Origin: an uncultured Bacilli bacterium
Lineage (GTDB): Bacteria; Bacillota_I; Bacilli_A; RF39; UBA660
Length of the DNA: 64,000 bases
Direction of reading: 5' to 3'
Assembly (NCBI GenBank): GCA_947581835.1
Contig: CANPVV010000003.1
Span: forward strand, 643 to 64,642
This document shows positions 1 through 64,000 of this stretch, piece by piece. How positions within the stretch are numbered: the stretch's first letter is position 1; each line of letters begins with the position of its first letter. The notes under the pieces were generated by a model. It was not told the origin of the DNA and searched no databases. It saw nothing but the letters and a program-made list of their open reading frames with translations. Made by a program: the position numbers and the translations under genes.

Positions 1-683
1 AACCAGATTTAGGTACAGCCTTAATATTATGTGGGATATTATTCTTTATTTTTATTAGTTTACCTTTTGTAAAGAAAAATATTATTAAAGTATTAAAATT
101 AGGAGCTGTAGGGGTAGTAATTGTAGTTTTAGCTTTACTTTATAGTAAGACAGAAATTATTAATGCTAGACAATTAAAGAGATTTGAATTTAGAGAGCCT
201 TGTACAAGATATACAGAAGATACAGGATATCAGGTTTGTAATGGATTTATTGCTATTCATAATGGAGGATTATTTGGGGTTGGATTAGGAAATAGTAGTC
301 AAAAATATTTATATTTACCCGAAAGCCATACAGATTTTATATTTCCAATTATAGTGGAAGAGATGGGTTTAATTGTAGGAATACTTTTGATATTTGGATA
401 TATGGTGATGCTTTATCGGATATTAAAAATAGCTAGAGAAGCAGAGAATTTGCGACTTAGTATTTTAGCTTATGGAGTGTTTTTATATTTGTTGTTTCAT
501 ATTTTAATTAATTTACTAGGAATATTAGCTTTGATACCTTTAACAGGTGTTCCTTTACCTTTTTTAAGCTATGGAGGTTCATTTACAATGAATGTAGTAT
601 TAATGCTTTTTGTTGTAGAAAGAGTTTGTATTGAGAATAAAACAATTAAAACAAAGAAAGAACTTGCACAAATAACTTCTTAA
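1..683 (+). CDS. SEDS-family cell-wall polymerase (FtsW/RodA/SpoVE), C-terminal part; 5' end lies outside the window
   Basis: The frame is open from the window edge (phase of nt 3) to the stop at 683. Translation carries SEDS signatures (...LPESHTDFIFP..., ...PLTGVPLPFLSYGGS...). Confidence 0.85.
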   Translation, partial: PDLGTALILCGILFFIFISLPFVKKNIIKVLKLGAVGVVIVVLALLYSKTEIINARQLKRFEFREPCTRYTEDTGYQVCNGFIAIHNGGLFGVGLGNSSQKYLYLPESHTDFIFPIIVEEMGLIVGILLIFGYMVMLYRILKIAREAENLRLSILAYGVFLYLLFHILINLLGILALIPLTGVPLPFLSYGGSFTMNVVLMLFVVERVCIENKTIKTKKELAQITS

Positions 684-1975
684 GAGTTAAGACTTTTTTT
701 TATACTTTTAAAACTTAAATAGACAACAATTAAAATATCTAATATTTCAGCGATAACTAAAGAATACATACCAATATTAAAGAAAGATAAAAGAGCCATA
801 GATGAGAGTTTAACAGTTATAGCAATAATAGTAATATACATACAACTTTTAGCTTTACCTAAGGCTTGAAGCATACTTTGAAGAGGTCCTTCTAAATAAA
901 AGAGAACAAAGAAGGGAGCAAGAATTTTAATATAGTTAGTACCATTTAGAGTGTTATATAGTTTTAGAAGAAAAAAGTTGCGGAAAAAAAGAATTATAGT
1001 AGAAAAGAATAGACCAATGATAAAAGATAGAATTAAAGCTTGTTTGTAACGCTTTTTAACCATCGTGATATTGTTTAGATAATAAAATTTTGAGATTTCA
1101 GGAAGAAGGGCTTGAGATATAGCTTGAATAAAAAAGGAAGGCATAGCAAGAAGAGATATCGCATAAGCATTGTAAGCACCATATTCATTTAATATATAAG
1201 ACATTGGATAACCCATGAAAAGAAGAATATTAGTTAGAATTATAGGTTCAAAGAAGAAACCAATATTACCTATGAGACGAGATGAGAGAGTAGGAAGGCC
1301 AATACTTAATATTTCTTTAGTTGTAGATAGATCAGGCTTTAAATCACTTTTTTTAATATGAAAGTTTTTAGGAAGAAAGAAGAGAAAACAACAAATAGAG
1401 ATAGTTTCTGATGCAATACTCATAAGAATTAAACCCATGACAGCCTCAGTGATACCTTTTTTAATAAGAGGAGGAATTATTAAATAGATGAGGAGAATAC
1501 GAATAATTTGTTCTAATATGTTAGATATAGTGTTGGGTAACATTTTTTGTTTACCATAAAAATAACCTTTTAGAATACTAGATAAAGAAATAAAAGGGAA
1601 AGTTAGAGACATAGCTAGTATTAGAATAGATGTGCGGGCATCATGTAAAAGTTTGATCGCAATAAAATCTTTAGTTAAATAAATAAAGATAATAACTAGA
1701 ATATTAATAAAAATAGTAATAAATGTTGCATTAGAAAGTATTTTTAGACTAGGTTTTTCATGTTTACTGATAAGATTTGAGATAACTAAAGGAAGAGAAA
1801 ATGTTGCAATAGTAAGAAGTAAAGAATAAGTAGGCATAACTAAAGAATAAAGGTTTATAGCATCGTTACCAACCATTCTTGTATAGATAATACGAATTAG
1901 AAAGCCAAGGATTTTGGTAATAAAACCACCACATAATAAAATAAAAGCTGATTCTAAAAATTTGTTCTTTTTCAT
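680..1975 (-). CDS. MOP-superfamily flippase, SpoVB/YtgP/MurJ-like polytopic membrane protein
   Basis: 431-aa multi-TM ORF. The N-terminus (GGFITKILGFLIRIIYTRMVG..LYSLVMPTY) resembles SpoVB-type flippases. It sits divergent from a comN-like gene, as spoVB does in B. subtilis. Confidence 0.75.
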   Translation of the reverse strand: MKKNKFLESAFILLCGGFITKILGFLIRIIYTRMVGNDAINLYSLVMPTYSLLLTIATFSLPLVISNLISKHEKPSLKILSNATFITIFINILVIIFIYLTKDFIAIKLLHDARTSILILAMSLTFPFISLSSILKGYFYGKQKMLPNTISNILEQIIRILLIYLIIPPLIKKGITEAVMGLILMSIASETISICCFLFFLPKNFHIKKSDLKPDLSTTKEILSIGLPTLSSRLIGNIGFFFEPIILTNILLFMGYPMSYILNEYGAYNAYAISLLAMPSFFIQAISQALLPEISKFYYLNNITMVKKRYKQALILSFIIGLFFSTIILFFRNFFLLKLYNTLNGTNYIKILAPFFVLFYLEGPLQSMLQALGKAKSCMYITIIAITVKLSSMALLSFFNIGMYSLVIAEILDILIVVYLSFKSIKKSLNS

Positions 1976-2050
1976 GGGACCTCTTTTAAAAATAAAAATT
2001 ATATTATATAATATATATATGTTTAAAAAATTAATTTAGTAGGTGATTTA

Positions 2051-2329
2051 ATGGATGATATTAAATTTAAAAGTTTAGAAGACTTATATAAAAGAATTTT
2101 ACCGGCTTTAAAGACTAAAACAAGAGAAATACATAAGATGGGACTTATTTATGTACATGAAGAAGATATTTGGAATTATCTAAAGACTTATAAATGGGTT
2201 AGTAGTCGAGATTTAGATTTAGGGGGAATGGTAAATGATATAATGGGTTTAGATATTACGGAACTTAAAAAAGATGTGGAAGAGAAGATAAAACAATATC
2301 ATCGAGAAATTGATCAAGAGGAGATATAG
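2051..2329 (+). CDS. Small ComN/YrzD-like post-transcriptional regulator family protein
   Basis: 92 aa. The pattern EDIWNYLKTYKW....L..MVNDIMGL matches my recollection of ComN (DVW..L...KW...LHELVNDILSL). Its position between the spoVB-like gene and relA fits. The stop abuts the relA start. Confidence 0.5.
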   Translation: MDDIKFKSLEDLYKRILPALKTKTREIHKMGLIYVHEEDIWNYLKTYKWVSSRDLDLGGMVNDIMGLDITELKKDVEEKIKQYHREIDQEEI

Positions 2330-4483
2330 ATGGAAATAAATGAAGAAGTAATAACTTTTGAAGAGTTATATACAAAAATTAAAGAAAATATTCAAGATAC
2401 AGAAGAATTGTTAAAGATTAAAGAGGCATATCAGTTTGCAAAAGAGGTTCATAAAGGACAGAAAAGACTTACAGGAGAAGATTTTATAACTCATCCTTTA
2501 AGAGTGGCAGAAATAGTTAATGGACTAAATGTTGATAGTGTAACAATTATTGGAGCTTTATTGCATGAGGTTATGAATAGTGGTGAAATATCCCAAGCAG
2601 ATATAGCAGAAAAGTTTGGAGAGACTGTAGCAACCATCGTGGATTCTGTAACTAAAATTAATAAATTAGAGTTAGTTGATGATTCAGAGTATAGTGCAAT
2701 ATATTTAAGAAAAGTTTTGGTGGGACTTGCAACAGACGTAAGAGTTTTATTTATAAAATTAGCTGATAGATTACATAATATGCGAACTAATTATGTGATT
2801 GATCCAAAGAAACAAAAAGGAAAAGCTAATGAAACAACTGCGGTATTAATTCCTATCGCACATAGATTAGGAATTAATTCAATAAAAAGTGAGTTAGAAG
2901 ATTTATGTTTATATTATACAAAACCAGACGTGTATAATGATATTTTAGAAAAATTAAATGATAGTAGAGATTTACTTAATGCTGCTTTACAAGAGATGAT
3001 TGAAAGTATAACCGAAATATTACAGGAACAAGGGCTAAAATTTAAGATAAAGGGAAGAGTTAAAAGTGTACACTCAATTTATAATAAATTAGCAAGCGGA
3101 AAAAAATGGAATGAAATATATGATATTTTGGCTTTGAGAGTTATTTTAGATAAAGTTAGTGATTGTTATATGGCGGTGGGATTAGTACATTCTAAGTATC
3201 GACCAATACCTAAGAGATTTAAAGATTATATTGCGATGCCAAAAGCAAATATGTATCAAAGTTTACATACTACAATTTTTGGGGTTGATGGCTATTTGTT
3301 TGAAGTGCAATTTCGAACTTTTGAAATGGATGAGTTTGCTGAGAAAGGTATGGCATCTCACTGGTCTTATAAAGAGCATGGAACTAAAAAAGTACAGCAT
3401 ATTATGGAACAGAAATTGGAAATGTTTCGAAATATAATTGAGACAAATGAAGATCAAGATGACGTTTCATTTGAGGCCGACGTTAATAGTGATTTGCTCG
3501 CCGAAATGATTTATGTATTTACACCTAAAGGGGATGTCATGGAACTGCCTCGAGGTTCAACACCAGTTGATTTTGCTTATAGAATTCACTCCGATATTGG
3601 AGATAAAACCGTGGGAGCAATTGTAAATGATGCAATTGTGCCTTTAAATCAAGAACTTGAAAATGATGACATAGTAAAGATTAAAACTAATAGTAATGCT
3701 ACACCTAATAAAGATTGGTTAAACTTTGTAAAGACTAGTCAAGCGAAGAATAAAATTAAGTCATATTTTAGTAAACAAGAGAGAATTAATATGACTTTAA
3801 AAGGTAAAGAAATATTAGAAAAAGAACTTAGAAAAAGAAAATTAGCTTTTAATGAGGTAATGAAGGATGAGGCAATAAATAAGATATGTAAAGATTTAAA
3901 ACTTAATGATTTAGATGATATATATTTATCTATTGGAACACTTAGATATACGGCAGGTTTTATTATTAGTTTAACAGAAGCCTCTAAAGAGAGTTTAGAA
4001 GATGCGATAATTACAAGAGTAAATAGTCATGGAAATGAAAGTATTAGTTATAAAAATGATATTATTGTTTCGGGTATGGGAGATATTTTAGTAAATATTG
4101 CTAAATGTTGTAAGCCAGTTAAAGATGATGAAATTGTAGGTTTTATTACAAAAGGACAAGGAATAACTGTTCATAGAAAGAATTGCTTTAATATAAGTGA
4201 TGCGAAAGAAAGAATAATAGACGTTAGTTGGAATCCTAAGAGTGAAGGTATTTATTTAACAGATTTATATATAGTTACTGAGGCTAAGAAAAGTTATATT
4301 AGTGATATTATTGCAATATTTACAAAAAGAAATATTTATATAGATGAGTTAAAGACTAAAGAATATGATAATAGTATTGGTTATGAGGTTACTTTAAAAG
4401 TTAAAAATAAAGAAGAACTGGATAAAGTAATATTAGATTTAGAGAATTTATCATTTATTATAAGTGCAAGAAGAAATAAGTAA
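2330..4483 (+). CDS. relA: Bifunctional (p)ppGpp synthetase/hydrolase RelA/SpoT homolog
   Basis: 717 aa with an HD hydrolase motif (HPLRVAEIV..LLHEV), a synthetase core (YRPIPKRFKDYIAMPKANMYQSLHTT), and TGS and C-terminal ACT-like regions. Confidence 0.95.
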   Translation: MEINEEVITFEELYTKIKENIQDTEELLKIKEAYQFAKEVHKGQKRLTGEDFITHPLRVAEIVNGLNVDSVTIIGALLHEVMNSGEISQADIAEKFGETVATIVDSVTKINKLELVDDSEYSAIYLRKVLVGLATDVRVLFIKLADRLHNMRTNYVIDPKKQKGKANETTAVLIPIAHRLGINSIKSELEDLCLYYTKPDVYNDILEKLNDSRDLLNAALQEMIESITEILQEQGLKFKIKGRVKSVHSIYNKLASGKKWNEIYDILALRVILDKVSDCYMAVGLVHSKYRPIPKRFKDYIAMPKANMYQSLHTTIFGVDGYLFEVQFRTFEMDEFAEKGMASHWSYKEHGTKKVQHIMEQKLEMFRNIIETNEDQDDVSFEADVNSDLLAEMIYVFTPKGDVMELPRGSTPVDFAYRIHSDIGDKTVGAIVNDAIVPLNQELENDDIVKIKTNSNATPNKDWLNFVKTSQAKNKIKSYFSKQERINMTLKGKEILEKELRKRKLAFNEVMKDEAINKICKDLKLNDLDDIYLSIGTLRYTAGFIISLTEASKESLEDAIITRVNSHGNESISYKNDIIVSGMGDILVNIAKCCKPVKDDEIVGFITKGQGITVHRKNCFNISDAKERIIDVSWNPKSEGIYLTDLYIVTEAKKSYISDIIAIFTKRNIYIDELKTKEYDNSIGYEVTLKVKNKEELDKVILDLENLSFIISARRNK

Positions 4484-4604
4484 TAAGAATAAAGATATAA
4501 TAGTAATAAAATAAAAAAGTAAGGAATAGAAAAGTTAGGTTTAATTTAAGTAGAAAAAATTAAGAGAGGTAAAAGAAATTAAAATTAAAAAAGGAGGGGT
4601 ACAT

Positions 4605-4796
4605 ATGAATTATCATCCAGCTTTAGCTAAAGGTAAAGAAATTATTGTCGGTAGAAAAGCTATACCTAAACCGAATCGTCGACCTAAAAAATATAAAGAG
4701 CCATCTACGCTTTGCAGGCAGGGACACCATAGTTATCCGGTAGAAGCAGATATATATCCTATAGATAATACTCTTAAATTGGTTAGAAAAAAATAG
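4605..4796 (+). CDS. Hypothetical small basic protein (63 aa)
   Basis: Strong Shine-Dalgarno (AAAGGAGGGG) 6 nt before the ATG. Local GC is higher than in the flanking spacer. No recognisable family. Confidence 0.4.
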   Translation: MNYHPALAKGKEIIVGRKAIPKPNRRPKKYKEPSTLCRQGHHSYPVEADIYPIDNTLKLVRKK

Positions 4797-4808
4797 AAAG
4801 GGACATTT

Positions 4809-5246
4809 ATGAAAGTAGTAGTTCAAAGAAGCAAAAAAAGTAGTGTTACAGTCGATAATAAAGTTGTGGGTGAAATTAATCAAGGCCTAGTTTTATTGGT
4901 GGGTTTTACCTTTAATGATAATGAGGCAATAATTGATAAAATGATTAAAAAAATTGTTAATTTAAGAATATTTGATGATGAGGCAGGAGTAATGAATAAA
5001 TCGATTTTAGATACTAAGGGTTCTATTCTTTCCATTAGTCAGTTTACTTTATATGCGAATACGAAAAAAGGTAATAGACCGAGTTATATTGAGGCTTTAC
5101 CAGGTGGGGAAGCAGTAAAATTATATGATTTATTTAATCAAAAATTAAAAAATTTTGTGCCGGTTCAAACTGGTATTTTTGGAGCAGAAATGGAAGTACT
5201 AATTACAAATGATGGACCAATTACTATATGTTTAGAAGAAATTTAA
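4809..5246 (+). CDS. dtd: D-aminoacyl-tRNA deacylase
   Basis: 145 aa with Dtd signatures (MKVVVQR...GLVLLVGF...SQFTLYA...KGNRPSY...NDGPITI). Located downstream of relA as in Bacillus. Confidence 0.93.
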   Translation: MKVVVQRSKKSSVTVDNKVVGEINQGLVLLVGFTFNDNEAIIDKMIKKIVNLRIFDDEAGVMNKSILDTKGSILSISQFTLYANTKKGNRPSYIEALPGGEAVKLYDLFNQKLKNFVPVQTGIFGAEMEVLITNDGPITICLEEI

Positions 5247-5247
5247 G

Positions 5248-5275
5248 AATTGCTAGTTTTTAGCAATTTTATTTT
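5248..5275 (+). terminator. Rho-independent terminator after dtd
   Basis: 8-bp stem AATTGCTA/TAGCAATT with a 5-nt loop, followed by TTATTTT. Confidence 0.5.
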
Positions 5276-5308
5276 GGGGTAAAAACATAAAATTAAATAG
5301 GTGATTAG

Positions 5309-5548
5309 ATGCATATATTTGAAAATTTAGAGAATTTTTTAAGAGATAAAGATTATTATATAGATATATTTAAAAATACTATTCATGTGTATAATTATGA
5401 GACTTTAAAAAGTTTGACGGATAAAGAAATAGAATTAGAATTAAAAGAGTTTAATTTAATAATTAAGGGAGAAAATTTAGTAGTAAAAGAGATGGAGAAA
5501 CATGAAATATTAGTTAAGGGAAAAATACTTGAGGTGGTATTTAATTAA
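5309..5548 (+). CDS. yqfC: Sporulation protein YqfC (YabP/YqfC family)
   Basis: 79 aa. Family-like pattern (..IHVYNYETL....ELELKEFNLIIKGENLVVKEM...EILVKGKILEVVF). Its stop overlaps the start of the yqfD homolog. Confidence 0.8.
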   Translation: MHIFENLENFLRDKDYYIDIFKNTIHVYNYETLKSLTDKEIELELKEFNLIIKGENLVVKEMEKHEILVKGKILEVVFN

Positions 5549-6735
5549 TGAAAAGATACCTTAAAATAAAGATTATAACTGATAGAAAAAGTGAACTTTT
5601 AGTTAAACTTGATAGATTAAATATATATATGATAAATATTGTTTATCAAAATGATGGACTTATGATGGATATATTAAGGGATGATTTAAAGAGAATAAAG
5701 AAATATTTAATTAGTTATAAAGTTATAGTTATAGAAGAAAAGGGAATAGATAAGATTAAAAATAATTTAAAGAAAAATAGTTTAGTAATAGTAGGTCTTG
5801 TTTTTGGGTTAGTCTTATTTTTAGTGATAAATCGTTTAACTTTAAAAGTAAATGTAATTCATGAGAGTACAGAGATGCGAGAACTTATATTAAGTGATTT
5901 AGAAAAATATGGGGTTGTGCCTTTAAGCTTTAAGAAAAGTTATCAGGAATATGAAGAAATAATTGAAAAAATAAAGGAAGATCATAAAGATAAAATAGAA
6001 TGGTTAGAAATAGACGTAAAGGGAATGAATGTTAATGTTAGAGTTGAAGAGAGAATTATTAACGATTATCCAGTTAAAATAGGATTTTGTCATATTGTTG
6101 CTGATAAATCAGGAATAGTATCAAAAATATATACTAAAAAAGGAGTGGCAATGGTTACTATTAATGATTTTGTTAATAAGGGAGATATTTTAATTAGTGG
6201 AGAGATTAAATTAAATGAGGAAGTTAAAAATAATGTGTGTGCAAGTGGCGAGGTTAGAGCAGAGGTTTGGTATAAAGTTAAAAGTACTTATCCTTTAAAG
6301 TATAAAGAGGAAGAAAAAACAGGGAAAATGCGATATAATTTAATGATTAAAGATGGAGTTAAAGAACAGGTTTTATTAAAATCAAGAGTTAGGGATAAAC
6401 AAGTTCAGAATAAATTACTTTTTAAATTAGGGAGTTTTCAGGTATTTTTACAAAAAGAATATGAGATAAAAGTAGAAGATAAAATATATAAGGAAGAAGA
6501 AGCTTTAGAATTAGCTATGGAGAAAATTAGAGAGAAATTTAGGAATAATGGGGTTAAATTTAAGAAAATAATTGATGAAAAAGTATTGCAAAAAACTATA
6601 AATAATGATAATTTAGATATAGAAGTTTTTGTGGTGGTTGAAGAAGATATTGGGGTTAGTCAGAACTATGTAAGAGAGGCGGATAGTGATACAAGTGATA
6701 GCAAGAATAATGGAGATAATCGCTCAAGCAGTTGA
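5548..6735 (+). CDS. yqfD: Sporulation protein YqfD
   Basis: 395 aa with a single central TM segment. Overall architecture and position after yqfC are typical of YqfD. Confidence 0.85.
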   Translation: MKRYLKIKIITDRKSELLVKLDRLNIYMINIVYQNDGLMMDILRDDLKRIKKYLISYKVIVIEEKGIDKIKNNLKKNSLVIVGLVFGLVLFLVINRLTLKVNVIHESTEMRELILSDLEKYGVVPLSFKKSYQEYEEIIEKIKEDHKDKIEWLEIDVKGMNVNVRVEERIINDYPVKIGFCHIVADKSGIVSKIYTKKGVAMVTINDFVNKGDILISGEIKLNEEVKNNVCASGEVRAEVWYKVKSTYPLKYKEEEKTGKMRYNLMIKDGVKEQVLLKSRVRDKQVQNKLLFKLGSFQVFLQKEYEIKVEDKIYKEEEALELAMEKIREKFRNNGVKFKKIIDEKVLQKTINNDNLDIEVFVVVEEDIGVSQNYVREADSDTSDSKNNGDNRSSS

Positions 6736-7321
6736 TAATATGTGGCCAATGTTAACAATATTTTTAGTAGTTGTTGCAACAGTTAGAATAGCAGCGATAA
6801 AATCAAATAATGAAAGATTGGTTTTTTATAAAGAGTTTTTTAGTTTATTATTTATAATATATATTTTTTTGTTATATGAACTTTTAACTAGAACAGAGCT
6901 GAATGGTTTAAGTGGATATAATTTGGTACCTTTTACGGAGATATTTAGATATAAAATTGGTAGTGAGGCTTTTTACTTTAATGTTATAGGAAATATTGTA
7001 TTATTTATTCCATTTGGATATTTTATTTCATCATATATTAAACCGAAAAAAATATTGCCTATATTAATAGTTTCAGTAATATCGAGTGCAACAGTGGAAT
7101 TTGTTCAGTTGTGTATTGGAAGAAGTTTTGATGTCGATGATATTTTATTAAATACTGTAGGGGCTATAGGGGGATTTTTAATATATGTATCTTTAAATGC
7201 TATTAAAAAATATTTACCGGGAATATTTGGCAAAGACTTAATTTATAATATTTTATCTTTTATTATTTTAATAGTTATGGTATTATATTTACTTGGCAGA
7301 ATGGGAGTTAAAATTAGATGA
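6686..7321 (+). CDS. VanZ-like family membrane protein
   Basis: VanZ signature (EFVQLCIGRSFDVDDILLNTVGAIGGFLIY). The true start is probably the in-frame ATG at 6740 (MWPMLTIF...), just after the yqfD stop. Confidence 0.75.
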   Translation: MIQVIARIMEIIAQAVDNMWPMLTIFLVVVATVRIAAIKSNNERLVFYKEFFSLLFIIYIFLLYELLTRTELNGLSGYNLVPFTEIFRYKIGSEAFYFNVIGNIVLFIPFGYFISSYIKPKKILPILIVSVISSATVEFVQLCIGRSFDVDDILLNTVGAIGGFLIYVSLNAIKKYLPGIFGKDLIYNILSFIILIVMVLYLLGRMGVKIR

Positions 7322-7761
7322 TGCAGTATATGATTAATGATTTAGTAAATGTTGAGTTTGATTATAGTTATTTAGATGGAGTTATTAAAAGAGTTTTGGA
7401 ACATGAAAAAGTTAAAGAGGCTTTTTTTGAAATATCTTTTGTAGATGAGGATACTATTCAAGAGTTAAATAGAGATTATAGAGGAATAGATAGAGTTACC
7501 GACGTTATTTCTTTTGCTTTAGAAGATAAGAAAGATAATTTTCAAAGTGAGATAAGATTTTTGGGAGATATTTATATATGTATTCCAAGAATGAAGGAGC
7601 AAGCTTTAGAATATGAACATTCAATTAAAAGAGAGTTATCTTTTTTAACAGTGCATGGGTTATTACATTTACTGGGATATGATCATAGAAATGAAGATGA
7701 AGAAAAAATTATGTTTGGGTTGCAGGAGGAGATATTAAATGAGGAAAACATTAAATCGTAA
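7318..7761 (+). CDS. ybeY: rRNA maturation endoribonuclease YbeY
   Basis: 147 aa with the zinc motif HGLLHLLGYDH. Confidence 0.92.
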   Translation: MMQYMINDLVNVEFDYSYLDGVIKRVLEHEKVKEAFFEISFVDEDTIQELNRDYRGIDRVTDVISFALEDKKDNFQSEIRFLGDIYICIPRMKEQALEYEHSIKRELSFLTVHGLLHLLGYDHRNEDEEKIMFGLQEEILNEENIKS

Positions 7762-8185
7762 AGAATTAAATCATGAAGACGTAAAAACATTTAATAGAGA
7801 TAGTGTTAAAGTATATGGATATAAAAGATTTATTAAGAGTATCAAATATAGTATAGATGGACTTTTATATGCTTACCGATATGAACAAAGTTTATGGATT
7901 CACGGGTTAGTTACAATTTTAGCAATTACAATGGGAATTATTTTTGAGATTAGATTATCAGAGTGGGCCATTATTTTTATAGCTTTAGGAATAATTTTAG
8001 CTTTAGAATTAATTAATTCAGCGATTGAGGCCGCGGTTGATTTAACAACAACAGAGATTCATCCTTTAGCTAAAATTGCCAAAGATTGTGGTTCAGCAGC
8101 TTCTTTTGTAATGTCAATTGTTTCAGTGGTTATTAGTTTGTTTGTATTTGGACCATATTTATTGGAATTATTAGAGTTATTTTAA
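7739..8185 (+). CDS. dgkA: Diacylglycerol/undecaprenol kinase DgkA family
   Basis: Three-TM small kinase with conserved ELINSAIEAAVD. Order ybeY-dgkA-era matches Bacillus. The start is uncertain because the N-terminus is extended. Confidence 0.85.
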   Translation: MRKTLNRKELNHEDVKTFNRDSVKVYGYKRFIKSIKYSIDGLLYAYRYEQSLWIHGLVTILAITMGIIFEIRLSEWAIIFIALGIILALELINSAIEAAVDLTTTEIHPLAKIAKDCGSAASFVMSIVSVVISLFVFGPYLLELLELF

Positions 8186-8196
8186 GGAGGTACAAG

Positions 8197-9078
8197 ATGC
8201 GGAGTGGTTTTGTTAGTTTAATTGGAAGACCAAATGTAGGTAAGTCAACATTACTTAATACTTTGATAAAAGAAAAAGTGGCGATTACCTCAACGGTGGC
8301 AGGGACAACAAGAAATATTATACAAGGGATTTATAATGAAGATGATTATCAGATTATTTTGATGGATACTCCTGGAATTATTAGACCTATTAATAAATTG
8401 GGGAGAATTACTAATAAACAAGCGATGAGTTTAGTTAGAGATATCGACGTTGTTTTATTTGTGGTAGATGCATCAGAGGGGATTGGCAAAGGGGATAGAT
8501 TTATCATGAATGTTTTAAGAAAGAGTGAGGCCCCAGTTATTTTAGTTTTAAATAAAATAGATAAATTATCAAATGTTGATATTATGTATTCAATTAATGA
8601 ATATAAAGATTTATTTCCTTTTAGAGAGATAGTGCCAATAAGTGCAAAAACTCAAGATAATGTAGATAGACTTTTAGAGGTAATTAAGAAATATTTAAAA
8701 GATGAAATAAGATATTTTGATTCTAATATTAAGACTAGTAGTAGTATTTATTTTCAAATAAGTGAAATAGTTAGAGAAAAATTGTTTAATGTATTAACAG
8801 AGGAAATTCCTCATAGTCTTACTTGTCATACCGTATTTTATGAAGAGAAGAAAGATTTAATTGAGGTTCATGTAGATATTGTAGTTGATAGAGATAGTAT
8901 TAAAAAGATTATTATTGGGAAAAAGGGAGAAAGATTAAAAGAAATAGGAAGTGCCGCGAGACATGAGCTTGAGCATACTTTAAATAAAAAAGTGTATTTA
9001 GAGTTATATGTGAAGACGGTAAAGAATTGGAAAGATAAAGAAAAGTATATTAAAGAGTTAGGTTTTTTAGATAATTAA
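8197..9078 (+). CDS. era: GTPase Era
   Basis: G1 motif GRPNVGKST, G3 motif DTPG, G4 motif NKID, and a C-terminal KH domain (IIGKKGERLKEIG). Confidence 0.95.
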   Translation: MRSGFVSLIGRPNVGKSTLLNTLIKEKVAITSTVAGTTRNIIQGIYNEDDYQIILMDTPGIIRPINKLGRITNKQAMSLVRDIDVVLFVVDASEGIGKGDRFIMNVLRKSEAPVILVLNKIDKLSNVDIMYSINEYKDLFPFREIVPISAKTQDNVDRLLEVIKKYLKDEIRYFDSNIKTSSSIYFQISEIVREKLFNVLTEEIPHSLTCHTVFYEEKKDLIEVHVDIVVDRDSIKKIIIGKKGERLKEIGSAARHELEHTLNKKVYLELYVKTVKNWKDKEKYIKELGFLDN

Positions 9079-9136
9079 AAGTTTATGAATAAAAGGTTAA
9101 GTTTAAGTTCATAATTAAAATGGAAAGGATAAAATT

Positions 9137-9229
9137 ATGAATAAAAAGGAAGCTTGGAATAAGTTCAAAAAATCAGGAAAAGTAGAAGATTATTTAGAAT
9201 ATAAAAGAATAGAAAAAGAAGAAGAATAA
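9137..9229 (+). CDS. YqzL-like small protein (30 aa), below the ORF-track size cutoff
   Basis: ATG at 9137, preceded by GGAAAGGA. The peptide is MNKKEAWNKFKKSGKVEDYLEYKRIEKEEE. Its W..F...G....YL.YK pattern and its position between era and recO match B. subtilis yqzL. Confidence 0.5.
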   Translation: MNKKEAWNKFKKSGKVEDYLEYKRIEKEEE

Positions 9230-9279
9230 ATTTATTTAATCTCGTTTATAAGCGAGGTTTTTATATGGCAAATTTTTGT

Positions 9280-9308
9280 TTGACAGACATAGATATGTAG
9301 GGTATAAT
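9280..9308 (+). promoter_or_regulatory. Consensus sigma-A promoter upstream of recO
   Basis: TTGACA (9280-9285), exactly 17 nt, then TATAAT (9303-9308). Confidence 0.5.
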
Positions 9309-9339
9309 TTAGATATATTATGGTTATTAGAGGTATAAA

Positions 9340-10062
9340 ATGATTAAAGAAATTGAAGGAATAATATTTAAAGAGATACCTTATGGAGAGACATCAAAAA
9401 TTATTCAAGTTTTTACAAATGAGGGAATAATTGGAGTTATGTGTAAGGGAGCAAAAGCTTTAAAAAGTCCATTTAGAGCAGTAACTTTAAAATTTACTTA
9501 TGGGAAATTTAATATTTATTATAAAGAAAATAAACTTTCAATTTTAGAAAGTGTTGATATTATTAATAATTTTAGAAGAATTAAGGGAGATATTGTGCTT
9601 CTTAGTTATCTTAATTATATTACGGAGCTTACTAGTCAGGTAATTAAACAAGCAAGTGATAATTTATATGATTTATATATTAATACAGTTTTAAAGATGG
9701 AAGATGGCTTAGATCCTTTAATACTTACTAATATTTTAGAGATTAAATATTTAGATTATTTGGGAGTAGGACTTAATTTAGAGGCTTGTGTGGGTTGTGG
9801 AGGCAAAGCTAATATTTTAACAATTGATGGAGATAGAGGAGGATATGTGTGTGTTAATTGTTATCAGAATGAGATAATTGTTGATAAAAAAACTATTGAA
9901 ATGCTTAGAAAATATTATTATGTAGAAGTTAAAAGTATTAGTAAACTTAAGATTAGTAATCAGGTTAAACAGGAGATAGATCATTTTTTGAATACTTATT
10001 ATGAGAGATATACAGGTTTATATTTGAAGAGTAAAAATTTTTTAGATAAATTAAGAGATTAA
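9340..10062 (+). CDS. recO: DNA repair protein RecO
   Basis: 240 aa with an N-terminal OB-fold region and a Cys4 zinc motif (CVGCG...CVNC). Located downstream of era. Confidence 0.9.
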   Translation: MIKEIEGIIFKEIPYGETSKIIQVFTNEGIIGVMCKGAKALKSPFRAVTLKFTYGKFNIYYKENKLSILESVDIINNFRRIKGDIVLLSYLNYITELTSQVIKQASDNLYDLYINTVLKMEDGLDPLILTNILEIKYLDYLGVGLNLEACVGCGGKANILTIDGDRGGYVCVNCYQNEIIVDKKTIEMLRKYYYVEVKSISKLKISNQVKQEIDHFLNTYYERYTGLYLKSKNFLDKLRD

Positions 10063-10138
10063 TGTAAAATTAGGGTTAAATAGTAGAATTATAACAATTT
10101 TTTTGTTACAATAGGAATATAGTTTAGTGAGGTGTGTT

Positions 10139-11596
10139 ATGATGAAAGATGAAAATACAAAAGAAAAAGAGACAAACTTAAAGCAAGATATAGTAATTAA
10201 TAAAGATGATTTTGATCAGGAAAGTTATAGTAAAGTTAATAAAAAGAATAAATGGAAATTTATATTGGGAAGTTTTTTGGTTGTAGTTGCAATTGCAGTG
10301 GGAATATATGTTGGATATAGTAAGCTTACTTCAAATCCAGTCGTAATATATAAAACTGCGGTTAATGATATATATGAGGCAATGAAAAAGATTGCCGAAG
10401 ATGGTAATGATACTGATTTTATGATGGATGATGCTGTAACAATGGAGATGCAAGCAAAGTTTAGTTCAAATATGGAAGAATTGAAGGCTTTAAGTGAAAT
10501 TGATTATAGTTTTAAAATGGCCATAGATTATAAAAATGAAACAGGTAGTTTAGGATTAAATTTAAAGAATAAGGATGAGAATTTAAATGTTTTAGCATCA
10601 ATTATAGATAAGAAAGCATATTTAAAAAGTGAGGCATTATATAATAAAGTAATTGATTTAGGGGATTGTGATTTATTTGGAGAATTAAAAAAGATTAGTG
10701 AAAGTGAAGAGCTTAAGAGTTTAGGATATAATAGAAAAGATATTTTGTATTTACTTAAAGAGTATAAAGGAATAATGATAGATGCAATAAATCAAGATAA
10801 GATAACTATTGAAAAAGATGCCGAAATAGAAATTGAAGGAAAAACAAAAAAGTTTAAGAAAGTAAGTTATTTATTTGATAAAGAAAATATTGAGGCAACT
10901 ATAAAGACATTTATTAAAGCTTTATTAGATGATGATAAGTTATTAGAGGTTACTGCAAAAGTTATAGGAAAAGATAAGTTAGAGTTGAAAAATGAGTTAG
11001 ATAAAATTGATAAAGATGGCATAAATTTAGATGGTTATGAAGATATAAAGTTAGAGATATATGCAGATAGTTTTAATAATATTGTGGCTAGTAATATTTT
11101 AGAAAATAATCAGAAAGTAATAGAATATAGAAAAGAAAATAGTTTATTTAGTTTTCAAATTTATGCTTTAGATTATACTTTAAAAGTTCAAGAAAAAGAA
11201 GATTATATGGAATTTAAGTTTTTAGAGAATGATACTGAAATTGCTCAGATTAATTTATATGAAAGTGATAATGATAGTTTAAAATTAGATTTAATTATGG
11301 ATTATCAGGGAGTAAAAGTTAATATGGGATTCTTGATATATGATATTGAAGGAACAGAGGATAGTTTAAATGCTAAATATAATTTAACTCTTAATGTTAA
11401 AGCTTTAGGAACTGATGCAAATTTAGGATTTGAAGGCGAATATAAGTTAAGTAAGGGAGATATTGAGATAGTTGATAATAAAGAGGCAATAGAATACAAG
11501 AAAATGAGTAAAAAAGAGCTTAAATCACTAAGTGATGCTTTAGATAAAGCTTTAGAAAAACTTGGATTTAGTGATATAAGTAAAGAATTAGTTTAA
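10139..11596 (+). CDS. Hypothetical membrane-anchored extracytoplasmic protein
   Basis: Long ORF with a single N-terminal TM segment (WKFILGSFLVVVAIAVGIYVGY). The GAGGTG RBS favours ATG 10139 or 10142 over the GTG at 10127. No family recognised. Confidence 0.6.
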   Translation: MMKDENTKEKETNLKQDIVINKDDFDQESYSKVNKKNKWKFILGSFLVVVAIAVGIYVGYSKLTSNPVVIYKTAVNDIYEAMKKIAEDGNDTDFMMDDAVTMEMQAKFSSNMEELKALSEIDYSFKMAIDYKNETGSLGLNLKNKDENLNVLASIIDKKAYLKSEALYNKVIDLGDCDLFGELKKISESEELKSLGYNRKDILYLLKEYKGIMIDAINQDKITIEKDAEIEIEGKTKKFKKVSYLFDKENIEATIKTFIKALLDDDKLLEVTAKVIGKDKLELKNELDKIDKDGINLDGYEDIKLEIYADSFNNIVASNILENNQKVIEYRKENSLFSFQIYALDYTLKVQEKEDYMEFKFLENDTEIAQINLYESDNDSLKLDLIMDYQGVKVNMGFLIYDIEGTEDSLNAKYNLTLNVKALGTDANLGFEGEYKLSKGDIEIVDNKEAIEYKKMSKKELKSLSDALDKALEKLGFSDISKELV

Positions 11597-11621
11597 GGTA
11601 GATTAGCTACCTTTTTCTTTT
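11595..11621 (+). terminator. Rho-independent terminator
   Basis: Stem AAGGTAG/CTACCTT with a 5-nt loop, followed by TTTTCTTTT. Confidence 0.5.
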
Positions 11622-11662
11622 ATTTAAAGGAAATATTTGATATAATTTAGATGGTGATAAAG

Positions 11663-12772
11663 ATGGAATTAGAAGAGAGAATGGGAAATCATAATAATTA
11701 TTTAAGTAAATATGCTTGTAAAGATACAGAGGCAATATATTTAAAAGATGAAGAAAAAGATTTTCGAGGAACATTTTTTCACGATATAGACCGAATTATT
11801 TATTCTTTAGCTTTTATTAGATATCAGGATAAAACTCAAGTTTTTGCTAATAGTACGCATGATCATATATCTAAGAGAATGATTCATGTTCAGTATGTAA
11901 GTAAAATTGCTAGAACTATGGGAAGGGCTTTAGGGCTTAATGAAGATTTAATTGAGGCCGCAAGTTTAGCTCATGATTTGGGTCATGTTCCGTTTGGGCA
12001 TCAAGGAGAGACTATTTTAAATAAGATAAGTCTTAAATATAATGAAGGCTTTTTTAATCATAATGTTGAGAGTGTAAGAGATTTGATGGTTATTGAAAAT
12101 TATGGTAAAGGACTTAATATAAGTGTTCAGGTTTTAGATGCAGTGTTGTGTCATAATGGTGAAATAGCTTTAGGGTTGTATGAACCTGTTAAAAAGAATG
12201 CTCAACAATTTTTAGAAGAATATGCGCTTACTTATCAAGATAAAAATATCCAGTTGAAGCTTAGACCTATGACTTTGGAGGGGTGTGTTGTAAGAGTAAG
12301 TGATTTAATTGCTTATTTAGGAAGAGATATAGATGATGCGATTAGAATGAAATTAATAAATAGAGAAGATATTCCTCAAAGTATAGTTAAGGTATTAGGT
12401 AGTACCAATAAAGAAATAGTTAATACTTGTATTAGAGATATTATTAGTAATAGTATGGATAAAAATTATATTAAATTAAGTGAAGAGGTTTATAAAGCAA
12501 TAGAAGAGTTAAAAAAGTTTAATTATGAATTTATTTATAATAAAGCAATGAGTGATGAGTATCGAAAAAGTTTAGAAGAGAAATTTGAAGGATTATTTAA
12601 AAAATATATAGAGGATATAGATAGTAATAATGAGGATAGTTTTATTGTTAATTCTTATTTAAAAGCAATGAGTGAAGAATATAAAAAGAATAATACGAAA
12701 GAGAGAATTGTTATTGATTATATTGCAGGTATGACTGATGAATTCTTTTTACAAGAAGCTAATAAATTATGA
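11663..12772 (+). CDS. HD-domain dNTP triphosphohydrolase (dGTPase-like)
   Basis: HD motif (SLAHDLGHVPFGH), C-terminal DYIAGMTDEF. An extended -10 (TGATATAAT, 11638-11646) and a GGTGA RBS favour ATG 11663 over ATG 11651. Confidence 0.85.
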   Translation: MELEERMGNHNNYLSKYACKDTEAIYLKDEEKDFRGTFFHDIDRIIYSLAFIRYQDKTQVFANSTHDHISKRMIHVQYVSKIARTMGRALGLNEDLIEAASLAHDLGHVPFGHQGETILNKISLKYNEGFFNHNVESVRDLMVIENYGKGLNISVQVLDAVLCHNGEIALGLYEPVKKNAQQFLEEYALTYQDKNIQLKLRPMTLEGCVVRVSDLIAYLGRDIDDAIRMKLINREDIPQSIVKVLGSTNKEIVNTCIRDIISNSMDKNYIKLSEEVYKAIEELKKFNYEFIYNKAMSDEYRKSLEEKFEGLFKKYIEDIDSNNEDSFIVNSYLKAMSEEYKKNNTKERIVIDYIAGMTDEFFLQEANKL

Positions 12773-12821
12773 TTTTAGACTTAATTTGACAATATATATC
12801 AATACTTAGATAAAGAAAAGC

Positions 12822-12850
12822 TTGACCTAGACTTAGAAATTTGTTATAAT
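12822..12850 (+). promoter_or_regulatory. Near-consensus sigma-A promoter
   Basis: TTGACC (12822-12827), 17 nt, then TGTTATAAT (extended -10, TATAAT at 12845-12850). Confidence 0.5.
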
Positions 12851-12892
12851 TCTTTTTACCTTTTGTAAAAAAGGAATAAAAGGAGAAGAAAA

Positions 12893-13339
12893 ATGAATAC
12901 TATTAAAAATGAAAAGAAGTTTAGTAGTAGTGATGAGTTTTGTATTTATATGAGTATGTATTGGGGTTTAGGGGGTTATGAATTTGAGCTTAGAATGTTA
13001 ATTAAAAAATTGGCTCAGGTTTATTTAGAGAAAATCCAAAATAAAAATATGGCTTTAATATTAAGTGATAAACAAGAATTAGAGGCTTTACGATTTAAAA
13101 GAGAGGATATAATAAAAGTTAGTCCTTTATTAGGTAAAATTATAGATAGTTTGCAAGAAAGAGAAGATTATTTATTATTTAAAGAAAAATTGTATTTAGC
13201 GATAAATGAAGAAATAAGTAATGAAGCACTAAAGGTTAAAGCTGGATTGTTTAGAATTGTTAATGAAGATATATTTAAGGGAATAGAAGAAGAAAAAGAG
13301 GTTCCACTTAAGAGAGTTAGATATCATTCTAAACGATAA
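12893..13339 (+). CDS. Hypothetical protein (148 aa)
   Basis: ORF with an AAAAGGAG RBS and its own promoter. No family recognised. Confidence 0.55.
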   Translation: MNTIKNEKKFSSSDEFCIYMSMYWGLGGYEFELRMLIKKLAQVYLEKIQNKNMALILSDKQELEALRFKREDIIKVSPLLGKIIDSLQEREDYLLFKEKLYLAINEEISNEALKVKAGLFRIVNEDIFKGIEEEKEVPLKRVRYHSKR

Positions 13340-13399
13340 GATAGTTAATAAATCTTGACTTAAATCTTGACTATTGAGGGAATTTATAATAAAATACTA

Positions 13400-13620
13400 T
13401 TAGATATTTTTCTAAAGGAGTAGAAGTAAATTTTTAAAACTAATTTAAAGAGAGGGTTAAATGCTGGAAAGACCTAATTAGGAAAAATTGAAAGACAGCT
13501 CCAAGATTTTAGAAAACGCGATAATTCGTGATAAAATATTAAGAGTACTTAGTAAAGTAAGGTGGCACCGCGCATATTTTGCGTCCTTACGGAGACTAAG
13601 TTTTTTTAGTTTTAGAAAGA
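13400..13620 (+). promoter_or_regulatory. T-box riboswitch leader controlling hisS-aspS; predicted Asp (GAC) specifier
   Basis: AGAGAG box (13449-13454), distal-loop UGGAAA, and the T-box sequence GGTGGCACCGCG (13561-13572). The base helix GGAGU (13417-13421)/GCUCC (13498-13502) frames the specifier loop GAAA-GAC-A (GAC at 13494-13496). A possible promoter is TTGACT 13367-13372, 17 nt, TAAAAT. Confidence 0.8.
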
Positions 13621-13629
13621 AGGATATTA

Positions 13630-14892
13630 ATGATTACAAGACCAAAAGGAACTTATGATATTTATGGAAAAGAAGCTAAATATTATAATTATATAAATGC
13701 TGTATTTCAAAGAGTAGCAGAGTTATATAATTATGAGTATATTAGAACACCAATATTTGAGGATAGTTCATTATTTCATCGAAGTGTTGGAGAAACAACC
13801 GATATTGTTTCTAAAGAAACTTATGATTTTAAAGATAGAGGAGATAGAGATATTACTTTAAGGCCAGAAGGAACAGCAGGAGTAGTTAGAAGTTATATTG
13901 AAAATAAAATGTATGGAGATGTTAATCAACCTAAAAAGTTTTATTATAGTGGAACAATGTATCGATATGAAAGACCTCAAGCAGGAAGATATAGAGAATT
14001 TAGTCAAATTGGGGTAGAGGCAATTGGTAGTGATTCACCTTTGATGGATGCTGAGGTAATTAGTTTGGCATATCGTTTATTAGAAGAAATGGGAATTGAT
14101 AATGTAACAGTAAAGATTAATTCTTTGGGAGATAATGAATCAAGGAATAATTACCGAGAAGCTCTTATTAAATATTTAGAACCACATATAGATAATCTAT
14201 GTAGTGATTGTAAGAATAGATATAAAAGTAATCCACTTAGAATACTTGATTGTAAAGTAGATAAAGATAGTGAAATATTAAAGAACGCACCAAGTATTTT
14301 AGATTATTTAAATAAAGAAAGCAAAGAGAGATTTGATAAAGTAATAGAATATTTAACTCAGTTAGACGTGGATTATGAGATAGCACCTAATATTGTAAGA
14401 GGGCTTGATTATTATAATCATACTGTTTTTGAATTGGTGGCAGATATAGAAGATTTAGGAAATGCTAGTACTGTTGCGGCCGGGGGTAGATATAATAATT
14501 TAGTTGGTAATTTAGAGGGCCCTGAAACACCATGTGTAGGATTTGCAAGTGGCGTTGATAGATTAATGATTATATTAGATAAGATTACAAAAGAGAATAT
14601 TGATAATAAAGTTGATGTTTATGTAATGGCAATTAATGAAGAAGAGAGAATTACAGCATTAAAGTTAGTACAAGATTTAAGATGGTGTGAAATTAAATGT
14701 GAAATGGATACTTTAGATAGAGGTATGAAAGCACAATTTAAACAAGCAGATAGATTAGGAGCAAGATTATTAGTTTTACTTAATAGTGAAGATTTACAAA
14801 AAGGAATTATGACAGTTAAAGATAATTTAACTCATGAAGAGGTTAAAGTTGATGAAAACGAAATAATTGATTATATTGTTTCGAATATGTAG
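13630..14892 (+). CDS. hisS: Histidine--tRNA ligase
   Basis: 420 aa with class II aaRS motifs (TLRPEGTAGVVRSY, YRYERPQAGRYREFSQ, AAGGRYNNL). Confidence 0.96.
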   Translation: MITRPKGTYDIYGKEAKYYNYINAVFQRVAELYNYEYIRTPIFEDSSLFHRSVGETTDIVSKETYDFKDRGDRDITLRPEGTAGVVRSYIENKMYGDVNQPKKFYYSGTMYRYERPQAGRYREFSQIGVEAIGSDSPLMDAEVISLAYRLLEEMGIDNVTVKINSLGDNESRNNYREALIKYLEPHIDNLCSDCKNRYKSNPLRILDCKVDKDSEILKNAPSILDYLNKESKERFDKVIEYLTQLDVDYEIAPNIVRGLDYYNHTVFELVADIEDLGNASTVAAGGRYNNLVGNLEGPETPCVGFASGVDRLMIILDKITKENIDNKVDVYVMAINEEERITALKLVQDLRWCEIKCEMDTLDRGMKAQFKQADRLGARLLVLLNSEDLQKGIMTVKDNLTHEEVKVDENEIIDYIVSNM

Positions 14893-14905
14893 GAGGAGTT
14901 AGTTT

Positions 14906-16636
14906 ATGGAAAATATATATCGTAGTCATTATTGTGGAGAATTAAGAGATAAAAATGTTAATGAAAAAGTAAGAGTTGCAGGTTGGATTAATTCAATAAG
15001 AAATTTGGGAAGTTTAGTTTTTCTTACTTTAAGAGATGAGACGGGTTTAGTTCAAATTATAAGTGAAGATACAGAATTATTTAAAGACGTTACAAGAGAA
15101 AGTACTGCTTCTATAACTGGAGTTGTAAGGCTTAGAAGTGATAAAAATCCAAATATGCCAACGGGAGATATTGAAATAGTATTAGAGAGTATGGAAATAC
15201 TAGGAAAATGTATGAATGTACTTCCATTTGAGGTTAATAGAAGTAAAGAGGCTAGTGAAGAGGCAAGACTTAAGTATCGTTATTTAGATTTAAGGAATCC
15301 AGTTGTTCATGATAAAATTAAGTTTAGAGTAAATGTAATAGATTATATTAGAAAAATTATGAAAGAGCAGGATTTTACAGAGATTGCAACTCCAATTATT
15401 ACGGCATCTAGTCCGGAGGGAGCAAGAGATTTTGTAATTCCATCAAGAAATTATAAGGGCAAGTTTTATGCTTTACCTCAAGCACCTCAGATATATAAAC
15501 AACTTTTAATGGTGTCAGGTTTTAATAGATATTTTCAGATTGCGCCATGTTTTAGAGATGAAGATTGTCGGGCAGATAGAACTTTGGAATTTTATCAGTT
15601 AGATTTAGAAATGAGTTTTGCAACAGAGGAAGACGTTTATGAGGTTGGAGAAAAAGTGTTTTATGATGTGTTTACACATTTTTCAAAAAAAGAGGTTTCA
15701 CCTCGACCTTTTGTTAGAATTCCTTATAGGGAGGCAATGGCAAAATATGGTTCTGATAAACCAGATTTAAGAAATCCTTTAATAATTGAAGATATAAGTG
15801 ATATATTTACAAATAGTGAATTTAGAGGATTTAGGGGAAAAGTTGTTAAAGTAATAAAAACAGAAGTTTGTGATAAACCTAATTCTTGGTTTAAAAAATT
15901 AGAAGAATTTATGAAAGAAAAAGGAGCAGAAGGGCTTGCTTATTTGAAGGTAGATGAGGCAGGAGAAATTAAAGGCTCAATTGCTAAGTTTTTATGGGAT
16001 GCAGAAATAAATAGTTTAAAAGAAAAATTGAGTTTAAAACCTGGTAATGTGATATTCATGCTCGCGGGGATTAAAGCTCCTTTAAAAGAAGCAGGAATTT
16101 TAAGGACTAAGTTAGGACAAGAATTAGAATTAATTGATAATAATAAATTTATATTTTGTATTATAAATGATTTTCCAATGTATGAATATAATGAAGAAGA
16201 TGGAAAATGGGATTTTGGGCATAATCCATTTAGTATGCCTAAGGGTGGTTTAAAAGCTTTAGAAGACGGGGATATAGAAAATATTGTCGCGTATCAGTAT
16301 GATTTTGTTTGTAATGGAAATGAAATGGCTAGTGGAGCTGTTCGAAATCATGATATTGAAATTATGAAAAAAGCTTTTCAAATCGCGGGTTATGATGAGG
16401 CAGTAATTAAAAATAAGTTTAGAAGTCTTTATACAGCCTTCCAATATGGAGCACCTCCTCATGCAGGAATGGCGCCTGGAATAGATAGAATTGTAATGCT
16501 TTTAACGGATGAAGAAAATTTAAGAGAAGTACAGGTATTTCCACCAAATGTTTCAGGAATGGATTTACTCATGGGAAGTCCAAATGAATTGGATGAAAAA
16601 CAACTTAGAGAATTACATATAAAGGTTAGAGATTAA
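14906..16636 (+). CDS. aspS: Aspartate--tRNA ligase
   Basis: 576 aa with bacterial-type AspS motifs (FLTLRDETGLVQ, QAPQIYKQLLMVSG, FRDEDCRADR, GAPPHAGMAPGIDR). Confidence 0.96.
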   Translation: MENIYRSHYCGELRDKNVNEKVRVAGWINSIRNLGSLVFLTLRDETGLVQIISEDTELFKDVTRESTASITGVVRLRSDKNPNMPTGDIEIVLESMEILGKCMNVLPFEVNRSKEASEEARLKYRYLDLRNPVVHDKIKFRVNVIDYIRKIMKEQDFTEIATPIITASSPEGARDFVIPSRNYKGKFYALPQAPQIYKQLLMVSGFNRYFQIAPCFRDEDCRADRTLEFYQLDLEMSFATEEDVYEVGEKVFYDVFTHFSKKEVSPRPFVRIPYREAMAKYGSDKPDLRNPLIIEDISDIFTNSEFRGFRGKVVKVIKTEVCDKPNSWFKKLEEFMKEKGAEGLAYLKVDEAGEIKGSIAKFLWDAEINSLKEKLSLKPGNVIFMLAGIKAPLKEAGILRTKLGQELELIDNNKFIFCIINDFPMYEYNEEDGKWDFGHNPFSMPKGGLKALEDGDIENIVAYQYDFVCNGNEMASGAVRNHDIEIMKKAFQIAGYDEAVIKNKFRSLYTAFQYGAPPHAGMAPGIDRIVMLLTDEENLREVQVFPPNVSGMDLLMGSPNELDEKQLRELHIKVRD

Positions 16637-16673
16637 GATTGTAATAAATAAAAAAAGATGGGAAAGATTAAAT

Positions 16674-18041
16674 ATGGATTTAAGGGATTTATTAAAAAAT
16701 ATTGAAGATTATATAGATAAAGACGTAACTTTGGAGGGTTGGATTAGGAATCATCGGGATCAAAAGACTTTTGGATTTATTGATTTTAGTGATGGAACTA
16801 TACAAGAACATTTACAAATTGTTTATACAGATAGTTTAGCTAATTTTAAGGAAATACAAAAGGTTTTAATTGGATGTGCCATAAGAGTTGTAGGAACTAT
16901 TGTTAAATCAAATGGGAAACAAGATTATGAGATGCAAGCAAAGGAAATTGAGGTTGTAGGAGAATGTCCTGATGATTATCCTTTACAAGCTAAGGGAAGA
17001 CCAACTAGAGAATTTTTAAGAGAAATTGCTTATTTAAGACCTAGAACAAACTTATTTCAAGCAGTTTTTAGAGTTAGAAGTGTCGCGGCTTATGCGATCC
17101 ATAAGTATTTTCAAGATCGAGGCTATGTTTATTTTCATGCACCTATAATTACGGCGAGTGACTGTGAAGGGGCAGGCGAAATGTTTCAAGTTACAACTTT
17201 ACCTATTGATAAAATTAAAGGAGAAGTTGATTATAAAAAAGATTTCTTTGGAAAAATGGCTAATTTAACAGTAAGTGGACAATTAGAAGCTGAGACTTTT
17301 GCTTTAGCTTATAAAAAAACTTATACTTTTGGACCAACTTTTAGAGCGGAGAATTCTAATACTAAAACTCATGCCTCAGAATTTTGGATGATTGAGCCAG
17401 AAATAGCTTTTTGTGATTTAGAAAAAGATATGGATATTATGGAAGAAATGCTTAAATATGTAGTTAAATATGTTTTAGATAATTGTAGTTTAGAAATTAA
17501 TTTCTTTGATAGTTTTGTGGAAAAAGGATTAAGAGATAAATTAGAGAGATTAGTAACAAGTAAGTTTGTGAGAATTGATCATGAAGAGGTTATTAAGATT
17601 TTAAAAGAGGCAAATATTAAATGGGAATTTGAACCAGAATATGGAGAAGATATTGCTAAAGAACATGAAAAATATATTACAGAATATTTTAAGGGACCAG
17701 TATTTATTAAAAATTGGCCTAAAGATATTAAAGCTTTTTACATGAAACAAAATGAAGATGGTAAAACTGTTGCGGCCGTTGATTTAGAAGTACCAGGAGC
17801 TGGTGAATTAATGGGTGGTTCTCAAAGAGAAGATGATTATAATAAATTAATTAAGAGAATGGAAGAACTTAAAATGGATTATAAAGCAATGGATTGGTAT
17901 TTAAATTTAAGAAAATATGGAGGTACTGTTCATTCAGGATTTGGAATGGGTTTTGAGAGATTACTTATTTATTTAACAGGAGTAGATAATATAAGAGACG
18001 TTATTCCTTATCCTAGAACACCAGGAAATTGTGAATATTAA
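16674..18041 (+). CDS. asnS: Asparagine--tRNA ligase
   Basis: 455 aa with AsnS signatures (FGPTFRAENSNTKTHASEFWMIEPE, GGSQRE, HSGFGMGFERL). Confidence 0.95.
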   Translation: MDLRDLLKNIEDYIDKDVTLEGWIRNHRDQKTFGFIDFSDGTIQEHLQIVYTDSLANFKEIQKVLIGCAIRVVGTIVKSNGKQDYEMQAKEIEVVGECPDDYPLQAKGRPTREFLREIAYLRPRTNLFQAVFRVRSVAAYAIHKYFQDRGYVYFHAPIITASDCEGAGEMFQVTTLPIDKIKGEVDYKKDFFGKMANLTVSGQLEAETFALAYKKTYTFGPTFRAENSNTKTHASEFWMIEPEIAFCDLEKDMDIMEEMLKYVVKYVLDNCSLEINFFDSFVEKGLRDKLERLVTSKFVRIDHEEVIKILKEANIKWEFEPEYGEDIAKEHEKYITEYFKGPVFIKNWPKDIKAFYMKQNEDGKTVAAVDLEVPGAGELMGGSQREDDYNKLIKRMEELKMDYKAMDWYLNLRKYGGTVHSGFGMGFERLLIYLTGVDNIRDVIPYPRTPGNCEY

Positions 18042-18075
18042 ATATTTTTATTAATATTTAGAAAGAGAGTGTGTG

Positions 18076-18957
18076 ATGGATACATTTAGAGATTCGATTA
18101 AATTAGAGATAAATAAAGATAATTTAGAAAAATTGAAAGAAGAACTAAGTGGATATAGAAGATATGTTTATCTTGATAAAAAAGATTTAGATAGTAAAGA
18201 TAATAATTATACTTTTTTAGCTCCTTTTTTAAATGGGTTTGCTAGATTTAAATATTTTTTTATTAATAGTAATTTAGAATTAATAAATGTATTTCCAAAT
18301 ATTATAGTATCTGATTTTCATTGTAATAGAGCTAGGGTTATTAATAAAGATGGTTTTGCTTATATTAATGGAGAAGGAAAGATTATTTTTCAGGGGGAAA
18401 GGTTTGATTATTTAAGTGATTATGTTCAAGATTATGCGATAGTTTATAGAAGGGGTGGAGTTAATAAAAATTCTTATCATTTAATTGTTAATTTAGCAGG
18501 AGAAGTAATAGGTTATTATTATCGAGTAAGAGCTATGATTGGAAAAAATCAAGCGATTGTAGAAGATTTTAGAAATCGAGTTAAAGTTATAGATTTAAAA
18601 ACAGGAAAAGTAGTGAGGAAAAAAACAGATTTTCCAGTTTATAGAAATATAGATAAAAAATTGATGAAGATAAGAGATAATAATATGCTAATTAAATTGT
18701 GGCAAGTAGATACAGGTTTTTGTTATGCTCCTTTTAGAAATAATAAAGAGGAAATAAAGGATGGTTTACCTTTTAAAAGTTTAGGAGAAAATCTTGCTTT
18801 AAAATATCAGTTTCCGATTGAAGGAATTAATAAAGAAGAAGATATAGATTGGTTAGTTAATTATTTAGTAAATATGGGTAATGGTTATATAGATTTAAAT
18901 AATTTAGAGATAATTTATAAGGAAAGACATGATAATTTAGAATTGATGCTTAAATAA
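18076..18957 (+). CDS. WG-repeat-containing hypothetical protein
   Basis: Repeated segments of the type F.NGFARFK and RARVINKDGFAYINGEGKIIF resemble KWG/WG repeats. ATG 18076 has better RBS spacing than GTG 18073. Confidence 0.55.
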   Translation: MDTFRDSIKLEINKDNLEKLKEELSGYRRYVYLDKKDLDSKDNNYTFLAPFLNGFARFKYFFINSNLELINVFPNIIVSDFHCNRARVINKDGFAYINGEGKIIFQGERFDYLSDYVQDYAIVYRRGGVNKNSYHLIVNLAGEVIGYYYRVRAMIGKNQAIVEDFRNRVKVIDLKTGKVVRKKTDFPVYRNIDKKLMKIRDNNMLIKLWQVDTGFCYAPFRNNKEEIKDGLPFKSLGENLALKYQFPIEGINKEEDIDWLVNYLVNMGNGYIDLNNLEIIYKERHDNLELMLK

Positions 18958-18978
18958 TAGAGAAAGGATTTAGTTTTA

Positions 18979-19269
18979 ATGAAATTTACAAAAGAAGTAG
19001 TTGATGATTTAGCTGATAAGTTACTTATTGGCTTAACAGAAGAAGAAAATAAAATGGTTTTAGACGAATTTGAAGAAATAGATAAAGCAATGGAAAAAGT
19101 TTGTTTAATTAAAGATATAGAGAAAGTGGAACCTATGAGGCAAGCTTTAGATTTAGAAGGTGTTTTAGCAGAAGACATAATAAGGGATACTTTACCAATT
19201 GAAGATGTACTTAAAAATGCAGCAGTAAAAGAAGGAAGAGAGATTGAAGTACCAAAGGTGGTGGGATAA
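18979..19269 (+). CDS. gatC: Asp/Glu-tRNA amidotransferase subunit C
   Basis: 96 aa, directly upstream of gatA and gatB. GatC-like helical protein (VDDLADKLLIGLTEEE...). Confidence 0.9.
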   Translation: MKFTKEVVDDLADKLLIGLTEEENKMVLDEFEEIDKAMEKVCLIKDIEKVEPMRQALDLEGVLAEDIIRDTLPIEDVLKNAAVKEGREIEVPKVVG

Positions 19270-19270
19270 A

Positions 19271-20728
19271 ATGTATATGGATAAAGATTTAACAAGTTTA
19301 CATGAATTGCTTAAAGCAAAGAAAGTTACAAGTAAAGAGTTAATTAAAGAGGCTTTAGAAAAATCTAAGGAGATACAAGAAAAATATAATGCTTTTGTAA
19401 CTATTTTGGATGAGGCAAAAGAAACTGAGGTTAATGAAGAAATTATTTCAGGAATTCCATTTGGAGTTAAAGATAATTATTCAACTAAAGGGATTTTATC
19501 TACGGGTTCTTCTAATACTTTAAATAATTATATTCCCGTTTATACCGCGACTGTAGTTCAAAATTTATTGGATAAAGGGGCAATAATGGTTAATAAAACA
19601 GCTTTAGATGAGTTTGGGATGGGAGGAACTGGAACAACTTGTAATACAGGAGTTGTTAAGAATCCTTGGAGTAAAAAAAGAATGTGTGCAGGGTCTTCGG
19701 CAGGTTCTGCTTGTGCGGTGGCAGCAGGAGTTTATCCTTATGCTTTAGGTAGTGATACAGGAGATTCTATTCGAAAACCAGCAGCTTATTGTGGAATTGT
19801 CGGATATAAACCAACTTATGGTTTATTATCAAGATATGGACTTTTTCCTTTTGCAAGTAGTTTAGATCATGCAGGAGTACTTACGAGAAGTGTTTTAGAT
19901 GCGGCGATCGTAGTAGATGCCATGAAAGGAAAAGATGAACATGACATGACTTCGTGGGATTCTAACAATATGCATTTAGCTGCCTCTTTAGATGGAAAAG
20001 TTAATGGTAAAAAGTTATTTTATATTAAAGAGGTATGTGATATAAATAATTATCCAAAGGCTAATAGAGAGTTAAAAGAGCATTTAGAGAATTTTCATAA
20101 AACTTTAGATTTATTTAGAACTAAAGGAGTAATAATTAATGAGGTTAGTATAGATAAAGATATACTTAGAGCTTTACCTAGTGTTTATGTAATATTATCA
20201 TGTGCAGAGGCAACAAGTAATATGTCTAATTTAACAGGAATTATATTTGGACCTAGAGGAGATAAGAAAAACGTATTTGAAATGATGAGGGAACATCGAA
20301 CTAAAGGATTTTCACCTTTAATTAAAAGAAGATTTGTAATTGGTTCATATATTTTACAGAAAGAAAATCAGGAAAGATATTTTAAGAATGCTCAAAGAGT
20401 TAGAAGATTAATTGTAGATATTATGAAAGATTTATTTAAAGAGTATGATGGTTTAATTATGCCTGTTGCAAGTGGACCCGCGAAAATGTTAGAGCAGGGT
20501 GATGACGTAATTGATGAAAATACTAGTATTTTAGAGGAACATTTACAGATTGGAAACTTTGGAGGTTTTCCTTCAATTACAATTCCTGATGGATTTATAG
20601 ATAATTTACCAGTAGGAATTAATATTACTGGAAATTGTTTTCAAGATGAGTTAGTTTTAAATTTAGCTTATGCTTTAGAGTCTTTAATGGATTATAAAGG
20701 ACAGATTGCCAAGGAGGTAGAAGAATGA
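19271..20728 (+). CDS. gatA: Asp/Glu-tRNA amidotransferase subunit A
   Basis: Amidase signature (GGSSAGSACAVAAG....ALGSDTGDSIRKPAAYCG). ATG 19271 lies 1 nt after the gatC stop and is preferred over the upstream in-frame 19244. Confidence 0.95.
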   Translation: MYMDKDLTSLHELLKAKKVTSKELIKEALEKSKEIQEKYNAFVTILDEAKETEVNEEIISGIPFGVKDNYSTKGILSTGSSNTLNNYIPVYTATVVQNLLDKGAIMVNKTALDEFGMGGTGTTCNTGVVKNPWSKKRMCAGSSAGSACAVAAGVYPYALGSDTGDSIRKPAAYCGIVGYKPTYGLLSRYGLFPFASSLDHAGVLTRSVLDAAIVVDAMKGKDEHDMTSWDSNNMHLAASLDGKVNGKKLFYIKEVCDINNYPKANRELKEHLENFHKTLDLFRTKGVIINEVSIDKDILRALPSVYVILSCAEATSNMSNLTGIIFGPRGDKKNVFEMMREHRTKGFSPLIKRRFVIGSYILQKENQERYFKNAQRVRRLIVDIMKDLFKEYDGLIMPVASGPAKMLEQGDDVIDENTSILEEHLQIGNFGGFPSITIPDGFIDNLPVGINITGNCFQDELVLNLAYALESLMDYKGQIAKEVEE

Positions 20729-22155
20729 AAAAACAGATACCAGTTATTGGTTTAGAAATGCATTGCGAACTTAAAAGCAATTCTAAAGTGTTTTCAAGGG
20801 CAAAAAATGAATATTCAGAATTACCTAATTGTAATGTGGCTCCTTTAGATTTAGCTTTGCCTGGGACTTTACCAGTGGTAAATAAAAAATGTGTGGAAGA
20901 TGCATTAAAGGTTAGTTTAGCGCTTAATTGTACTTTGCCAGATTATATATGCTTTGATCGAAAGAATTATTATTATCCAGATTTACCTAAGGGGTATCAA
21001 ATAACTCAGATGGAAAAACCAATGGGGGTTAATGGAAAAATTCAGATTGAGGTTGATGGAAAGTTAAAGGATATAGATATTCATGACGTACATTTAGAAG
21101 AAGATGCGGCAAGTTTAGATCATTATTTTGATACCTCAACAATTGATTATAATAGATGCGGAGTTCCTTTATTGGAATTAGTTACAGAACCTTGTTTTAA
21201 TAGTGCAAGAGAGGCTTTAGCATTTTTAGAACATATGCGAGATATTTATAAGTATTTAGACGTATCAGATGCGGATACCAAAAAAGGACAGATTAGATGC
21301 GATGTAAATGTTTCAATAAGAGATGAAGATAGTGATATTTTAGGAACAAGAGTAGAAGTAAAAAATGTTAATTCTTTAGCGGGTGTAGTTGATACAATTA
21401 ATTATGAAATTGCAAGACAAACGAAGTTAAAAGAAGAAGGAAGATATAATGAGGTAGAGCAAGATACTAGAAGATGGGATGAAGAGGCTCAAAAAACTAT
21501 TCATATGCGAAGCAAAGTAGATGCGATTGATTATAAATACTTTGGAGAACCAAATATTCCAATGATACGGGTTAAAGATAGTTGGATAGAGGATTTAAAA
21601 AAAGAAATACCAAGACTGCATTTAGAACGAAAATATGATTATATTAATAATTATGGTTTAAGTAATTATGATGCAGGGATTTTAGTTAAGGAAAAAAAGA
21701 TCGCAGATTATTTTGAGGAATGTCTTAGTTTGGGGTTAGATGCGAAAGTGGCTAGTAATTGGATTACAACCCAGATTATGGGATATTTAAATAAAGAAGA
21801 AACTGAAATTAAAGATTTATATTTAACTCCTAAAAGACTGAAAGATTTGATAGATTTAATAAATGAAGGAGTAATTAGTTCAAAGCAAGCAAAAGAGATT
21901 TTTTTCCAGGTTTTAGATGAGAAAAAAGAGGTTAGAGAGTTTATAAAAGAAGAAGATAAACAGATAAGTGATAAAGAAAAGCTTGAAAGTATAATAGATA
22001 TGATTATTAAAGATAGTCCAAAACAGGTGGAGGAATATCATAATGGAAGAACTAATTTATTTGATTATTTTGTAGGACAGGTTATGAAAAATACCAAGGG
22101 TAAAGCAAATCCAGTGGTAACTAAAGAAATTATTAAAGAGAAATTAGATAATTAG
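20725..22155 (+). CDS. gatB: Asp/Glu-tRNA amidotransferase subunit B
   Basis: 476 aa with GatB motifs (IGLEMHCEL, DRKNYYYPDLPKGYQITQ, RCDVNVS) and a C-terminal YqeY-like tail. The start overlaps the gatA stop by 4 nt. Confidence 0.95.
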   Translation: MKKQIPVIGLEMHCELKSNSKVFSRAKNEYSELPNCNVAPLDLALPGTLPVVNKKCVEDALKVSLALNCTLPDYICFDRKNYYYPDLPKGYQITQMEKPMGVNGKIQIEVDGKLKDIDIHDVHLEEDAASLDHYFDTSTIDYNRCGVPLLELVTEPCFNSAREALAFLEHMRDIYKYLDVSDADTKKGQIRCDVNVSIRDEDSDILGTRVEVKNVNSLAGVVDTINYEIARQTKLKEEGRYNEVEQDTRRWDEEAQKTIHMRSKVDAIDYKYFGEPNIPMIRVKDSWIEDLKKEIPRLHLERKYDYINNYGLSNYDAGILVKEKKIADYFEECLSLGLDAKVASNWITTQIMGYLNKEETEIKDLYLTPKRLKDLIDLINEGVISSKQAKEIFFQVLDEKKEVREFIKEEDKQISDKEKLESIIDMIIKDSPKQVEEYHNGRTNLFDYFVGQVMKNTKGKANPVVTKEIIKEKLDN

Positions 22156-22182
22156 ATAGAACATTTGTGTTTTATCTTTTTT
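22155..22182 (+). terminator. Rho-independent terminator after gatB
   Basis: 9-bp stem GATAGAACA/TGTTTTATC (one G:U pair), followed by TTTTTT. Confidence 0.5.
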
Positions 22183-22255
22183 AGTGTTATAATATAGTTG
22201 TTTAAATAAACAAAGAGAATTTAGAGGAATATAATATAGAAAGAAGGGTTTAAAA

Positions 22256-23296
22256 GTGGATAGTAAGGTTAAAAATATATTAATTGGAGTTTTATTTATT
22301 TTATTTATGATTAGTTTAGCGGTTATTTATTATTTGGTTAAGGGTAGTAGTAATGAGGTTTTAACAATTAAAGGAAATGTAATTGTTGCGAGTGATGATT
22401 ATGTGATTATTGAGGGAATAAATGAGGATTATGTTATTAATAATATAAAAGGACAGTATAATGTTGGGGATGAAGTAGAATTTAAATATAATAAAAAAGA
22501 TTTAAATAGTAAAGTTAGTCCTAAAACTATTAAAGTTAGTGATGAGGAATTGATAAAAGTTGGGGATAATGATTCAGATGAGGATAGTAATATAGAAGAA
22601 AATAGTAGTTCAGGAAATAATAGTAGTAACAGTAGTAATAGTGGAAATAGTGTTGATAAGACTAATAATGGGGGTACTACTACTAATAATAATGGGAATA
22701 ATTCAGCTAATGAGAAAGATGCAGTAAATAATCAGAGTAGTAGTGGAACTAATAGTGGTAATTTAATTAATAGTGAGAAAGAGAGTAATGGTAATAGTTC
22801 TAATAGTAGTAGTGCAGTAAGTGATGCTGATAGTTTAGTGTTAAGTTATTTTGAAGATTATCAAGCAGATATTAATAGTGAGAACTTAGGTAGTAGTGTT
22901 AAAAGTGGATTTGTTAGTATTGTAGATTTCTTATTTTATAATGGAACTATTAAAGGACATACTTTTGGAGAATTAACAGATAGTGCTAAGTTAAAAGTTT
23001 TAGCGATGGCTTTATATTTTGATGGAAAGATAGAAAAATATTTTCCAGGTTATAAAGAAAGTATTAGTAGTGCAACTAATAAAGTGTATACAAATATAAA
23101 AGAGGAGATAGTAACTACTTATTTAAATGTAGCTTCTAAAGTTTGCACTAGTAATAGTGATGCTTGTGAGAAAGCTAAAAATGGTTTTGCAGAGTTAAAG
23201 AAGAATTTTAGTTTAACTTGGGATTTAATTAAAGATATTGCGGGAGATGGACTTACTAATTTAAAGAATTGGTATGAAATTTGGAGAACAACTTAA
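22256..23296 (+). CDS. Hypothetical membrane-anchored protein with an Asn/Ser-rich linker
   Basis: GTG start and an N-terminal TM segment (ILIGVLFILFMISLAVIYYL). An ~90-aa N/S/G low-complexity region separates it from a C-terminal globular part. No family recognised. Confidence 0.6.
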   Translation: MDSKVKNILIGVLFILFMISLAVIYYLVKGSSNEVLTIKGNVIVASDDYVIIEGINEDYVINNIKGQYNVGDEVEFKYNKKDLNSKVSPKTIKVSDEELIKVGDNDSDEDSNIEENSSSGNNSSNSSNSGNSVDKTNNGGTTTNNNGNNSANEKDAVNNQSSSGTNSGNLINSEKESNGNSSNSSSAVSDADSLVLSYFEDYQADINSENLGSSVKSGFVSIVDFLFYNGTIKGHTFGELTDSAKLKVLAMALYFDGKIEKYFPGYKESISSATNKVYTNIKEEIVTTYLNVASKVCTSNSDACEKAKNGFAELKKNFSLTWDLIKDIAGDGLTNLKNWYEIWRTT

Positions 23297-23304
23297 ATAT
23301 TTGT

Positions 23305-23333
23305 TTGACAAATGATAATCTTTATGATAATAT
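23305..23333 (+). promoter_or_regulatory. Promoter of the antitoxin-repeat / toxN transcript
   Basis: TTGACA (23305-23310), 17 nt, then TGATAATAT (extended -10, TAATAT at 23328-23333). Confidence 0.5.
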
Positions 23334-23359
23334 TTAGATATGCAAGAAATTGCAGATAA

Positions 23360-23475
23360 AAAAGCGGTGATTCCCACCATAAGAGGAACTTAATAAAAGC
23401 GGTGATTCCTACCATTAAAAGGAACTTAATAAAAGCGGTGATTCCCTACCATAAAAGGGACTTAAAAAAGTGATT
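23360..23475 (+). ncRNA. Type III antitoxin RNA (ToxI/antiQ-like): three full repeats plus a partial one
   Basis: Direct repeats at 23360-23394 (35 nt), 23395-23430 (36 nt) and 23431-23466 (36 nt). Consensus AAAAGCGGTGATTCCnACCATnAAAGGnACTTAAT, with a truncated fourth copy (AAAGTGATT). The GGTGATT...ACC core resembles ToxI. The array lies immediately upstream of a ToxN/AbiQ homolog. Confidence 0.78.
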
Positions 23476-23499
23476 AGAGAGCTTACTCTAATCTTTTTT
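23472..23499 (+). terminator. Rho-independent terminator between antitoxin repeats and toxin gene
   Basis: Perfect 8-bp stem GATTAGAG (23472-23479)/CTCTAATC (23486-23493) with a 6-nt loop, followed by TTTTTT (23494-23499). Confidence 0.7.
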
Positions 23500-23500
23500 C

Positions 23501-23529
23501 TTGACAATAAGTTATGGTAATGATATACT
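23501..23529 (+). promoter_or_regulatory. Candidate second promoter directly upstream of toxN
   Basis: TTGACA (23501-23506), 17 nt, then TGATATACT (extended -10, TATACT at 23524-23529). Confidence 0.4.
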
Positions 23530-23555
23530 CACTTTAGTAAAGGAAGTGGTATATT

Positions 23556-24056
23556 TTGAAACATTTTATATTGGTGCAAGTAGATTATATGTACTGCAAT
23601 TATTTAAGAAAATTTGATAGTAAAGTTTGTTATAATTTTGGCTTTAAAAGAATTAGACCTTTTGTAGGAGTTTTATTTGAGGTTAATAATATTTTATATT
23701 TTGCTCCTTTATCTAGTCCTAAAGAAAAGCATTTAAAAATGAAAAATACTATTGATTTTATAAAGATTGATAATGGAAAGTTAGGAGCTATTAATTTTAA
23801 TAATATGATACCAGTTATTGAAGGGTGTTACGAAATAATTGATTTAAATAATAAAAATAATGAGAAATACGCTCATATGCTTAATATGCAATTGTTTTGG
23901 CTTAATAGAAATTATGATAGAATTAAATATAAAGCTAAAACTTTGTATAATAAATATATAAATAATACTTTAGATAAAAGAATTAAAAATAGATGCTGTA
24001 ACTTTCCTTTATTAGAAGAAAAATGTTTAGATTATCATGTAAAAATAAAAGTGTAA
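23556..24056 (+). CDS. Type III toxin-antitoxin system endoribonuclease toxin, ToxN/AbiQ family
   Basis: 166 aa with a TTG start after AAAGGAAGTGG. It aligns by eye with Pectobacterium ToxN: YL.KFD.KV; F.G.....(Y)FAPLSSPK.KH versus YLAPLTSPKKWH; G.INFNNMIPVIE versus GLINLKFMIPIIE; CNFPLLEEK versus CNFSLLEEK. Confidence 0.9.
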   Translation: MKHFILVQVDYMYCNYLRKFDSKVCYNFGFKRIRPFVGVLFEVNNILYFAPLSSPKEKHLKMKNTIDFIKIDNGKLGAINFNNMIPVIEGCYEIIDLNNKNNEKYAHMLNMQLFWLNRNYDRIKYKAKTLYNKYINNTLDKRIKNRCCNFPLLEEKCLDYHVKIKV

Positions 24057-24072
24057 AATAAAGAAAATTTAG

Positions 24073-24102
24073 TTGAATAATTTTTGAAATATATGATATA
24101 AT
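24073..24102 (+). promoter_or_regulatory. Promoter of the putative 6S RNA
   Basis: TTGAAT (24073-24078), 18 nt, then TGATATAAT (extended -10, TATAAT at 24097-24102). This places the TSS near 24109-24111. Confidence 0.45.
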
Positions 24103-24109
24103 AATAGTA

Positions 24110-24285
24110 CCTAAAGGTTATAGTCTATTTTACATAAAACCGACTATGAGATAATATTGGGGGAATAATTACATATGGAGTTGAATGCTGGTCTTGATTT
24201 GCCAGAATCCAGAAGTATGTATGTTTCTTACCACCTGCGAGTGCGCGGGCTTTTATCGACAGATAGACTTCTCCTTTGGGTTTTT
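24110..24285 (+). ncRNA. ssrS: Probable 6S RNA (SsrS/BsrA-like), ~176 nt
   Basis: Non-coding and GC-enriched. The 5' end pairs with the 3' end to close a rod: CCTAAAGG (24111-24118) with CCTTTGGG (24273-24280), AGTCTAT with ATAGACT, and ATAAAA with TTTTAT. There is an internal helix (TACATAT/GTATGTA), an apical hairpin (CTGG..CCAG), and an unpaired central region with a small 3'-side hairpin (CCTGCG/GCGCGG). It ends in TTTTT. It lies upstream of tcdA. Confidence 0.55.
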
Positions 24286-24314
24286 ATTTGCTATAATTTA
24301 GGGTGGTGGTAATT

Positions 24315-24998
24315 ATGTTTGAAAGATTAATTAAATTGATAGATGAAGAAGATTTAAAAAAAATTAGAGAAGCTAATATTCTTTTAGTAGGAGTTGGAGG
24401 AGTAGGGGGTTTTGTTTTAGAGTGTTTAGGAAGGTCTGGATTTAGTAATTTAACTATTGTTGATGGGGATAAAATAGATATATCTAATTTAAATAGACAG
24501 ATTATTACTAAATTAGATAATGTAGGAAAAAGAAAAGTAGAGGAAGCTCTAAATAGATTATTAGAAATAAATTGTAATATAGATGCTAAAATAATTGATA
24601 TATACTTAACGAAAGAGAATTTTAGAGAGTATATAAATCAAAGGTATGATTATATAATTGATGCTTGTGATGATATTAAAGTTAAAGTAGAATTGATTAG
24701 ATATGCACAAGAAAATAATATTAAAATTATTACTTGTTTAGGAACAGGAAGAAAATTGAAACCAGAATTGTTAGAAATAACTAAATTAAATAAAACTTTT
24801 AATGATCCTTTGGCGAAGAAGTTGAGATATGAATTAAGAAAAGAAAATTTAAGTTTGAATACGTTAGTTTTATTTAGTAAAGAAGAGGCAATAAAAACTG
24901 AAGGAGAGATTGGGAGTGCTATATTTGTTCCCGCTGTGGCGGGGATTATGCTTGCTAATTATGTGTTTTTAGATTTAATTAAAAAGGATGATGCTTAG
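24315..24998 (+). CDS. tcdA: tRNA threonylcarbamoyladenosine dehydratase (ThiF/MoeB-fold, TcdA/YrvM-like)
   Basis: Rossmann motif LLVGVGGVGGFVLECLGRSG..LTIVDGD.IDISNLNRQ. ATG 24315 with a GGTGGTGG RBS is preferred over GTG 24303. Confidence 0.85.
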   Translation: MFERLIKLIDEEDLKKIREANILLVGVGGVGGFVLECLGRSGFSNLTIVDGDKIDISNLNRQIITKLDNVGKRKVEEALNRLLEINCNIDAKIIDIYLTKENFREYINQRYDYIIDACDDIKVKVELIRYAQENNIKIITCLGTGRKLKPELLEITKLNKTFNDPLAKKLRYELRKENLSLNTLVLFSKEEAIKTEGEIGSAIFVPAVAGIMLANYVFLDLIKKDDA

Positions 24999-25465
24999 AT
25001 AGTATCATTTTTTAAATATTTGGGTTTATCAATTCGACCAAGTAAATAATCAGTACTAATATGGTATTTTTTACTTATAGAATATAGATAATTAGTTGAA
25101 ATAATATTTACTCCTCGTTCATAGGAGGATATAGTAGAAAAAGTAGTGTTTAAAAAGTTAGATAAATCGGTTTGAGTTAGTTTAAATTCTTTGCGAAGTT
25201 CTTTTAATCTTTTACCCATAAGAGTTTTATTTGTTTCTTTTTTTATAGTTTCATATTGTTCAATATTGGTAAATTCAAAGATATAATCTAAAGAAACATT
25301 GTAATAGTTACATAAAGTTATTAAATGTTTAATGGGAATAGTAACTTTTTCAGTTTCATAATTGCAATATTGACTTTTTACTATCTCTAAAAGGTTTGCT
25401 ATATCTTGTTGTTTTTTTATATTTTTTTCTCTAAGAAATCTTAGTCTTCTATACATATATTTCAC
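24995..25465 (-). CDS. XRE-family transcriptional regulator with two tandem HTH domains
   Basis: 156 aa with two Cro/C1-type HTH units (LREKNIKKQQDIANLLEIVKSQYCNYE and LRKEFKLTQTDLSNFLNTTFSTISSYERG). Confidence 0.8.
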   Translation of the reverse strand: MKYMYRRLRFLREKNIKKQQDIANLLEIVKSQYCNYETEKVTIPIKHLITLCNYYNVSLDYIFEFTNIEQYETIKKETNKTLMGKRLKELRKEFKLTQTDLSNFLNTTFSTISSYERGVNIISTNYLYSISKKYHISTDYLLGRIDKPKYLKNDTI

Positions 25466-25619
25466 TCCAAGTTTATTGTCTCATGATAATTATTTTTAAC
25501 TTTTATAGTTGGTAAATAATGTGATTTATATCAGTTTTTAATATATCATAGATTATAGTTTATTTAAAGGAAAAATAAATATATTAAAAATTGTAATATT
25601 TAATTTAAAAAAAGATTTG

Positions 25620-26594
25620 TTAGTCTTTATTAAGTAAAAATTCTGGTAATATTTCAGGGTTTTTATTATTTAAAGCAATATCATAGATTATATTTATTAT
25701 GGGCATTTTTATTTTACGATTTTTAGTTAGTTCTTTAAATGATTTTAAAGTATAATAACCTTCAGTAGTATTATTATTTAAATAATCTTCTAATTCTTGT
25801 TTAGATGCCTTTTTTCCTAATAGAATACCATAACTATAATTACGACTTTTAGGGGATGAGGCTGTTAAGATTAAATCACCAATTCCTGCGAAAGAAAGAA
25901 TAGTTTTAGGGTTACATTCTAATTTTTCTAATAATTCTTTAATATCATGGAGTGATTCAGTTAAAAGAAATGCTCGGGTAGATTCTGAATAACCTAAACC
26001 ATCTAATATACCACTAGCGATCGCAATAACATTTTTAATACTACCACATATTTGAGTTCCATATAAATCTTTATTTACTCTTAATTTAACATAGTTAGTT
26101 TTTAGAGCTTTAGTTGTAGTAAGGGATGCTTTTTTAGTATTAGCTGCTAGTGATAAGGCACATGGAGTTTTATTTAATATATCAATTGCAAAAGTTGGGC
26201 CTGATATAATGGAAATATGTTTAGATTTTAAGGTTTCTTTAACTATATCAGATAGAAAAGAGCAGGTGTTATTTTCAATTCCTTTAGAGGCAATACAAAT
26301 AGGTATATCTTTATTTAAATAAGGAGCCATATTTTTACAGGTAGATCGAAAATACTTAGCACTGGTTGCTAAAATAACTAAATTAGAACTATTTAAAGCA
26401 AGTTCAAGATTATTGGTAACATTTATATTATCTGGAATTAAAATATCAGATATGGGCTTTAAATTGTGATTTTTGGCAAAACTTTCAGCGAGAGTAGGAT
26501 TTTCAGTCCACATTATTACTTCATGATTGTTAGAAGCACAAAGGGTAGCAATAGCTAAACCATAAATTCCAGTACCAATTATACTTATTTTCAT
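25620..26594 (-). CDS. gpsA: NAD(P)H-dependent glycerol-3-phosphate dehydrogenase
   Basis: 324 aa with the N-terminal dinucleotide fold MKISIIGTGIYGLA and motifs SKGIE, GPTFA, KNVIAIASG, GIGDLILT. Confidence 0.92.
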   Translation of the reverse strand: MKISIIGTGIYGLAIATLCASNNHEVIMWTENPTLAESFAKNHNLKPISDILIPDNINVTNNLELALNSSNLVILATSAKYFRSTCKNMAPYLNKDIPICIASKGIENNTCSFLSDIVKETLKSKHISIISGPTFAIDILNKTPCALSLAANTKKASLTTTKALKTNYVKLRVNKDLYGTQICGSIKNVIAIASGILDGLGYSESTRAFLLTESLHDIKELLEKLECNPKTILSFAGIGDLILTASSPKSRNYSYGILLGKKASKQELEDYLNNNTTEGYYTLKSFKELTKNRKIKMPIINIIYDIALNNKNPEILPEFLLNKD

Positions 26595-27790
26595 TTAACA
26601 TTCCTCATTTCGTCATATAATTTATTTAAATTCATTTCATATTTGTTATCTTTTTTATGATAGTAGTGGCGGTTTTTTAAGTTTTTAGGCATATATTCTT
26701 GAGGGTAATAATCATTTTTATAATTATGAGGATAAATATAATCAGGTGAGGGATTTATTAGATGACGAGGTATTTCACCAGCAAGGCCTTTATTAATATC
26801 ATTTACAGCTTCATTAATGGCTAGATATGCACTGTTGGATTTAGGAGAAAGAGCCATTTCAGTTACAACTGTACCTAAAGGGATAATTGCTTCTGGTAAA
26901 CCTACTAATTCGGCAGCATCGATGGCAGCTTTTACTTTAGGACCCATACCAGGATTAGCAAGACCAATATCTTCATAGCAAATAACACTCATACGTCTAT
27001 AAATACTATCTAAATCACCGGCGACTAAAAGTCTTGCTAAATAATGAAGAGATGCATCTACATCACTACCCCGAATAGATTTTTGAAAAGCACTTAAAAC
27101 TTGATAATGGCCATCTTCATCTTTATCATGAAAAAAGACAGCTTTATTATTAATTTTTTTGATTTCTTCAATGGTAATTTCATGATTGGTAGTTGAATAA
27201 TAGCTAACCTCTAAAGTATTTAGAGCACTACGAAAATCTCCCCCGCTTAAAGTAGCAATATATTTTAGAGTTTCATCATCAATTTTTATATCAGGTAAAG
27301 AATTTAGGGCTTTTTTTAAACCAATTGTGATATCATCAACTGTTAGTTCTTTTAATTCAAAGATTTGACAACGAGAACGAATGGCCGGATTTATTTTATG
27401 ATAAGGATTAGAAGTGGTTAGACCAATTAAAATAATTAGACCTGATTCAATATGAGGAAGTAAGATATCTTGTTTATCTTTATTCATCCGATGAATTTCA
27501 TCAATTACTAAAATCATTTCACCATACATTTTGGCTTCTTCAATGGCAATATCAAAATCGGCTTTATTATTGGTGGTAGCATTTAAAAATTTAGAGTGCA
27601 TATTAAGTTCACTAACTAAAGCACTAGCAATACTAGTTTTACCAATACCTGGACGACCATATAAAATCATAGAAAATATTTTGTTATTTTTAACTAGATT
27701 AGTTAAGACTTTGTTTTCTCCAATAAGATGAGTTTGACCTATTATATCAGATAGTTTTTTAGGTCTTAAAGTGTTTGCTAAAAGTTCCAT
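26591..27790 (-). CDS. rarA: Replication-associated recombination protein A (RarA/MgsA AAA+ ATPase)
   Basis: Walker A GRPGIGKTS, Walker B VIDEIHR, and C-terminal MgsA motifs (HYQVLSAFQKSIRGSDVDASLHYLARL). Confidence 0.93.
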   Translation of the reverse strand: MELLANTLRPKKLSDIIGQTHLIGENKVLTNLVKNNKIFSMILYGRPGIGKTSIASALVSELNMHSKFLNATTNNKADFDIAIEEAKMYGEMILVIDEIHRMNKDKQDILLPHIESGLIILIGLTTSNPYHKINPAIRSRCQIFELKELTVDDITIGLKKALNSLPDIKIDDETLKYIATLSGGDFRSALNTLEVSYYSTTNHEITIEEIKKINNKAVFFHDKDEDGHYQVLSAFQKSIRGSDVDASLHYLARLLVAGDLDSIYRRMSVICYEDIGLANPGMGPKVKAAIDAAELVGLPEAIIPLGTVVTEMALSPKSNSAYLAINEAVNDINKGLAGEIPRHLINPSPDYIYPHNYKNDYYPQEYMPKNLKNRHYYHKKDNKYEMNLNKLYDEMRNVK

Positions 27791-27889
27791 ATTATTACCT
27801 CACTATATAGATTATATCATAAATTAGTACTTTATTAATAGTAATTTAGAGTTTTTAATGATATAATTGTTTATAGGAGAATGTAAGTA

Positions 27890-28168
27890 ATGGAATTATT
27901 GATAGGAATTTTATTGTTATTAATGCCGATTGTAGTGGTAGTTTTATTTAATAAGTATCGAGTATTTATAAATATATTAAAGATAGTAATGGTAGGAATA
28001 TGTATTTATATTTATATAAGATATAAAAATTCTTTAGCTCTTTTAGTTTGGTTATTTATGGGAATTTGGTTTTTACTTTTGGTGGTAGTAACAGATTATT
28101 TTGTAAGAGAACATAAAGAAAAAAAGAAGGATAGTAATGGAAAAGAAAACAGAAGAAGAAATATATAA
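27890..28168 (+). CDS. Small hypothetical membrane protein (92 aa)
   Basis: Three predicted hydrophobic segments and a basic C-terminal tail. Overlaps the xerD start by 32 nt. Confidence 0.5.
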   Translation: MELLIGILLLLMPIVVVVLFNKYRVFINILKIVMVGICIYIYIRYKNSLALLVWLFMGIWFLLLVVVTDYFVREHKEKKKDSNGKENRRRNI

Positions 28169-29057
28169 AATTAATCCAGAACTTAAAACGTATATTCAGG
28201 AGTATTTACTTACAGAATATAGTAGTTCAAAGAATAGTCGAGATTCTTATCGATATGATTTAATTAATTATGCAAGATTTTATGATACTAATATTGTTTA
28301 TTTAAAAAAAGAAGATATTCAGGAATATTTAAGAAAGAGTAAGAAAAAAGCGAAATCTAAAGCTCATAATTTAACAAGTATTAATAATTTTTATAAGTAT
28401 TTAATAGATAAAAACACTATTAAGATTAATCCTTGTGAAAGTATTAAAATGCCGAAATTAGAGAAGAAATTACCGGTTTATTTAACAGAGGAAGAAGTTA
28501 ATAAATTGTTAAATATGAGGGCTAGTAATGCTTATGAATTAAGAGATAAAGCTATGTTAGAGGTATTATATGCAACAGGTATTAGAATTAGTGAGTTATG
28601 TAATTTAGTAATGAGTAATTTATATTTAGATGATAGTATGATTAAAGTTATGGGAAAAGGTGGAAAAGAAAGAATTGTTCCAATTTATGAGGAAGCTAAA
28701 AATAGTTTAATTAATTATTTAACGTATGGAAGAGAAAGTATTTTAAAATCTAAGGATAGTGAATATGTTTTTATTAGTAGTAGACAAACAAAGATTTCAA
28801 GACAGGCATTTTTTAAGTTTTTAAAAAAATTATGTCAAAAAAATGGAATTAAAAAAAATGTTAGTCCCCATATACTTAGACATTCTTTTGCTACTCATTT
28901 AATTAATCATGGGGCTGATTTAAGAGTAGTACAAGAAATGCTCGGACATAGTGATATTGCAACTACTCAGATATATACACATTTAACTCATGAAAAGTTA
29001 GAAACAGATTATAATAAGCATCCTTTAATTAAAGGTAAAAAAGAAGAAACCAATTAA
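28137..29057 (+). CDS. xerD: Tyrosine site-specific recombinase, XerD type
   Basis: 306 aa. The catalytic region [38 protein letters not shown] closely resembles E. coli XerD ([36 protein letters not shown]) rather than XerC. Confidence 0.88.
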   Translation: [306 protein letters not shown]

Positions 29058-29075
29058 TCCTTGGTTTCTCTTTTA
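29046..29075. terminator. Bidirectional Rho-independent terminator
   Basis: Stem GAAACCAA (29046-29053)/TTGGTTTC (29061-29068), flanked by T-runs on both strands. It sits between xerD (+) and the small Arg/Ser-rich ORF (-). Confidence 0.6.
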
Positions 29076-29084
29076 TTTAGTTAA

Positions 29085-29276
29085 TTAACGACTTTCTCTA
29101 TTACTTCTTGAGCAGTTATTTTCGTTTCTTGAACTTCTTGAACTTCTTGAACTTTCATTATTTCTAGATTCATTTCTAGAATTTCTTGAACTTTCATTTC
29201 TTGAGTTTCTTGAACTTTCTTGTCTAGAACTTCTTGAATTATTGTTTTGACTTTTCATTTTTCTTTTCCCTCCCAT
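29085..29276 (-). CDS. Small Arg/Ser/Asn/Glu-rich repetitive protein (57-63 aa)
   Basis: The ORF encodes reiterated SRNSRNES-like units. The internal ATG at 29258 has a GGGAGGG RBS and is the likelier start. A terminator lies downstream. No family recognised. Confidence 0.45.
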   Translation of the reverse strand: MGGKRKMKSQNNNSRSSRQESSRNSRNESSRNSRNESRNNESSRSSRSSRNENNCSRSNRESR

Positions 29277-29329
29277 TATTATTATGGCAAGATTATGAGG
29301 GTTAATTCATAAAATTTAGGGGTGATAGT

Positions 29330-30082
29330 ATGGAAATATTTGGTGCTTTATTAGTATCAACTTTGGCAGGACTTTCCACAGTTGGGGGAGGGTTAATTGT
29401 ATTATTTAGAGTAAAGGAAGAGAAAATTAATAAGTTTATTACAGCAAGTTTGGCGTTTAGTTTGGCGATAATGATTGGAATTAGTATTACAGATTTGATA
29501 CCAGAGTCTTCTTATAATTTATTGGTAAGTTATGGAATAGGTAGGGGAGTAGTAGTTGCTTTAGGAGCTTTTTTAAGTGGAGTAGTATTAACTAAATACT
29601 TGCATAAATTAATTAATAAACAAGAGGTAAAAGGAGATTTATATAAGCTTGGAATACTTAATTTGATTGCTTTAGTTTGTCATAATTTTCCAGAAGGAAT
29701 TGCAACTTTTATGAGTTCTTATAAAGATATTAATTTAGGAATAAAACTTGCGATAGCTATAGCACTGCATAATATACCAGAAGGAATAAGTATTGCTGTT
29801 CCAATTTATTATGCTACAAATTCAAGAAAAGAGGCTATATTTAAGACTTTTTTATCAGGTATTGCTGAACCTATTGGGGCTATTATTGCGTATATATTTT
29901 TAAGTAAATATATTACAGATAGGATAATAAGTTTAATTCTTTTATTGGTGGGGGGAATAATGATTTGTTTAGCAATTGAAATAATTTATCCGAAAGCTTT
30001 AAGTTATAAGGAAAATAGTTGGTTAAAGATTGGTTTAGGTTTAGGTGTTTTATTGATTGTTATAAATGCTTTGGTTTTTTAA
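29330..30082 (+). CDS. zupT: ZIP-family zinc transporter ZupT
   Basis: 250 aa, ~8 TM segments, with paired metal motifs HNFPEGIA and HNIPEGISIA. Confidence 0.9.
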   Translation: MEIFGALLVSTLAGLSTVGGGLIVLFRVKEEKINKFITASLAFSLAIMIGISITDLIPESSYNLLVSYGIGRGVVVALGAFLSGVVLTKYLHKLINKQEVKGDLYKLGILNLIALVCHNFPEGIATFMSSYKDINLGIKLAIAIALHNIPEGISIAVPIYYATNSRKEAIFKTFLSGIAEPIGAIIAYIFLSKYITDRIISLILLLVGGIMICLAIEIIYPKALSYKENSWLKIGLGLGVLLIVINALVF

Positions 30083-30161
30083 TTAAGCTTAGATTAGTGC
30101 TTTGAAATAAAGAGATATCTTTATTTAGTTGGTTTGTTTAGATTTAAATTTTTCAGAGTTT

Positions 30162-30189
30162 AGTTAACATAACGTACATTTTGCGAAAT
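30162..30189. other. Candidate dif site (XerC/XerD chromosome-dimer resolution site)
   Basis: The minus strand reads ATTTCGCAAAA-TGTACG-TTATGTTAACT. The right arm matches the E. coli XerD arm TTATGTTAAAT and the B. subtilis arm TTATGTAAACT at 10/11 each. The left arm matches each at 7/11. It lies in a 440-bp gap between convergent genes, at the gene-strand switch and near xerD. Confidence 0.6.
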
Positions 30190-30352
30190 ATAATTTTGAA
30201 AGAAAAATATTAAAGATTTAGTTGTTTTTTGATATTTAGTTGATATAAATTATGCTTAGTTTTTAATTAGATTTTAGGTATTAAATTAAGTTTAAGTTAA
30301 AAATTTAATAATTTGAATTTAGAATATTTTAAGTTTTAAAATTTAGTTATTT

Positions 30353-30427
30353 TATAACCTTATTTATATATTTAATAAGGTTATAATACGCGTGTATATC
30401 ATTATTATATTTAATAATAAGGTTATA
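30353..30427. repeat. Perfect 12-bp inverted repeat plus a direct copy of one arm
   Basis: TATAACCTTATT (30353-30364) and AATAAGGTTATA (30374-30385) are separated by 9 nt. AATAAGGTTATA recurs at 30416-30427 with the same TATATTTAAT lead-in. A near-palindrome ATACGCGTGTAT lies between the copies. Confidence 0.6.
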
Positions 30428-30496
30428 TAAGTATATATATTAAATTAAAGGGGAGTTTTAATAATAAATTTCTTTTAAGAAGGGGGGTTAAATTTT

Positions 30497-30519
30497 AAAA
30501 AAAGAGGGGTTGTTCCCCT
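30497..30519 (-). terminator. Rho-independent terminator of the 30522-32131 operon
   Basis: The minus strand reads AGGGG-AACAA-CCCCT, followed by CTTTTTTT. Confidence 0.65.
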
Positions 30520-30521
30520 AT

Positions 30522-31340
30522 TTATTTGCGTTCACTTTTTAGATAGTAGTGACCACCAGTTTTGCTTTCCTTAAATGTATGTTTGTATAAAGCTCCATAG
30601 TCTCTTACAAATTCAATTTGTTTTTCTTCACTTAACTGAGAGAAATCACCGATCTCTTTTAGTTTAGAAGTACATTTACTACTCTCCTCTTCACTGGTAG
30701 TTGTTAGGTAACATTTGTTATCGGATATTTTTAAGAAATAATCACTTATAACAATATCTCCATTGTTTTTGATTATTGCTTTAGTTTTTAAACGATAAAT
30801 ATCAGCTTCAGGCATAATTGCTACATTGTAGGAAGTTGCCTCACCACAGTAGTACTTCTCCCCTTCTTTGGTACACATTTTTTTACTGGTAATGTAAAAT
30901 GATTCTTCATCACTAGTCTCAGGTTTAGTTCCATAAAGTTCTTCATAAGCTTTATCTAAAGAGTTTGCATCTAATTCTTCATAACTGCAAACTTCAGAAT
31001 CATCGGCAGTAGCAAAGGTTAGTTCATTTAATTTACAATATTTGGTGTCATATTCATTGGTACCTGTAACTTTAAGGGTATTAGAAGTGATATTATCTTG
31101 ATTTAGATTATAATATGCCATACAAAGTTTATTTTCAGCTTCAATATCACTAGCACTGATAGAGTCCTTACTATAAGCATTTAAACCACCACAGTGATAG
31201 ATATCTACTTCTCCTAAATAACTGTATAATTTAGTTATTTCTTCACTATTGATATCAAGAGGTTTATCACTGATAACGATGGTTGCAATACCAATTAAAA
31301 CAATAATAATTAAAATTATAAATAGATACTTCTTTTTCAT
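30522..31340 (-). CDS. Hypothetical secreted/membrane-anchored Cys-rich protein (272 aa)
   Basis: N-terminal signal/anchor (KKYLFIILIIIVLIGIATIV) and about 10 cysteines in the mature part. No family recognised. Confidence 0.6.
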   Translation of the reverse strand: MKKKYLFIILIIIVLIGIATIVISDKPLDINSEEITKLYSYLGEVDIYHCGGLNAYSKDSISASDIEAENKLCMAYYNLNQDNITSNTLKVTGTNEYDTKYCKLNELTFATADDSEVCSYEELDANSLDKAYEELYGTKPETSDEESFYITSKKMCTKEGEKYYCGEATSYNVAIMPEADIYRLKTKAIIKNNGDIVISDYFLKISDNKCYLTTTSEEESSKCTSKLKEIGDFSQLSEEKQIEFVRDYGALYKHTFKESKTGGHYYLKSERK

Positions 31341-31354
31341 AAAAATTACACTTT

Positions 31355-32131
31355 CTAGACTTTGCGAGACTGAATTTCGGCAATTTTTTCAAATACTTCG
31401 GCAGCATTTTGTTCATTTATTTGATTATAGCCGAGTTCGCGAAGGGCTTGGATTTTAATAGTATTTAATTGTTGGGTACGGCTAAGTTTTTCTTCATTTT
31501 TTTGCTCAATTTCTTGGACAAAACGCTTATGACTTTCTTCTAATTTACTTTTACTTGCGCCCCCATTGTTATATAAAGTTAAAGCAGAATATAAGATTCC
31601 TTCAAAGATAAATTGATGCTCTTCATCAAAGGCATATTCCTCAGGATTAATAAAACCAGTAGTTTTAGACATATAACCAAGTATATATTTGATTTCAGGA
31701 ACATTATCGATTGATTGTAACATATGATATAAATAATTTATCGCGTGTTTGTTTTCTTCTTTTTTGTTTTCATCTAATAATTTTTCTTTAAGTAAATATG
31801 TGATATCAGCAATTAAAGTTTGTTCTTCTTTATTTAAGCCTTTCATATCAAAGTAGTTATCCATATCACTAGAATTTTTAACACCTTGATTTAAGCGATT
31901 CTCAACAGCCATTAGATAATCGGTAGTAATTTTAATACTACTTATTGTGTTTTCATCACCATCTTCGATATCTAATAATTTTAGTAATAATATCTTTTTT
32001 TCTTTAGGCCATTTATTAATGTCTTCAAGTTCTAAATAGTTATAAACCATTTGCCTAGAGACATTTAAATATTTAGCAAGTCTAACTTTGGATATTCCTA
32101 GTTCTTGTAATAATTCATTTAAACTATTCAT
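31355..32131 (-). CDS. HTH-domain protein (258 aa)
   Basis: N-terminal HTH (LQELGISKVRLAKYLNVSRQMVYNYLE). The rest is unassignable. It lies upstream of, and on the same strand as, the Cys-rich protein gene. Confidence 0.65.
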   Translation of the reverse strand: MNSLNELLQELGISKVRLAKYLNVSRQMVYNYLELEDINKWPKEKKILLLKLLDIEDGDENTISSIKITTDYLMAVENRLNQGVKNSSDMDNYFDMKGLNKEEQTLIADITYLLKEKLLDENKKEENKHAINYLYHMLQSIDNVPEIKYILGYMSKTTGFINPEEYAFDEEHQFIFEGILYSALTLYNNGGASKSKLEESHKRFVQEIEQKNEEKLSRTQQLNTIKIQALRELGYNQINEQNAAEVFEKIAEIQSRKV

Positions 32132-32174
32132 TCTTTTTTATGTTTCCTTTCTTATTTTTTTAATTTACATTAAT

Positions 32175-32204
32175 ATTATAAGGTACTTAACACTTTAATG
32201 TCAA
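32175..32204 (-). promoter_or_regulatory. Candidate sigma-A promoter for the HTH/Cys-rich protein operon
   Basis: Minus strand: TTGACA (32204-32199), 18 nt, then TATAAT (32180-32175). Confidence 0.4.
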
Positions 32205-32227
32205 GTAGCTATGTTAAATTATTGCTA

Positions 32228-32259
32228 AAAATAAAAAGACTTAACTTTTTGGTTAAGTC
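32228..32259 (-). terminator. Rho-independent terminator after mnmA
   Basis: Stem GACTTAAC (32238-32245)/GTTAAGTC (32252-32259). On the minus strand it is followed by TTTTTATTTTT. Confidence 0.6.
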
Positions 32260-32266
32260 CCCTTCC

Positions 32267-33367
32267 CTATAAATACCAGAGTTTTTCACCATTTTTATAG
32301 ACATCTTTGATAAAACCACAGCCTAAACATTTATCATGGTCATAAAAGACACATGCTTGGCCAGGAGTTACACTTTTAGCAAGAGTTGGATATTTAATTT
32401 TGATTGAATCTTCAGTTATCTCTTCAACAATTATAGGTATTTCTTCACCACGATAACGAAATTTTGCGGTAAGTTTAAGTGGTAAGTCTTCCATTAAATT
32501 AATATTATCTAAGGTGCAAGCATCACTATAAAGGTATGAACTATCGCCGTAGGCAACATATAAAATATTTTTAGAAACGTCTTTACCACAGACATAGTGT
32601 CTTAATTCATCGCCACTTAAACCTACATTTCGTCTTTGACCGATGGTATAATTCATAAGACCAGTGTGTTTACCTATTACTTTGTCAGTAGAAACGTCAA
32701 TAATATCGCCAGGATTAGGTTTTAGATAGTTTTTAACAAATTCTTGAAAATGACGTTCCCCAATAAAACAGATACCAGTTGAATCTTTTTTAGTGGCAAC
32801 ATTAAGATTGGCTTTTAGGGCAATATCACGAACTTGAGGTTTAGTTAAATCACCAAGAGGAAAAATAACATTTTCTAATTGTTCCTTTTTGATATCGGCT
32901 AAAAAGTAGGTTTGATCTTTATTTTGATCTAAAGCTTTATATAAAGTATTATTTTTAACTCGAGCATAATGACCAGTGGCAATATAATCAGCGCCTAATT
33001 TTAAAGCTTCTTTTTTAAATAAATCAAATTTTATATATTTATTGCATAACATATCGGGATTAGGAGTTCGACCTTTTTTTAATTCTTCTAAAAAGTAGGT
33101 AAAAACATTGTCCCAATATTCTTTAATAAAATCAACACGATGGAGTTTAATTCCTAGTATTTCACAGGTTTTTAGGGCATCATTGTAATCAGTTTCTTGA
33201 GGACATATTTCTTGATTAAAATTAGGATTACCAAGGGTATCATTGTTTAGCATAGAATCCCAGTTGCGCATAAATAGCCCTTCTACTTCATAGCCTTGTT
33301 CTTTTAGAAGTAAAGCTGCGACAGCAGAATCTACTCCTCCACTTATACCGACAATAACTTTTTTCAT
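32267..33367 (-). CDS. mnmA: tRNA 2-thiouridine(34) synthase MnmA
   Basis: PP-loop VGISGGVDSAV plus motifs GRTPNPDMLCNKYIKF and DQTYFL. Confidence 0.95.
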   Translation of the reverse strand: MKKVIVGISGGVDSAVAALLLKEQGYEVEGLFMRNWDSMLNNDTLGNPNFNQEICPQETDYNDALKTCEILGIKLHRVDFIKEYWDNVFTYFLEELKKGRTPNPDMLCNKYIKFDLFKKEALKLGADYIATGHYARVKNNTLYKALDQNKDQTYFLADIKKEQLENVIFPLGDLTKPQVRDIALKANLNVATKKDSTGICFIGERHFQEFVKNYLKPNPGDIIDVSTDKVIGKHTGLMNYTIGQRRNVGLSGDELRHYVCGKDVSKNILYVAYGDSSYLYSDACTLDNINLMEDLPLKLTAKFRYRGEEIPIIVEEITEDSIKIKYPTLAKSVTPGQACVFYDHDKCLGCGFIKDVYKNGEKLWYL

Positions 33368-33506
33368 AACGCATCACAAGTTTATTATAACACGGATGAT
33401 GAGCTTTAGCAAATTTATTATATTTGTTATTAGAGATTGTTATATTTATTATAATTATAGATTATGAAGATTACATTTTGTTATTTAACTTATTTTATAT
33501 TAGAGA

Positions 33507-34076
33507 TTAGTTAAAGGGAAGAAAAAAAGAAAGAATATTGGTGCCAAAGAAATAGAGGAATAAATCATAGATAAATAATGCAAAAAGAAGAAAGATAGTA
33601 ATTTTAAGATTTTTTTTCAAAGATAGATGAGTTTTATTTAGAATATTGGTAAATATTATTTGGGTTAAAGAAGATATTTGGTGAATTAAAAGAAAAATTA
33701 GAGATAGATAGAAGAATTTGGTTAAAAAGATATAGAATAAAGAGTAGATAAAACCTTTAAAGTAGTAGATAGCGGTAAAACTTAGAATATTATAGAAAAT
33801 ACAGATAGCCTCAAAACAGAAATAGATGGGAAAACTTAGAAAATTGAGATTAAAAAGAGCAAAAAAGCTTAGAATTAGAATAATAATTAGATGGGGTAAG
33901 AAAAAGTTTAGGTGGGTTGTATTTAAAAGTTCAGGGATATTTTTTAAATTATTTAGAAGAAGAGTGTTATCAAGTTTTTTAAAAAGAAGAAAGCTTATAA
34001 TAAAACTTAGAAGACTTAAATAGATAAGTAATTTACGAGTTTTAGAGTCTTTTAGCTTTATTTTTAAATAATTCAT
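33507..34076 (-). CDS. Hypothetical polytopic membrane protein
   Basis: About 5 TM segments. ATG 34076 with a GGTGA RBS is preferred over TTG 34103. The weak overall resemblance to SpoIIM-type proteins is not convincing. Confidence 0.55.
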   Translation of the reverse strand: MNYLKIKLKDSKTRKLLIYLSLLSFIISFLLFKKLDNTLLLNNLKNIPELLNTTHLNFFLPHLIIILILSFFALFNLNFLSFPIYFCFEAICIFYNILSFTAIYYFKGFIYSLFYIFLTKFFYLSLIFLLIHQISSLTQIIFTNILNKTHLSLKKNLKITIFLLFALFIYDLFLYFFGTNILSFFLPFN

Positions 34077-34160
34077 GATATTCACCAGTAAATTATATTG
34101 CAAATTTTACGAAAATATGATAAATTAATAAAGGAAATTTAAAAAGAAATGGTGATTTAG

Positions 34161-34256
34161 ATGAGTAAAAAAGCACAAAAAGTATTTGCTTGGGGTATGC
34201 TTATTGCGATGGTGGCTAGTGTTGTAGCAACTATTGTTTCGTATGCTTTAGCATAA
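34161..34256 (+). CDS. Small single-TM peptide (31 aa), below the ORF-track cutoff
   Basis: ATG 34161 after GGTGA. The peptide is MSKKAQKVFAWGMLIAMVASVVATIVSYALA, a basic N-terminus followed by one TM segment. A hairpin with a T-run follows. Confidence 0.4.
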   Translation: MSKKAQKVFAWGMLIAMVASVVATIVSYALA

Positions 34257-34261
34257 AAAAA

Positions 34262-34334
34262 GTAGTTCTGAATGGTATTTGTTATAAAAGAATAATTATT
34301 TGTTTTAAGGAGTGTAGGTGTCATTCAGAACTAC
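34262..34334. terminator. Long-range 13-bp inverted repeat, likely a bidirectional terminator or hairpin RNA
   Basis: GTAGTTCTGAATG (34262-34274) pairs with CATTCAGAACTAC (34322-34334) across a 47-nt loop. An A7 run lies on the left and GCTTTTTATTTT on the right, so a U-tract follows on both strands. Confidence 0.5.
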
Positions 34335-34379
34335 GCTTTTTATTTTATAAAATAATAGTTAAATGGTCAAGAAATTTCG

Positions 34380-34396
34380 TTCGACAAAATTCGACA
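34380..34396 (-). promoter_or_regulatory. Two tandem perfect Spo0A-box-like heptamers (TGTCGAA)
   Basis: Plus-strand TTCGACA at 34380-34386 and 34390-34396 (10-nt spacing) reads TGTCGAA on the minus strand. They lie 9 nt upstream of a minus-strand TTGACC (34370-34365), 17 nt, TAAAAT (34347-34342) promoter. Confidence 0.35.
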
Positions 34397-35425
34397 TTAG
34401 GAATTTAGAGCTTCTGTTATTAGTTTATCTAAAAGATTGGAGTAAGAAATATTTTTTTCAGCAAATAATTTAGGATACATACTAGTTTTAGTAAACCCAG
34501 GAATAGTATTTATTTCATTTAGATAAATTTCATCACCGATTAGAAAGAAATCACAGCGACTATAACCATGACATTCGAGAATTTGGAATATTTTAAGGGC
34601 AGTATTTTGGATTTTAGTGGTTAAATTTGGGGATAGAGAAGCGGGAATAATGGTGTTATTGTCTTTACTTTGATATTTAGCAAAAAAGTCATAGAAAGAA
34701 GAGTTTACCTCACCAATGGGGGATGCGATAAGTTGATGGTTAGTTTCTAATATAGCACATTCAAGTTCACGACCAGAAGAAGCTGCTTCAACAAGTAAGC
34801 GATTATCAATATTAAAAACTAAAGGTATTTTAGATTCTAATTCTTCATAATTAGAAATTTTAAAAACACCAAGGGAAGAACCACTGTTGGAAGGTTTAAT
34901 ATAGAAAGGATAGTTAAAATTAGAAATAATAGTTGTAAGCATTTCTTTTTTAGTTAGACTTTTATCTTCATAGATATATTCATTATTGTATTTAGTAAAA
35001 TAGATAAAAGGCATAGTTTTAATATTATTATGTTCTAAGATGATTTTGGTTAGAATTTTATCCATAGTAACTAAACTAGGACGGGGTTTATTACTAAGAT
35101 ATTTTATATTTAGAAATTCAAAAATACTTGCTAGAAGACCATCTTCACCGTTTTTGCCATGAATAGCAATCCAGACTAAATCAAATTGTTTAAGATAGGT
35201 GAAAGGCTCTTTAATGGGGGTTAAATTGGTGGGTAACTCCCCTACTTCTAAGCTGGTAATTTCTTCAACGGGTTTATTCCAAAGATAAAATAAGTTGGTT
35301 TTATCTAAATAAATGGGTGTTATTGTATATTTTCTTTTATCTAAGTTACTTATAATTGAAGTAGCTGATGCGATAGATACTTCATGTTCATTTGATGAAC
35401 TACCAAATAAAATGGCGATTTTCAT
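34397..35425 (-). CDS. ddl: D-alanine--D-alanine ligase
   Basis: 342 aa ATP-grasp protein with Ddl motifs (FGSSSNEHEVS, HGKNGEDG, EINTIPGFT). Confidence 0.93.
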   Translation of the reverse strand: MKIAILFGSSSNEHEVSIASATSIISNLDKRKYTITPIYLDKTNLFYLWNKPVEEITSLEVGELPTNLTPIKEPFTYLKQFDLVWIAIHGKNGEDGLLASIFEFLNIKYLSNKPRPSLVTMDKILTKIILEHNNIKTMPFIYFTKYNNEYIYEDKSLTKKEMLTTIISNFNYPFYIKPSNSGSSLGVFKISNYEELESKIPLVFNIDNRLLVEAASSGRELECAILETNHQLIASPIGEVNSSFYDFFAKYQSKDNNTIIPASLSPNLTTKIQNTALKIFQILECHGYSRCDFFLIGDEIYLNEINTIPGFTKTSMYPKLFAEKNISYSNLLDKLITEALNS

Positions 35426-35439
35426 TGTTTATTCCTCCT

Positions 35440-36801
35440 TTAAATGATATTTTTAATAATATCAGAAAAACCCATACCGTGACTTGCTTTAATTAAGAAA
35501 ACATCATTTTTCTTTTTAATATTATTTATGTATTTTATGGCTTCTTCATTACTGTTAAAGTGAAAACTGTTGTTTTTATTGAAACCATCTTGAATAGCTA
35601 TTTTATTGATATTAGAGGAAAGATTACCGATAGTTATTAAAAGGTCGAGATTATTTTGATAGATTAAGTGGCCGATATCTTCATGAATTTTAGGTCCATA
35701 TTCACCTAGTTCTAAGATATCTCCTAAGACGGCAATTTTACGGCCTTTAAATGATTTTAATATTTCAAGATTGTAGTAGACAGAATCATAGCTAGCATTG
35801 TAAGAATCATCAATTACTAAATAATTTTCACAAGATATTAGTTCCATGCGGTGAGGCTCCGGTTTTAGTTCTTTTAGTTTTTTTATAACAGATTCATTGT
35901 TTAGGTTAAATAAATCACTGATAATAAATGCCACAAGAGAGTTATATATAAAGTGTTTTCCTAAAATATTTAGAGATACAGCATGGTTTTTATAAGTAAA
36001 ATTGCTTCCTTTTTCGTCATACATAATATTGGTTGCCAGATAGTTACTAGGATTTTCAAGACCAAAGGTAATAATATCGTATTTATCTTTATTCTCTTTT
36101 GCCCATTTATGAAGAAGGTCATTGTCATTATTGATAATTATAGGTCCACTTAGCCCTTCTAAAATTTCTAGTTTTGCTTTTAGGATATTTTCTCTGGAGC
36201 CAAGATAACCAATATGAGCAGTACCAATGTTGGTTATTACAGCATGAGTGGGTTTAGCAATACTGGTTAGAAGACTTATTTCCCCTTTTTGATTCATACC
36301 CATTTCTAAAACAATTATTTCTTCGGTAGTATGAGACAAAATAGTAAGAGACAAGCCAACACTGGTATTTAGGTTGCCTGAGGTTTTTAAAACTTGGTAT
36401 TTGGTACTTAATACTTCGCTGATTATATTTTTAGTACTGGTTTTCCCTACACTTCCGGTTACGGCAATAACAGGAATATTTAGAGTGGCTCTTTTTCTTT
36501 TAGCAAGATTGATTAAATAGGTAGTGGTATTATCTACAATTATAATATTTAGAGGTTTATTTTTTAAAAAGTCGGTATCTAGGGGAATGTTGTTTAAGAT
36601 TAGAGTTTTAGCTCCTTTTTTTATGGCTTCTTTATAAAAAGTGCTGCCATCATAAACTTCACCTTTAATCCCAATGTAAGTATCATTAGGTTTAAGAGTT
36701 CTGGTATCTATAGAAAGATTGGTTAAAAAATCATTTTCATTTCCTTGATAGAGATAAGCATTGTTTAAATTTAAAATATCTTTTATTTGCATTAAAATCA
36801 C
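35440..36801 (-). CDS. murF: UDP-N-acetylmuramoyl-tripeptide--D-alanyl-D-alanine ligase
   Basis: 453 aa Mur ligase with the ATP site VTGSVGKTSTK and DDSYNAS. Adjacent to ddl. Confidence 0.92.
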   Translation of the reverse strand: MILMQIKDILNLNNAYLYQGNENDFLTNLSIDTRTLKPNDTYIGIKGEVYDGSTFYKEAIKKGAKTLILNNIPLDTDFLKNKPLNIIIVDNTTTYLINLAKRKRATLNIPVIAVTGSVGKTSTKNIISEVLSTKYQVLKTSGNLNTSVGLSLTILSHTTEEIIVLEMGMNQKGEISLLTSIAKPTHAVITNIGTAHIGYLGSRENILKAKLEILEGLSGPIIINNDNDLLHKWAKENKDKYDIITFGLENPSNYLATNIMYDEKGSNFTYKNHAVSLNILGKHFIYNSLVAFIISDLFNLNNESVIKKLKELKPEPHRMELISCENYLVIDDSYNASYDSVYYNLEILKSFKGRKIAVLGDILELGEYGPKIHEDIGHLIYQNNLDLLITIGNLSSNINKIAIQDGFNKNNSFHFNSNEEAIKYINNIKKKNDVFLIKASHGMGFSDIIKNII

Positions 36802-36916
36802 CTTTTTTCGTTATAATTATATCATAATAGTTTGTTTTTAGTAGCAATTAAGGCTTTTTTTGTCAGTTTATAGACAAAAATATAGAAAAATGATATAATT
36901 TTTGAGGGTGAAGAAA

Positions 36917-37285
36917 ATGCTTTATAGAGTAGGAATGTTTTGTAAACATTTTAAGGGAACTAATTTATTAGAAAAAAATATTTATCAGATTGAGGCTTTA
37001 GGGCTTAGAGGAAAAGATATAGGTGATAATGTAACTTATGTGGGTGAAGGAAATAAAGATACCGCGGATAATTTAGTGGTGTATGCGAATATTTTTCAGA
37101 ATAATAAGTTATTTGCAAGAGAGTATGAAGATTTGGCTTTTGTATTAGATAGTGATAAACAGATTGAGTATAGACAGAAATATAGAGTTGAACCTTTAAC
37201 AATAGAAGAGATAGAGATTATTAGAGATCCAAATTTTATTTTAGAAAAGAAAAGACTAGTAGAAGAAAAATTTAGAACAAGATAA
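36917..37285 (+). CDS. Hypothetical protein, possibly DUF1653-like
   Basis: ATG 36917 follows a GAGGGTGA RBS. The motif Y....CKHFKG is reminiscent of DUF1653 (Y.H.KG). This is a weak assignment. Confidence 0.45.
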   Translation: MLYRVGMFCKHFKGTNLLEKNIYQIEALGLRGKDIGDNVTYVGEGNKDTADNLVVYANIFQNNKLFAREYEDLAFVLDSDKQIEYRQKYRVEPLTIEEIEIIRDPNFILEKKRLVEEKFRTR

Positions 37286-37308
37286 AAAAGCCTAAGGGCT
37301 TTTTTTTT
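37284..37308. terminator. Bidirectional terminator between the DUF1653-like gene and lon
   Basis: AAAAAAGCC-TAAG-GGCTTTTTTTTT, a stem flanked by A and T runs. Confidence 0.6.
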
Positions 37309-39625
37309 AGAATAATTCTTCAAAGATTTCATTGTAATTATGAACTAAAATGATTTCCATTTCTTCACGAATTTTAGAAGGTATTTCTTCTAAATCTAAT
37401 TCATTTAAAGAAGGAATATAAACTTTTTTTAGATTGTTGTTGTAAGCACCAATTATTTTTTCTTTAATACCTCCAACTTTTAGAATATCACCATTTAAAG
37501 AGATTTCACCAGTAAATCCAAGAGTATTGCTAACAGGTTTATTTAAAATAAGACTTAGAATACTAGTAGTTATAGCAACTCCGGCGCTGGGGCCATCTTT
37601 TTTCATAGCACCTTCTAAAAAATGAAGATGGATATCTTTTAGATTAAAGAAAAAATCAGTTAGGTGATAATCTTTTTGGTGAGCTTTAATAAAACTTAGA
37701 GCAACCTCAGTTGATTCTTCCATAGTTTTACCAAGCATACCAGTAATTTTAATATTCCCCTTCCCTTCATAGATACAGGATTCAACTGGTATTACAATTC
37801 CCCAAGAACTGGCAACACCTAAAGCATTGATGCGACCTATATATGAAGTGTTTTTTAGATCAGTTTTATTATATTTAGGAATACCAAGATATTCTTTTAG
37901 TCTTACTTTACTTATTTTAGTACGACTGTTAATTTTACCTAAAACAACTAATTTGCGAAAGATTTTTTCAAGCATACGATATAAATCTCGAACTCCAGCC
38001 TCGGCGGTATAAGCTTCGATTAAATAAGAAAGCATTTCATCGCTTATCGAAATTATTTTGTTGTCTATTTTATTTTCGTCTAAAATTTTAGGAATTAAAT
38101 ATTTTTTGGCGATATCAATTTTTTCATAGTCAGTATAGCTAGATATATTGATTATTTCGAGACGGTCTTTTAAAGGGGACGGGATACTATCTAAGTTATT
38201 GGCAGTTAAAATAAAGAAGACTTTAGATAGATCAAAAGGTTCTTCAAGATAGTTATCGACAAATTCATTGTTTTGTTCTTTATCTAATATTTCTAAGAGA
38301 CTACTTGTGGGATCATCTTTATAATTAATAGTCATTTTATCTATTTCATCAATTAAAATAACGGGATTTTTACTGTTACACTTGCGAAGACCTTGGATAA
38401 TTTTACCGGGAGAAGAACCCATATAGGTACGTTTATGACCAATTAATTCGGAAGAATCATTTAGACCACCAACACTGATTTTATAAAATTTACGATTTAG
38501 GGCAGTCGCGATAGTTTTGGCAATACTAGTTTTACCAACTCCGGGAGGACCCACCAAACAGATAATGGGACTTTTTAAATCTTTGTTATTGTTTTTTAAA
38601 GAAACATATTCTAAGATACGATCCTTAATGGCAGTTAGACCATAGTGGGTATTATCAAGTTTATTTTTAATATCATCAAGATTGTAGTTTTCAAAAGTTT
38701 CTTTGTTCCAGGGAAGATTTAAAATCCAATCTAAATAATTTTTTAACATGGCATTTTCCGGAGAGATTTCGGTGGTGTATTCAAGTTTTTTGATTTCATT
38801 TAAAATCTTGGCATGAGTGGATTTAGGGATAGTTAGTTTAGATAAAGTCTCTTTGTAAGAGGCAATATCACTATTTTCATTTAAACCTAATTCTTGTTCA
38901 ATAATTTTAATTTTTTCTTTTAAGATAAATTCTTTTTGACTGGATTCTAAAGTATGAGTTAGTTCTTCTTCAATTTTTTCATCAAGTTTTAAGACTTCAA
39001 GTTCAATATTTAAATCTTTTAGAAGGTTTTTAGCACGATATAAAGCATTTATTTCTTCTAAATATTCAAGTTTTTTAGAAAAAGTTAGTGGCATAAAAGA
39101 ACAGATGGTATCAGTTAAAAGAGATAAGCTATCTAATGTTTTAATAGTGTTTAAGATACTGTTAGAAATATGATTTGATGATTTAACATAGGTAGTAGTT
39201 AGGTCATTTAGTTTTTTGATAAGAGCTTTTTTTTCAACTTCATCGATTTCAGGTAAATCAATTTTAGTTATTTTAGCTTCTAAGATATCATTGTTATCGG
39301 CGTTGTTATAAAATTTTAGAATACGAACACGAATAACACCTTTTATAGTTACCCGGACATTGCCATTGGGAAGTTCAATACGACTTTTTATTTTACCAAT
39401 AACCCCTACTTCGGGTAAATCATTTACTTCGGGATTTTCTTCAAGTTTATTTTTAGGAGTTATAACTAAAACCTCACGATTAAAGCTTTGAGTAGCAAGA
39501 CTTACGATATCTTTACTTAAATCATTATTTAGTTCAATTTTAACTTCTTGATTGGGGAGCAAGATTAGTCCTTTTAAGAGTATAACAGGTAGTATTTGTT
39601 CCAAAATAATCGCTCCTCCATTCAT
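37307..39625 (-). CDS. lon: ATP-dependent Lon protease
   Basis: N-terminal LON domain, Walker A GPPGVGKTS, and protease site DGPSAG. A GGAGGAG RBS inside the first codons suggests the true start is TTG at 39604 (MEQILPVILLKG...). Confidence 0.95.
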   Translation of the reverse strand: MNGGAIILEQILPVILLKGLILLPNQEVKIELNNDLSKDIVSLATQSFNREVLVITPKNKLEENPEVNDLPEVGVIGKIKSRIELPNGNVRVTIKGVIRVRILKFYNNADNNDILEAKITKIDLPEIDEVEKKALIKKLNDLTTTYVKSSNHISNSILNTIKTLDSLSLLTDTICSFMPLTFSKKLEYLEEINALYRAKNLLKDLNIELEVLKLDEKIEEELTHTLESSQKEFILKEKIKIIEQELGLNENSDIASYKETLSKLTIPKSTHAKILNEIKKLEYTTEISPENAMLKNYLDWILNLPWNKETFENYNLDDIKNKLDNTHYGLTAIKDRILEYVSLKNNNKDLKSPIICLVGPPGVGKTSIAKTIATALNRKFYKISVGGLNDSSELIGHKRTYMGSSPGKIIQGLRKCNSKNPVILIDEIDKMTINYKDDPTSSLLEILDKEQNNEFVDNYLEEPFDLSKVFFILTANNLDSIPSPLKDRLEIINISSYTDYEKIDIAKKYLIPKILDENKIDNKIISISDEMLSYLIEAYTAEAGVRDLYRMLEKIFRKLVVLGKINSRTKISKVRLKEYLGIPKYNKTDLKNTSYIGRINALGVASSWGIVIPVESCIYEGKGNIKITGMLGKTMEESTEVALSFIKAHQKDYHLTDFFFNLKDIHLHFLEGAMKKDGPSAGVAITTSILSLILNKPVSNTLGFTGEISLNGDILKVGGIKEKIIGAYNNNLKKVYIPSLNELDLEEIPSKIREEMEIILVHNYNEIFEELF

Positions 39626-39692
39626 ATAAAACAGTTTCTATTATAAATAATAAAGTAGGTTTTGTCTACTAAATTTGGCTAAAAATATAATT

Positions 39693-40715
39693 TTATTGCT
39701 CGTCTTTAAAGTCCTCAGTAAATTTAGGCCAAATACCTATTTTATCAGGCGTATGAGAAGGTAATTGATAAAGGTCATGACCTGGGAAATCATTGCCTTC
39801 GACTAAAACGGGACCAGATGGAGTAAAACAAACGTCCCAACCAATATAACGAATATGTTTTTCAACTAGACTGGCTTCTTTTACCATGTTAAGAGCATCT
39901 TCCCAAAAAGGAAATTTAAAACCTTTTATTAAAGCATTGGTTTTGGGATGACGTTCATATAAATTTTTCTTTTTATCAAGAGCTAAATCTTTTACTATAC
40001 CTGTTTTTTCATCTACCGGAGTTACCATACCTCCTTGATTAAAATTATCGACGTATTTACCATTACCTATCCGAAAATAAGCACAGATAACATGGGGTTT
40101 ATCTTGTTTATCTAAAATAGTTACAATTCGGACGGTATTGATAGAATCAGGATAGATAGAATTAAGTTCTTCAGATTGGGTTATAACTTCTTCTAAGATA
40201 AAATCACTACTCTTGGTGGTTAAATATTCATATATTTCTTCAGGGGTTTTATTATCAAGAGATATTTTTTCTATTCCTTTACCACAGGTGCCATCAATAG
40301 GTTTAGCCATAAAGGTGTGGTGTTTATTTATAAAGTTTAGAATATCTTTTTTAGAAGAAGAGTTAACATGAAGAAAATCTCTTTTGATATATTTAGAAAA
40401 TCTTTTATCAAATTCATATTTATTGGCGAAAATATAGGTATATTCTGGATCATTGTATTTTTTAATTAAGTCATTGTTACGACCACGAGTTAGATAGGTA
40501 TCCCTTTCAGCATCGGTTAGATTATACATTTCAAATAAATCATAGTCCATATAGCCAGCACCATATTTTAGAGCACATTTTCGCATATCATTAAAGATAG
40601 CTAAACGACTTTTATGGGTTTTTTTATGAATACTATTTATTTTTTCAAACATTCTTTGATAATTCATGTTTAATACTCTTTTAATTAAATATTTAATATT
40701 AGGCATATTATTCAA
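39693..40715 (-). CDS. ATP-grasp domain protein (sugar-transfer-associated ATP-grasp-like)
   Basis: 340 aa. Segments FMAKPIDGTCGKGIEKI, VRIVT, NQGGMVTPVD and GWDVCFTPSGPVLVEGN resemble ATP-grasp ligases of that family (from memory). Confidence 0.6.
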   Translation of the reverse strand: MNNMPNIKYLIKRVLNMNYQRMFEKINSIHKKTHKSRLAIFNDMRKCALKYGAGYMDYDLFEMYNLTDAERDTYLTRGRNNDLIKKYNDPEYTYIFANKYEFDKRFSKYIKRDFLHVNSSSKKDILNFINKHHTFMAKPIDGTCGKGIEKISLDNKTPEEIYEYLTTKSSDFILEEVITQSEELNSIYPDSINTVRIVTILDKQDKPHVICAYFRIGNGKYVDNFNQGGMVTPVDEKTGIVKDLALDKKKNLYERHPKTNALIKGFKFPFWEDALNMVKEASLVEKHIRYIGWDVCFTPSGPVLVEGNDFPGHDLYQLPSHTPDKIGIWPKFTEDFKDEQ

Positions 40716-40781
40716 CTACTTTCTTTTATTATTATAGCAAATATTGGATTTTTAATAAAGAGAAATGAGTTATTTCACATA

Positions 40782-41237
40782 TTAAAAAGTGATGGGATCA
40801 TCACTTTTTAAATCGGGATTTAATAATATAATTTCTTTACGAGTCATATGAACAATTCTTTCTTTAGCAACTCCATATTTCTCTTGATAAGTTTTATATT
40901 CTTTTAAAAGATTTGCTAGCTTGGTGGAAGATAATTTCTTAGTTGTTCTTCGGGCTTGTTTTAATTCATTAAATTTAGTTATTGTTAATTTAGTATTTAA
41001 TTGGGCATAACTATCTTCATATATTACTGTTTCATTAGGATTATCAGAATTAATATAATAATTATAATTATGATATAATTGATGCATTTTTCCAGCAGTT
41101 TTATCTAAAGCAATAACTTCTATATAATTATTGTTGATTGAAGCAATTAACATTGGATGTTTAATTTCTGATATAACATTCAATTGATATTTAACTTTAA
41201 GCCATAATATTTGTCCTATTTCTAATTCTTCGGTCAT
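40782..41237 (-). CDS. Hypothetical protein; putative toxin partner of the upstream Panacea-domain antitoxin
   Basis: 151 aa. Its start overlaps the stop of the DUF4065 gene by 4 nt (ATGA). No recognisable family. It has a beta-rich N-terminal half and a basic helical C-terminal half. Confidence 0.45.
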   Translation of the reverse strand: MTEELEIGQILWLKVKYQLNVISEIKHPMLIASINNNYIEVIALDKTAGKMHQLYHNYNYYINSDNPNETVIYEDSYAQLNTKLTITKFNELKQARRTTKKLSSTKLANLLKEYKTYQEKYGVAKERIVHMTRKEIILLNPDLKSDDPITF

Positions 41238-41716
41238 AATTTTAAAGCAGCGATTAAACCTTTATATCTTTGCTTATATTCATCAATATATTGTTCTAAA
41301 TTCATTATTGGCGCATTAAAAGTTTCTTTGCTTAATCTAAGCCACTCAGGGTCTTCATGGGTTATGTCAATTAATTCTTCATAAGTAGCATTTTTTAGAG
41401 AATCATAAATTTTATCTAAAAATATTTTAATTTGAGATGGTATTTTTACTGTTTCTTTTTGAGATACCATTAGAGGATAAGAGGATATAATGCTTTCAAT
41501 TACAGGTCCATTGGCATAAGCAACAAAATTATCTGAAATTAACTTTGTTTCATATTTAGCAAGATAAACCACTTGGGCTAAAAATAAATATTTATTTAAT
41601 CGAGCATTGCCTTCATAAAATTTATGATTATTTTTTAGGACAACATTATTATTAAATAAAATTCGATTAGGATCTTTGGCTAAAAAATATTTAGCAACAA
41701 TTTCAGCATTTAACAT
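41234..41716 (-). CDS. Panacea/DUF4065 (SocA/GepA-like) domain protein, putative antitoxin
   Basis: 160 aa. The pattern VAKYFL....(LNKYLFLAQVVYLAKYETKLISDNFVAYANGPVIESI) is typical of DUF4065 (KL.KLLY.a....l......l....F.Aw..GPV). AGGAGGT RBS. Confidence 0.75.
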   Translation of the reverse strand: MLNAEIVAKYFLAKDPNRILFNNNVVLKNNHKFYEGNARLNKYLFLAQVVYLAKYETKLISDNFVAYANGPVIESIISSYPLMVSQKETVKIPSQIKIFLDKIYDSLKNATYEELIDITHEDPEWLRLSKETFNAPIMNLEQYIDEYKQRYKGLIAALKL

Positions 41717-41755
41717 TTTTACCTCCTTTTTAATAATATTTTTAGATATATTTTT

Positions 41756-43003
41756 TTAATTATTGTCTTTTAATATTTCAAGAGCTTTATGCATACGCAT
41801 ATCATATTTAACTACTTCATCTGAACCATAAGCTTTTAGTAATTCTTCAACTGAAATACCATAGTTATCGGCCATTTCTTTAGTTTTTTCTTCAACTTCT
41901 TTTGGAGTAAAGTCGATTTTTTCAGTATCGGCGATAGTTTCTAGTAAATAGCGATATTTAACTCTTTTAGTAGCCTCAGGTTCCATTTGTTCATGAAGTT
42001 TCTCATGAGTCATACCAGTTATTTTGGCATAATCATCTATTTTAATTCCTTGCATATTTAATTGCTCTTCAAATTGGTGAATCATGCGATGGACTTCTTC
42101 ATCAATTATTTCGGCATTTATTTCAACTTGCATATTACTTGATGCTTTAGAAAGACATTCTTCAATGAAGGCATCATCAAGTTCAGTTTGTTTTCTTTCA
42201 AGTAAAACTGATTCAACTTCTTTTTCTAATTCTTCTTCAGTTTTAATATCTTCATAACCTAAATCTTTGTAAAAGTCTTCATTAATTTCTGGAATTATTC
42301 TTTCTTTAATTTCTTTGATAGTAACATTAAATTTAACAGCTTTACCAGCAAGATCGGCAACATAATTTTCTGGGAAAGTTAGATTTAATTCTTTAGTATC
42401 ACCAACAGCCATACCAATTAGACCATCTTCAAAACCAGGAATAAAACTGTTAGAGCCTATTTCTAAAGGATAGTTCTCCCCTTTGCCACCATCAAGAGGT
42501 TTATCATCAACAAAGCCCTCAAAATCAATAACGGCAGTATTACCTTTTTCAATAGTTCCAGATTCTTTAGGAGCTATTTCGGCAAGTTGCTCTTGAAGTT
42601 TTTTAATTTCAGTTTTTATTTCTTCTTTAGTTACTTTAGCTTTTTCCTTTTTTAAGCCTAAGTTTTTATATTCACCTAAAGTTACTTCAGGTTTACTTAT
42701 TAAAGTAAATTTATAAGTTACATGATCTTTATCAATATTTACAATATCAATGGTAGGTTCAACAACCGGGGTTATTTTAGCTTCATCTAAAGCTTTTTGA
42801 TAAGCTTCGTTTATAGCGTTATCAACGGCATCCATATAAAGAGTTTCAATTCCCATTTTTTTAATAAAAATATCTTTAGGAGCAGTACCTTTACGAAAAC
42901 CTTCAATTTTTACTTCTTTGTTTTTCTTTTTATAGGCTTTATCTAAAGCTTTTTCCCAAGTTTCTCCTTCAATAGTTATTTCAATTGTTTTTACGTTTTT
43001 CAT
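41756..43003 (-). CDS. tig: Trigger factor
   Basis: 415 aa with an N-terminal ribosome-binding motif (GFRKGTAP) and a central FKBP PPIase domain (IDFEGFVDDKPLDGG...). Confidence 0.95.
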   Translation of the reverse strand: MKNVKTIEITIEGETWEKALDKAYKKKNKEVKIEGFRKGTAPKDIFIKKMGIETLYMDAVDNAINEAYQKALDEAKITPVVEPTIDIVNIDKDHVTYKFTLISKPEVTLGEYKNLGLKKEKAKVTKEEIKTEIKKLQEQLAEIAPKESGTIEKGNTAVIDFEGFVDDKPLDGGKGENYPLEIGSNSFIPGFEDGLIGMAVGDTKELNLTFPENYVADLAGKAVKFNVTIKEIKERIIPEINEDFYKDLGYEDIKTEEELEKEVESVLLERKQTELDDAFIEECLSKASSNMQVEINAEIIDEEVHRMIHQFEEQLNMQGIKIDDYAKITGMTHEKLHEQMEPEATKRVKYRYLLETIADTEKIDFTPKEVEEKTKEMADNYGISVEELLKAYGSDEVVKYDMRMHKALEILKDNN

Positions 43004-43070
43004 TTATTTAATTCCTTTCAAAATCTTTAATTAATATAACATAATTTTTAGGTTTTTACAAGTCTAAATA

Positions 43071-43727
43071 TTATGTAAGTAAATTAATTAAAGACATAAA
43101 TTTATCACTAAAAATAAAGACAAGAGCCATACTTCCTACTAAGAAGGGACCAAAGGGAACTTCTTTATTTTTACTTAGCATAATAGATGCTAAAGCATAA
43201 GGAAGAGCTAAGAGAGAAGAAAATATAATAGAGATTAATCCTAGTCTTAGACCAAGAATAGTTCCAATTACAAAGGATAGTTTAATATCGCCGCCACCTA
43301 GAGCTTCTCTTTTAAATATTTTTTTACCAATTAAGCCTACAATAAACATGAAAGCCATTAAAAATAAGCCACTTAGAATACTTAAACCCATAGTTTTTAA
43401 ATCAAAATAATAAGCTTTTAAAGAAAGAATGATTAGACTTGAAATAACTAAAGGACTATCTAAAATAATTAAATATTTAAAGTCAGTTACAAAGATAATT
43501 ATTACTAAAGCACTAACTATGACAGAGGCAAAAAACTCATAACTAAAGTCAAAATAATAGTAACTTATTAAAAGAGCAACGGAGTTTAGAATACCAATAA
43601 AGAGATTTAAAATCCAAGAATTGGGAGTAACCTCAGGTATATCAGGTATTAATAAAGGTAATTTCTCAGCGATTAGAGAATAAGCAAGACCTAGAGTAAA
43701 ACCTATTAAAAATATCATTATAATCAT
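43071..43727 (-). CDS. Prepilin (type IV leader) peptidase, A24 family, without the N-terminal zinc-ribbon region
   Basis: 218 aa polytopic protein with the A24 motif ALGGGDIKL and a C-terminal PFGPFL. Confidence 0.85.
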   Translation of the reverse strand: MIIMIFLIGFTLGLAYSLIAEKLPLLIPDIPEVTPNSWILNLFIGILNSVALLISYYYFDFSYEFFASVIVSALVIIIFVTDFKYLIILDSPLVISSLIILSLKAYYFDLKTMGLSILSGLFLMAFMFIVGLIGKKIFKREALGGGDIKLSFVIGTILGLRLGLISIIFSSLLALPYALASIMLSKNKEVPFGPFLVGSMALVFIFSDKFMSLINLLT

Positions 43728-43736
43728 ATTATCACC

Positions 43737-45281
43737 CTATCTAATTTCCCCATATAGACTAAACATAGGAATAACAACAGCAAGTATTATTATACCAACA
43801 ATTAAAGCAAGTAAGACTATCATGATGGGTTCTAAGAAACTTTTTAAATTGGTTACTCGACTTTTATGTAAGTCATTATAATAGCTAGCTACTTTTTCAA
43901 GCATTAATGAGAGTTCACCAGTTGATTCACCTGTTACTATCATGTAGTAAGCAACGTCAGGAACACACCATTTATTATAGAAAGATAAAGATATTTTTTC
44001 GCCACGAGCAATATTACTCATAGTTTCTAACATTATATCTTTATATACTTCATTATTGGTTATATTAGTTAGTATTTCCATAGAACTGGTAATATAAACA
44101 CTATTTCTTAGAAGAGAGGCAAAAGTTTTAGTAAAAATAGTTAGTTCATGATAGATAATTATTTTACCAAAAAATGGAATTTTCATACCGATAGTTTGAA
44201 TTAGTTTGCGAAATAGTTTGGATGATTTATATAAGAAAAGAAGTGTTAGAATAACTATTAGTGCAATGAGTAAAATAAGATTAAGATGAGTTGTTATATA
44301 TTTACTTAGATTAATAATACTTAGAGTAAAACCACTTACAGTTATACCAGCTTGATTGTAGACTTTAATAAATTCAGGGATAACATAGACCATAATAAAA
44401 GTTAAGACAGCTAGAGCAAAAACAATTAAGATAGTGGGATAGATTATAGCACTAAGCATTTCTTTGCGAGTTTTATCTATTTCGGTATAGTATGAGGCCA
44501 TATCATCAAGAGTTTTAATTAATTCACCAGTAGCTTCCGCAGATTTAATCATATTGATTAATAAAGGAGGAAAGGTTTTTCCTTGATTTTCAAGAGCTTT
44601 ACTAAATGATTCACCTAAAGTTAAATCATAGGAGATAGCCCGATATAATTTACTTTTAGTAGGGTCTTTAGAGGCTTGTTTAGTCATAATATTAATTGTA
44701 TCATTTAGAGTGATACCAGCTTTTAGATAGGTAGCAACTTGAGTTAACCAAAATATTAAGTCTTTAACACTTAATTCTTTTTCTGAATCAAACCCTAGTT
44801 TTTTTAAGAGATTAGCTATTTTAGCTTTTTTAATACTGTAGACGTCAATCCCTTCATTAGCAAGAAAGTTATGAAGAGTTACTTTATTAGTAGCACTCAT
44901 CATACCTTTTACTTTTTTATTGTTTTGATCAGTTCCATAATAGTAATAGTAAGATTTAACTACTTTGCGAGATTTTATTTCTTTTTGCATTTCTCTTATT
45001 AGTTCTTGTTTTTCATAGGCAATGTGTTTGCGTTCTTCTAAAGACATTACAATAGGTTCTTCTTCTTTTTTAGTTTGAGTTTCTTCTTCAGTGTTTAGAT
45101 TAACACTTTGTCTTTCAATACGATTAAATTCTTTACGAGCTTTAGAATAAGTAATCATATTATAAAATACGTCAAAAAAGACAAATTTTAGACCTATAAA
45201 GACGTGTTTAAAGAAATCTATTACGAGAAGTATAGGAGCTAATAAAATTGTATATATATTTAATTTTTGGTTAGGTTTCAT
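43737..45281 (-). CDS. Type II secretion system F / PilC / ComGB-family platform protein with an N-terminal extension
   Basis: Two GspF repeats (...AGITLNDTI...LGESFSKAL...PPLLINMIKSAEATGEL... and ...ARGEKISLSF...VAYYMIVTGESTGELSLML...). An extra ~130 aa, including a TM segment, sits at the N-terminus. Confidence 0.85.
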   Translation of the reverse strand: MKPNQKLNIYTILLAPILLVIDFFKHVFIGLKFVFFDVFYNMITYSKARKEFNRIERQSVNLNTEEETQTKKEEEPIVMSLEERKHIAYEKQELIREMQKEIKSRKVVKSYYYYYGTDQNNKKVKGMMSATNKVTLHNFLANEGIDVYSIKKAKIANLLKKLGFDSEKELSVKDLIFWLTQVATYLKAGITLNDTINIMTKQASKDPTKSKLYRAISYDLTLGESFSKALENQGKTFPPLLINMIKSAEATGELIKTLDDMASYYTEIDKTRKEMLSAIIYPTILIVFALAVLTFIMVYVIPEFIKVYNQAGITVSGFTLSIINLSKYITTHLNLILLIALIVILTLLFLYKSSKLFRKLIQTIGMKIPFFGKIIIYHELTIFTKTFASLLRNSVYITSSMEILTNITNNEVYKDIMLETMSNIARGEKISLSFYNKWCVPDVAYYMIVTGESTGELSLMLEKVASYYNDLHKSRVTNLKSFLEPIMIVLLALIVGIIILAVVIPMFSLYGEIR

Positions 45282-45335
45282 ATAATCACTCTACTTTAGT
45301 TAAATTATAGCATAATTTTTAGTATTATAAAATAA

Positions 45336-45369
45336 CAAAAAGAAAGAATGAAGAAAAAACTTCATTCTT
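45336..45369 (-). terminator. Rho-independent terminator separating the large paralog genes from the pilC-like gene
   Basis: 10-bp stem AAGAATGAAG (45344-45353)/CTTCATTCTT (45360-45369). On the minus strand it is followed by TCTTTTTGTT. An extended -10 (TGCTATAAT, minus strand) lies just downstream. Confidence 0.55.
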
Positions 45370-45393
45370 AAGATTAGACTGTAAGAGGTAAAA

Positions 45394-47166
45394 TTAGTCT
45401 AATTGAACTACGTATGGGTTAGTACTTGTACCCTTTTCGCCACTTGTACCATCTCCATCTGTAGTAAACTTGGTATTAGCTTTGAGATTTATTACTGGGC
45501 GCACACCTATATCAGTGTCAGACACGTTGTCGCCGTAGAGGTGACCATCACCATATACGCAGGATACACTAGCATAACCGCCGTTAAAGCTATGCGGAGA
45601 CATTGTCCAGTATTCTGCACCTGTATATAGCCAGTATCCGTAGTTATTAGCATTTGTTCCTCCTGCAAATTCTACTTCATCGGCTGTGATTAGGCCTACT
45701 GGATATGTTAATCTGCCATTTCCAACACCTTGTTTATCTCCATCCATTGTAAACAAGTCATTTGCACTTTGTGTACAATTAAATGTTGGTATATGTTTTT
45801 TTACCGTTCTTATATATGGTCCGTAATATGTTTGGGTGGTTCCAAAACCATATTTAGTTTTATCTGGTTTAGAAGTTGCACTTACTCCACTATATTGATA
45901 TGGTGTTCTATCATTGCAAAATCCTACACTTCCATCTAGTTGGTCTGTATAAGCAGTCAAGTTTGTACTATACCAATTTTCTATTGCTGTTTTAATAGTG
46001 CTTGGATTCGTATTTGTATGTGCATCTGTATAATTTCCTGATGTGTCTCCATACATATATCCTACATATTTATTACTCTTAGCAATTTCATTAAATGTAT
46101 TTATATTTATTTGACTATCTATTTTATCTGCCCATCTCCCATCAGTTGGTTTATTACTTCCAGAATAAATCAATCTTATGCTTCCATTTCCATTTATTCG
46201 GATTATTCGCCACCACTTATTAGCAAATTTTACCCAATTATTATTTACTGTTCCTCGGTAGTAATATGTTGTCCCAAAATCGTCTTCTCCACTATATAAA
46301 CCACTTTCTGATGAATCACAATCGCCATCGGTATGAGTTTCATTATTTGTATTAGGCTCGCAAACTATTTTATTAAATTCACTTTCATTTAGTGTAGATA
46401 ATGTACTCGTATCAATCCCTAAATCTGCTAAAGTTTTTTCTGATGGAATAACTTTATAATATAAATAACAAGCTGTGCCAGTTTTAGTTAAATTATCAAT
46501 TATTAATTGCTCTGTTTCTTTATTCCAACTTGGAATTGCATTATTACTGCAAATGCTTTTTTCAGCATCAATAGTATATCCCGTTTGGGGAATATCACCA
46601 TTTTCTATTTTTTTATATGTTCCTTCTTCATTTTCTATATAGGCTGCTAAAATATTTATTTTAGGAGTTTTATTATTTTCTTCTAATTTTATATTACTTT
46701 TAAATTCTCCTTCTTTATTTTTATTATTATAATCTAATATTAGATAATAATAGTTTGTTTTACTAGTAACAGAAGAATTTATATATTCTTCTTCTAATAG
46801 ATTTACTGTTTGTTCTTTTTCTTCTTTGTTTATTTTTCCTTCATTTAGTGATTTTAGTTTTTCTATTTTGGATTTACTTTTTATTAATTCATTTGATTTG
46901 TATATTTTATAGTTTATATTGTCATATAAACTATTGGTTATATTCCAATTTAAATTATAACCAATTAATTCATTATCTCCAGTTGCTATAACTTTAATAG
47001 TTAATATATCTTTATTTAAATTACTTTCAACTTTAATATCACTATTTTTAATATTAAGAGATAAAGTATTAAATTTTATATTTTCTTTAAATATATTATT
47101 TTTAATAATAAATATAGAAACTATACTTATTAAAATAATAATTATTAAAATATTTTTATTTTTCAT
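45394..47166 (-). CDS. Large secreted/anchored protein, paralog B (590 aa)
   Basis: N-terminal hydrophobic anchor. It shares three blocks with the upstream paralog: ATGDNELIGYNLNW; DDFGTTYYYRGTVNNNWVKFANKWWRIIRINGNGSIRLIY; and GFCNDRTPY...GLITADEV...YWTMSP...GVRPVINLK. Confidence 0.6.
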   Translation of the reverse strand: MKNKNILIIIILISIVSIFIIKNNIFKENIKFNTLSLNIKNSDIKVESNLNKDILTIKVIATGDNELIGYNLNWNITNSLYDNINYKIYKSNELIKSKSKIEKLKSLNEGKINKEEKEQTVNLLEEEYINSSVTSKTNYYYLILDYNNKNKEGEFKSNIKLEENNKTPKINILAAYIENEEGTYKKIENGDIPQTGYTIDAEKSICSNNAIPSWNKETEQLIIDNLTKTGTACYLYYKVIPSEKTLADLGIDTSTLSTLNESEFNKIVCEPNTNNETHTDGDCDSSESGLYSGEDDFGTTYYYRGTVNNNWVKFANKWWRIIRINGNGSIRLIYSGSNKPTDGRWADKIDSQININTFNEIAKSNKYVGYMYGDTSGNYTDAHTNTNPSTIKTAIENWYSTNLTAYTDQLDGSVGFCNDRTPYQYSGVSATSKPDKTKYGFGTTQTYYGPYIRTVKKHIPTFNCTQSANDLFTMDGDKQGVGNGRLTYPVGLITADEVEFAGGTNANNYGYWLYTGAEYWTMSPHSFNGGYASVSCVYGDGHLYGDNVSDTDIGVRPVINLKANTKFTTDGDGTSGEKGTSTNPYVVQLD

Positions 47167-49029
47167 TTAATTTACCTCCACTTCAAATGGATTATTTGCT
47201 GTACCGTCTCCGCCAGCTTTAAATGGTGTCTCGGCTTTTAAATTTATTACTGGGCGTATACCAATACCAGTGGTATTAACGCTGTCGTAGGAGATAGCTC
47301 CAAGATCATACACAAAAAATATCTGGGCATATTGGCTAGAACTAACATCAAAGCTATATGGTGATATTGTCCAATATTTGTTATTTGTATATAAATAATA
47401 ACCTGTATTTGATGTAAGTTCATACGCTCCTGCATACATTACTTCATCCGCTGTGATTAACCCTACCGGATTTTCTAATGCTTGATTACCATTTTCATCG
47501 TCATTGGTTATTGTAAATAAATCATTTTGCTGTGGACACTTAAATATTGGTTTATGTGTTTTAAAAGCCCTTATATATGCTCCATAAGACGTTGTAATAT
47601 TTTTATAACCGTGACCACTAGTATCCAATTTAGAAGTAGCTAAACTTCCATCATAAGGAGTTCTATCATTACAAAAGCCTGTTGCTCCATCTATATCATT
47701 TTCATATTGTTGTAAATTTTCTAAATACCAAGAATCTAACTCTGTAAGTATTTTACTTTTAGTGGCATTTGTATGGGCATCTGCATATTTAGTTGCTCCT
47801 GTAGTTCCATATTTAAATCCAACATAAGTATTATCAGAATAATGACTATTGTCATTATATAGAATATTTGACTTAGCTAAACCATTTCCATTTGCATCAG
47901 TTCCAACGTAAATTAATCTTATAGTTCCGTTTCCATTTATTCTTACTATTCGCCAAAATTTATCTGCAAATTTTACCCAATTATTTTCTCCTTTTCCTCT
48001 AAAGTAATAAGTATCTCCATAGTCATCTTGTCCTTTGCAAAGTAAGGCTTTATTACCTTCTATATCAGTTATATTTGTTGCCTCTCCTGTGGTTTCATCT
48101 ATTGTTGGGCAATCATTTTCAGATAGGGTTAGATTAGGAAATTTTGCAAAGGTATCTTTTGCGGTTGTTCTATTTTTAAAATATAGTTCACACATGGTTC
48201 CGGATTTGGTATAGTTACTAAAACTTAGTTTATTAGTGTTATAATTCCAATTTGGAATTGTTTCATTATTGCAAGTAGTTCTTTCCATGTCTAAAATTTG
48301 ATCTTTGGGTAATGTCTCATCTGTTTGTTCTTCATATGAACCATCTTCTTGTTGGACATAGACAGCCATTTCAATATCGGCTTCTATATTACTTGCTTCT
48401 ATTTTAACTTCACCGCTAAAGGTTTGTTCACTATCCTTATTTTGAGATTTGTCTTCATTTGGATATTCTAAAACTATGTAATAGTAGGCTGTTTCGCCTG
48501 GATTTGGGAGAGAATTTATAAATTGGTCTTGGGCTATATATACTTTTTTTGTATCTGCACTAGTTTCAATTGTTGCTTCCCCTACTGCTGTTCCTAGTTG
48601 GTCTATGTTGTTTATGCTGCATTCTTCATAAGCCATAATACCTTTACTGACTACTTTTTGTTTTTTATTACAGTTGGCTGATATATTTAGTTCAGTATTT
48701 GGTTTATCTGATTTATAAACTTTTAAATTCAGAGAAGTAATTAAATTGTTTGTTCCTTCCCAGTATATATTAAAAGGAATTAGTTCATTATCGCCGGTTG
48801 CAGTTACTTCTAAATATGAGACTATTTTATGTCCGGGAAGCATATCGGGACTATCAATTTCTATATTACCTTTTGACGTAACAGTTGAATTTTTAATTGC
48901 TGTTGCAGTTGTTCCTTTGGTTAATGCTCCATCACCTTTAGTTATGTTTCTACCTGTAAAATAGGCAAAAGTTAGACTTATGCCAATTAATAATATAAGA
49001 GTATATACTCCCACTTTTTTCTTATCCAT
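47167..49029 (-). CDS. Large secreted protein, paralog A (620 aa), with a TasA/CalY-class (SipW-type) N-terminal signal
   Basis: The N-terminus MDKKKVGVYTLILLIGISLTFAYFTGR resembles SipW-dependent signal peptides (..GGGTFAYFSD in camelysin). A beta-rich N-domain follows (PGHKIVSYLEVTATGDNELI). The C-terminal ~300 aa are paralogous to 45394-47166. Confidence 0.6.
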   Translation of the reverse strand: MDKKKVGVYTLILLIGISLTFAYFTGRNITKGDGALTKGTTATAIKNSTVTSKGNIEIDSPDMLPGHKIVSYLEVTATGDNELIPFNIYWEGTNNLITSLNLKVYKSDKPNTELNISANCNKKQKVVSKGIMAYEECSINNIDQLGTAVGEATIETSADTKKVYIAQDQFINSLPNPGETAYYYIVLEYPNEDKSQNKDSEQTFSGEVKIEASNIEADIEMAVYVQQEDGSYEEQTDETLPKDQILDMERTTCNNETIPNWNYNTNKLSFSNYTKSGTMCELYFKNRTTAKDTFAKFPNLTLSENDCPTIDETTGEATNITDIEGNKALLCKGQDDYGDTYYFRGKGENNWVKFADKFWRIVRINGNGTIRLIYVGTDANGNGLAKSNILYNDNSHYSDNTYVGFKYGTTGATKYADAHTNATKSKILTELDSWYLENLQQYENDIDGATGFCNDRTPYDGSLATSKLDTSGHGYKNITTSYGAYIRAFKTHKPIFKCPQQNDLFTITNDDENGNQALENPVGLITADEVMYAGAYELTSNTGYYLYTNNKYWTISPYSFDVSSSQYAQIFFVYDLGAISYDSVNTTGIGIRPVINLKAETPFKAGGDGTANNPFEVEVN

Positions 49030-49227
49030 TTTTAAATTCTCCCTTTACCTTTTAACATATTACAACTTTTTTAAGATTTTTTCATTACATTCGACAAATG
49101 TTGTCAAAAATAATTTGTTATATTATTTGTAATATTTTCGTTATATATTTATATTACAATAATTATTAAAAAAATTCAATATTATTTAGATTATTTATTT
49201 TAAAAATAATTTAATAAATTATCTTTT

Positions 49228-49324
49228 GTTGCCGAATGGGTTGCTGCAAAGTTGCCGTAAAGTAGCCGAAAGAAATGATAGTGCCCGAATAGTGACCGAA
49301 AGTGACCGAAATGTGCCCGAAAAA
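49228..49324. repeat. Array of eight ~11-nt tandem repeats, consensus GTNNCCGAAA
   Basis: Copies start at 49228 (GTTGCCGAATGG), 49240 (GTTGCTGCAAA), 49251 (GTTGCCGTAAA), 49262 (GTAGCCGAAA), 49281 (GTGCCCGAATA), 49292 (GTGACCGAAA), 49302 (GTGACCGAAAT) and 49313 (GTGCCCGAAAAA). They form a GC-rich island in a very AT-rich divergent intergenic region. Confidence 0.7.
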
Positions 49325-49388
49325 CTTTTTATTAGTTATTTTAAGTACTTTTATTAGTTTTTACATATATTATATTAGGTGGTTGTCT

Positions 49389-49661
49389 ATGTTTGGAGCA
49401 CCAGTTCAAAGTGGTTTAACATTTAGTAAAGTTCTTAGTGGAATATCTAAGACTTTAAGTGTAGCTAATCAGGTTATTCCCCTTTATAGAGAGGCAAAAC
49501 CTATGATTAATAATGCTAAAAATATATTGAGTGTGTTAAGAGAAATGAATACAGGTAGTAGTAATAAAGATAGTGAAAAAGCAAAAACTAAAGAAATTAA
49601 AAAAGATTCAATAAAGAAGACTAAGACTAATTATAGTAATAGTCCTACTTTCTTTCTTTAA
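49389..49661 (+). CDS. YqfQ/VrrA-like small protein
   Basis: ATG 49389 after TAGGTGG is preferred to GTG 49302, which lies inside the repeat array. The pattern LTFSKVLSGISKTLSVANQVIPLYREAKPMINNAKNI resembles the YqfQ C-terminal region. Its position next to trmK-sigA-dnaG matches Bacillus synteny. Confidence 0.5.
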   Translation: MFGAPVQSGLTFSKVLSGISKTLSVANQVIPLYREAKPMINNAKNILSVLREMNTGSSNKDSEKAKTKEIKKDSIKKTKTNYSNSPTFFL

Positions 49662-50280
49662 GAATCTTTTTTATGTCTTTTAGTTCTTTTTTTAATTTAA
49701 AACGGGTTTTTATTTTAGTTATGGGAATAGTTTTTAAGAGAGATTTATTTTTAGTTATTAAGTAGTTATAATAGTCAAGATTAGTTGTTTTGCCATATTT
49801 TAGAATAAAGGGTGAATCTTTTTTGTTGGTTTTGGTAAATTTAATTATAGAATAGTATTTATCATGCTCACAGATGGTTTTTTCTTCTATATTATAGAAA
49901 CCTTTTTCTTGCATAAGGGTACGCAGTTGGGGAAGATGATTATTACTACTAATAATAAATTTAGTAATATTAGGGGGAATAGTTGTTAAAATACTTTCAA
50001 TAGTTTTAGTTCCTACTCCACTTATAATAACGGTATTGATATCTGCATCGGTAATATTTTCAAAACCATCTGAAAGATAGGTTTTAATAACTACTTGAGC
50101 TTTTTTAATATTATTGCGAGCATTATTTAGCGCACTTTCACTGATATCTGATGCATAAACATTGGTGCAGAGATGATTTTTTTTAAGATAGATAGCTAAA
50201 TAAGCATGATCACAGGCCATGTCTAAGACTTTATCTTGTTTATCGATAAATTGGGCAATAGCTAAGAGTTTATTATTCAT
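49645..50280 (-). CDS. trmK: tRNA (adenine22-N1)-methyltransferase TrmK
   Basis: 211 aa. The pattern L..IA.FI.....VLDMACDHAYLAIYL...SDI matches B. subtilis TrmK (ADIGSDHAYLP). Located downstream of sigA. Confidence 0.88.
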   Translation of the reverse strand: MNNKLLAIAQFIDKQDKVLDMACDHAYLAIYLKKNHLCTNVYASDISESALNNARNNIKKAQVVIKTYLSDGFENITDADINTVIISGVGTKTIESILTTIPPNITKFIISSNNHLPQLRTLMQEKGFYNIEEKTICEHDKYYSIIKFTKTNKKDSPFILKYGKTTNLDYYNYLITKNKSLLKTIPITKIKTRFKLKKELKDIKKILKERK

Positions 50281-51410
50281 TAGTCAGATAAAAAGTCCTT
50301 TAGTTTTTTAGCACGTGATGGATGACGTAATTTTCTTAAAGCTTTAGCTTCAATTTGACGGATTCGCTCCCGAGTAACATTAAATTTTTTACCCACTTCT
50401 TCAAGAGTATGACAGGTACCATCAACTAAACCAAAACGAAGTTCTAAGACTTCTTGTTCTCTTACTTGGAGAGTCATTAAAACACTTTTTATTTCTTCTT
50501 TTAAAATTTCATTTGTAGCGTATTCTTCAGGAGACATACTTGATTCATCTTTAATAAAATCACCAAGATGAGAGTCATCTTCTTCCCCAATTGGAGTTTC
50601 TAAAGAAACTGGTTCTTGACTTATTTTAATTACTTCTCTTACTTTATCAATACTAATACCCATTTTTTTAGCAAGTTCTTCTTCTGATGGTTCTCTATTT
50701 AATTCAAGAGTTAATTGTCTTTGAATACGACTCATTTTATTAATAGTTTCAACCATATGAACAGGAACACGAATAGTTCTTGCTTGGTCAGCTAAAGCTC
50801 TTGTTATAGCTTGTCTTATCCACCAAGTTGCATAAGTTGAAAATTTATAACCTTTATCACTATCGAATTTATCAACAGCTTTCATTAAGCCAATATTTCC
50901 TTCTTGGATTAAATCTAAGAATAAAAGACCTCTTCCTACATATCTTTTAGCAATACTTACAACAAGTCTTAAGTTAGATTCAGCAAGTTTATTTTTTGCA
51001 TATTCATCACCACTGGCTACTTTTTCACTTAATTCTAATTCTTCTTCAGGAGAAAGTAAGCTTATACGACCTATTTCTTTTAGATACATACGAACTGGAT
51101 CATTGATATTAATATCTTTAGTAAGTTCCGCATCATCAAGTAAAATAGGTTCTTCTTCTAGGACTCTTGGAATACCCTCTTCGGTTCCAGCTTCTTCATC
51201 ATCAGCGATTACTTGAATCTCATTTTCCATTAAAGTATTATAGATTTCATCTAAAGAATCATTATCTATTTCTAAACCTTTTAAGCTTTCAGCAAGAGTT
51301 TCAAAAGTGATATATTTTTGAGTTTTACCTAAGGCAATTAATTCTTTTATTCTTTCATCTAAAGTTTTTACTTCAGCGATTTCTTTAACTGTTTTTATTT
51401 CTTCATTCAT
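50280..51410 (-). CDS. sigA: Primary RNA polymerase sigma factor (SigA/RpoD)
   Basis: Regions 1.2 to 4.2 are present ([70 protein letters not shown]). Confidence 0.96.
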
Positions 51411-53136
51411 TTCCTACACTTCCTTTTTTAAGTTCAAATATTTTTAAAGCTAATTCGGCTTTTTTTTCTTCATCTAATTCATTATGCATTTCATTTTTTA
51501 AGTTTTTAATAGTTATTTTGGCTTCTTCTATAGAAGCAGTTTTAAGTAAATCTTCAAAGGTTTTACTAGTTAATTCTTCAATATTGTTGTTTTTGATGAT
51601 AGCCATGGTATCATCGTATAAATATTCATGGGTGGTAATATAAGTAATAAAATCGGATAGATTGATATCTTTATAGGTATCATAATAGTAGATTATATCA
51701 TTAGCAATAGTGCGATATTTCTTGATACTAAAGTAACCTAAATCTTTTTGAAATTTATTGATATATTTATAATCATTCATCATAAAATAAAGGATATTTT
51801 CACATACTAATTCATATTTTGATAAAACTTTGGGGGTTGCAGGTGGTTGTTTTTTGGGTTTAGGTTCCTTAATTTTGCCTAATTCTCTTTCTAAGAGGTC
51901 TAGGGGAATATCATATTCTGTGCTCATTTTTTTTAGAGTTATAGTTCTAGTTAGATCATCATCAATATCCTTTAGAGCATTCGTGATATCTTTAATATAG
52001 GTAACTAAATCAGTGGTTTTAGTTAGGTCTTTATTTTTTTTGTAGTATTTTAGTTTGAAATCAAGAAATGTTAGAGGATTGTTGAGATTGTTTTTGATGG
52101 CAGCAACACCATTTTTAATGATATATTCATCAGGATCTTTTTCACCGCTTAAGCGAACAACAAAAGGAGAAAGATTGTTTGTAAGTAAGATATCACCATT
52201 GTTTAGGGTGGCAAGTTCCCCGGCCTCATCATTATCAAACATTAAAATTATTTTGGCTCGCAGGTTTTTTAGAATTGCTACTTGATTAGAAGTTAGGGCT
52301 GTACCCATTAGAGCAACAACATTTTTAATACCTACTGAAAATAGTCTTATCGCATCCATATTGCCTTCCACGATGATTACTTCTTTTTGTTTTTTGATTT
52401 CGGTTTTAGCCCGGTGGTAATTAAAAAGAATTTGACCTTTTTTAAAGATAGGACTTTCTTTAGTATTGATATATCTTGCTTGATCAGTATTTTCATAGAT
52501 ACGGCCAGTAAAACCAACGGGATTACCATCTAAATCATGAATTGGAAAAATAATACGATTTTGAAAGACGTCATTTAAATAGTTACCATTTTCTTTAGCT
52601 AAACCTAAATTAATTAAACTGGAGGCTTTATAGTTTTTACTTAGTAAGAGTTTATTTAAAGGATAGTCATGGTTTAAAGCTAAACCTAAATCAAAATCTT
52701 TGATAACCTTGGGGCCAAGGGAACGACTATTTAGATATTCCCGGGCTTTTTCACCGTTTTTGGTATTTAAATTGTTTTGATAAAAGTGAATTGCTAAAGA
52801 CATTATGGCATATTCTTCCTCATGGGGAGTAGTTTTTTTATAAGTTACATTACCATGAAAAGAGGAACCAATTTTTTCGGCAACAATTTTAACGGCTTCA
52901 ATAAATGAAACATTTTCATATTCACTTACAAAAGTAAAGACATTGCCGGATGCACCACAGGAGAAACATTTATAGATTTGTTTTTCTTCAGAGACACTCA
53001 TACTAGGTGAGTGATCTTCATGGAAGGGACAGACACCAAAATAGTTTTTCCCTTTTTGAACTAAATTTATATCATAACTTCTTACTATATCAACAATATT
53101 AGCCTGCGACTTTATTTTTGATATTTCGTCATTCAT
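51403..53136 (-). CDS. dnaG: DNA primase
   Basis: Zinc ribbon [13 protein letters not shown]...[11 protein letters not shown] and a TOPRIM domain ([10 protein letters not shown]...FDNDEAG). The stop overlaps the sigA start. Confidence 0.95.
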
Positions 53137-53242
53137 TCATTTTATCACCCCAAAAAATACCCCTCTAATAATAATTATTACCCGAACCCCTGGAATTTCC
53201 TTTTAAAAAAAGCAAATTTTTGAAAAAAACTTGCTTTTTTAA

Positions 53243-53794
53243 TTAAAACTTTACATTTTCTATACACTTTTTTAACTTACAATAGTAAATAGTTTGAGTA
53301 TTCTTGTTATCCTTAGTACAAGTGATTAAGGTTAGCATTTGATTACTAATAGTTTTTAAATAAAGAGTTCCAGTTTTAGCTTGATTTTCTATTTCACTTA
53401 TTTCATAAATATATTTATGATTATTATAGAAAAAAGTGATTTCTTCCCCTATTTCTAATTTATAAAGGTTTTTAAAATAGGCATGAAGACCAGTTCCAGA
53501 GTGTCCGGCGATAATAATATTACTTACAGGATTATCAGGCATGGTGGAACCCTTAATTAATTCTAAGTTTTTATTGACATTGTTTTCTTTAGAATTAAGG
53601 GGATAGATAGCCTCTTTTAGATTTATTTTAGGAATACTAAGTATGCCATAGTAAGTGTTATTAGATAGCTTAGTGGTTATTTCTTGTGATTTATTTTGGA
53701 TAGTAATTTGTTCTTTTTCATAATAGCTTACTGGAATAAATAGAGCAAGAAATAAACAGATTAAACTTAGTATTTTAAGAGAGCTTTTTAGCAT
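53243..53794 (-). CDS. Sortase (pilin/adhesin-dedicated; class not assignable)
   Basis: 183 aa with an N-terminal anchor, catalytic His (IIAGHSG) and the TLxTC motif (LTLITCT). It overlaps the adhesin gene by 20 nt. Confidence 0.85.
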   Translation of the reverse strand: MLKSSLKILSLICLFLALFIPVSYYEKEQITIQNKSQEITTKLSNNTYYGILSIPKINLKEAIYPLNSKENNVNKNLELIKGSTMPDNPVSNIIIAGHSGTGLHAYFKNLYKLEIGEEITFFYNNHKYIYEISEIENQAKTGTLYLKTISNQMLTLITCTKDNKNTQTIYYCKLKKCIENVKF

Positions 53795-56102
53795 ATTTAA
53801 AAATTAGTAAACTAACTAAAAAGAAAAACATACTTAACATACTTATCTTATGGTAAGCATTTAGACTGGTTAGAGGAACAGTTATTAGATGGCGATTGTT
53901 TAGAAGAATAGTAGTTTTAATACCATCTTTTATTTCGATAGGTATTTCTTCGGAATTTAGTTCATAATCAGTTAGAGTTAATAATTCTTTTAGATAGTAA
54001 TTGCCCACCTTTAGATTATCAATAGTGATTAGACCTTCTTCGTTAGTTATATATTCACCGATTAAATCTTTATCAGCATTATAAAGACCAAAATTGACAC
54101 CCGAGAGAGGTTCTTTGGTTAGTTCATCTTGTTTTTCGATAGTTAGAGAACCCATAAGAGGATAATTGTAAACAGTTAGTTTTACTTCTAAATTTTCTTT
54201 AGAAATAGTAAAGGTTAAAGGTTCTTCTAATATTTTATAGCCTTGGGGTGGAGTTATTTCTTCTAAAGAGTAGGTACCAAAAGGAATATTATCAAGAGTT
54301 AAAAGGCCATCAGTAAGTTCAAATAAAGTGGTACCATTGAGGCTTAAATATTCATTAGTTGTGGTGTTTTTGATTTTAAACGTAACTTGAGATGGAATAA
54401 GCTCATCGGTTTCTTTATCCCTTTTTTCAAGTGTTAGGCTCCCTTTCATTAAAGTGTTGTAAATAGTTAGTTCTACTTGCTCCCCTTCTTTGGTTATATT
54501 AAAAGTTATTGGTTCGTTAGTACTTAATTCATAGTTTGGGGGAATTTCAACTTCTTCAAGTAAATAGGTGCCATAAGGAATTTTGGAAAGCTCTAGCACT
54601 CCATTAGTTAGGTGGAAAGTATCCATACCAGAGATAGTTAAATATTGGTTGGTGGTTAAATTTTTGATTTTAAAAGCAACTGGTTCAGTTATTAATTCTT
54701 TAGTATCAAAATCTTTTTTAAATAGTTTTAGAGAGCCAGTAATTTCTTTATTTTTTAGAGTAAAATTTAGATATTCAGCACTATCTGGCGTAAGAGTAAA
54801 CTTAAAATCGGGCATTAGATTGTAGCCTTCGTTTCCCTTAGTTTGTTTTAAGAGATAGTTTCCTACCCATAACTGTAGAGAAAACTTACCAAATTCATTG
54901 GTTTTAAAAGTGGTTATAAGTTCATTGGTGTCTTCATTGTAAAGCTCAAATTCAGCATTAGGCTCTAAGTTGTAATCACCATTTAGATGGGCTAAGTATT
55001 TTTCAAAATTCACAGTTATTAGATAAGGGTCTTCAGGTAGTTTAATTTGGGTATCACTTGTAACATTAAAACAGATATACTCCGTATTTAGTTTATAACC
55101 ATATGGAGCTTTAGTTTCTTTTAAACAGTAATTGTTGGGTTCTAAATCTTCCATTAGAAACTCCCCTTTTTTATTGGTAGTAAGGGTGCGATAAACATTG
55201 GTTAAATCAGACTCATAATAAAGATTGTACTCGGCACCTTTTAAAGAAAGAGGAATAGAGGTAGAAGGTTCTTTTTTAGCAGTTACTTGAGGATTTCTGA
55301 TATTTAAATCAATATAGGTGTTGGTAAAAGAAAAATAACCACGACGCATTACAGCTTGAGTTTTACCATCATAAAATATTAATGGGTGTTTGTTAGTATC
55401 TAAGTTGTAGACTATATCAATACGATAGGAACCAGTTTTGTTAAAAGAGAGATTTAGAGTGTTGCCACTTGCATCAGCATTGATACTGCGATTGTCATAA
55501 GATAGTCTAAATCTATCTAAAACTTGATTAGAATCGGTTAAAGATAGAGTTTCATTGTAAAGAACATTGTAATCTATGGCTCCAAAATCTGGAGTGATAT
55601 TAGCAGTGGCTATATCAGTTTTTAAATCTGATAGTTCTTCTTCATATTTGGCAATTGGTTCTTCAGTGATGGGATCGATAAAATAAACCTCACCTATATC
55701 TTGAAGAAGATAGTCCCAAATAAGAAATTGGGTGGCAACATACCATTTAAGGTCGGTACGGTCATTGTGGCCATAACCAAAATAAGCAGCTTTAGTTATA
55801 TAATCCCAATCAGATTCAGTAACATTGATACCAACGTCTCTGATATCATAGTAGACCTCAAAATCTCCTTCTTCTAAAGGAATACCAGGCTCAATACAGT
55901 AAACTAATTCATCCGTGGTACTATCTTTAATTTCAAACATATCCTTTTTCTTGCCTTCAGGAAAACGAGGCGTTTTTAAAAATAGTTTGATATTAGGTAT
56001 AGGATCACCTAATTTGATATGATTAGTACTAGCTAGAATATTACTAGGAAAAAAGAAAAAAGTGAAAAGAAAAATTAAAGTAAGAAATATTTTTTTATAC
56101 AT
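53775..56102 (-). CDS. Cell-surface adhesin: N-terminal thioester domain, at least 5 SpaA/CnaB-type isopeptide repeats, C-terminal anchor
   Basis: Signal peptide. Thioester-domain motifs YCIE (VYCIEPG) and TQFLIW. Repeats of the type GSLTLEKRDKETDELIP..VTFKIKN....GTYSLEEITPPQGYK. The C-terminus is ..VPLTSLN.., then a hydrophobic segment, then KYAKK. Confidence 0.8.
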   Translation of the reverse strand: MYKKIFLTLIFLFTFFFFPSNILASTNHIKLGDPIPNIKLFLKTPRFPEGKKKDMFEIKDSTTDELVYCIEPGIPLEEGDFEVYYDIRDVGINVTESDWDYITKAAYFGYGHNDRTDLKWYVATQFLIWDYLLQDIGEVYFIDPITEEPIAKYEEELSDLKTDIATANITPDFGAIDYNVLYNETLSLTDSNQVLDRFRLSYDNRSINADASGNTLNLSFNKTGSYRIDIVYNLDTNKHPLIFYDGKTQAVMRRGYFSFTNTYIDLNIRNPQVTAKKEPSTSIPLSLKGAEYNLYYESDLTNVYRTLTTNKKGEFLMEDLEPNNYCLKETKAPYGYKLNTEYICFNVTSDTQIKLPEDPYLITVNFEKYLAHLNGDYNLEPNAEFELYNEDTNELITTFKTNEFGKFSLQLWVGNYLLKQTKGNEGYNLMPDFKFTLTPDSAEYLNFTLKNKEITGSLKLFKKDFDTKELITEPVAFKIKNLTTNQYLTISGMDTFHLTNGVLELSKIPYGTYLLEEVEIPPNYELSTNEPITFNITKEGEQVELTIYNTLMKGSLTLEKRDKETDELIPSQVTFKIKNTTTNEYLSLNGTTLFELTDGLLTLDNIPFGTYSLEEITPPQGYKILEEPLTFTISKENLEVKLTVYNYPLMGSLTIEKQDELTKEPLSGVNFGLYNADKDLIGEYITNEEGLITIDNLKVGNYYLKELLTLTDYELNSEEIPIEIKDGIKTTILLNNRHLITVPLTSLNAYHKISMLSMFFFLVSLLIFKYAKKLS

Positions 56103-56208
56103 AGATTAAAGATTTAAAAGTTCCGATAAAAAGAATAATTTGAGTGAATGCCTATACTATAGCACAACCATCCTTATTTGTAAATATTTTTTTATTTTGG
56201 GGGTTATT

Positions 56209-57093
56209 TTAGGAGTTTAGATATTTTTTAGTGGTTAGTTTATTAATAATAGGAATTAAAAGACTGGTAAATAAAAGACTGATAAATGGAGCTTCATAAA
56301 TGTTTACTAAGATTAAAAGACTGGTTATAATACCATTTAAAAGACCATAAATAAGCATCCCTTTTTTAGTGTAGGGGGTTAGATAAAAATCAGGGGTTAA
56401 AAAGATAAAACAGAAATAGATATGGCCTGATAGTAATAGGTGAAGGTAGGTTGGATTTTGAGTGGTTAAAAAGAAGAGTAAAATAAGAGTTAGATAAGAT
56501 AGAATAGAGGTTAGAGAAATAGTTTTTTTATAGTATTTGTTGGATAGTAAGATAGCGAGACTGATAGTTAAAAGTAAAGTACTGGTACTAGCTATTCCAC
56601 CAATATTAAAACCACAGAAAATATCAAAATAGTTAAAGTTAAATTTAGAGAGTTTTTCGCCAATATTTAAGTAAGAGTAAGAATTAAATAATAGAGCTAA
56701 AAGAAGAAAAAGACGAATTAAAGCATTGGAATTAAATTTTAAGGGGTATTTTAAAGTTAGATATTTCGTAATAAAGGTTAGAATAAAGAGAAGAATGGGA
56801 AAGATTAGATAGTTGGTATTTAAAGAGATAGTTGAGGTAATTAAAAGAGAGGTTAAGATATTGAGACTGGAGTTTTCATGAAAAATTAGGCTTATAATAA
56901 AACCATTTAGAATACTTATTAAATAAAAATAAAGTAGTGGAATTAAGCTAGTTGGTTTTACTAAATCATTAGATATTAAAAATAAAGCATTTTTATAGAA
57001 ACTAAAAAGAAGAAGAGGAATTAAAGCAAAATAATAGCTTTTGATTAAACTTTTAAAATCTTTTTTAGAATGAAGAGGAAGGTTATGAGACAT
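56209..57093 (-). CDS. RnfD/NqrB-like polytopic membrane protein (divergent)
   Basis: The N-terminus LPLHSKKDFKSLIKSYYFALIPLLLFSFY parallels RnfD (SPHIRSK....M..V..ALLP......YFFG). It is translationally coupled to the rnfC-like gene. Confidence 0.5.
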   Translation of the reverse strand: MSHNLPLHSKKDFKSLIKSYYFALIPLLLFSFYKNALFLISNDLVKPTSLIPLLYFYLISILNGFIISLIFHENSSLNILTSLLITSTISLNTNYLIFPILLFILTFITKYLTLKYPLKFNSNALIRLFLLLALLFNSYSYLNIGEKLSKFNFNYFDIFCGFNIGGIASTSTLLLTISLAILLSNKYYKKTISLTSILSYLTLILLFFLTTQNPTYLHLLLSGHIYFCFIFLTPDFYLTPYTKKGMLIYGLLNGIITSLLILVNIYEAPFISLLFTSLLIPIINKLTTKKYLNS

Positions 57094-58243
57094 TGTTTTC
57101 AGCTCCTTTTAAATATTTATTAAAGTTTATGTAGACAGGACAGATATATGAGCAAAGTCCACAGTTTAGACATTTTTCGCGATTTTTAGCTAAATATTGG
57201 GGATTTTTTAGAAGAAGAGGATTTAAGTTTTTAGGACAGACTTCAAGACATAAGCCACAGTTTAGACACTTACCCTCCTTGGTTTCTTTTTTTTCAGTAA
57301 TAATAATACTGTGGATATCTTCGGTAATAATAAATTTGCTTAAATCCATGATTTTTCCAGACATAAGACCATTAATATAAAAGTCTTTCTCTCCTTCTTC
57401 AAGTTCTATTAAATTTTTTATTAAAGGCTCTGCTAAAACCCCTATTTTGGTTTGAATAATAGAAGGATTTTTAAGCATAGGACCACTTATAGTTATTAAT
57501 TCGGTATTTTTTTGACGATTTCTTTTAACTAAATTATAGATATGATAAAAAGTACTTGCTTTAATTACAAGAGATTCAGCAGGATTTAAATTTAGATATT
57601 TAAGTAAAAACTCATCATGACCTAAAAGATAGAGATTAGGAATAATTTGGAGATTAATTAAAGGATACATACCAAGACACTCTAAAAGTTTGTTAATATT
57701 TTCACTGCTGGTTGATTTAACGGCAAGAGTAATACTGGTAATATTAAAAGTTTTAGAGAGTTTATCTAGTAGTTCTAAGAAACCTTCATAGTATAAAAGT
57801 AAATAAAAGTTTTCAGTTAAAACATAGGGTTCATCATCAAGACAGTTTAAAACTAGTGAGGTTTTATTCGTTAAATCTAGGTCATATTCTTGTTTTAAGA
57901 GTTTAGCAAAAGCTTCTTTATTTAGATTGTTTAAAGTTATTTTGTGGGTGGGGGCTAGTTTTTTAGTTTCTTTAAAATCATTTTTAATTTCTAAGGCTGA
58001 TAGTTTGCCATTTAGAGTAGTAACACTTTTTAGACCAGTGATAGTTCCTGAGATCGGTGAGGTATAAGACTTTACATGGTTGGTTAAAATGATATCACCA
58101 ATACTTACGTGTTTATTTTGACTTACAACAATTTGGTAGTTAGGATGCAAAGGAATATAGACATAATCAGGAGAATTATACTCTAAAATAGTATGAGAAA
58201 CTAAAATATTGTCATCTTTATCTAGTTCTAAGAGCTTTTCCAT
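57083..58243 (-). CDS. RnfC-like protein with two 4Fe-4S ferredoxin motifs
   Basis: The RnfC-type N-terminal barrel region (VSIGDIIL....SPISGTITGL) is followed by CLNCGLCLEVCP and CLNCGLCSYICP. Confidence 0.65.
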   Translation of the reverse strand: MEKLLELDKDDNILVSHTILEYNSPDYVYIPLHPNYQIVVSQNKHVSIGDIILTNHVKSYTSPISGTITGLKSVTTLNGKLSALEIKNDFKETKKLAPTHKITLNNLNKEAFAKLLKQEYDLDLTNKTSLVLNCLDDEPYVLTENFYLLLYYEGFLELLDKLSKTFNITSITLAVKSTSSENINKLLECLGMYPLINLQIIPNLYLLGHDEFLLKYLNLNPAESLVIKASTFYHIYNLVKRNRQKNTELITISGPMLKNPSIIQTKIGVLAEPLIKNLIELEEGEKDFYINGLMSGKIMDLSKFIITEDIHSIIITEKKETKEGKCLNCGLCLEVCPKNLNPLLLKNPQYLAKNREKCLNCGLCSYICPVYINFNKYLKGAENNVS

Positions 58244-58333
58244 ATATAGCCTACTTTCCTTTTAACTTTTATTTTTACTAGTAATTTAATTATACTAAAT
58301 CATTTTAGGAATTGCAACAACTCTAAAAATTTT

Positions 58334-58374
58334 CAAAGAAAAAGAACAAAAGTTATTTAGAATTTTTTTGTTCT
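58334..58374 (-). terminator. Terminator overlapping the uvrC stop
   Basis: Stem AGAACAAAA (58343-58351)/TTTTGTTCT (58366-58374). On the minus strand it is followed by TTTTCTTTG. Confidence 0.4.
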
Positions 58375-60137
58375 TCTTTTAAATTATTTAGATATTCTTG
58401 AAGATTTAGAGCAACAGATTCAGGAAGAATTTTAGTTAGTTCTTCTAGGGGAGCAGTGCGAATTTTGGTGATACTCCCAAATGTTTTAATAAGCTCTTTT
58501 TTACGTTTAGCCCCTATTCCTTCAATATTATCTAAGACACTTGAGATAGCACCTTTACTCCTAATGGTGCGATGGTAACTTATGGTGTAGCGATGGACTT
58601 CATCTTGCATTCGAGTTAAATAATGGAAAACCGCGCTCGATTTTTCAAGAGGAATTACAGCATAATTAAGAGAATCAATTAAATCATTGGTCCGGTGTTT
58701 ATCATTTTTTCTTAAACCACAGACACGAATATTAAGATTTAGTTCATTTAGAATATTTAGACAGGCATTGATTTGATTGATACCACCATCGACTATAATT
58801 AAATCGGGAAGTTCAGTTTTTTCGAGTAAAGCCCGGTAATAACGGCGATAGATAACTTCTTCCATAGTATGGTAATCATCATTTTTATCTAAACTAATTT
58901 TGTATTTGCGATATTCTTTTTTAGCTGGACGACCATTTTTAAAGACAACCATACAGCTTACGGTGAAGGAACCAAAAAGATTGGAGTTATCAAATAAATC
59001 TATACGGTCTAATTTAGGGAGGTTTAAGAGTTCTTTTAATTCAGTATTTGCAAGTTCGGTTTTAGCTTCATCTTTTTCAATTATTTCTAGTTCATTTTCA
59101 AGATTTATTTTTGCATTGGAGTTAGCCATAGTAACTAAATTTTTCTTTTTCCCCTTCTTTGGAACAACAAACTTAGTTTTAAGAATTTCAGTTAAAATTG
59201 GAGTATTAATATTTTCGGGACATAATATTTCTTGAGGGATTTCATGACGGGAATAAAAATTCATAATGTAGTAATCAAGTTCATCAAAAACGTCACTTAC
59301 AATCGGGAATATGTTGGAGTGACCACCTACCATACGACCATTGCGAAGGAAAAGAATTTCAATACTTAAGTGGCCTTTATCAAAATAATAACCTATACAA
59401 TCACGATTAACAAAGTCATGAAGTTCCATTTTTTGTTTATCTAAGATAATACTTATATAGTTTAATTCTTTTTTAAGTTCTAAAGCCATTTCAAAATTTA
59501 AGTTTTTACTATACATTTCCATTTTAGAGATTATTTTATTTTTTAGAATATCGCCATTGCCTTTTAAAAAGCTGATAATTTCATCTTCCATTTGTTTAAG
59601 TTTAAGTTCGTCAACATGGTGTTCACAGTAACCAAGACATTCACCAATATGATAGTAAAGACAAACTTTTTTGGGCATAATATCACATTTTTTTAAAGGA
59701 TACAAGCGGTTAATTAAAGAGACAATACGTCTTGCAGCATAAGCATTTGGGTAAGGACCGAAAAGCATTTTTTTATCTTTTTTCTTAATATTTAGATAAC
59801 GAGAAACTTTAAGTTTAGGGTAGGGTTTACTAATATATTCAATATAGGGATAGCTTTTATCGTCTTTTAAGAGAATATTGTATTTGGGGTCATAGTGCTT
59901 AATTAAATTGAATTCTAATAAGAAAGCTTCAAGTTCAGAAGAGGCAACAATATATTCAAAATCAGCGATTTCACTAACCATTTTGGCAGTTTTACCAGTA
60001 TGAGGACGATTAAAATAGGAATTAACACGTTTTTTTAAGTCTTTAGCTTTACCTACATAGATGATGGTACCTTCACTATTTTTCATTTGATAAGAACCAG
60101 GTAAATGAGGAATTAGTTTTAGTTTATCTTTAAGCAT
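58353..60137 (-). CDS. uvrC: Excinuclease ABC subunit C
   Basis: GIY-YIG N-terminus (GSYQMKNSEGTIIYVGKAKDLKKRVNSY), a UVR domain, an endonuclease domain and C-terminal (HhH)2. Confidence 0.96.
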   Translation of the reverse strand: MLKDKLKLIPHLPGSYQMKNSEGTIIYVGKAKDLKKRVNSYFNRPHTGKTAKMVSEIADFEYIVASSELEAFLLEFNLIKHYDPKYNILLKDDKSYPYIEYISKPYPKLKVSRYLNIKKKDKKMLFGPYPNAYAARRIVSLINRLYPLKKCDIMPKKVCLYYHIGECLGYCEHHVDELKLKQMEDEIISFLKGNGDILKNKIISKMEMYSKNLNFEMALELKKELNYISIILDKQKMELHDFVNRDCIGYYFDKGHLSIEILFLRNGRMVGGHSNIFPIVSDVFDELDYYIMNFYSRHEIPQEILCPENINTPILTEILKTKFVVPKKGKKKNLVTMANSNAKINLENELEIIEKDEAKTELANTELKELLNLPKLDRIDLFDNSNLFGSFTVSCMVVFKNGRPAKKEYRKYKISLDKNDDYHTMEEVIYRRYYRALLEKTELPDLIIVDGGINQINACLNILNELNLNIRVCGLRKNDKHRTNDLIDSLNYAVIPLEKSSAVFHYLTRMQDEVHRYTISYHRTIRSKGAISSVLDNIEGIGAKRKKELIKTFGSITKIRTAPLEELTKILPESVALNLQEYLNNLKEEQKNSK

Positions 60138-60211
60138 AATGGCATCACCTATTAATATTATACTACAAATTTGAGAAATTTTAAGGTATAATTAGAGAGG
60201 TGAAGATAAAA

Positions 60212-60568
60212 ATGCTTAGAAATACATATACTTTGGAAGTTAAAAAATCGAAATTTATTGCTTATTGTTATGAAGTAGAAAATACAGATGAGGTTAAAAA
60301 TATTTTGGATAATTTAAAAAAAGAACATAAGAAAGCAAGACATTTTTCTTATGCTTATAAGATAGATAATTTAGTGAAAAAAAGTGATGATAAAGAGCCA
60401 AAAAATACTGCGGGATTACCAATTTATAATGTAATTATTAAAAATGATTTAAATAAGATTTTAATTGTAGTTGTAAGATACTTTGGAGGAATTAAACTAG
60501 GGGTTGGAGGTTTATTTAGAGCTTATAGTAATTGTGCTAGTTTAGTGGTTAAAGACTATCAAAAATAA
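60212..60568 (+). CDS. IMPACT/YigZ-family N-terminal domain protein (short form)
   Basis: The patterns KKSKFIAY...ARH.SYAY....DDKEPKNTAGLPI and VVVRYFGGIKLGVGGLFRAY match the YigZ/UPF0029 core. ATG 60212 follows a GAGAGGTGA RBS. Confidence 0.75.
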   Translation: MLRNTYTLEVKKSKFIAYCYEVENTDEVKNILDNLKKEHKKARHFSYAYKIDNLVKKSDDKEPKNTAGLPIYNVIIKNDLNKILIVVVRYFGGIKLGVGGLFRAYSNCASLVVKDYQK

Positions 60569-60695
60569 TATGATCTTTGGTTACCGGTTTTTTGTTTTCA
60601 ATTACTTTAACATAGTTACCAATTATACCGGCAGTACCAATAGTTACTCCTAAAAATAAAACTATACTAATTAATAATTTTTCATAAAAATGCAT
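60549..60695 (-). CDS. Possible small membrane peptide (48 aa), below the ORF-track cutoff
   Basis: Minus-strand ATG at 60695 after an AGGTGAT RBS. The peptide is MHFYEKLLISIVLFLGVTIGTAGIIGNYVKVIENKKPVTKDHIIFDSL. It overlaps the 3' end of the convergent yigZ-like gene by 20 nt. Confidence 0.3.
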   Translation of the reverse strand: MHFYEKLLISIVLFLGVTIGTAGIIGNYVKVIENKKPVTKDHIIFDSL

Positions 60696-60880
60696 AAGTA
60701 TCACCTATTTATTAGTATAGCAGAAAATAGAAAAATAACCAAGAAAAAATAGTGGATTTGACACTACTTTTTTAGTTTTGTAATTTAAAATACTTTTTAA
60801 TTATTTGGTATACTTTTATTTAATTTTAATATTTAAGAATTATTTAAAAATTAAATTAGAATATTTTAAATAATTTTATT

Positions 60881-61801
60881 TTAGCCCATTACTTCGCCAC
60901 CATTGTTATGGATTACTTGACCGGTTACATAACTAGAATCGTCGCTTGCTAGAAAGACAAAAGTTGGGGCTAATTCATAAGGCATTGCTCCCCTTGCCAT
61001 AGCGGAGTCAGCACCTAAAGAAGGTATTTTTTCTTTTACCCAACAAGCCGGTTGTAATGGAGTCCAATAAAAACCAGGGGCTATGGCATTTACGCGAATG
61101 TTTTTTAGAGCTAAACTACGAGCTAGGGCTCTTGTAAAACCTACAATGGCTCCTTTGGTTGTAACATAATCAATTAATTCTGGTTCACCATAAAAAGTGG
61201 TTACAGAAGAAAGATTGATTATAGAACCTCCAGATTTTAGGTATGGTAAAACTTCTTTGGTTAGATAAAACATTCCATAAATGTTTACTTTCATAGTACG
61301 GTCAAATTGTTCATCCGAAATACATTCTAAACTTTTAGACTGGTATTGAACTCCAGCATTGTTTACTAAGATATCTATTTTACCAAATTTTTCTAAAGTG
61401 CATTTGACTATTTTTTTACTGAAAGATTTATCAGCTAAGTCACCGGATATTAAAAGACACTCCCCTCCCATTTTTTCAATGTATTCTTTAGTAGTTAGAG
61501 CATCTTGGTGTTCATTATAATAAGGAATTACAACTTTTGCACCTTCTTTTACAAACGCTATAGCGCACGCTTTTCCTAAACCAGAATCACCACCAGTAAT
61601 TATGGCAACTTTATCTTTTAGTTTGTTAGAACCTTTATATTCGGGATTATCAAATATTGGTAAAGGTTCCATCAGATATTCCATACCTGGTTGGTCTTTT
61701 TGTTCTTGTTCAGGAGCTAGTATTTTAAATTCTTTTATTTCTAAACCTTTGGTACCAAAATATTTAAAGGCTTTATTTCCAAATTTATAATCATATTCCA
61801 T
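60881..61801 (-). CDS. SDR-family oxidoreductase (YhdF/YghA-like)
   Basis: Cofactor motif TGGDSGLG, NNAG, and a catalytic Y...K region. N-terminal extension typical of general-stress SDRs. Confidence 0.88.
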   Translation of the reverse strand: MEYDYKFGNKAFKYFGTKGLEIKEFKILAPEQEQKDQPGMEYLMEPLPIFDNPEYKGSNKLKDKVAIITGGDSGLGKACAIAFVKEGAKVVIPYYNEHQDALTTKEYIEKMGGECLLISGDLADKSFSKKIVKCTLEKFGKIDILVNNAGVQYQSKSLECISDEQFDRTMKVNIYGMFYLTKEVLPYLKSGGSIINLSSVTTFYGEPELIDYVTTKGAIVGFTRALARSLALKNIRVNAIAPGFYWTPLQPACWVKEKIPSLGADSAMARGAMPYELAPTFVFLASDDSSYVTGQVIHNNGGEVMG

Positions 61802-62006
61802 AAATTAAAATCACTTCCTGTTATAATTTATGATTAAAACCTAAATATGGTACAGATAACTTTGTTTAATAATTGGGTAAAATGGGTAATTAAAGAATAA
61901 TAGGTCTTTAAAACAAATATCAATTAGTTAGTGATAATTTTTATTAAAAAAATATTAATTTACTATTCGTAGTAGAAATGCTATAATAACAAACAGGAGG
62001 CAAAAT

Positions 62007-62597
62007 ATGAGTTTTGATAGAACATTGGCAATGATAATGGCAAAAAATGGATGCAAAGTAATTCCTGGCAATATACCTGGTAATATATCGCCAGATATTG
62101 AATGGATTAAATGGTTAACTTATGAGCCAGAATTTGAAAAGAAAAGAATTGAATATTTGAATTCGAAAAAAATAGCAGATTTAACTTATGAAGAACTTGA
62201 AGAAGCTTTAATATATAAAAGAAATCAAACATTGGCAAGGTTGTTTAAATTATATGGGACAAGAGATTGTACCGAAGAAGATTGTTTAAAAGTATATGAT
62301 TATATGTGTAATGAAAACATTGAAGATTTAATGTTAAGTAAATTGACTTCAAAAGAATTGAAATATGCAAAACAAGAAATAATTAGATTAAGTAAACTAC
62401 CTAAAGAACAATTAAATATTAAAGTAAAAGAAGAACAAAAGCCGAAAAATTATGAGAAATTATCGATGGTAGATTCTTATATATTGCATATTATATCTGA
62501 TATTAATTATAAAAGAAATATTAATACATTAAGTGAGAATATTAACAAACAATTAGAACAAAATGAAATTACAAGAAAAAGAAGTTTAAATAACTAA
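62007..62597 (+). CDS. Hypothetical protein (196 aa)
   Basis: ORF with a CAGGAGG RBS. No family recognised. Confidence 0.5.
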   Translation: MSFDRTLAMIMAKNGCKVIPGNIPGNISPDIEWIKWLTYEPEFEKKRIEYLNSKKIADLTYEELEEALIYKRNQTLARLFKLYGTRDCTEEDCLKVYDYMCNENIEDLMLSKLTSKELKYAKQEIIRLSKLPKEQLNIKVKEEQKPKNYEKLSMVDSYILHIISDINYKRNINTLSENINKQLEQNEITRKRSLNN

Positions 62598-62614
62598 TTA
62601 AGGAGGAATTGGTT

Positions 62615-63253
62615 GTGACAAAATTAATAGATATTAAGGGTTATTGGAATATGGATTACAGTGGAGATTTTAACAACAAAGATATGTGGGAAGGCCAAAT
62701 ATTATTACAGGAAGATGGGTGGTTTGAAGGTATAGTTTTGGATACTAATAGCTCTCAGAAAAAAGATAGATTTATATTTGGAGTTTATTTCCCTGAAAAA
62801 GTTATTAGATTATTTAGGCTGACTCCCTTAAATGTTTATGATGGAACTAAATATTATAAAGGTTATGATGGTGAAATTAAAACGATTGGGCTATTTGGGA
62901 CTATGCCTTGTGGTAATTCACATATAGTTACCCAAGAAACTCTTGAAATTAAGCAGGATATTAAGGAAGACGTCCTAAAATTAGAAGCAAAAATTCAAAG
63001 ATATAAAAATACTATGATGGATAAAACGGGTAAAGAGTTTTATGAAAATTCTATAGCTATAAGAAAAACTTTGACTCAATCAATACTTAGAAATTATGAA
63101 GGAAGAGGATTTACTAAAGCAGAAATTGAGGAATTAAAAAAAGAATTTGAACCGGTTAATGAGAGAATTTTCCAATCAAATAGAAATGAAGTTCAAAAAC
63201 TGGTTAGGACAATATCAGATGATATTTATGATGATGAAGATTTACCTTTTTAG
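62615..63253 (+). CDS. Hypothetical protein (~212 aa)
   Basis: An AAGGAGG RBS at 62601-62607 favours GTG 62615 over TTG 62609. The gene begins 12-18 nt after the preceding stop. No family recognised. Confidence 0.5.
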   Translation: MTKLIDIKGYWNMDYSGDFNNKDMWEGQILLQEDGWFEGIVLDTNSSQKKDRFIFGVYFPEKVIRLFRLTPLNVYDGTKYYKGYDGEIKTIGLFGTMPCGNSHIVTQETLEIKQDIKEDVLKLEAKIQRYKNTMMDKTGKEFYENSIAIRKTLTQSILRNYEGRGFTKAEIEELKKEFEPVNERIFQSNRNEVQKLVRTISDDIYDDEDLPF

Positions 63254-63434
63254 AATATGATTTTAAATTAATAAACACCCATAAAAAATATTAATAGAAA
63301 AGAAATATAATTTTAAAAGAAAAAAGATACCTTTTTAGTATCTATTTAATAAACATGGCATCGCCAAAAGAGAAGAAACGATAATTATTTTTAATGTTTT
63401 TTTCAATATGGAGTCAAATAATTTTGATTAGAAT

Positions 63435-64000
63435 TTAATAACTAAAAGTAGGATATCCATTACTTCCTAAAACCCATTTCTCTAACTTATAACCACTTAA
63501 AGCACTATCTATACTTCCTAAATCAATATCATTTATATTATTATTTAAAGTATTAACAAAAGCTTTAGTTTTCATATCATTAGCACTTTTAGCAATAGCA
63601 TTTATAGTTATATTAGAGCCATTAGTTGAAACATTACTTGCTGATAATCCTTCTTCTTCTAAATAATAAGCATTCTTAACATCTACTTTACCTGAAGTAG
63701 TAGAATTTAATATTCCATATTTATTAGGAGCTTCTAAAGAACCTAAATTATAAACATTATTCAAAGTTATGCTACTAGTCACCTCTACGTGTGCTAAACC
63801 AACCGAACTTGAAGATGATACCAAAGGACCAATATTATAAGAATTAATTATGTAAGTTTTAGCAGATATAGAACCTTGATCAAAAGTATAATCAACAATA
63901 CCAGAACTACGCGAAAATGATTTAGAATCTACTATTACAGCTCCAGTATTATAAGAATTAATTATATATCCAGTAGCACCATTCCAAACCATTGAAATAA
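63435..64000 (-). CDS. C-terminal part of a repeat-containing surface protein; 5' end lies outside the window
   Basis: The frame stays open to the window edge. Repeated segments (YIINSYNTGAV, YIINSYNIGPL, VYNLGSL) resemble GLUG-type repeats of large surface proteins. Confidence 0.55.
   Translation of the reverse strand, partial: ISMVWNGATGYIINSYNTGAVIVDSKSFSRSSGIVDYTFDQGSISAKTYIINSYNIGPLVSSSSSVGLAHVEVTSSITLNNVYNLGSLEAPNKYGILNSTTSGKVDVKNAYYLEEEGLSASNVSTNGSNITINAIAKSANDMKTKAFVNTLNNNINDIDLGSIDSALSGYKLEKWVLGSNGYPTFSY

What the first reader, a model, noticed from the sequence alone, without database searches (positions are those of the whole stretch)
45394..49029. Two tandem paralogous giant secreted proteins with a TasA/SipW-class N-terminus and a novel conserved C-terminal module
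**Paralog A (620 aa).** It starts MDKKKVGVYTLILLIGISLTFAYFTGR. The ..TFAYFT.. ending after a hydrophobic core is the hallmark of SipW-dependent signal peptides (TasA, camelysin). The following ~180 aa look like a TasA-type beta-sandwich (..LPGHKIVSYLEVTATGDNELI..).

**Paralog B (590 aa).** It shares the ATGDNELI block but has a plain anchor.

**Shared C-terminal region (~300 aa), highly conserved between the two.**
- DD(F/Y)G.TYY(F/Y)RG..NNWVKFA.K(F/W)WRI(I/V)RINGNG(S/T)IRLIY
- AHTN, GFCNDRTPY and GLITADEV
- The ending YWT(I/M)SP....G(I/V)RPVINLK

That ending resembles the ..YWWLRSP...GVRPAL.. module of many Firmicute surface proteins. I recall this as DUF6273, but the number is unverified.

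**Open question.** The same N-terminus can also be read as a class III (prepilin-like) signal, KKKVG|VYTLILLIG. A prepilin peptidase and a PilC-like platform protein are the next genes downstream, whereas no SipW is in the window. A TasA-like fibre or adhesin fused to a large head domain and possibly handled by type IV pilus-type machinery would be undescribed.
Basis: partly seen in the sequence, partly recalled or inferred. Interest (0 to 1): 0.7.

Follow-up and report, generated by a model that had tools for sequence, protein, structure and literature searches.

The report
Tandem lectin-headed surface proteins, not pili
Two neighbouring genes encode members of a very large, unnamed family of exported surface proteins of gut Bacilli, with a signal peptide like those of the biofilm-fibre protein TasA, a remotely TasA-related stalk and a lectin-like binding head; the pilus genes next door are a coincidence.

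Summary
Two abutting paralogous ORFs (620 and 590 aa, 39% identical overall, 50% in the last ~290 aa) lie at 45394-49029 on the minus strand, and the quoted motifs are there. They are mid-sized, not giant.

The C-terminal module is not new. It is an enlarged C-type-lectin-like domain of the DUF6273 (PF19789) kind, and its only confident structural match is the DUF6273 N-terminal domain of the Thomasclavelia ramosa IgA peptidase.

The N-terminus of A is a Sec signal with the site S/T-x-A|Y-F, kept in 52 of 54 relatives. Its first beta-sandwich is homologous (hhalign 96%) to ~200-aa proteins that sit beside a SipW-type peptidase and weakly match the TasA/camelysin Pfam family. Fold search and direct profile comparison do not confirm TasA.

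The prepilin/type IV pilus reading fails:
- the proposed Gly is present in 2 of 54 relatives;
- none of 83 related loci has pilC/pilD;
- a terminator and a promoter separate paralog B from pilC.

The family is huge (about 10,800 clusters at 50% identity) and multicopy in gut Bacilli MAGs. Most likely these are surface-displayed ligand-binding proteins. It is an uncharacterised variant of known parts, of modest interest.

The parts
47167..49029 (-). Paralog A, 620 aa. Sec signal with predicted SPase I/SipW-type site TFA|YF (residues 1-22), conserved N-terminal segment (23-35), beta-sandwich 1 (about 36-215), small Ig-like domain (about 216-290), variable linker (291-327), DUF6273/C-type-lectin-like C-module (328-620).
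   Evidence: ORF; AF2 model with pLDDT 84.9 and its domain boundaries; motif conservation; domain homologies.
48964..49029 (-). Signal peptide of A: n-region MDKKK, h-region VGVYTLILLIGISL, c-region T-F-A, predicted cleavage before Y23.
   Evidence: Family logo: position 20 is S41/T8/A4, position 22 is A52, position 23 is Y52, position 24 is F52 (of 54); Gly7 occurs in only 2 of 54.
48385..48924 (-). Beta-sandwich 1 of A (residues about 36-215; PGH loop, ATGDNELI, Cys120/Cys137, YYYIVLEYPN..QN). Homologous to small SipW-linked TasA-like proteins.
   Evidence: hhalign A2 vs A3 probability 96.4%, E=1.4e-9, 165 columns; A3 vs Pfam PF12389 in 6 of 30 members; Foldseek gives generic sandwiches only.
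48160..48384 (-). Middle small beta domain of A (residues about 216-290) with conserved Cys253/Cys280.
   Evidence: AF2 strands E219-286; conserved Cys; present without sandwich 1 in many relatives.
47167..48048 (-). C-terminal module of A (residues about 328-620): enlarged C-type-lectin-like, DUF6273-related head.
   Evidence: Foldseek hit 9qa6 (IgA peptidase with DUF6273 NTD), probability 0.87, 320 columns; PF19789 hits in 21 of 54 relatives, profile positions 126-171 only; pLDDT mostly above 90.
45394..47166 (-). Paralog B, 590 aa. Plain N-terminal hydrophobic anchor without the AYF site or the PGH loop, shortened sandwich 1 (44 residues of A missing), middle domain, C-module 50% identical to that of A.
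47164..47185 (-). A/B junction: a GGAGG RBS inside the end of A, with the TAA stop directly abutting the ATG of B (translational coupling).
   Evidence: Sequence read.
45344..45369 (-). Intrinsic-terminator-like hairpin (10-bp perfect stem, T-run) 25 nt after the stop of B; it ends the A-B unit.
45304..45331 (-). Promoter-like element with extended -10 (TTTATA-16-TATAAT) in front of pilC.
   Evidence: 10 of 12 matches, TG present. This is a consensus match only.
43071..45281 (-). Neighbours that are not part of the system: PilC/GspF-like platform protein (43737-45281) and A24 prepilin peptidase (43071-43727).
   Evidence: Pfam and NCBIfam hits; absent from all 83 related loci.

Best explanation
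**What it is.** A and B are a translationally coupled pair from a very large, multicopy family of exported cell-surface proteins of gut-associated, low-GC Bacilli.

**Export (inferred).** Each protein is exported by Sec. A carries a cleavable signal whose c-region, (S/T)-x-A|Y-F, is the camelysin/TasA-like motif cut by SipW-type (or ordinary type I) signal peptidase. B has lost that site and probably stays tethered by its N-terminal helix.

**Architecture (shown by model and homology).** Outside the membrane there is a stalk of one or two disulfide-braced beta domains. The first is remotely related to TasA-like matrix proteins. The stalk carries a ~290-residue enlarged C-type-lectin-like head of the DUF6273 kind.

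**Function (inferred).** The head most likely binds a glycan or protein ligand on host, mucus, food particles or other microbes. The many divergent paralogs per genome would give a repertoire of binding specificities.

**What it is not.** The adjacent pilC/pilD genes form a separate transcription unit and are functionally unrelated to the pair.
For: Genes and pairing.

Family size and multicopy distribution:
- More than 1200 homologs.
- 10,768 / 7,231 / 3,887 representative clusters at E<=1e-3 / 1e-10 / 1e-30.
- At least 583 hits in species-representative genomes. The top 79 loci are almost all uncultured gut Bacilli / 'Mycoplasma sp. CAG' / Tenericutes MAGs, with 8-9 or more loci in single MAGs.
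- Tandem arrays in at least 8 loci.

Signal peptide: conserved K-rich n-region, 12-14-residue h-region, G18, S/T/A at -3, A at -1, then Y-F.

SipW in the lineage: L008 3963-4718 scores TIGR02228 at 92.9 bits (cutoff 51.85) and the SipW model NF046067 at 91.6 bits. It has a 66%-identical orthologue in L084, each next to a ~200-aa protein with the same SFAYF motif.

Stalk:
- AF2 model pLDDT 84.9 (full length) and 81.2 (N region).
- A2 vs A3 hhalign probability 96.4%.
- Cys pairs 120/137, 253/280 and 453/498 are each at least 90% conserved, which fits an extracellular protein.

Head:
- Foldseek match to 9qa6, probability 0.87, 320 columns.
- That domain is described as an enlarged C-type-lectin-like domain annotated DUF6273 (PMC12237041, PMC12402451).
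- PF19789 is the only recurrent Pfam family (21 of 54), and four relatives pass its gathering score.
- DUF6273 domains of phage receptor-binding proteins also have a C-type-lectin fold (PMC10743442), and phage proteins annotated as DUF6273-containing appear among the viral fold hits.

Separate unit from pilC: terminator and promoter.
Against: - No binding activity or ligand is known for any DUF6273 domain. The IgA-peptidase NTD is dispensable for catalysis and has no assigned role (PMC12237041).
- Neither window paralog reaches any Pfam or NCBIfam threshold, and the Pfam match in relatives covers only the last ~46 of 172 profile positions.
- The C-module profile finds nothing in PDB by sequence. 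The Foldseek E-value for 9qa6 is only 9.5e-3.
- Cleavage of A's signal is predicted, not shown. AF2 draws residues 3-30 as one helix, so A could also stay anchored.
- No sipW is in the 64-kb window, and the rest of the genome is unavailable.
Confidence: 0.7

Rival explanations
1. TasA-like adhesive fibre. After SipW-type cleavage, the conserved N-terminal segment of A (YF..x..GxGA) acts as a donor strand that inserts into sandwich 1 of the next subunit, as in TasA, BsaA and archaeal bundling pili. This would build a filament decorated with lectin-like heads. B has an anchor but no donor segment, so it would serve as the membrane-tethered base (TapA-like).
For: - The segment 23-35 is highly conserved (Y23 and F24 in 52 of 54, G32 in 53 of 54, G34 in 52 of 54), yet AF2 leaves residues 26-40 disordered (pLDDT below 50). 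That is what is seen for donor strands in monomer models.
- Sandwich 1 is homologous to small SipW-linked proteins whose top Pfam family is TasA/camelysin.
- A3 aligns colinearly with a TasA family profile, with the hallmark motifs in register.
- An A-type gene followed directly by a B-type anchored gene recurs in L022.
- Operons with several TasA-family paralogs have been proposed to make heteropolymers (PMC11580942).
Against: - The direct profile comparison A2 vs TasA family is not significant (probability 0.1%). A3 vs TasA family reaches only 7.9%.
- Foldseek of the isolated N region does not list TasA (8aur, 5of1) or bundling pilins in its top 50, and all hits have TM about 0.2.
- Most family members (49 of 67 complete ones) lack this N-domain altogether and carry only an anchor plus the head, which suits monomeric display better.
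- A 400-residue cargo on every subunit has no precedent in TasA-type fibres.
- No multimer modelling could be run.
Confidence: 0.12
2. Type IV pilus-type substrate. A is a prepilin-like protein cleaved after Gly7 by the neighbouring A24 peptidase and assembled or exported with the PilC platform. A softer version: A and B are Sec/SipW substrates pushed through the wall by a T4P-like piston, as for C. perfringens BsaA/BsaC.
For: - Gene adjacency in this window, with pilC starting 112 bp after B on the same strand.
- The sequence KKKVG|VYTLILLIG superficially fits a class III signal.
- There is a precedent for T4P-assisted export of SipW-dependent TasA-like proteins (PMC11580942).
Against: - Gly7 is present in 2 of 54 relatives and position 7 is usually I/L/M. 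There is no Glu at +5, and B has no Gly at all.
- tblastn with the window's PilC and PilD finds no homolog in 83 related loci covering 1.17 Mb.
- The nearest relatives have other neighbours: dnaJ/radical-SAM and relA/ftsAZ.
- A terminator hairpin and a promoter-like site lie between B and pilC.
- No PilB Walker A and no GFTLxE prepilin are in the window.
- The model shows a beta-sandwich after a disordered linker, not a pilin alpha-beta roll.
- In C. perfringens the dependence did not include pilC (PMC11580942).
Confidence: 0.04
3. Hypervariable receptor-binding proteins of a mobile element: DGR targets or prophage tail-fibre-like proteins, as for many DUF6273 proteins.
For: - DUF6273 domains are DGR targets and phage receptor-binding modules (PMC10743442, PMC11792537).
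- Weak viral fold hits include phage proteins annotated as DUF6273-containing.
- The family is multicopy and divergent.
Against: - There is no template-repeat copy of either gene in the window, and no reverse-transcriptase-like ORF.
- The neighbours are core genes: dnaG, rpoD, trmK, tig, lon, murF, ddl.
- The C-terminal motif region, where variable regions of DGR-targeted lectin folds usually lie (my knowledge), is among the best conserved parts.
Confidence: 0.03

Closest known systems
N-terminal domain (DUF6273, enlarged C-type-lectin-like domain) of the Thomasclavelia ramosa IgA metallopeptidase IgAse/ThomasA (PDB 9qa6; PMC12237041, PMC12402451)
   Same: It is the only high-probability structural match of the full model (Foldseek probability 0.87, 320 aligned columns). 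It has the same size class (~290 residues, about twice a canonical C-type lectin domain), comes from a gut Bacillota surface protein, and has the same Pfam affinity (PF19789).
   Different: Sequence similarity is not detectable by profile search. There it sits N-terminal to a protease and is sortase-anchored; here it is the C-terminal head of an N-terminally anchored or secreted protein with no enzyme domain. Whether the structural zinc site (Asp/His/Cys) is kept here is untested, although His (AHTN), Cys and Asp (GFCNDR) are conserved. Its function is unknown in both.
DUF6273 (PF19789) domains of phage receptor-binding proteins and DGR targets (e.g. tentaclins; PMC10743442)
   Same: C-type-lectin-like fold. 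The C-terminal YW..SP...GVRP motif matches profile positions 126-171. A role as an exposed binding module is likely.
   Different: There is no DGR or phage context here. Only the last quarter of the Pfam model matches, and the module is much larger.
TasA / CalY (camelysin, PF12389) and C. perfringens BsaA: SipW-processed biofilm fibre proteins assembled by donor-strand exchange (PMC9674648, PMC11580942)
   Same: The signal peptide ends in a (T/S)-F-A-Y-F-type motif, as I recall for CalY. A Pro-Gly loop about 40 residues after the site and a ..DQN.. strand at the end of the sandwich align colinearly for the bridging family A3. SipW-type peptidase genes neighbour the bridging family. Genes occur as tandem paralogs.
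   Different: No significant direct sequence-profile or fold match exists for the window proteins. These proteins are 2-3 times longer, with two extra domains. No sipW is in the window. Polymerisation is untested.
Type IV pilins / ComG pseudopilins with PilC-PilD machinery
   Same: Only a basic N-terminus followed by a hydrophobic helix, plus gene adjacency in this one genome.
   Different: No conserved Gly at -1, no Glu at +5, no pilin fold, no co-occurrence, and a separate transcription unit.

Membership tests
DUF6273 (Pfam PF19789) | Score at or above the Pfam gathering threshold (23.5 bits) against the PF19789 model | tested here: not met
   Paralogs A and B have no hit at E<=0.1 or E<=1. 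Among relatives, 21 of 54 hit at E<=1 and four pass the threshold (23.6-35.8 bits). A and B therefore belong to a sister branch that the model barely reaches.
DUF6273 (Pfam PF19789) | Match along the whole domain model (172 positions) | tested here: not met
   All matches cover only profile positions about 119-171 (the YW..SP..GVRP end).
DUF6273 (Pfam PF19789) | C-type-lectin-like fold shared with solved or modelled DUF6273 domains | tested here: met
   Foldseek match to 9qa6 with probability 0.87 over 320 columns, E=9.5e-3. The matched domain is annotated DUF6273 and described as C-type-lectin-like (PMC12237041). The E-value is weak, so this counts as moderate support.
TasA/camelysin family (Pfam PF12389 Peptidase_M73) | Significant match to the PF12389 model or to a TasA family profile | tested here: not met
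   A and B show no hit, even for the isolated N-terminal part at E<=10. A2 vs TasA gives probability 0.2% and A2 vs TasA family A4 gives 0.1%. The only link is indirect: A2 to A3 at 96.4%, and A3 to PF12389 in 6 of 30 members with best E=6.6e-6. A tandem partner of a relative, with an A3-like N-domain, hits at E=0.04 over profile positions 3-184 of 196.
TasA/camelysin family (Pfam PF12389 Peptidase_M73) | TasA jelly-roll fold recovered by structure search | tested here: not met
   TasA entries 8aur and 5of1 are in the PDB sequence set searched, but they are not among the top 50 Foldseek hits for the full model or for the isolated N region. The best hits are generic sandwiches with TM about 0.2.
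TasA/camelysin family (Pfam PF12389 Peptidase_M73) | Fibre formation by donor-strand exchange | not testable with these tools
SipW-cognate signal peptide class (NCBIfam TIGR04088; accession from memory) | Signal peptide ending in a (T/S)-x-A-(Y/F)-F-type motif, recognised by the curated model | tested here: inconclusive
   The motif T-F-A-Y-F is present and conserved (A22, Y23 and F24 each in 52 of 54). No NCBIfam model hits the whole protein or the 27-residue N-terminus; very short models are easily lost by HMMER's filters.
SipW-cognate signal peptide class (NCBIfam TIGR04088; accession from memory) | A SipW/archaeal-type signal peptidase I encoded in the same genome | tested here: inconclusive
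   None is found in the 64-kb window. One is present in related genomes: L008 (TIGR02228 at 92.9 bits, above the 51.85 cutoff) and L084. The window's genome could not be retrieved.
Type IV pilin / class III signal peptide substrates | Conserved Gly at -1 before the hydrophobic helix, usually Glu at +5 | tested here: not met
   Gly at position 7 occurs in 2 of 54 relatives and is absent in B. Position +5 is Ile in A.
Type IV pilin / class III signal peptide substrates | Genomic co-occurrence with pilB/pilC/pilD | tested here: not met
   0 of 83 related loci (1.17 Mb) contain PilC or PilD homologs. The window has no PilB Walker A or canonical prepilin. A terminator and a promoter lie between B and pilC.
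Type IV pilin / class III signal peptide substrates | Pilin fold (long alpha-1 helix packed on a beta-sheet) | tested here: not met
   In the model, helix 3-30 is followed by a disordered linker and an all-beta sandwich. There are no pilin hits in Foldseek.
DGR variable proteins | Template repeat/variable repeat pair and a reverse transcriptase nearby | tested here: not met
   blastn of both genes against the window finds only each other (65% identity), and there is no RT-like ORF.

The most novel reading that the evidence does not exclude
A and B could form a TasA-type donor-strand-exchange fibre in which every subunit carries a lectin-like head. The conserved, model-disordered segment left after cleavage at TFA|YF would be the donor strand. 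The uncleaved paralog B would be the membrane-embedded base. That would be a modular 'sticky fibre' built by neither sortase, chaperone-usher nor type IV pilus machinery, and it would be widespread in uncultured gut Bacilli.
Probability: 0.12. Interest if true: 0.7.

Novelty: new variant of a known kind. Interest (0 to 1): 0.33.

Why it matters
- The family is very large (about 10,800 clusters at 50% identity). It is multicopy in poorly known, small-genome gut Bacilli, and it is essentially invisible to Pfam and NCBIfam.
- These proteins are good candidates for how such uncultured organisms attach to host mucus, food particles or other microbes.
- A proper domain model for the ~290-residue head would annotate thousands of proteins, including giants with up to 12 copies.
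- It would also give context to the unexplained DUF6273 domain of gut IgA peptidases.
- The link to SipW-type signal peptides extends the range of cargo associated with that peptidase.
- None of this overturns current understanding, and the pilus connection that made the finding look exciting is not real.

Tried and rejected
1. Pfam and NCBIfam on A and B gave no hits.
2. PDB sequence searches were uninformative. The single sequence found nothing useful. The N-domain profile found only a chance protein A motif. The C-module profile found nothing.
3. Foldseek of the full model and of the isolated N region did not return TasA or pilins. The viral library gave weak hits only.
4. Direct hhalign of the N-domain against TasA and against a 35-member TasA family alignment was not significant.
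5. Prepilin reading: rejected on conservation, co-occurrence and transcription-unit evidence.
6. DGR or prophage origin: rejected, with no template repeat, no RT, and a core-gene context.
7. Attempts to identify the source genome, in order to look for sipW, pilB and pilins genome-wide, failed. Exact-sequence look-ups for A and for its closest NCBI homologs are not on record, and the cluster records carry no accessions.
8. The repeat array upstream of A was tested against Rfam and against related loci, with no match.

Full report
**1. What is in the sequence.**

A is preceded by an AT-rich intergenic region and a GGGAG ribosome-binding site. The stop codon of A directly abuts the ATG of B, with a GGAGG inside the end of A, so the two are translationally coupled.

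A and B are 39% identical over their full length (E=7e-117). By region the identity is:
- 33% in the first beta domain, where 44 residues of A are missing in B;
- 35% in the middle domain;
- 9% in the linker;
- 50% in the last ~290 residues.

All quoted motifs are present. The window is low in G+C (25-32%). The surroundings are core genes:
- dnaG, rpoD and a TrmK-like methyltransferase upstream;
- a PilC-like protein, an A24 peptidase, trigger factor, Lon, MurF and Ddl downstream.

At 590-620 aa these proteins are not 'giant'.

**2. How large the family is, and where it lives.**

Neither protein matches any Pfam or NCBIfam model, yet homologs are abundant.
- More than 1200 were found in the word-indexed search.
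- An exhaustive profile search of 1.84 billion representatives gave 10,768 clusters at E<=1e-3, 7,231 at E<=1e-10 and 3,887 at E<=1e-30.
- In species-representative genomes at least 583 stretches encode relatives. The best 79 loci come almost entirely from uncultured gut 'Bacilli', 'Mycoplasma sp. CAG' and 'Tenericutes' MAGs, with eight, nine or more loci in single MAGs.

Tandem arrays are common. Examples are three members in a row in L003, a pair in L085, and at least eight loci with two complete members.

The common denominator is the C-terminal module. Only 18 of 67 complete members in the fetched loci carry A's type of N-terminal domain. In some very long proteins the module is repeated up to 12 times (P0280, 4905 aa).

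**3. Architecture.**

An AlphaFold2 model built on a 54-sequence alignment is confident (mean pLDDT 84.9). It shows:
- an N-terminal helix (residues 3-30);
- a disordered stretch (26-40, pLDDT below 50);
- an 11-strand beta-sandwich (about 36-212);
- a small beta domain (219-286);
- a variable linker;
- a ~290-residue alpha/beta domain (328-620, pLDDT mostly above 90).

Each of the three domains has one Cys pair conserved in at least 90% of relatives (120/137, 253/280, 453/498). This fits disulfide-braced extracellular domains.

**4. The C-terminal module.**

- PF19789 (DUF6273) is precomputed for several homologs.
- It is the only recurrent Pfam family among relatives (21 of 54 at E<=1, best 1e-5).
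- Four relatives pass its gathering score.
- The match covers only profile positions ~126-171, the YW..SP...GVRP end. A and B themselves do not hit.

In Foldseek against PDB, the only high-probability match of the whole model is 9qa6, the Thomasclavelia ramosa IgA peptidase (probability 0.87, 320 aligned columns, E=9.5e-3). Its N-terminal domain (residues 31-321) is annotated DUF6273. It is described as a C-type-lectin-like core enlarged to twice the normal size, with a structural zinc site. It has no assigned function and is dispensable for IgA cleavage (PMC12237041, PMC12402451).

DUF6273 domains of phage receptor-binding proteins and DGR targets are also C-type-lectin-like (PMC10743442). 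Weak viral fold hits include phage proteins annotated as DUF6273-containing. A profile of the module finds nothing in PDB by sequence.

I conclude that the module is a divergent, enlarged DUF6273-type lectin-like domain. It is not a new fold, but the current Pfam model hardly reaches this branch.

There is no DGR here. Neither gene has a template-like copy in the window, and there is no reverse transcriptase.

**5. The N-terminus: signal peptide.**

Across 54 relatives the conserved pattern is as follows:
- a Lys-rich n-region;
- a 12-14-residue hydrophobic core;
- Gly18 in 47 of 54;
- Ser/Thr/Ala at position 20 in 53 of 54;
- Ala22 in 52 of 54;
- then Tyr23 and Phe24, each in 52 of 54.

This is a Sec signal with a textbook (-3,-1) type I signal-peptidase site, (S/T)-x-A|Y-F. 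From my own knowledge, it is also the motif of camelysin-type, SipW-processed proteins.

B lacks the site and has a plain 16-residue hydrophobic stretch followed directly by the first strand, so it is probably an uncleaved anchor.

SipW-type peptidases do occur in this lineage. L008 3963-4718 scores 92.9 bits on TIGR02228 (cutoff 51.85) and 91.6 bits on the SipW model NF046067, which is below that model's cutoff of 190. A 66%-identical orthologue is in L084. In both loci it lies in a cluster with a ~200-aa protein that begins ...G-x-SFAYF.

No such peptidase is in the 64-kb window. The rest of the genome could not be retrieved.

**6. The N-terminus: is sandwich 1 TasA-like?**

The direct tests fail:
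- The N-domain profile (A2) finds no TasA in PDB sequences.
- hhalign of A2 against TasA (sequence verified identical to 8aur_A) gives a probability of 0.2%.
- hhalign of A2 against a 35-member TasA/CalY alignment (A4) gives 0.1%.
- Foldseek with the isolated N region (pLDDT 81) returns only generic sandwiches with TM about 0.2. TasA and bundling pilins are not in the top 50.

An indirect chain exists:
- A2 is clearly homologous to the small SipW-linked proteins (alignment A3): probability 96.4%, E=1.4e-9, 165 columns from AYF to the last strand.
- The top Pfam family of A3 is Peptidase_M73 (TasA/camelysin), in 6 of 30 members with best E=6.6e-6.
- A3 aligns end-to-end and colinearly with the TasA family, with SFAYF over TWAAF, NA.PG over NLKPGD and DQN over QN. 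Support is weak (E=0.004, probability 7.9%).
- A tandem partner of a relative that fuses an A3-like domain directly to the lectin-like head hits Peptidase_M73 over profile positions 3-184 of 196 at E=0.04.

I therefore regard a remote TasA-superfamily origin of sandwich 1 as likely (roughly two in three) but not demonstrated.

**7. The pilus hypothesis.**

This reading can be set aside for the following reasons.
- The Gly of the proposed G|VYTLI site occurs in 2 of 54 relatives. There is no Glu at +5, and B has no Gly.
- tblastn with the window's PilC and PilD finds no homolog in 83 related loci (1.17 Mb of flanks). The closest retrievable relatives have quite different neighbours.
- Twenty-five bases after B's stop codon lies a 10-bp perfect hairpin followed by a T-run. 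After that come a promoter-like element with an extended -10 and an RBS for pilC. pilC-pilD is therefore its own unit.
- The window contains no PilB-type Walker A and no canonical prepilin.
- The model is not pilin-like.

In Clostridium perfringens, export of the SipW-dependent TasA-like BsaA oligomer and of BsaC is helped by type IV pilus genes. That work describes a T2SS-like push through the wall, not prepilin processing, and no dependence on pilC (PMC11580942).

**8. Most likely mechanism.**

*Shown:*
- two coupled genes;
- a conserved Sec signal with an SPase I-type site in A, and a plain anchor in B;
- three disulfide-type domains;
- a lectin-like head of the DUF6273 kind;
- a large multicopy family in gut Bacilli;
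- independence from pilC/pilD.

*Inferred:* A is exported and cut at Ala22|Tyr23 by a SipW-type (or ordinary) signal peptidase, while B stays membrane-tethered. The beta domains act as a stalk, and the head binds a glycan or protein ligand. The paralog repertoire would diversify binding specificity. Confidence is about 0.7.

*Main rival (about 0.12):* a TasA-type donor-strand fibre. The conserved segment 23-35, which the monomer model leaves disordered, would insert into the next subunit, and B would be the anchored base. This fits the conservation of that segment and the A-then-B gene order, which is also seen in L022. It lacks any direct structural support.

**9. Novelty and verdict.**

The parts are known kinds: a Sec/SipW-type signal, a TasA-related sandwich at best remotely, and a DUF6273 lectin-like domain. 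I did not find their combination, or the size of this unannotated family, described in the literature searched.

It is a new variant of a known kind and of modest interest. The feature that made it look exceptional, the pilus link, is coincidental.

Noticed in passing
window 49227-49321: About seven phased copies (period 10-11 bp) of TTCGGnCACT (read on the minus strand) form a G+C-rich island in the AT-rich divergent intergenic region between paralog A and a YqfQ-like ORF (49302-49661, +). The array is unique in the window, absent from the other fetched loci, and has no Rfam match. It could be a regulator-binding array for either gene.
   Followed up: partly
window 23360-24056: A 36-nt tandem repeat (3.1 copies, 23360-23470) lies directly upstream of a ToxN-family toxin gene (23556-24056; PF13958, E=1e-49). 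This is the layout of a type III toxin-antitoxin (ToxIN-like) system.
   Followed up: partly
window 53243-56102 (-): A sortase gene overlaps the end of a 775-aa protein with five SpaA-type domains and a thioester (TED) domain. This is a sortase-assembled pilus or adhesin locus, so the organism has a cell wall, which fits murF and ddl at 34397-36801.
   Followed up: no
window 43071-45281 (-): The PilC/GspF-like protein has a ~110-residue N-terminal extension and scores below every NCBIfam equivalog cutoff. The A24 peptidase is short (218 aa) and matches only the peptidase domain in Pfam. No PilB ATPase or canonical prepilin gene is in the 64 kb, so the pair is an 'orphan' here.
   Followed up: partly
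L008 375-4718 and L084 10001-13800: A conserved cluster in related MAGs: a ~200-aa TasA-like protein with an SFAYF signal, then a 725-924-aa protein, then a SipW/archaeal-type signal peptidase with a long Lys-rich tail. In L008 the large protein consists of DxNGDGKPDINID-type repeats that look calcium-binding. This resembles a tasA-sipW matrix operon in small-genome gut Bacilli.
   Followed up: partly
P0280 (4905 aa), P0281 (3528 aa): The ~300-residue C-module occurs 8-12 times in single giant proteins, so it is also used as a repeated unit, not only as a terminal head.
   Followed up: no
L003 8425-13158: Three family members lie in a row, each with a different N-terminal part (A3-like sandwich only; A-type sandwich plus middle domain; an unrelated short N-domain) and the same C-module. 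This shows domain shuffling around a constant head.
   Followed up: partly
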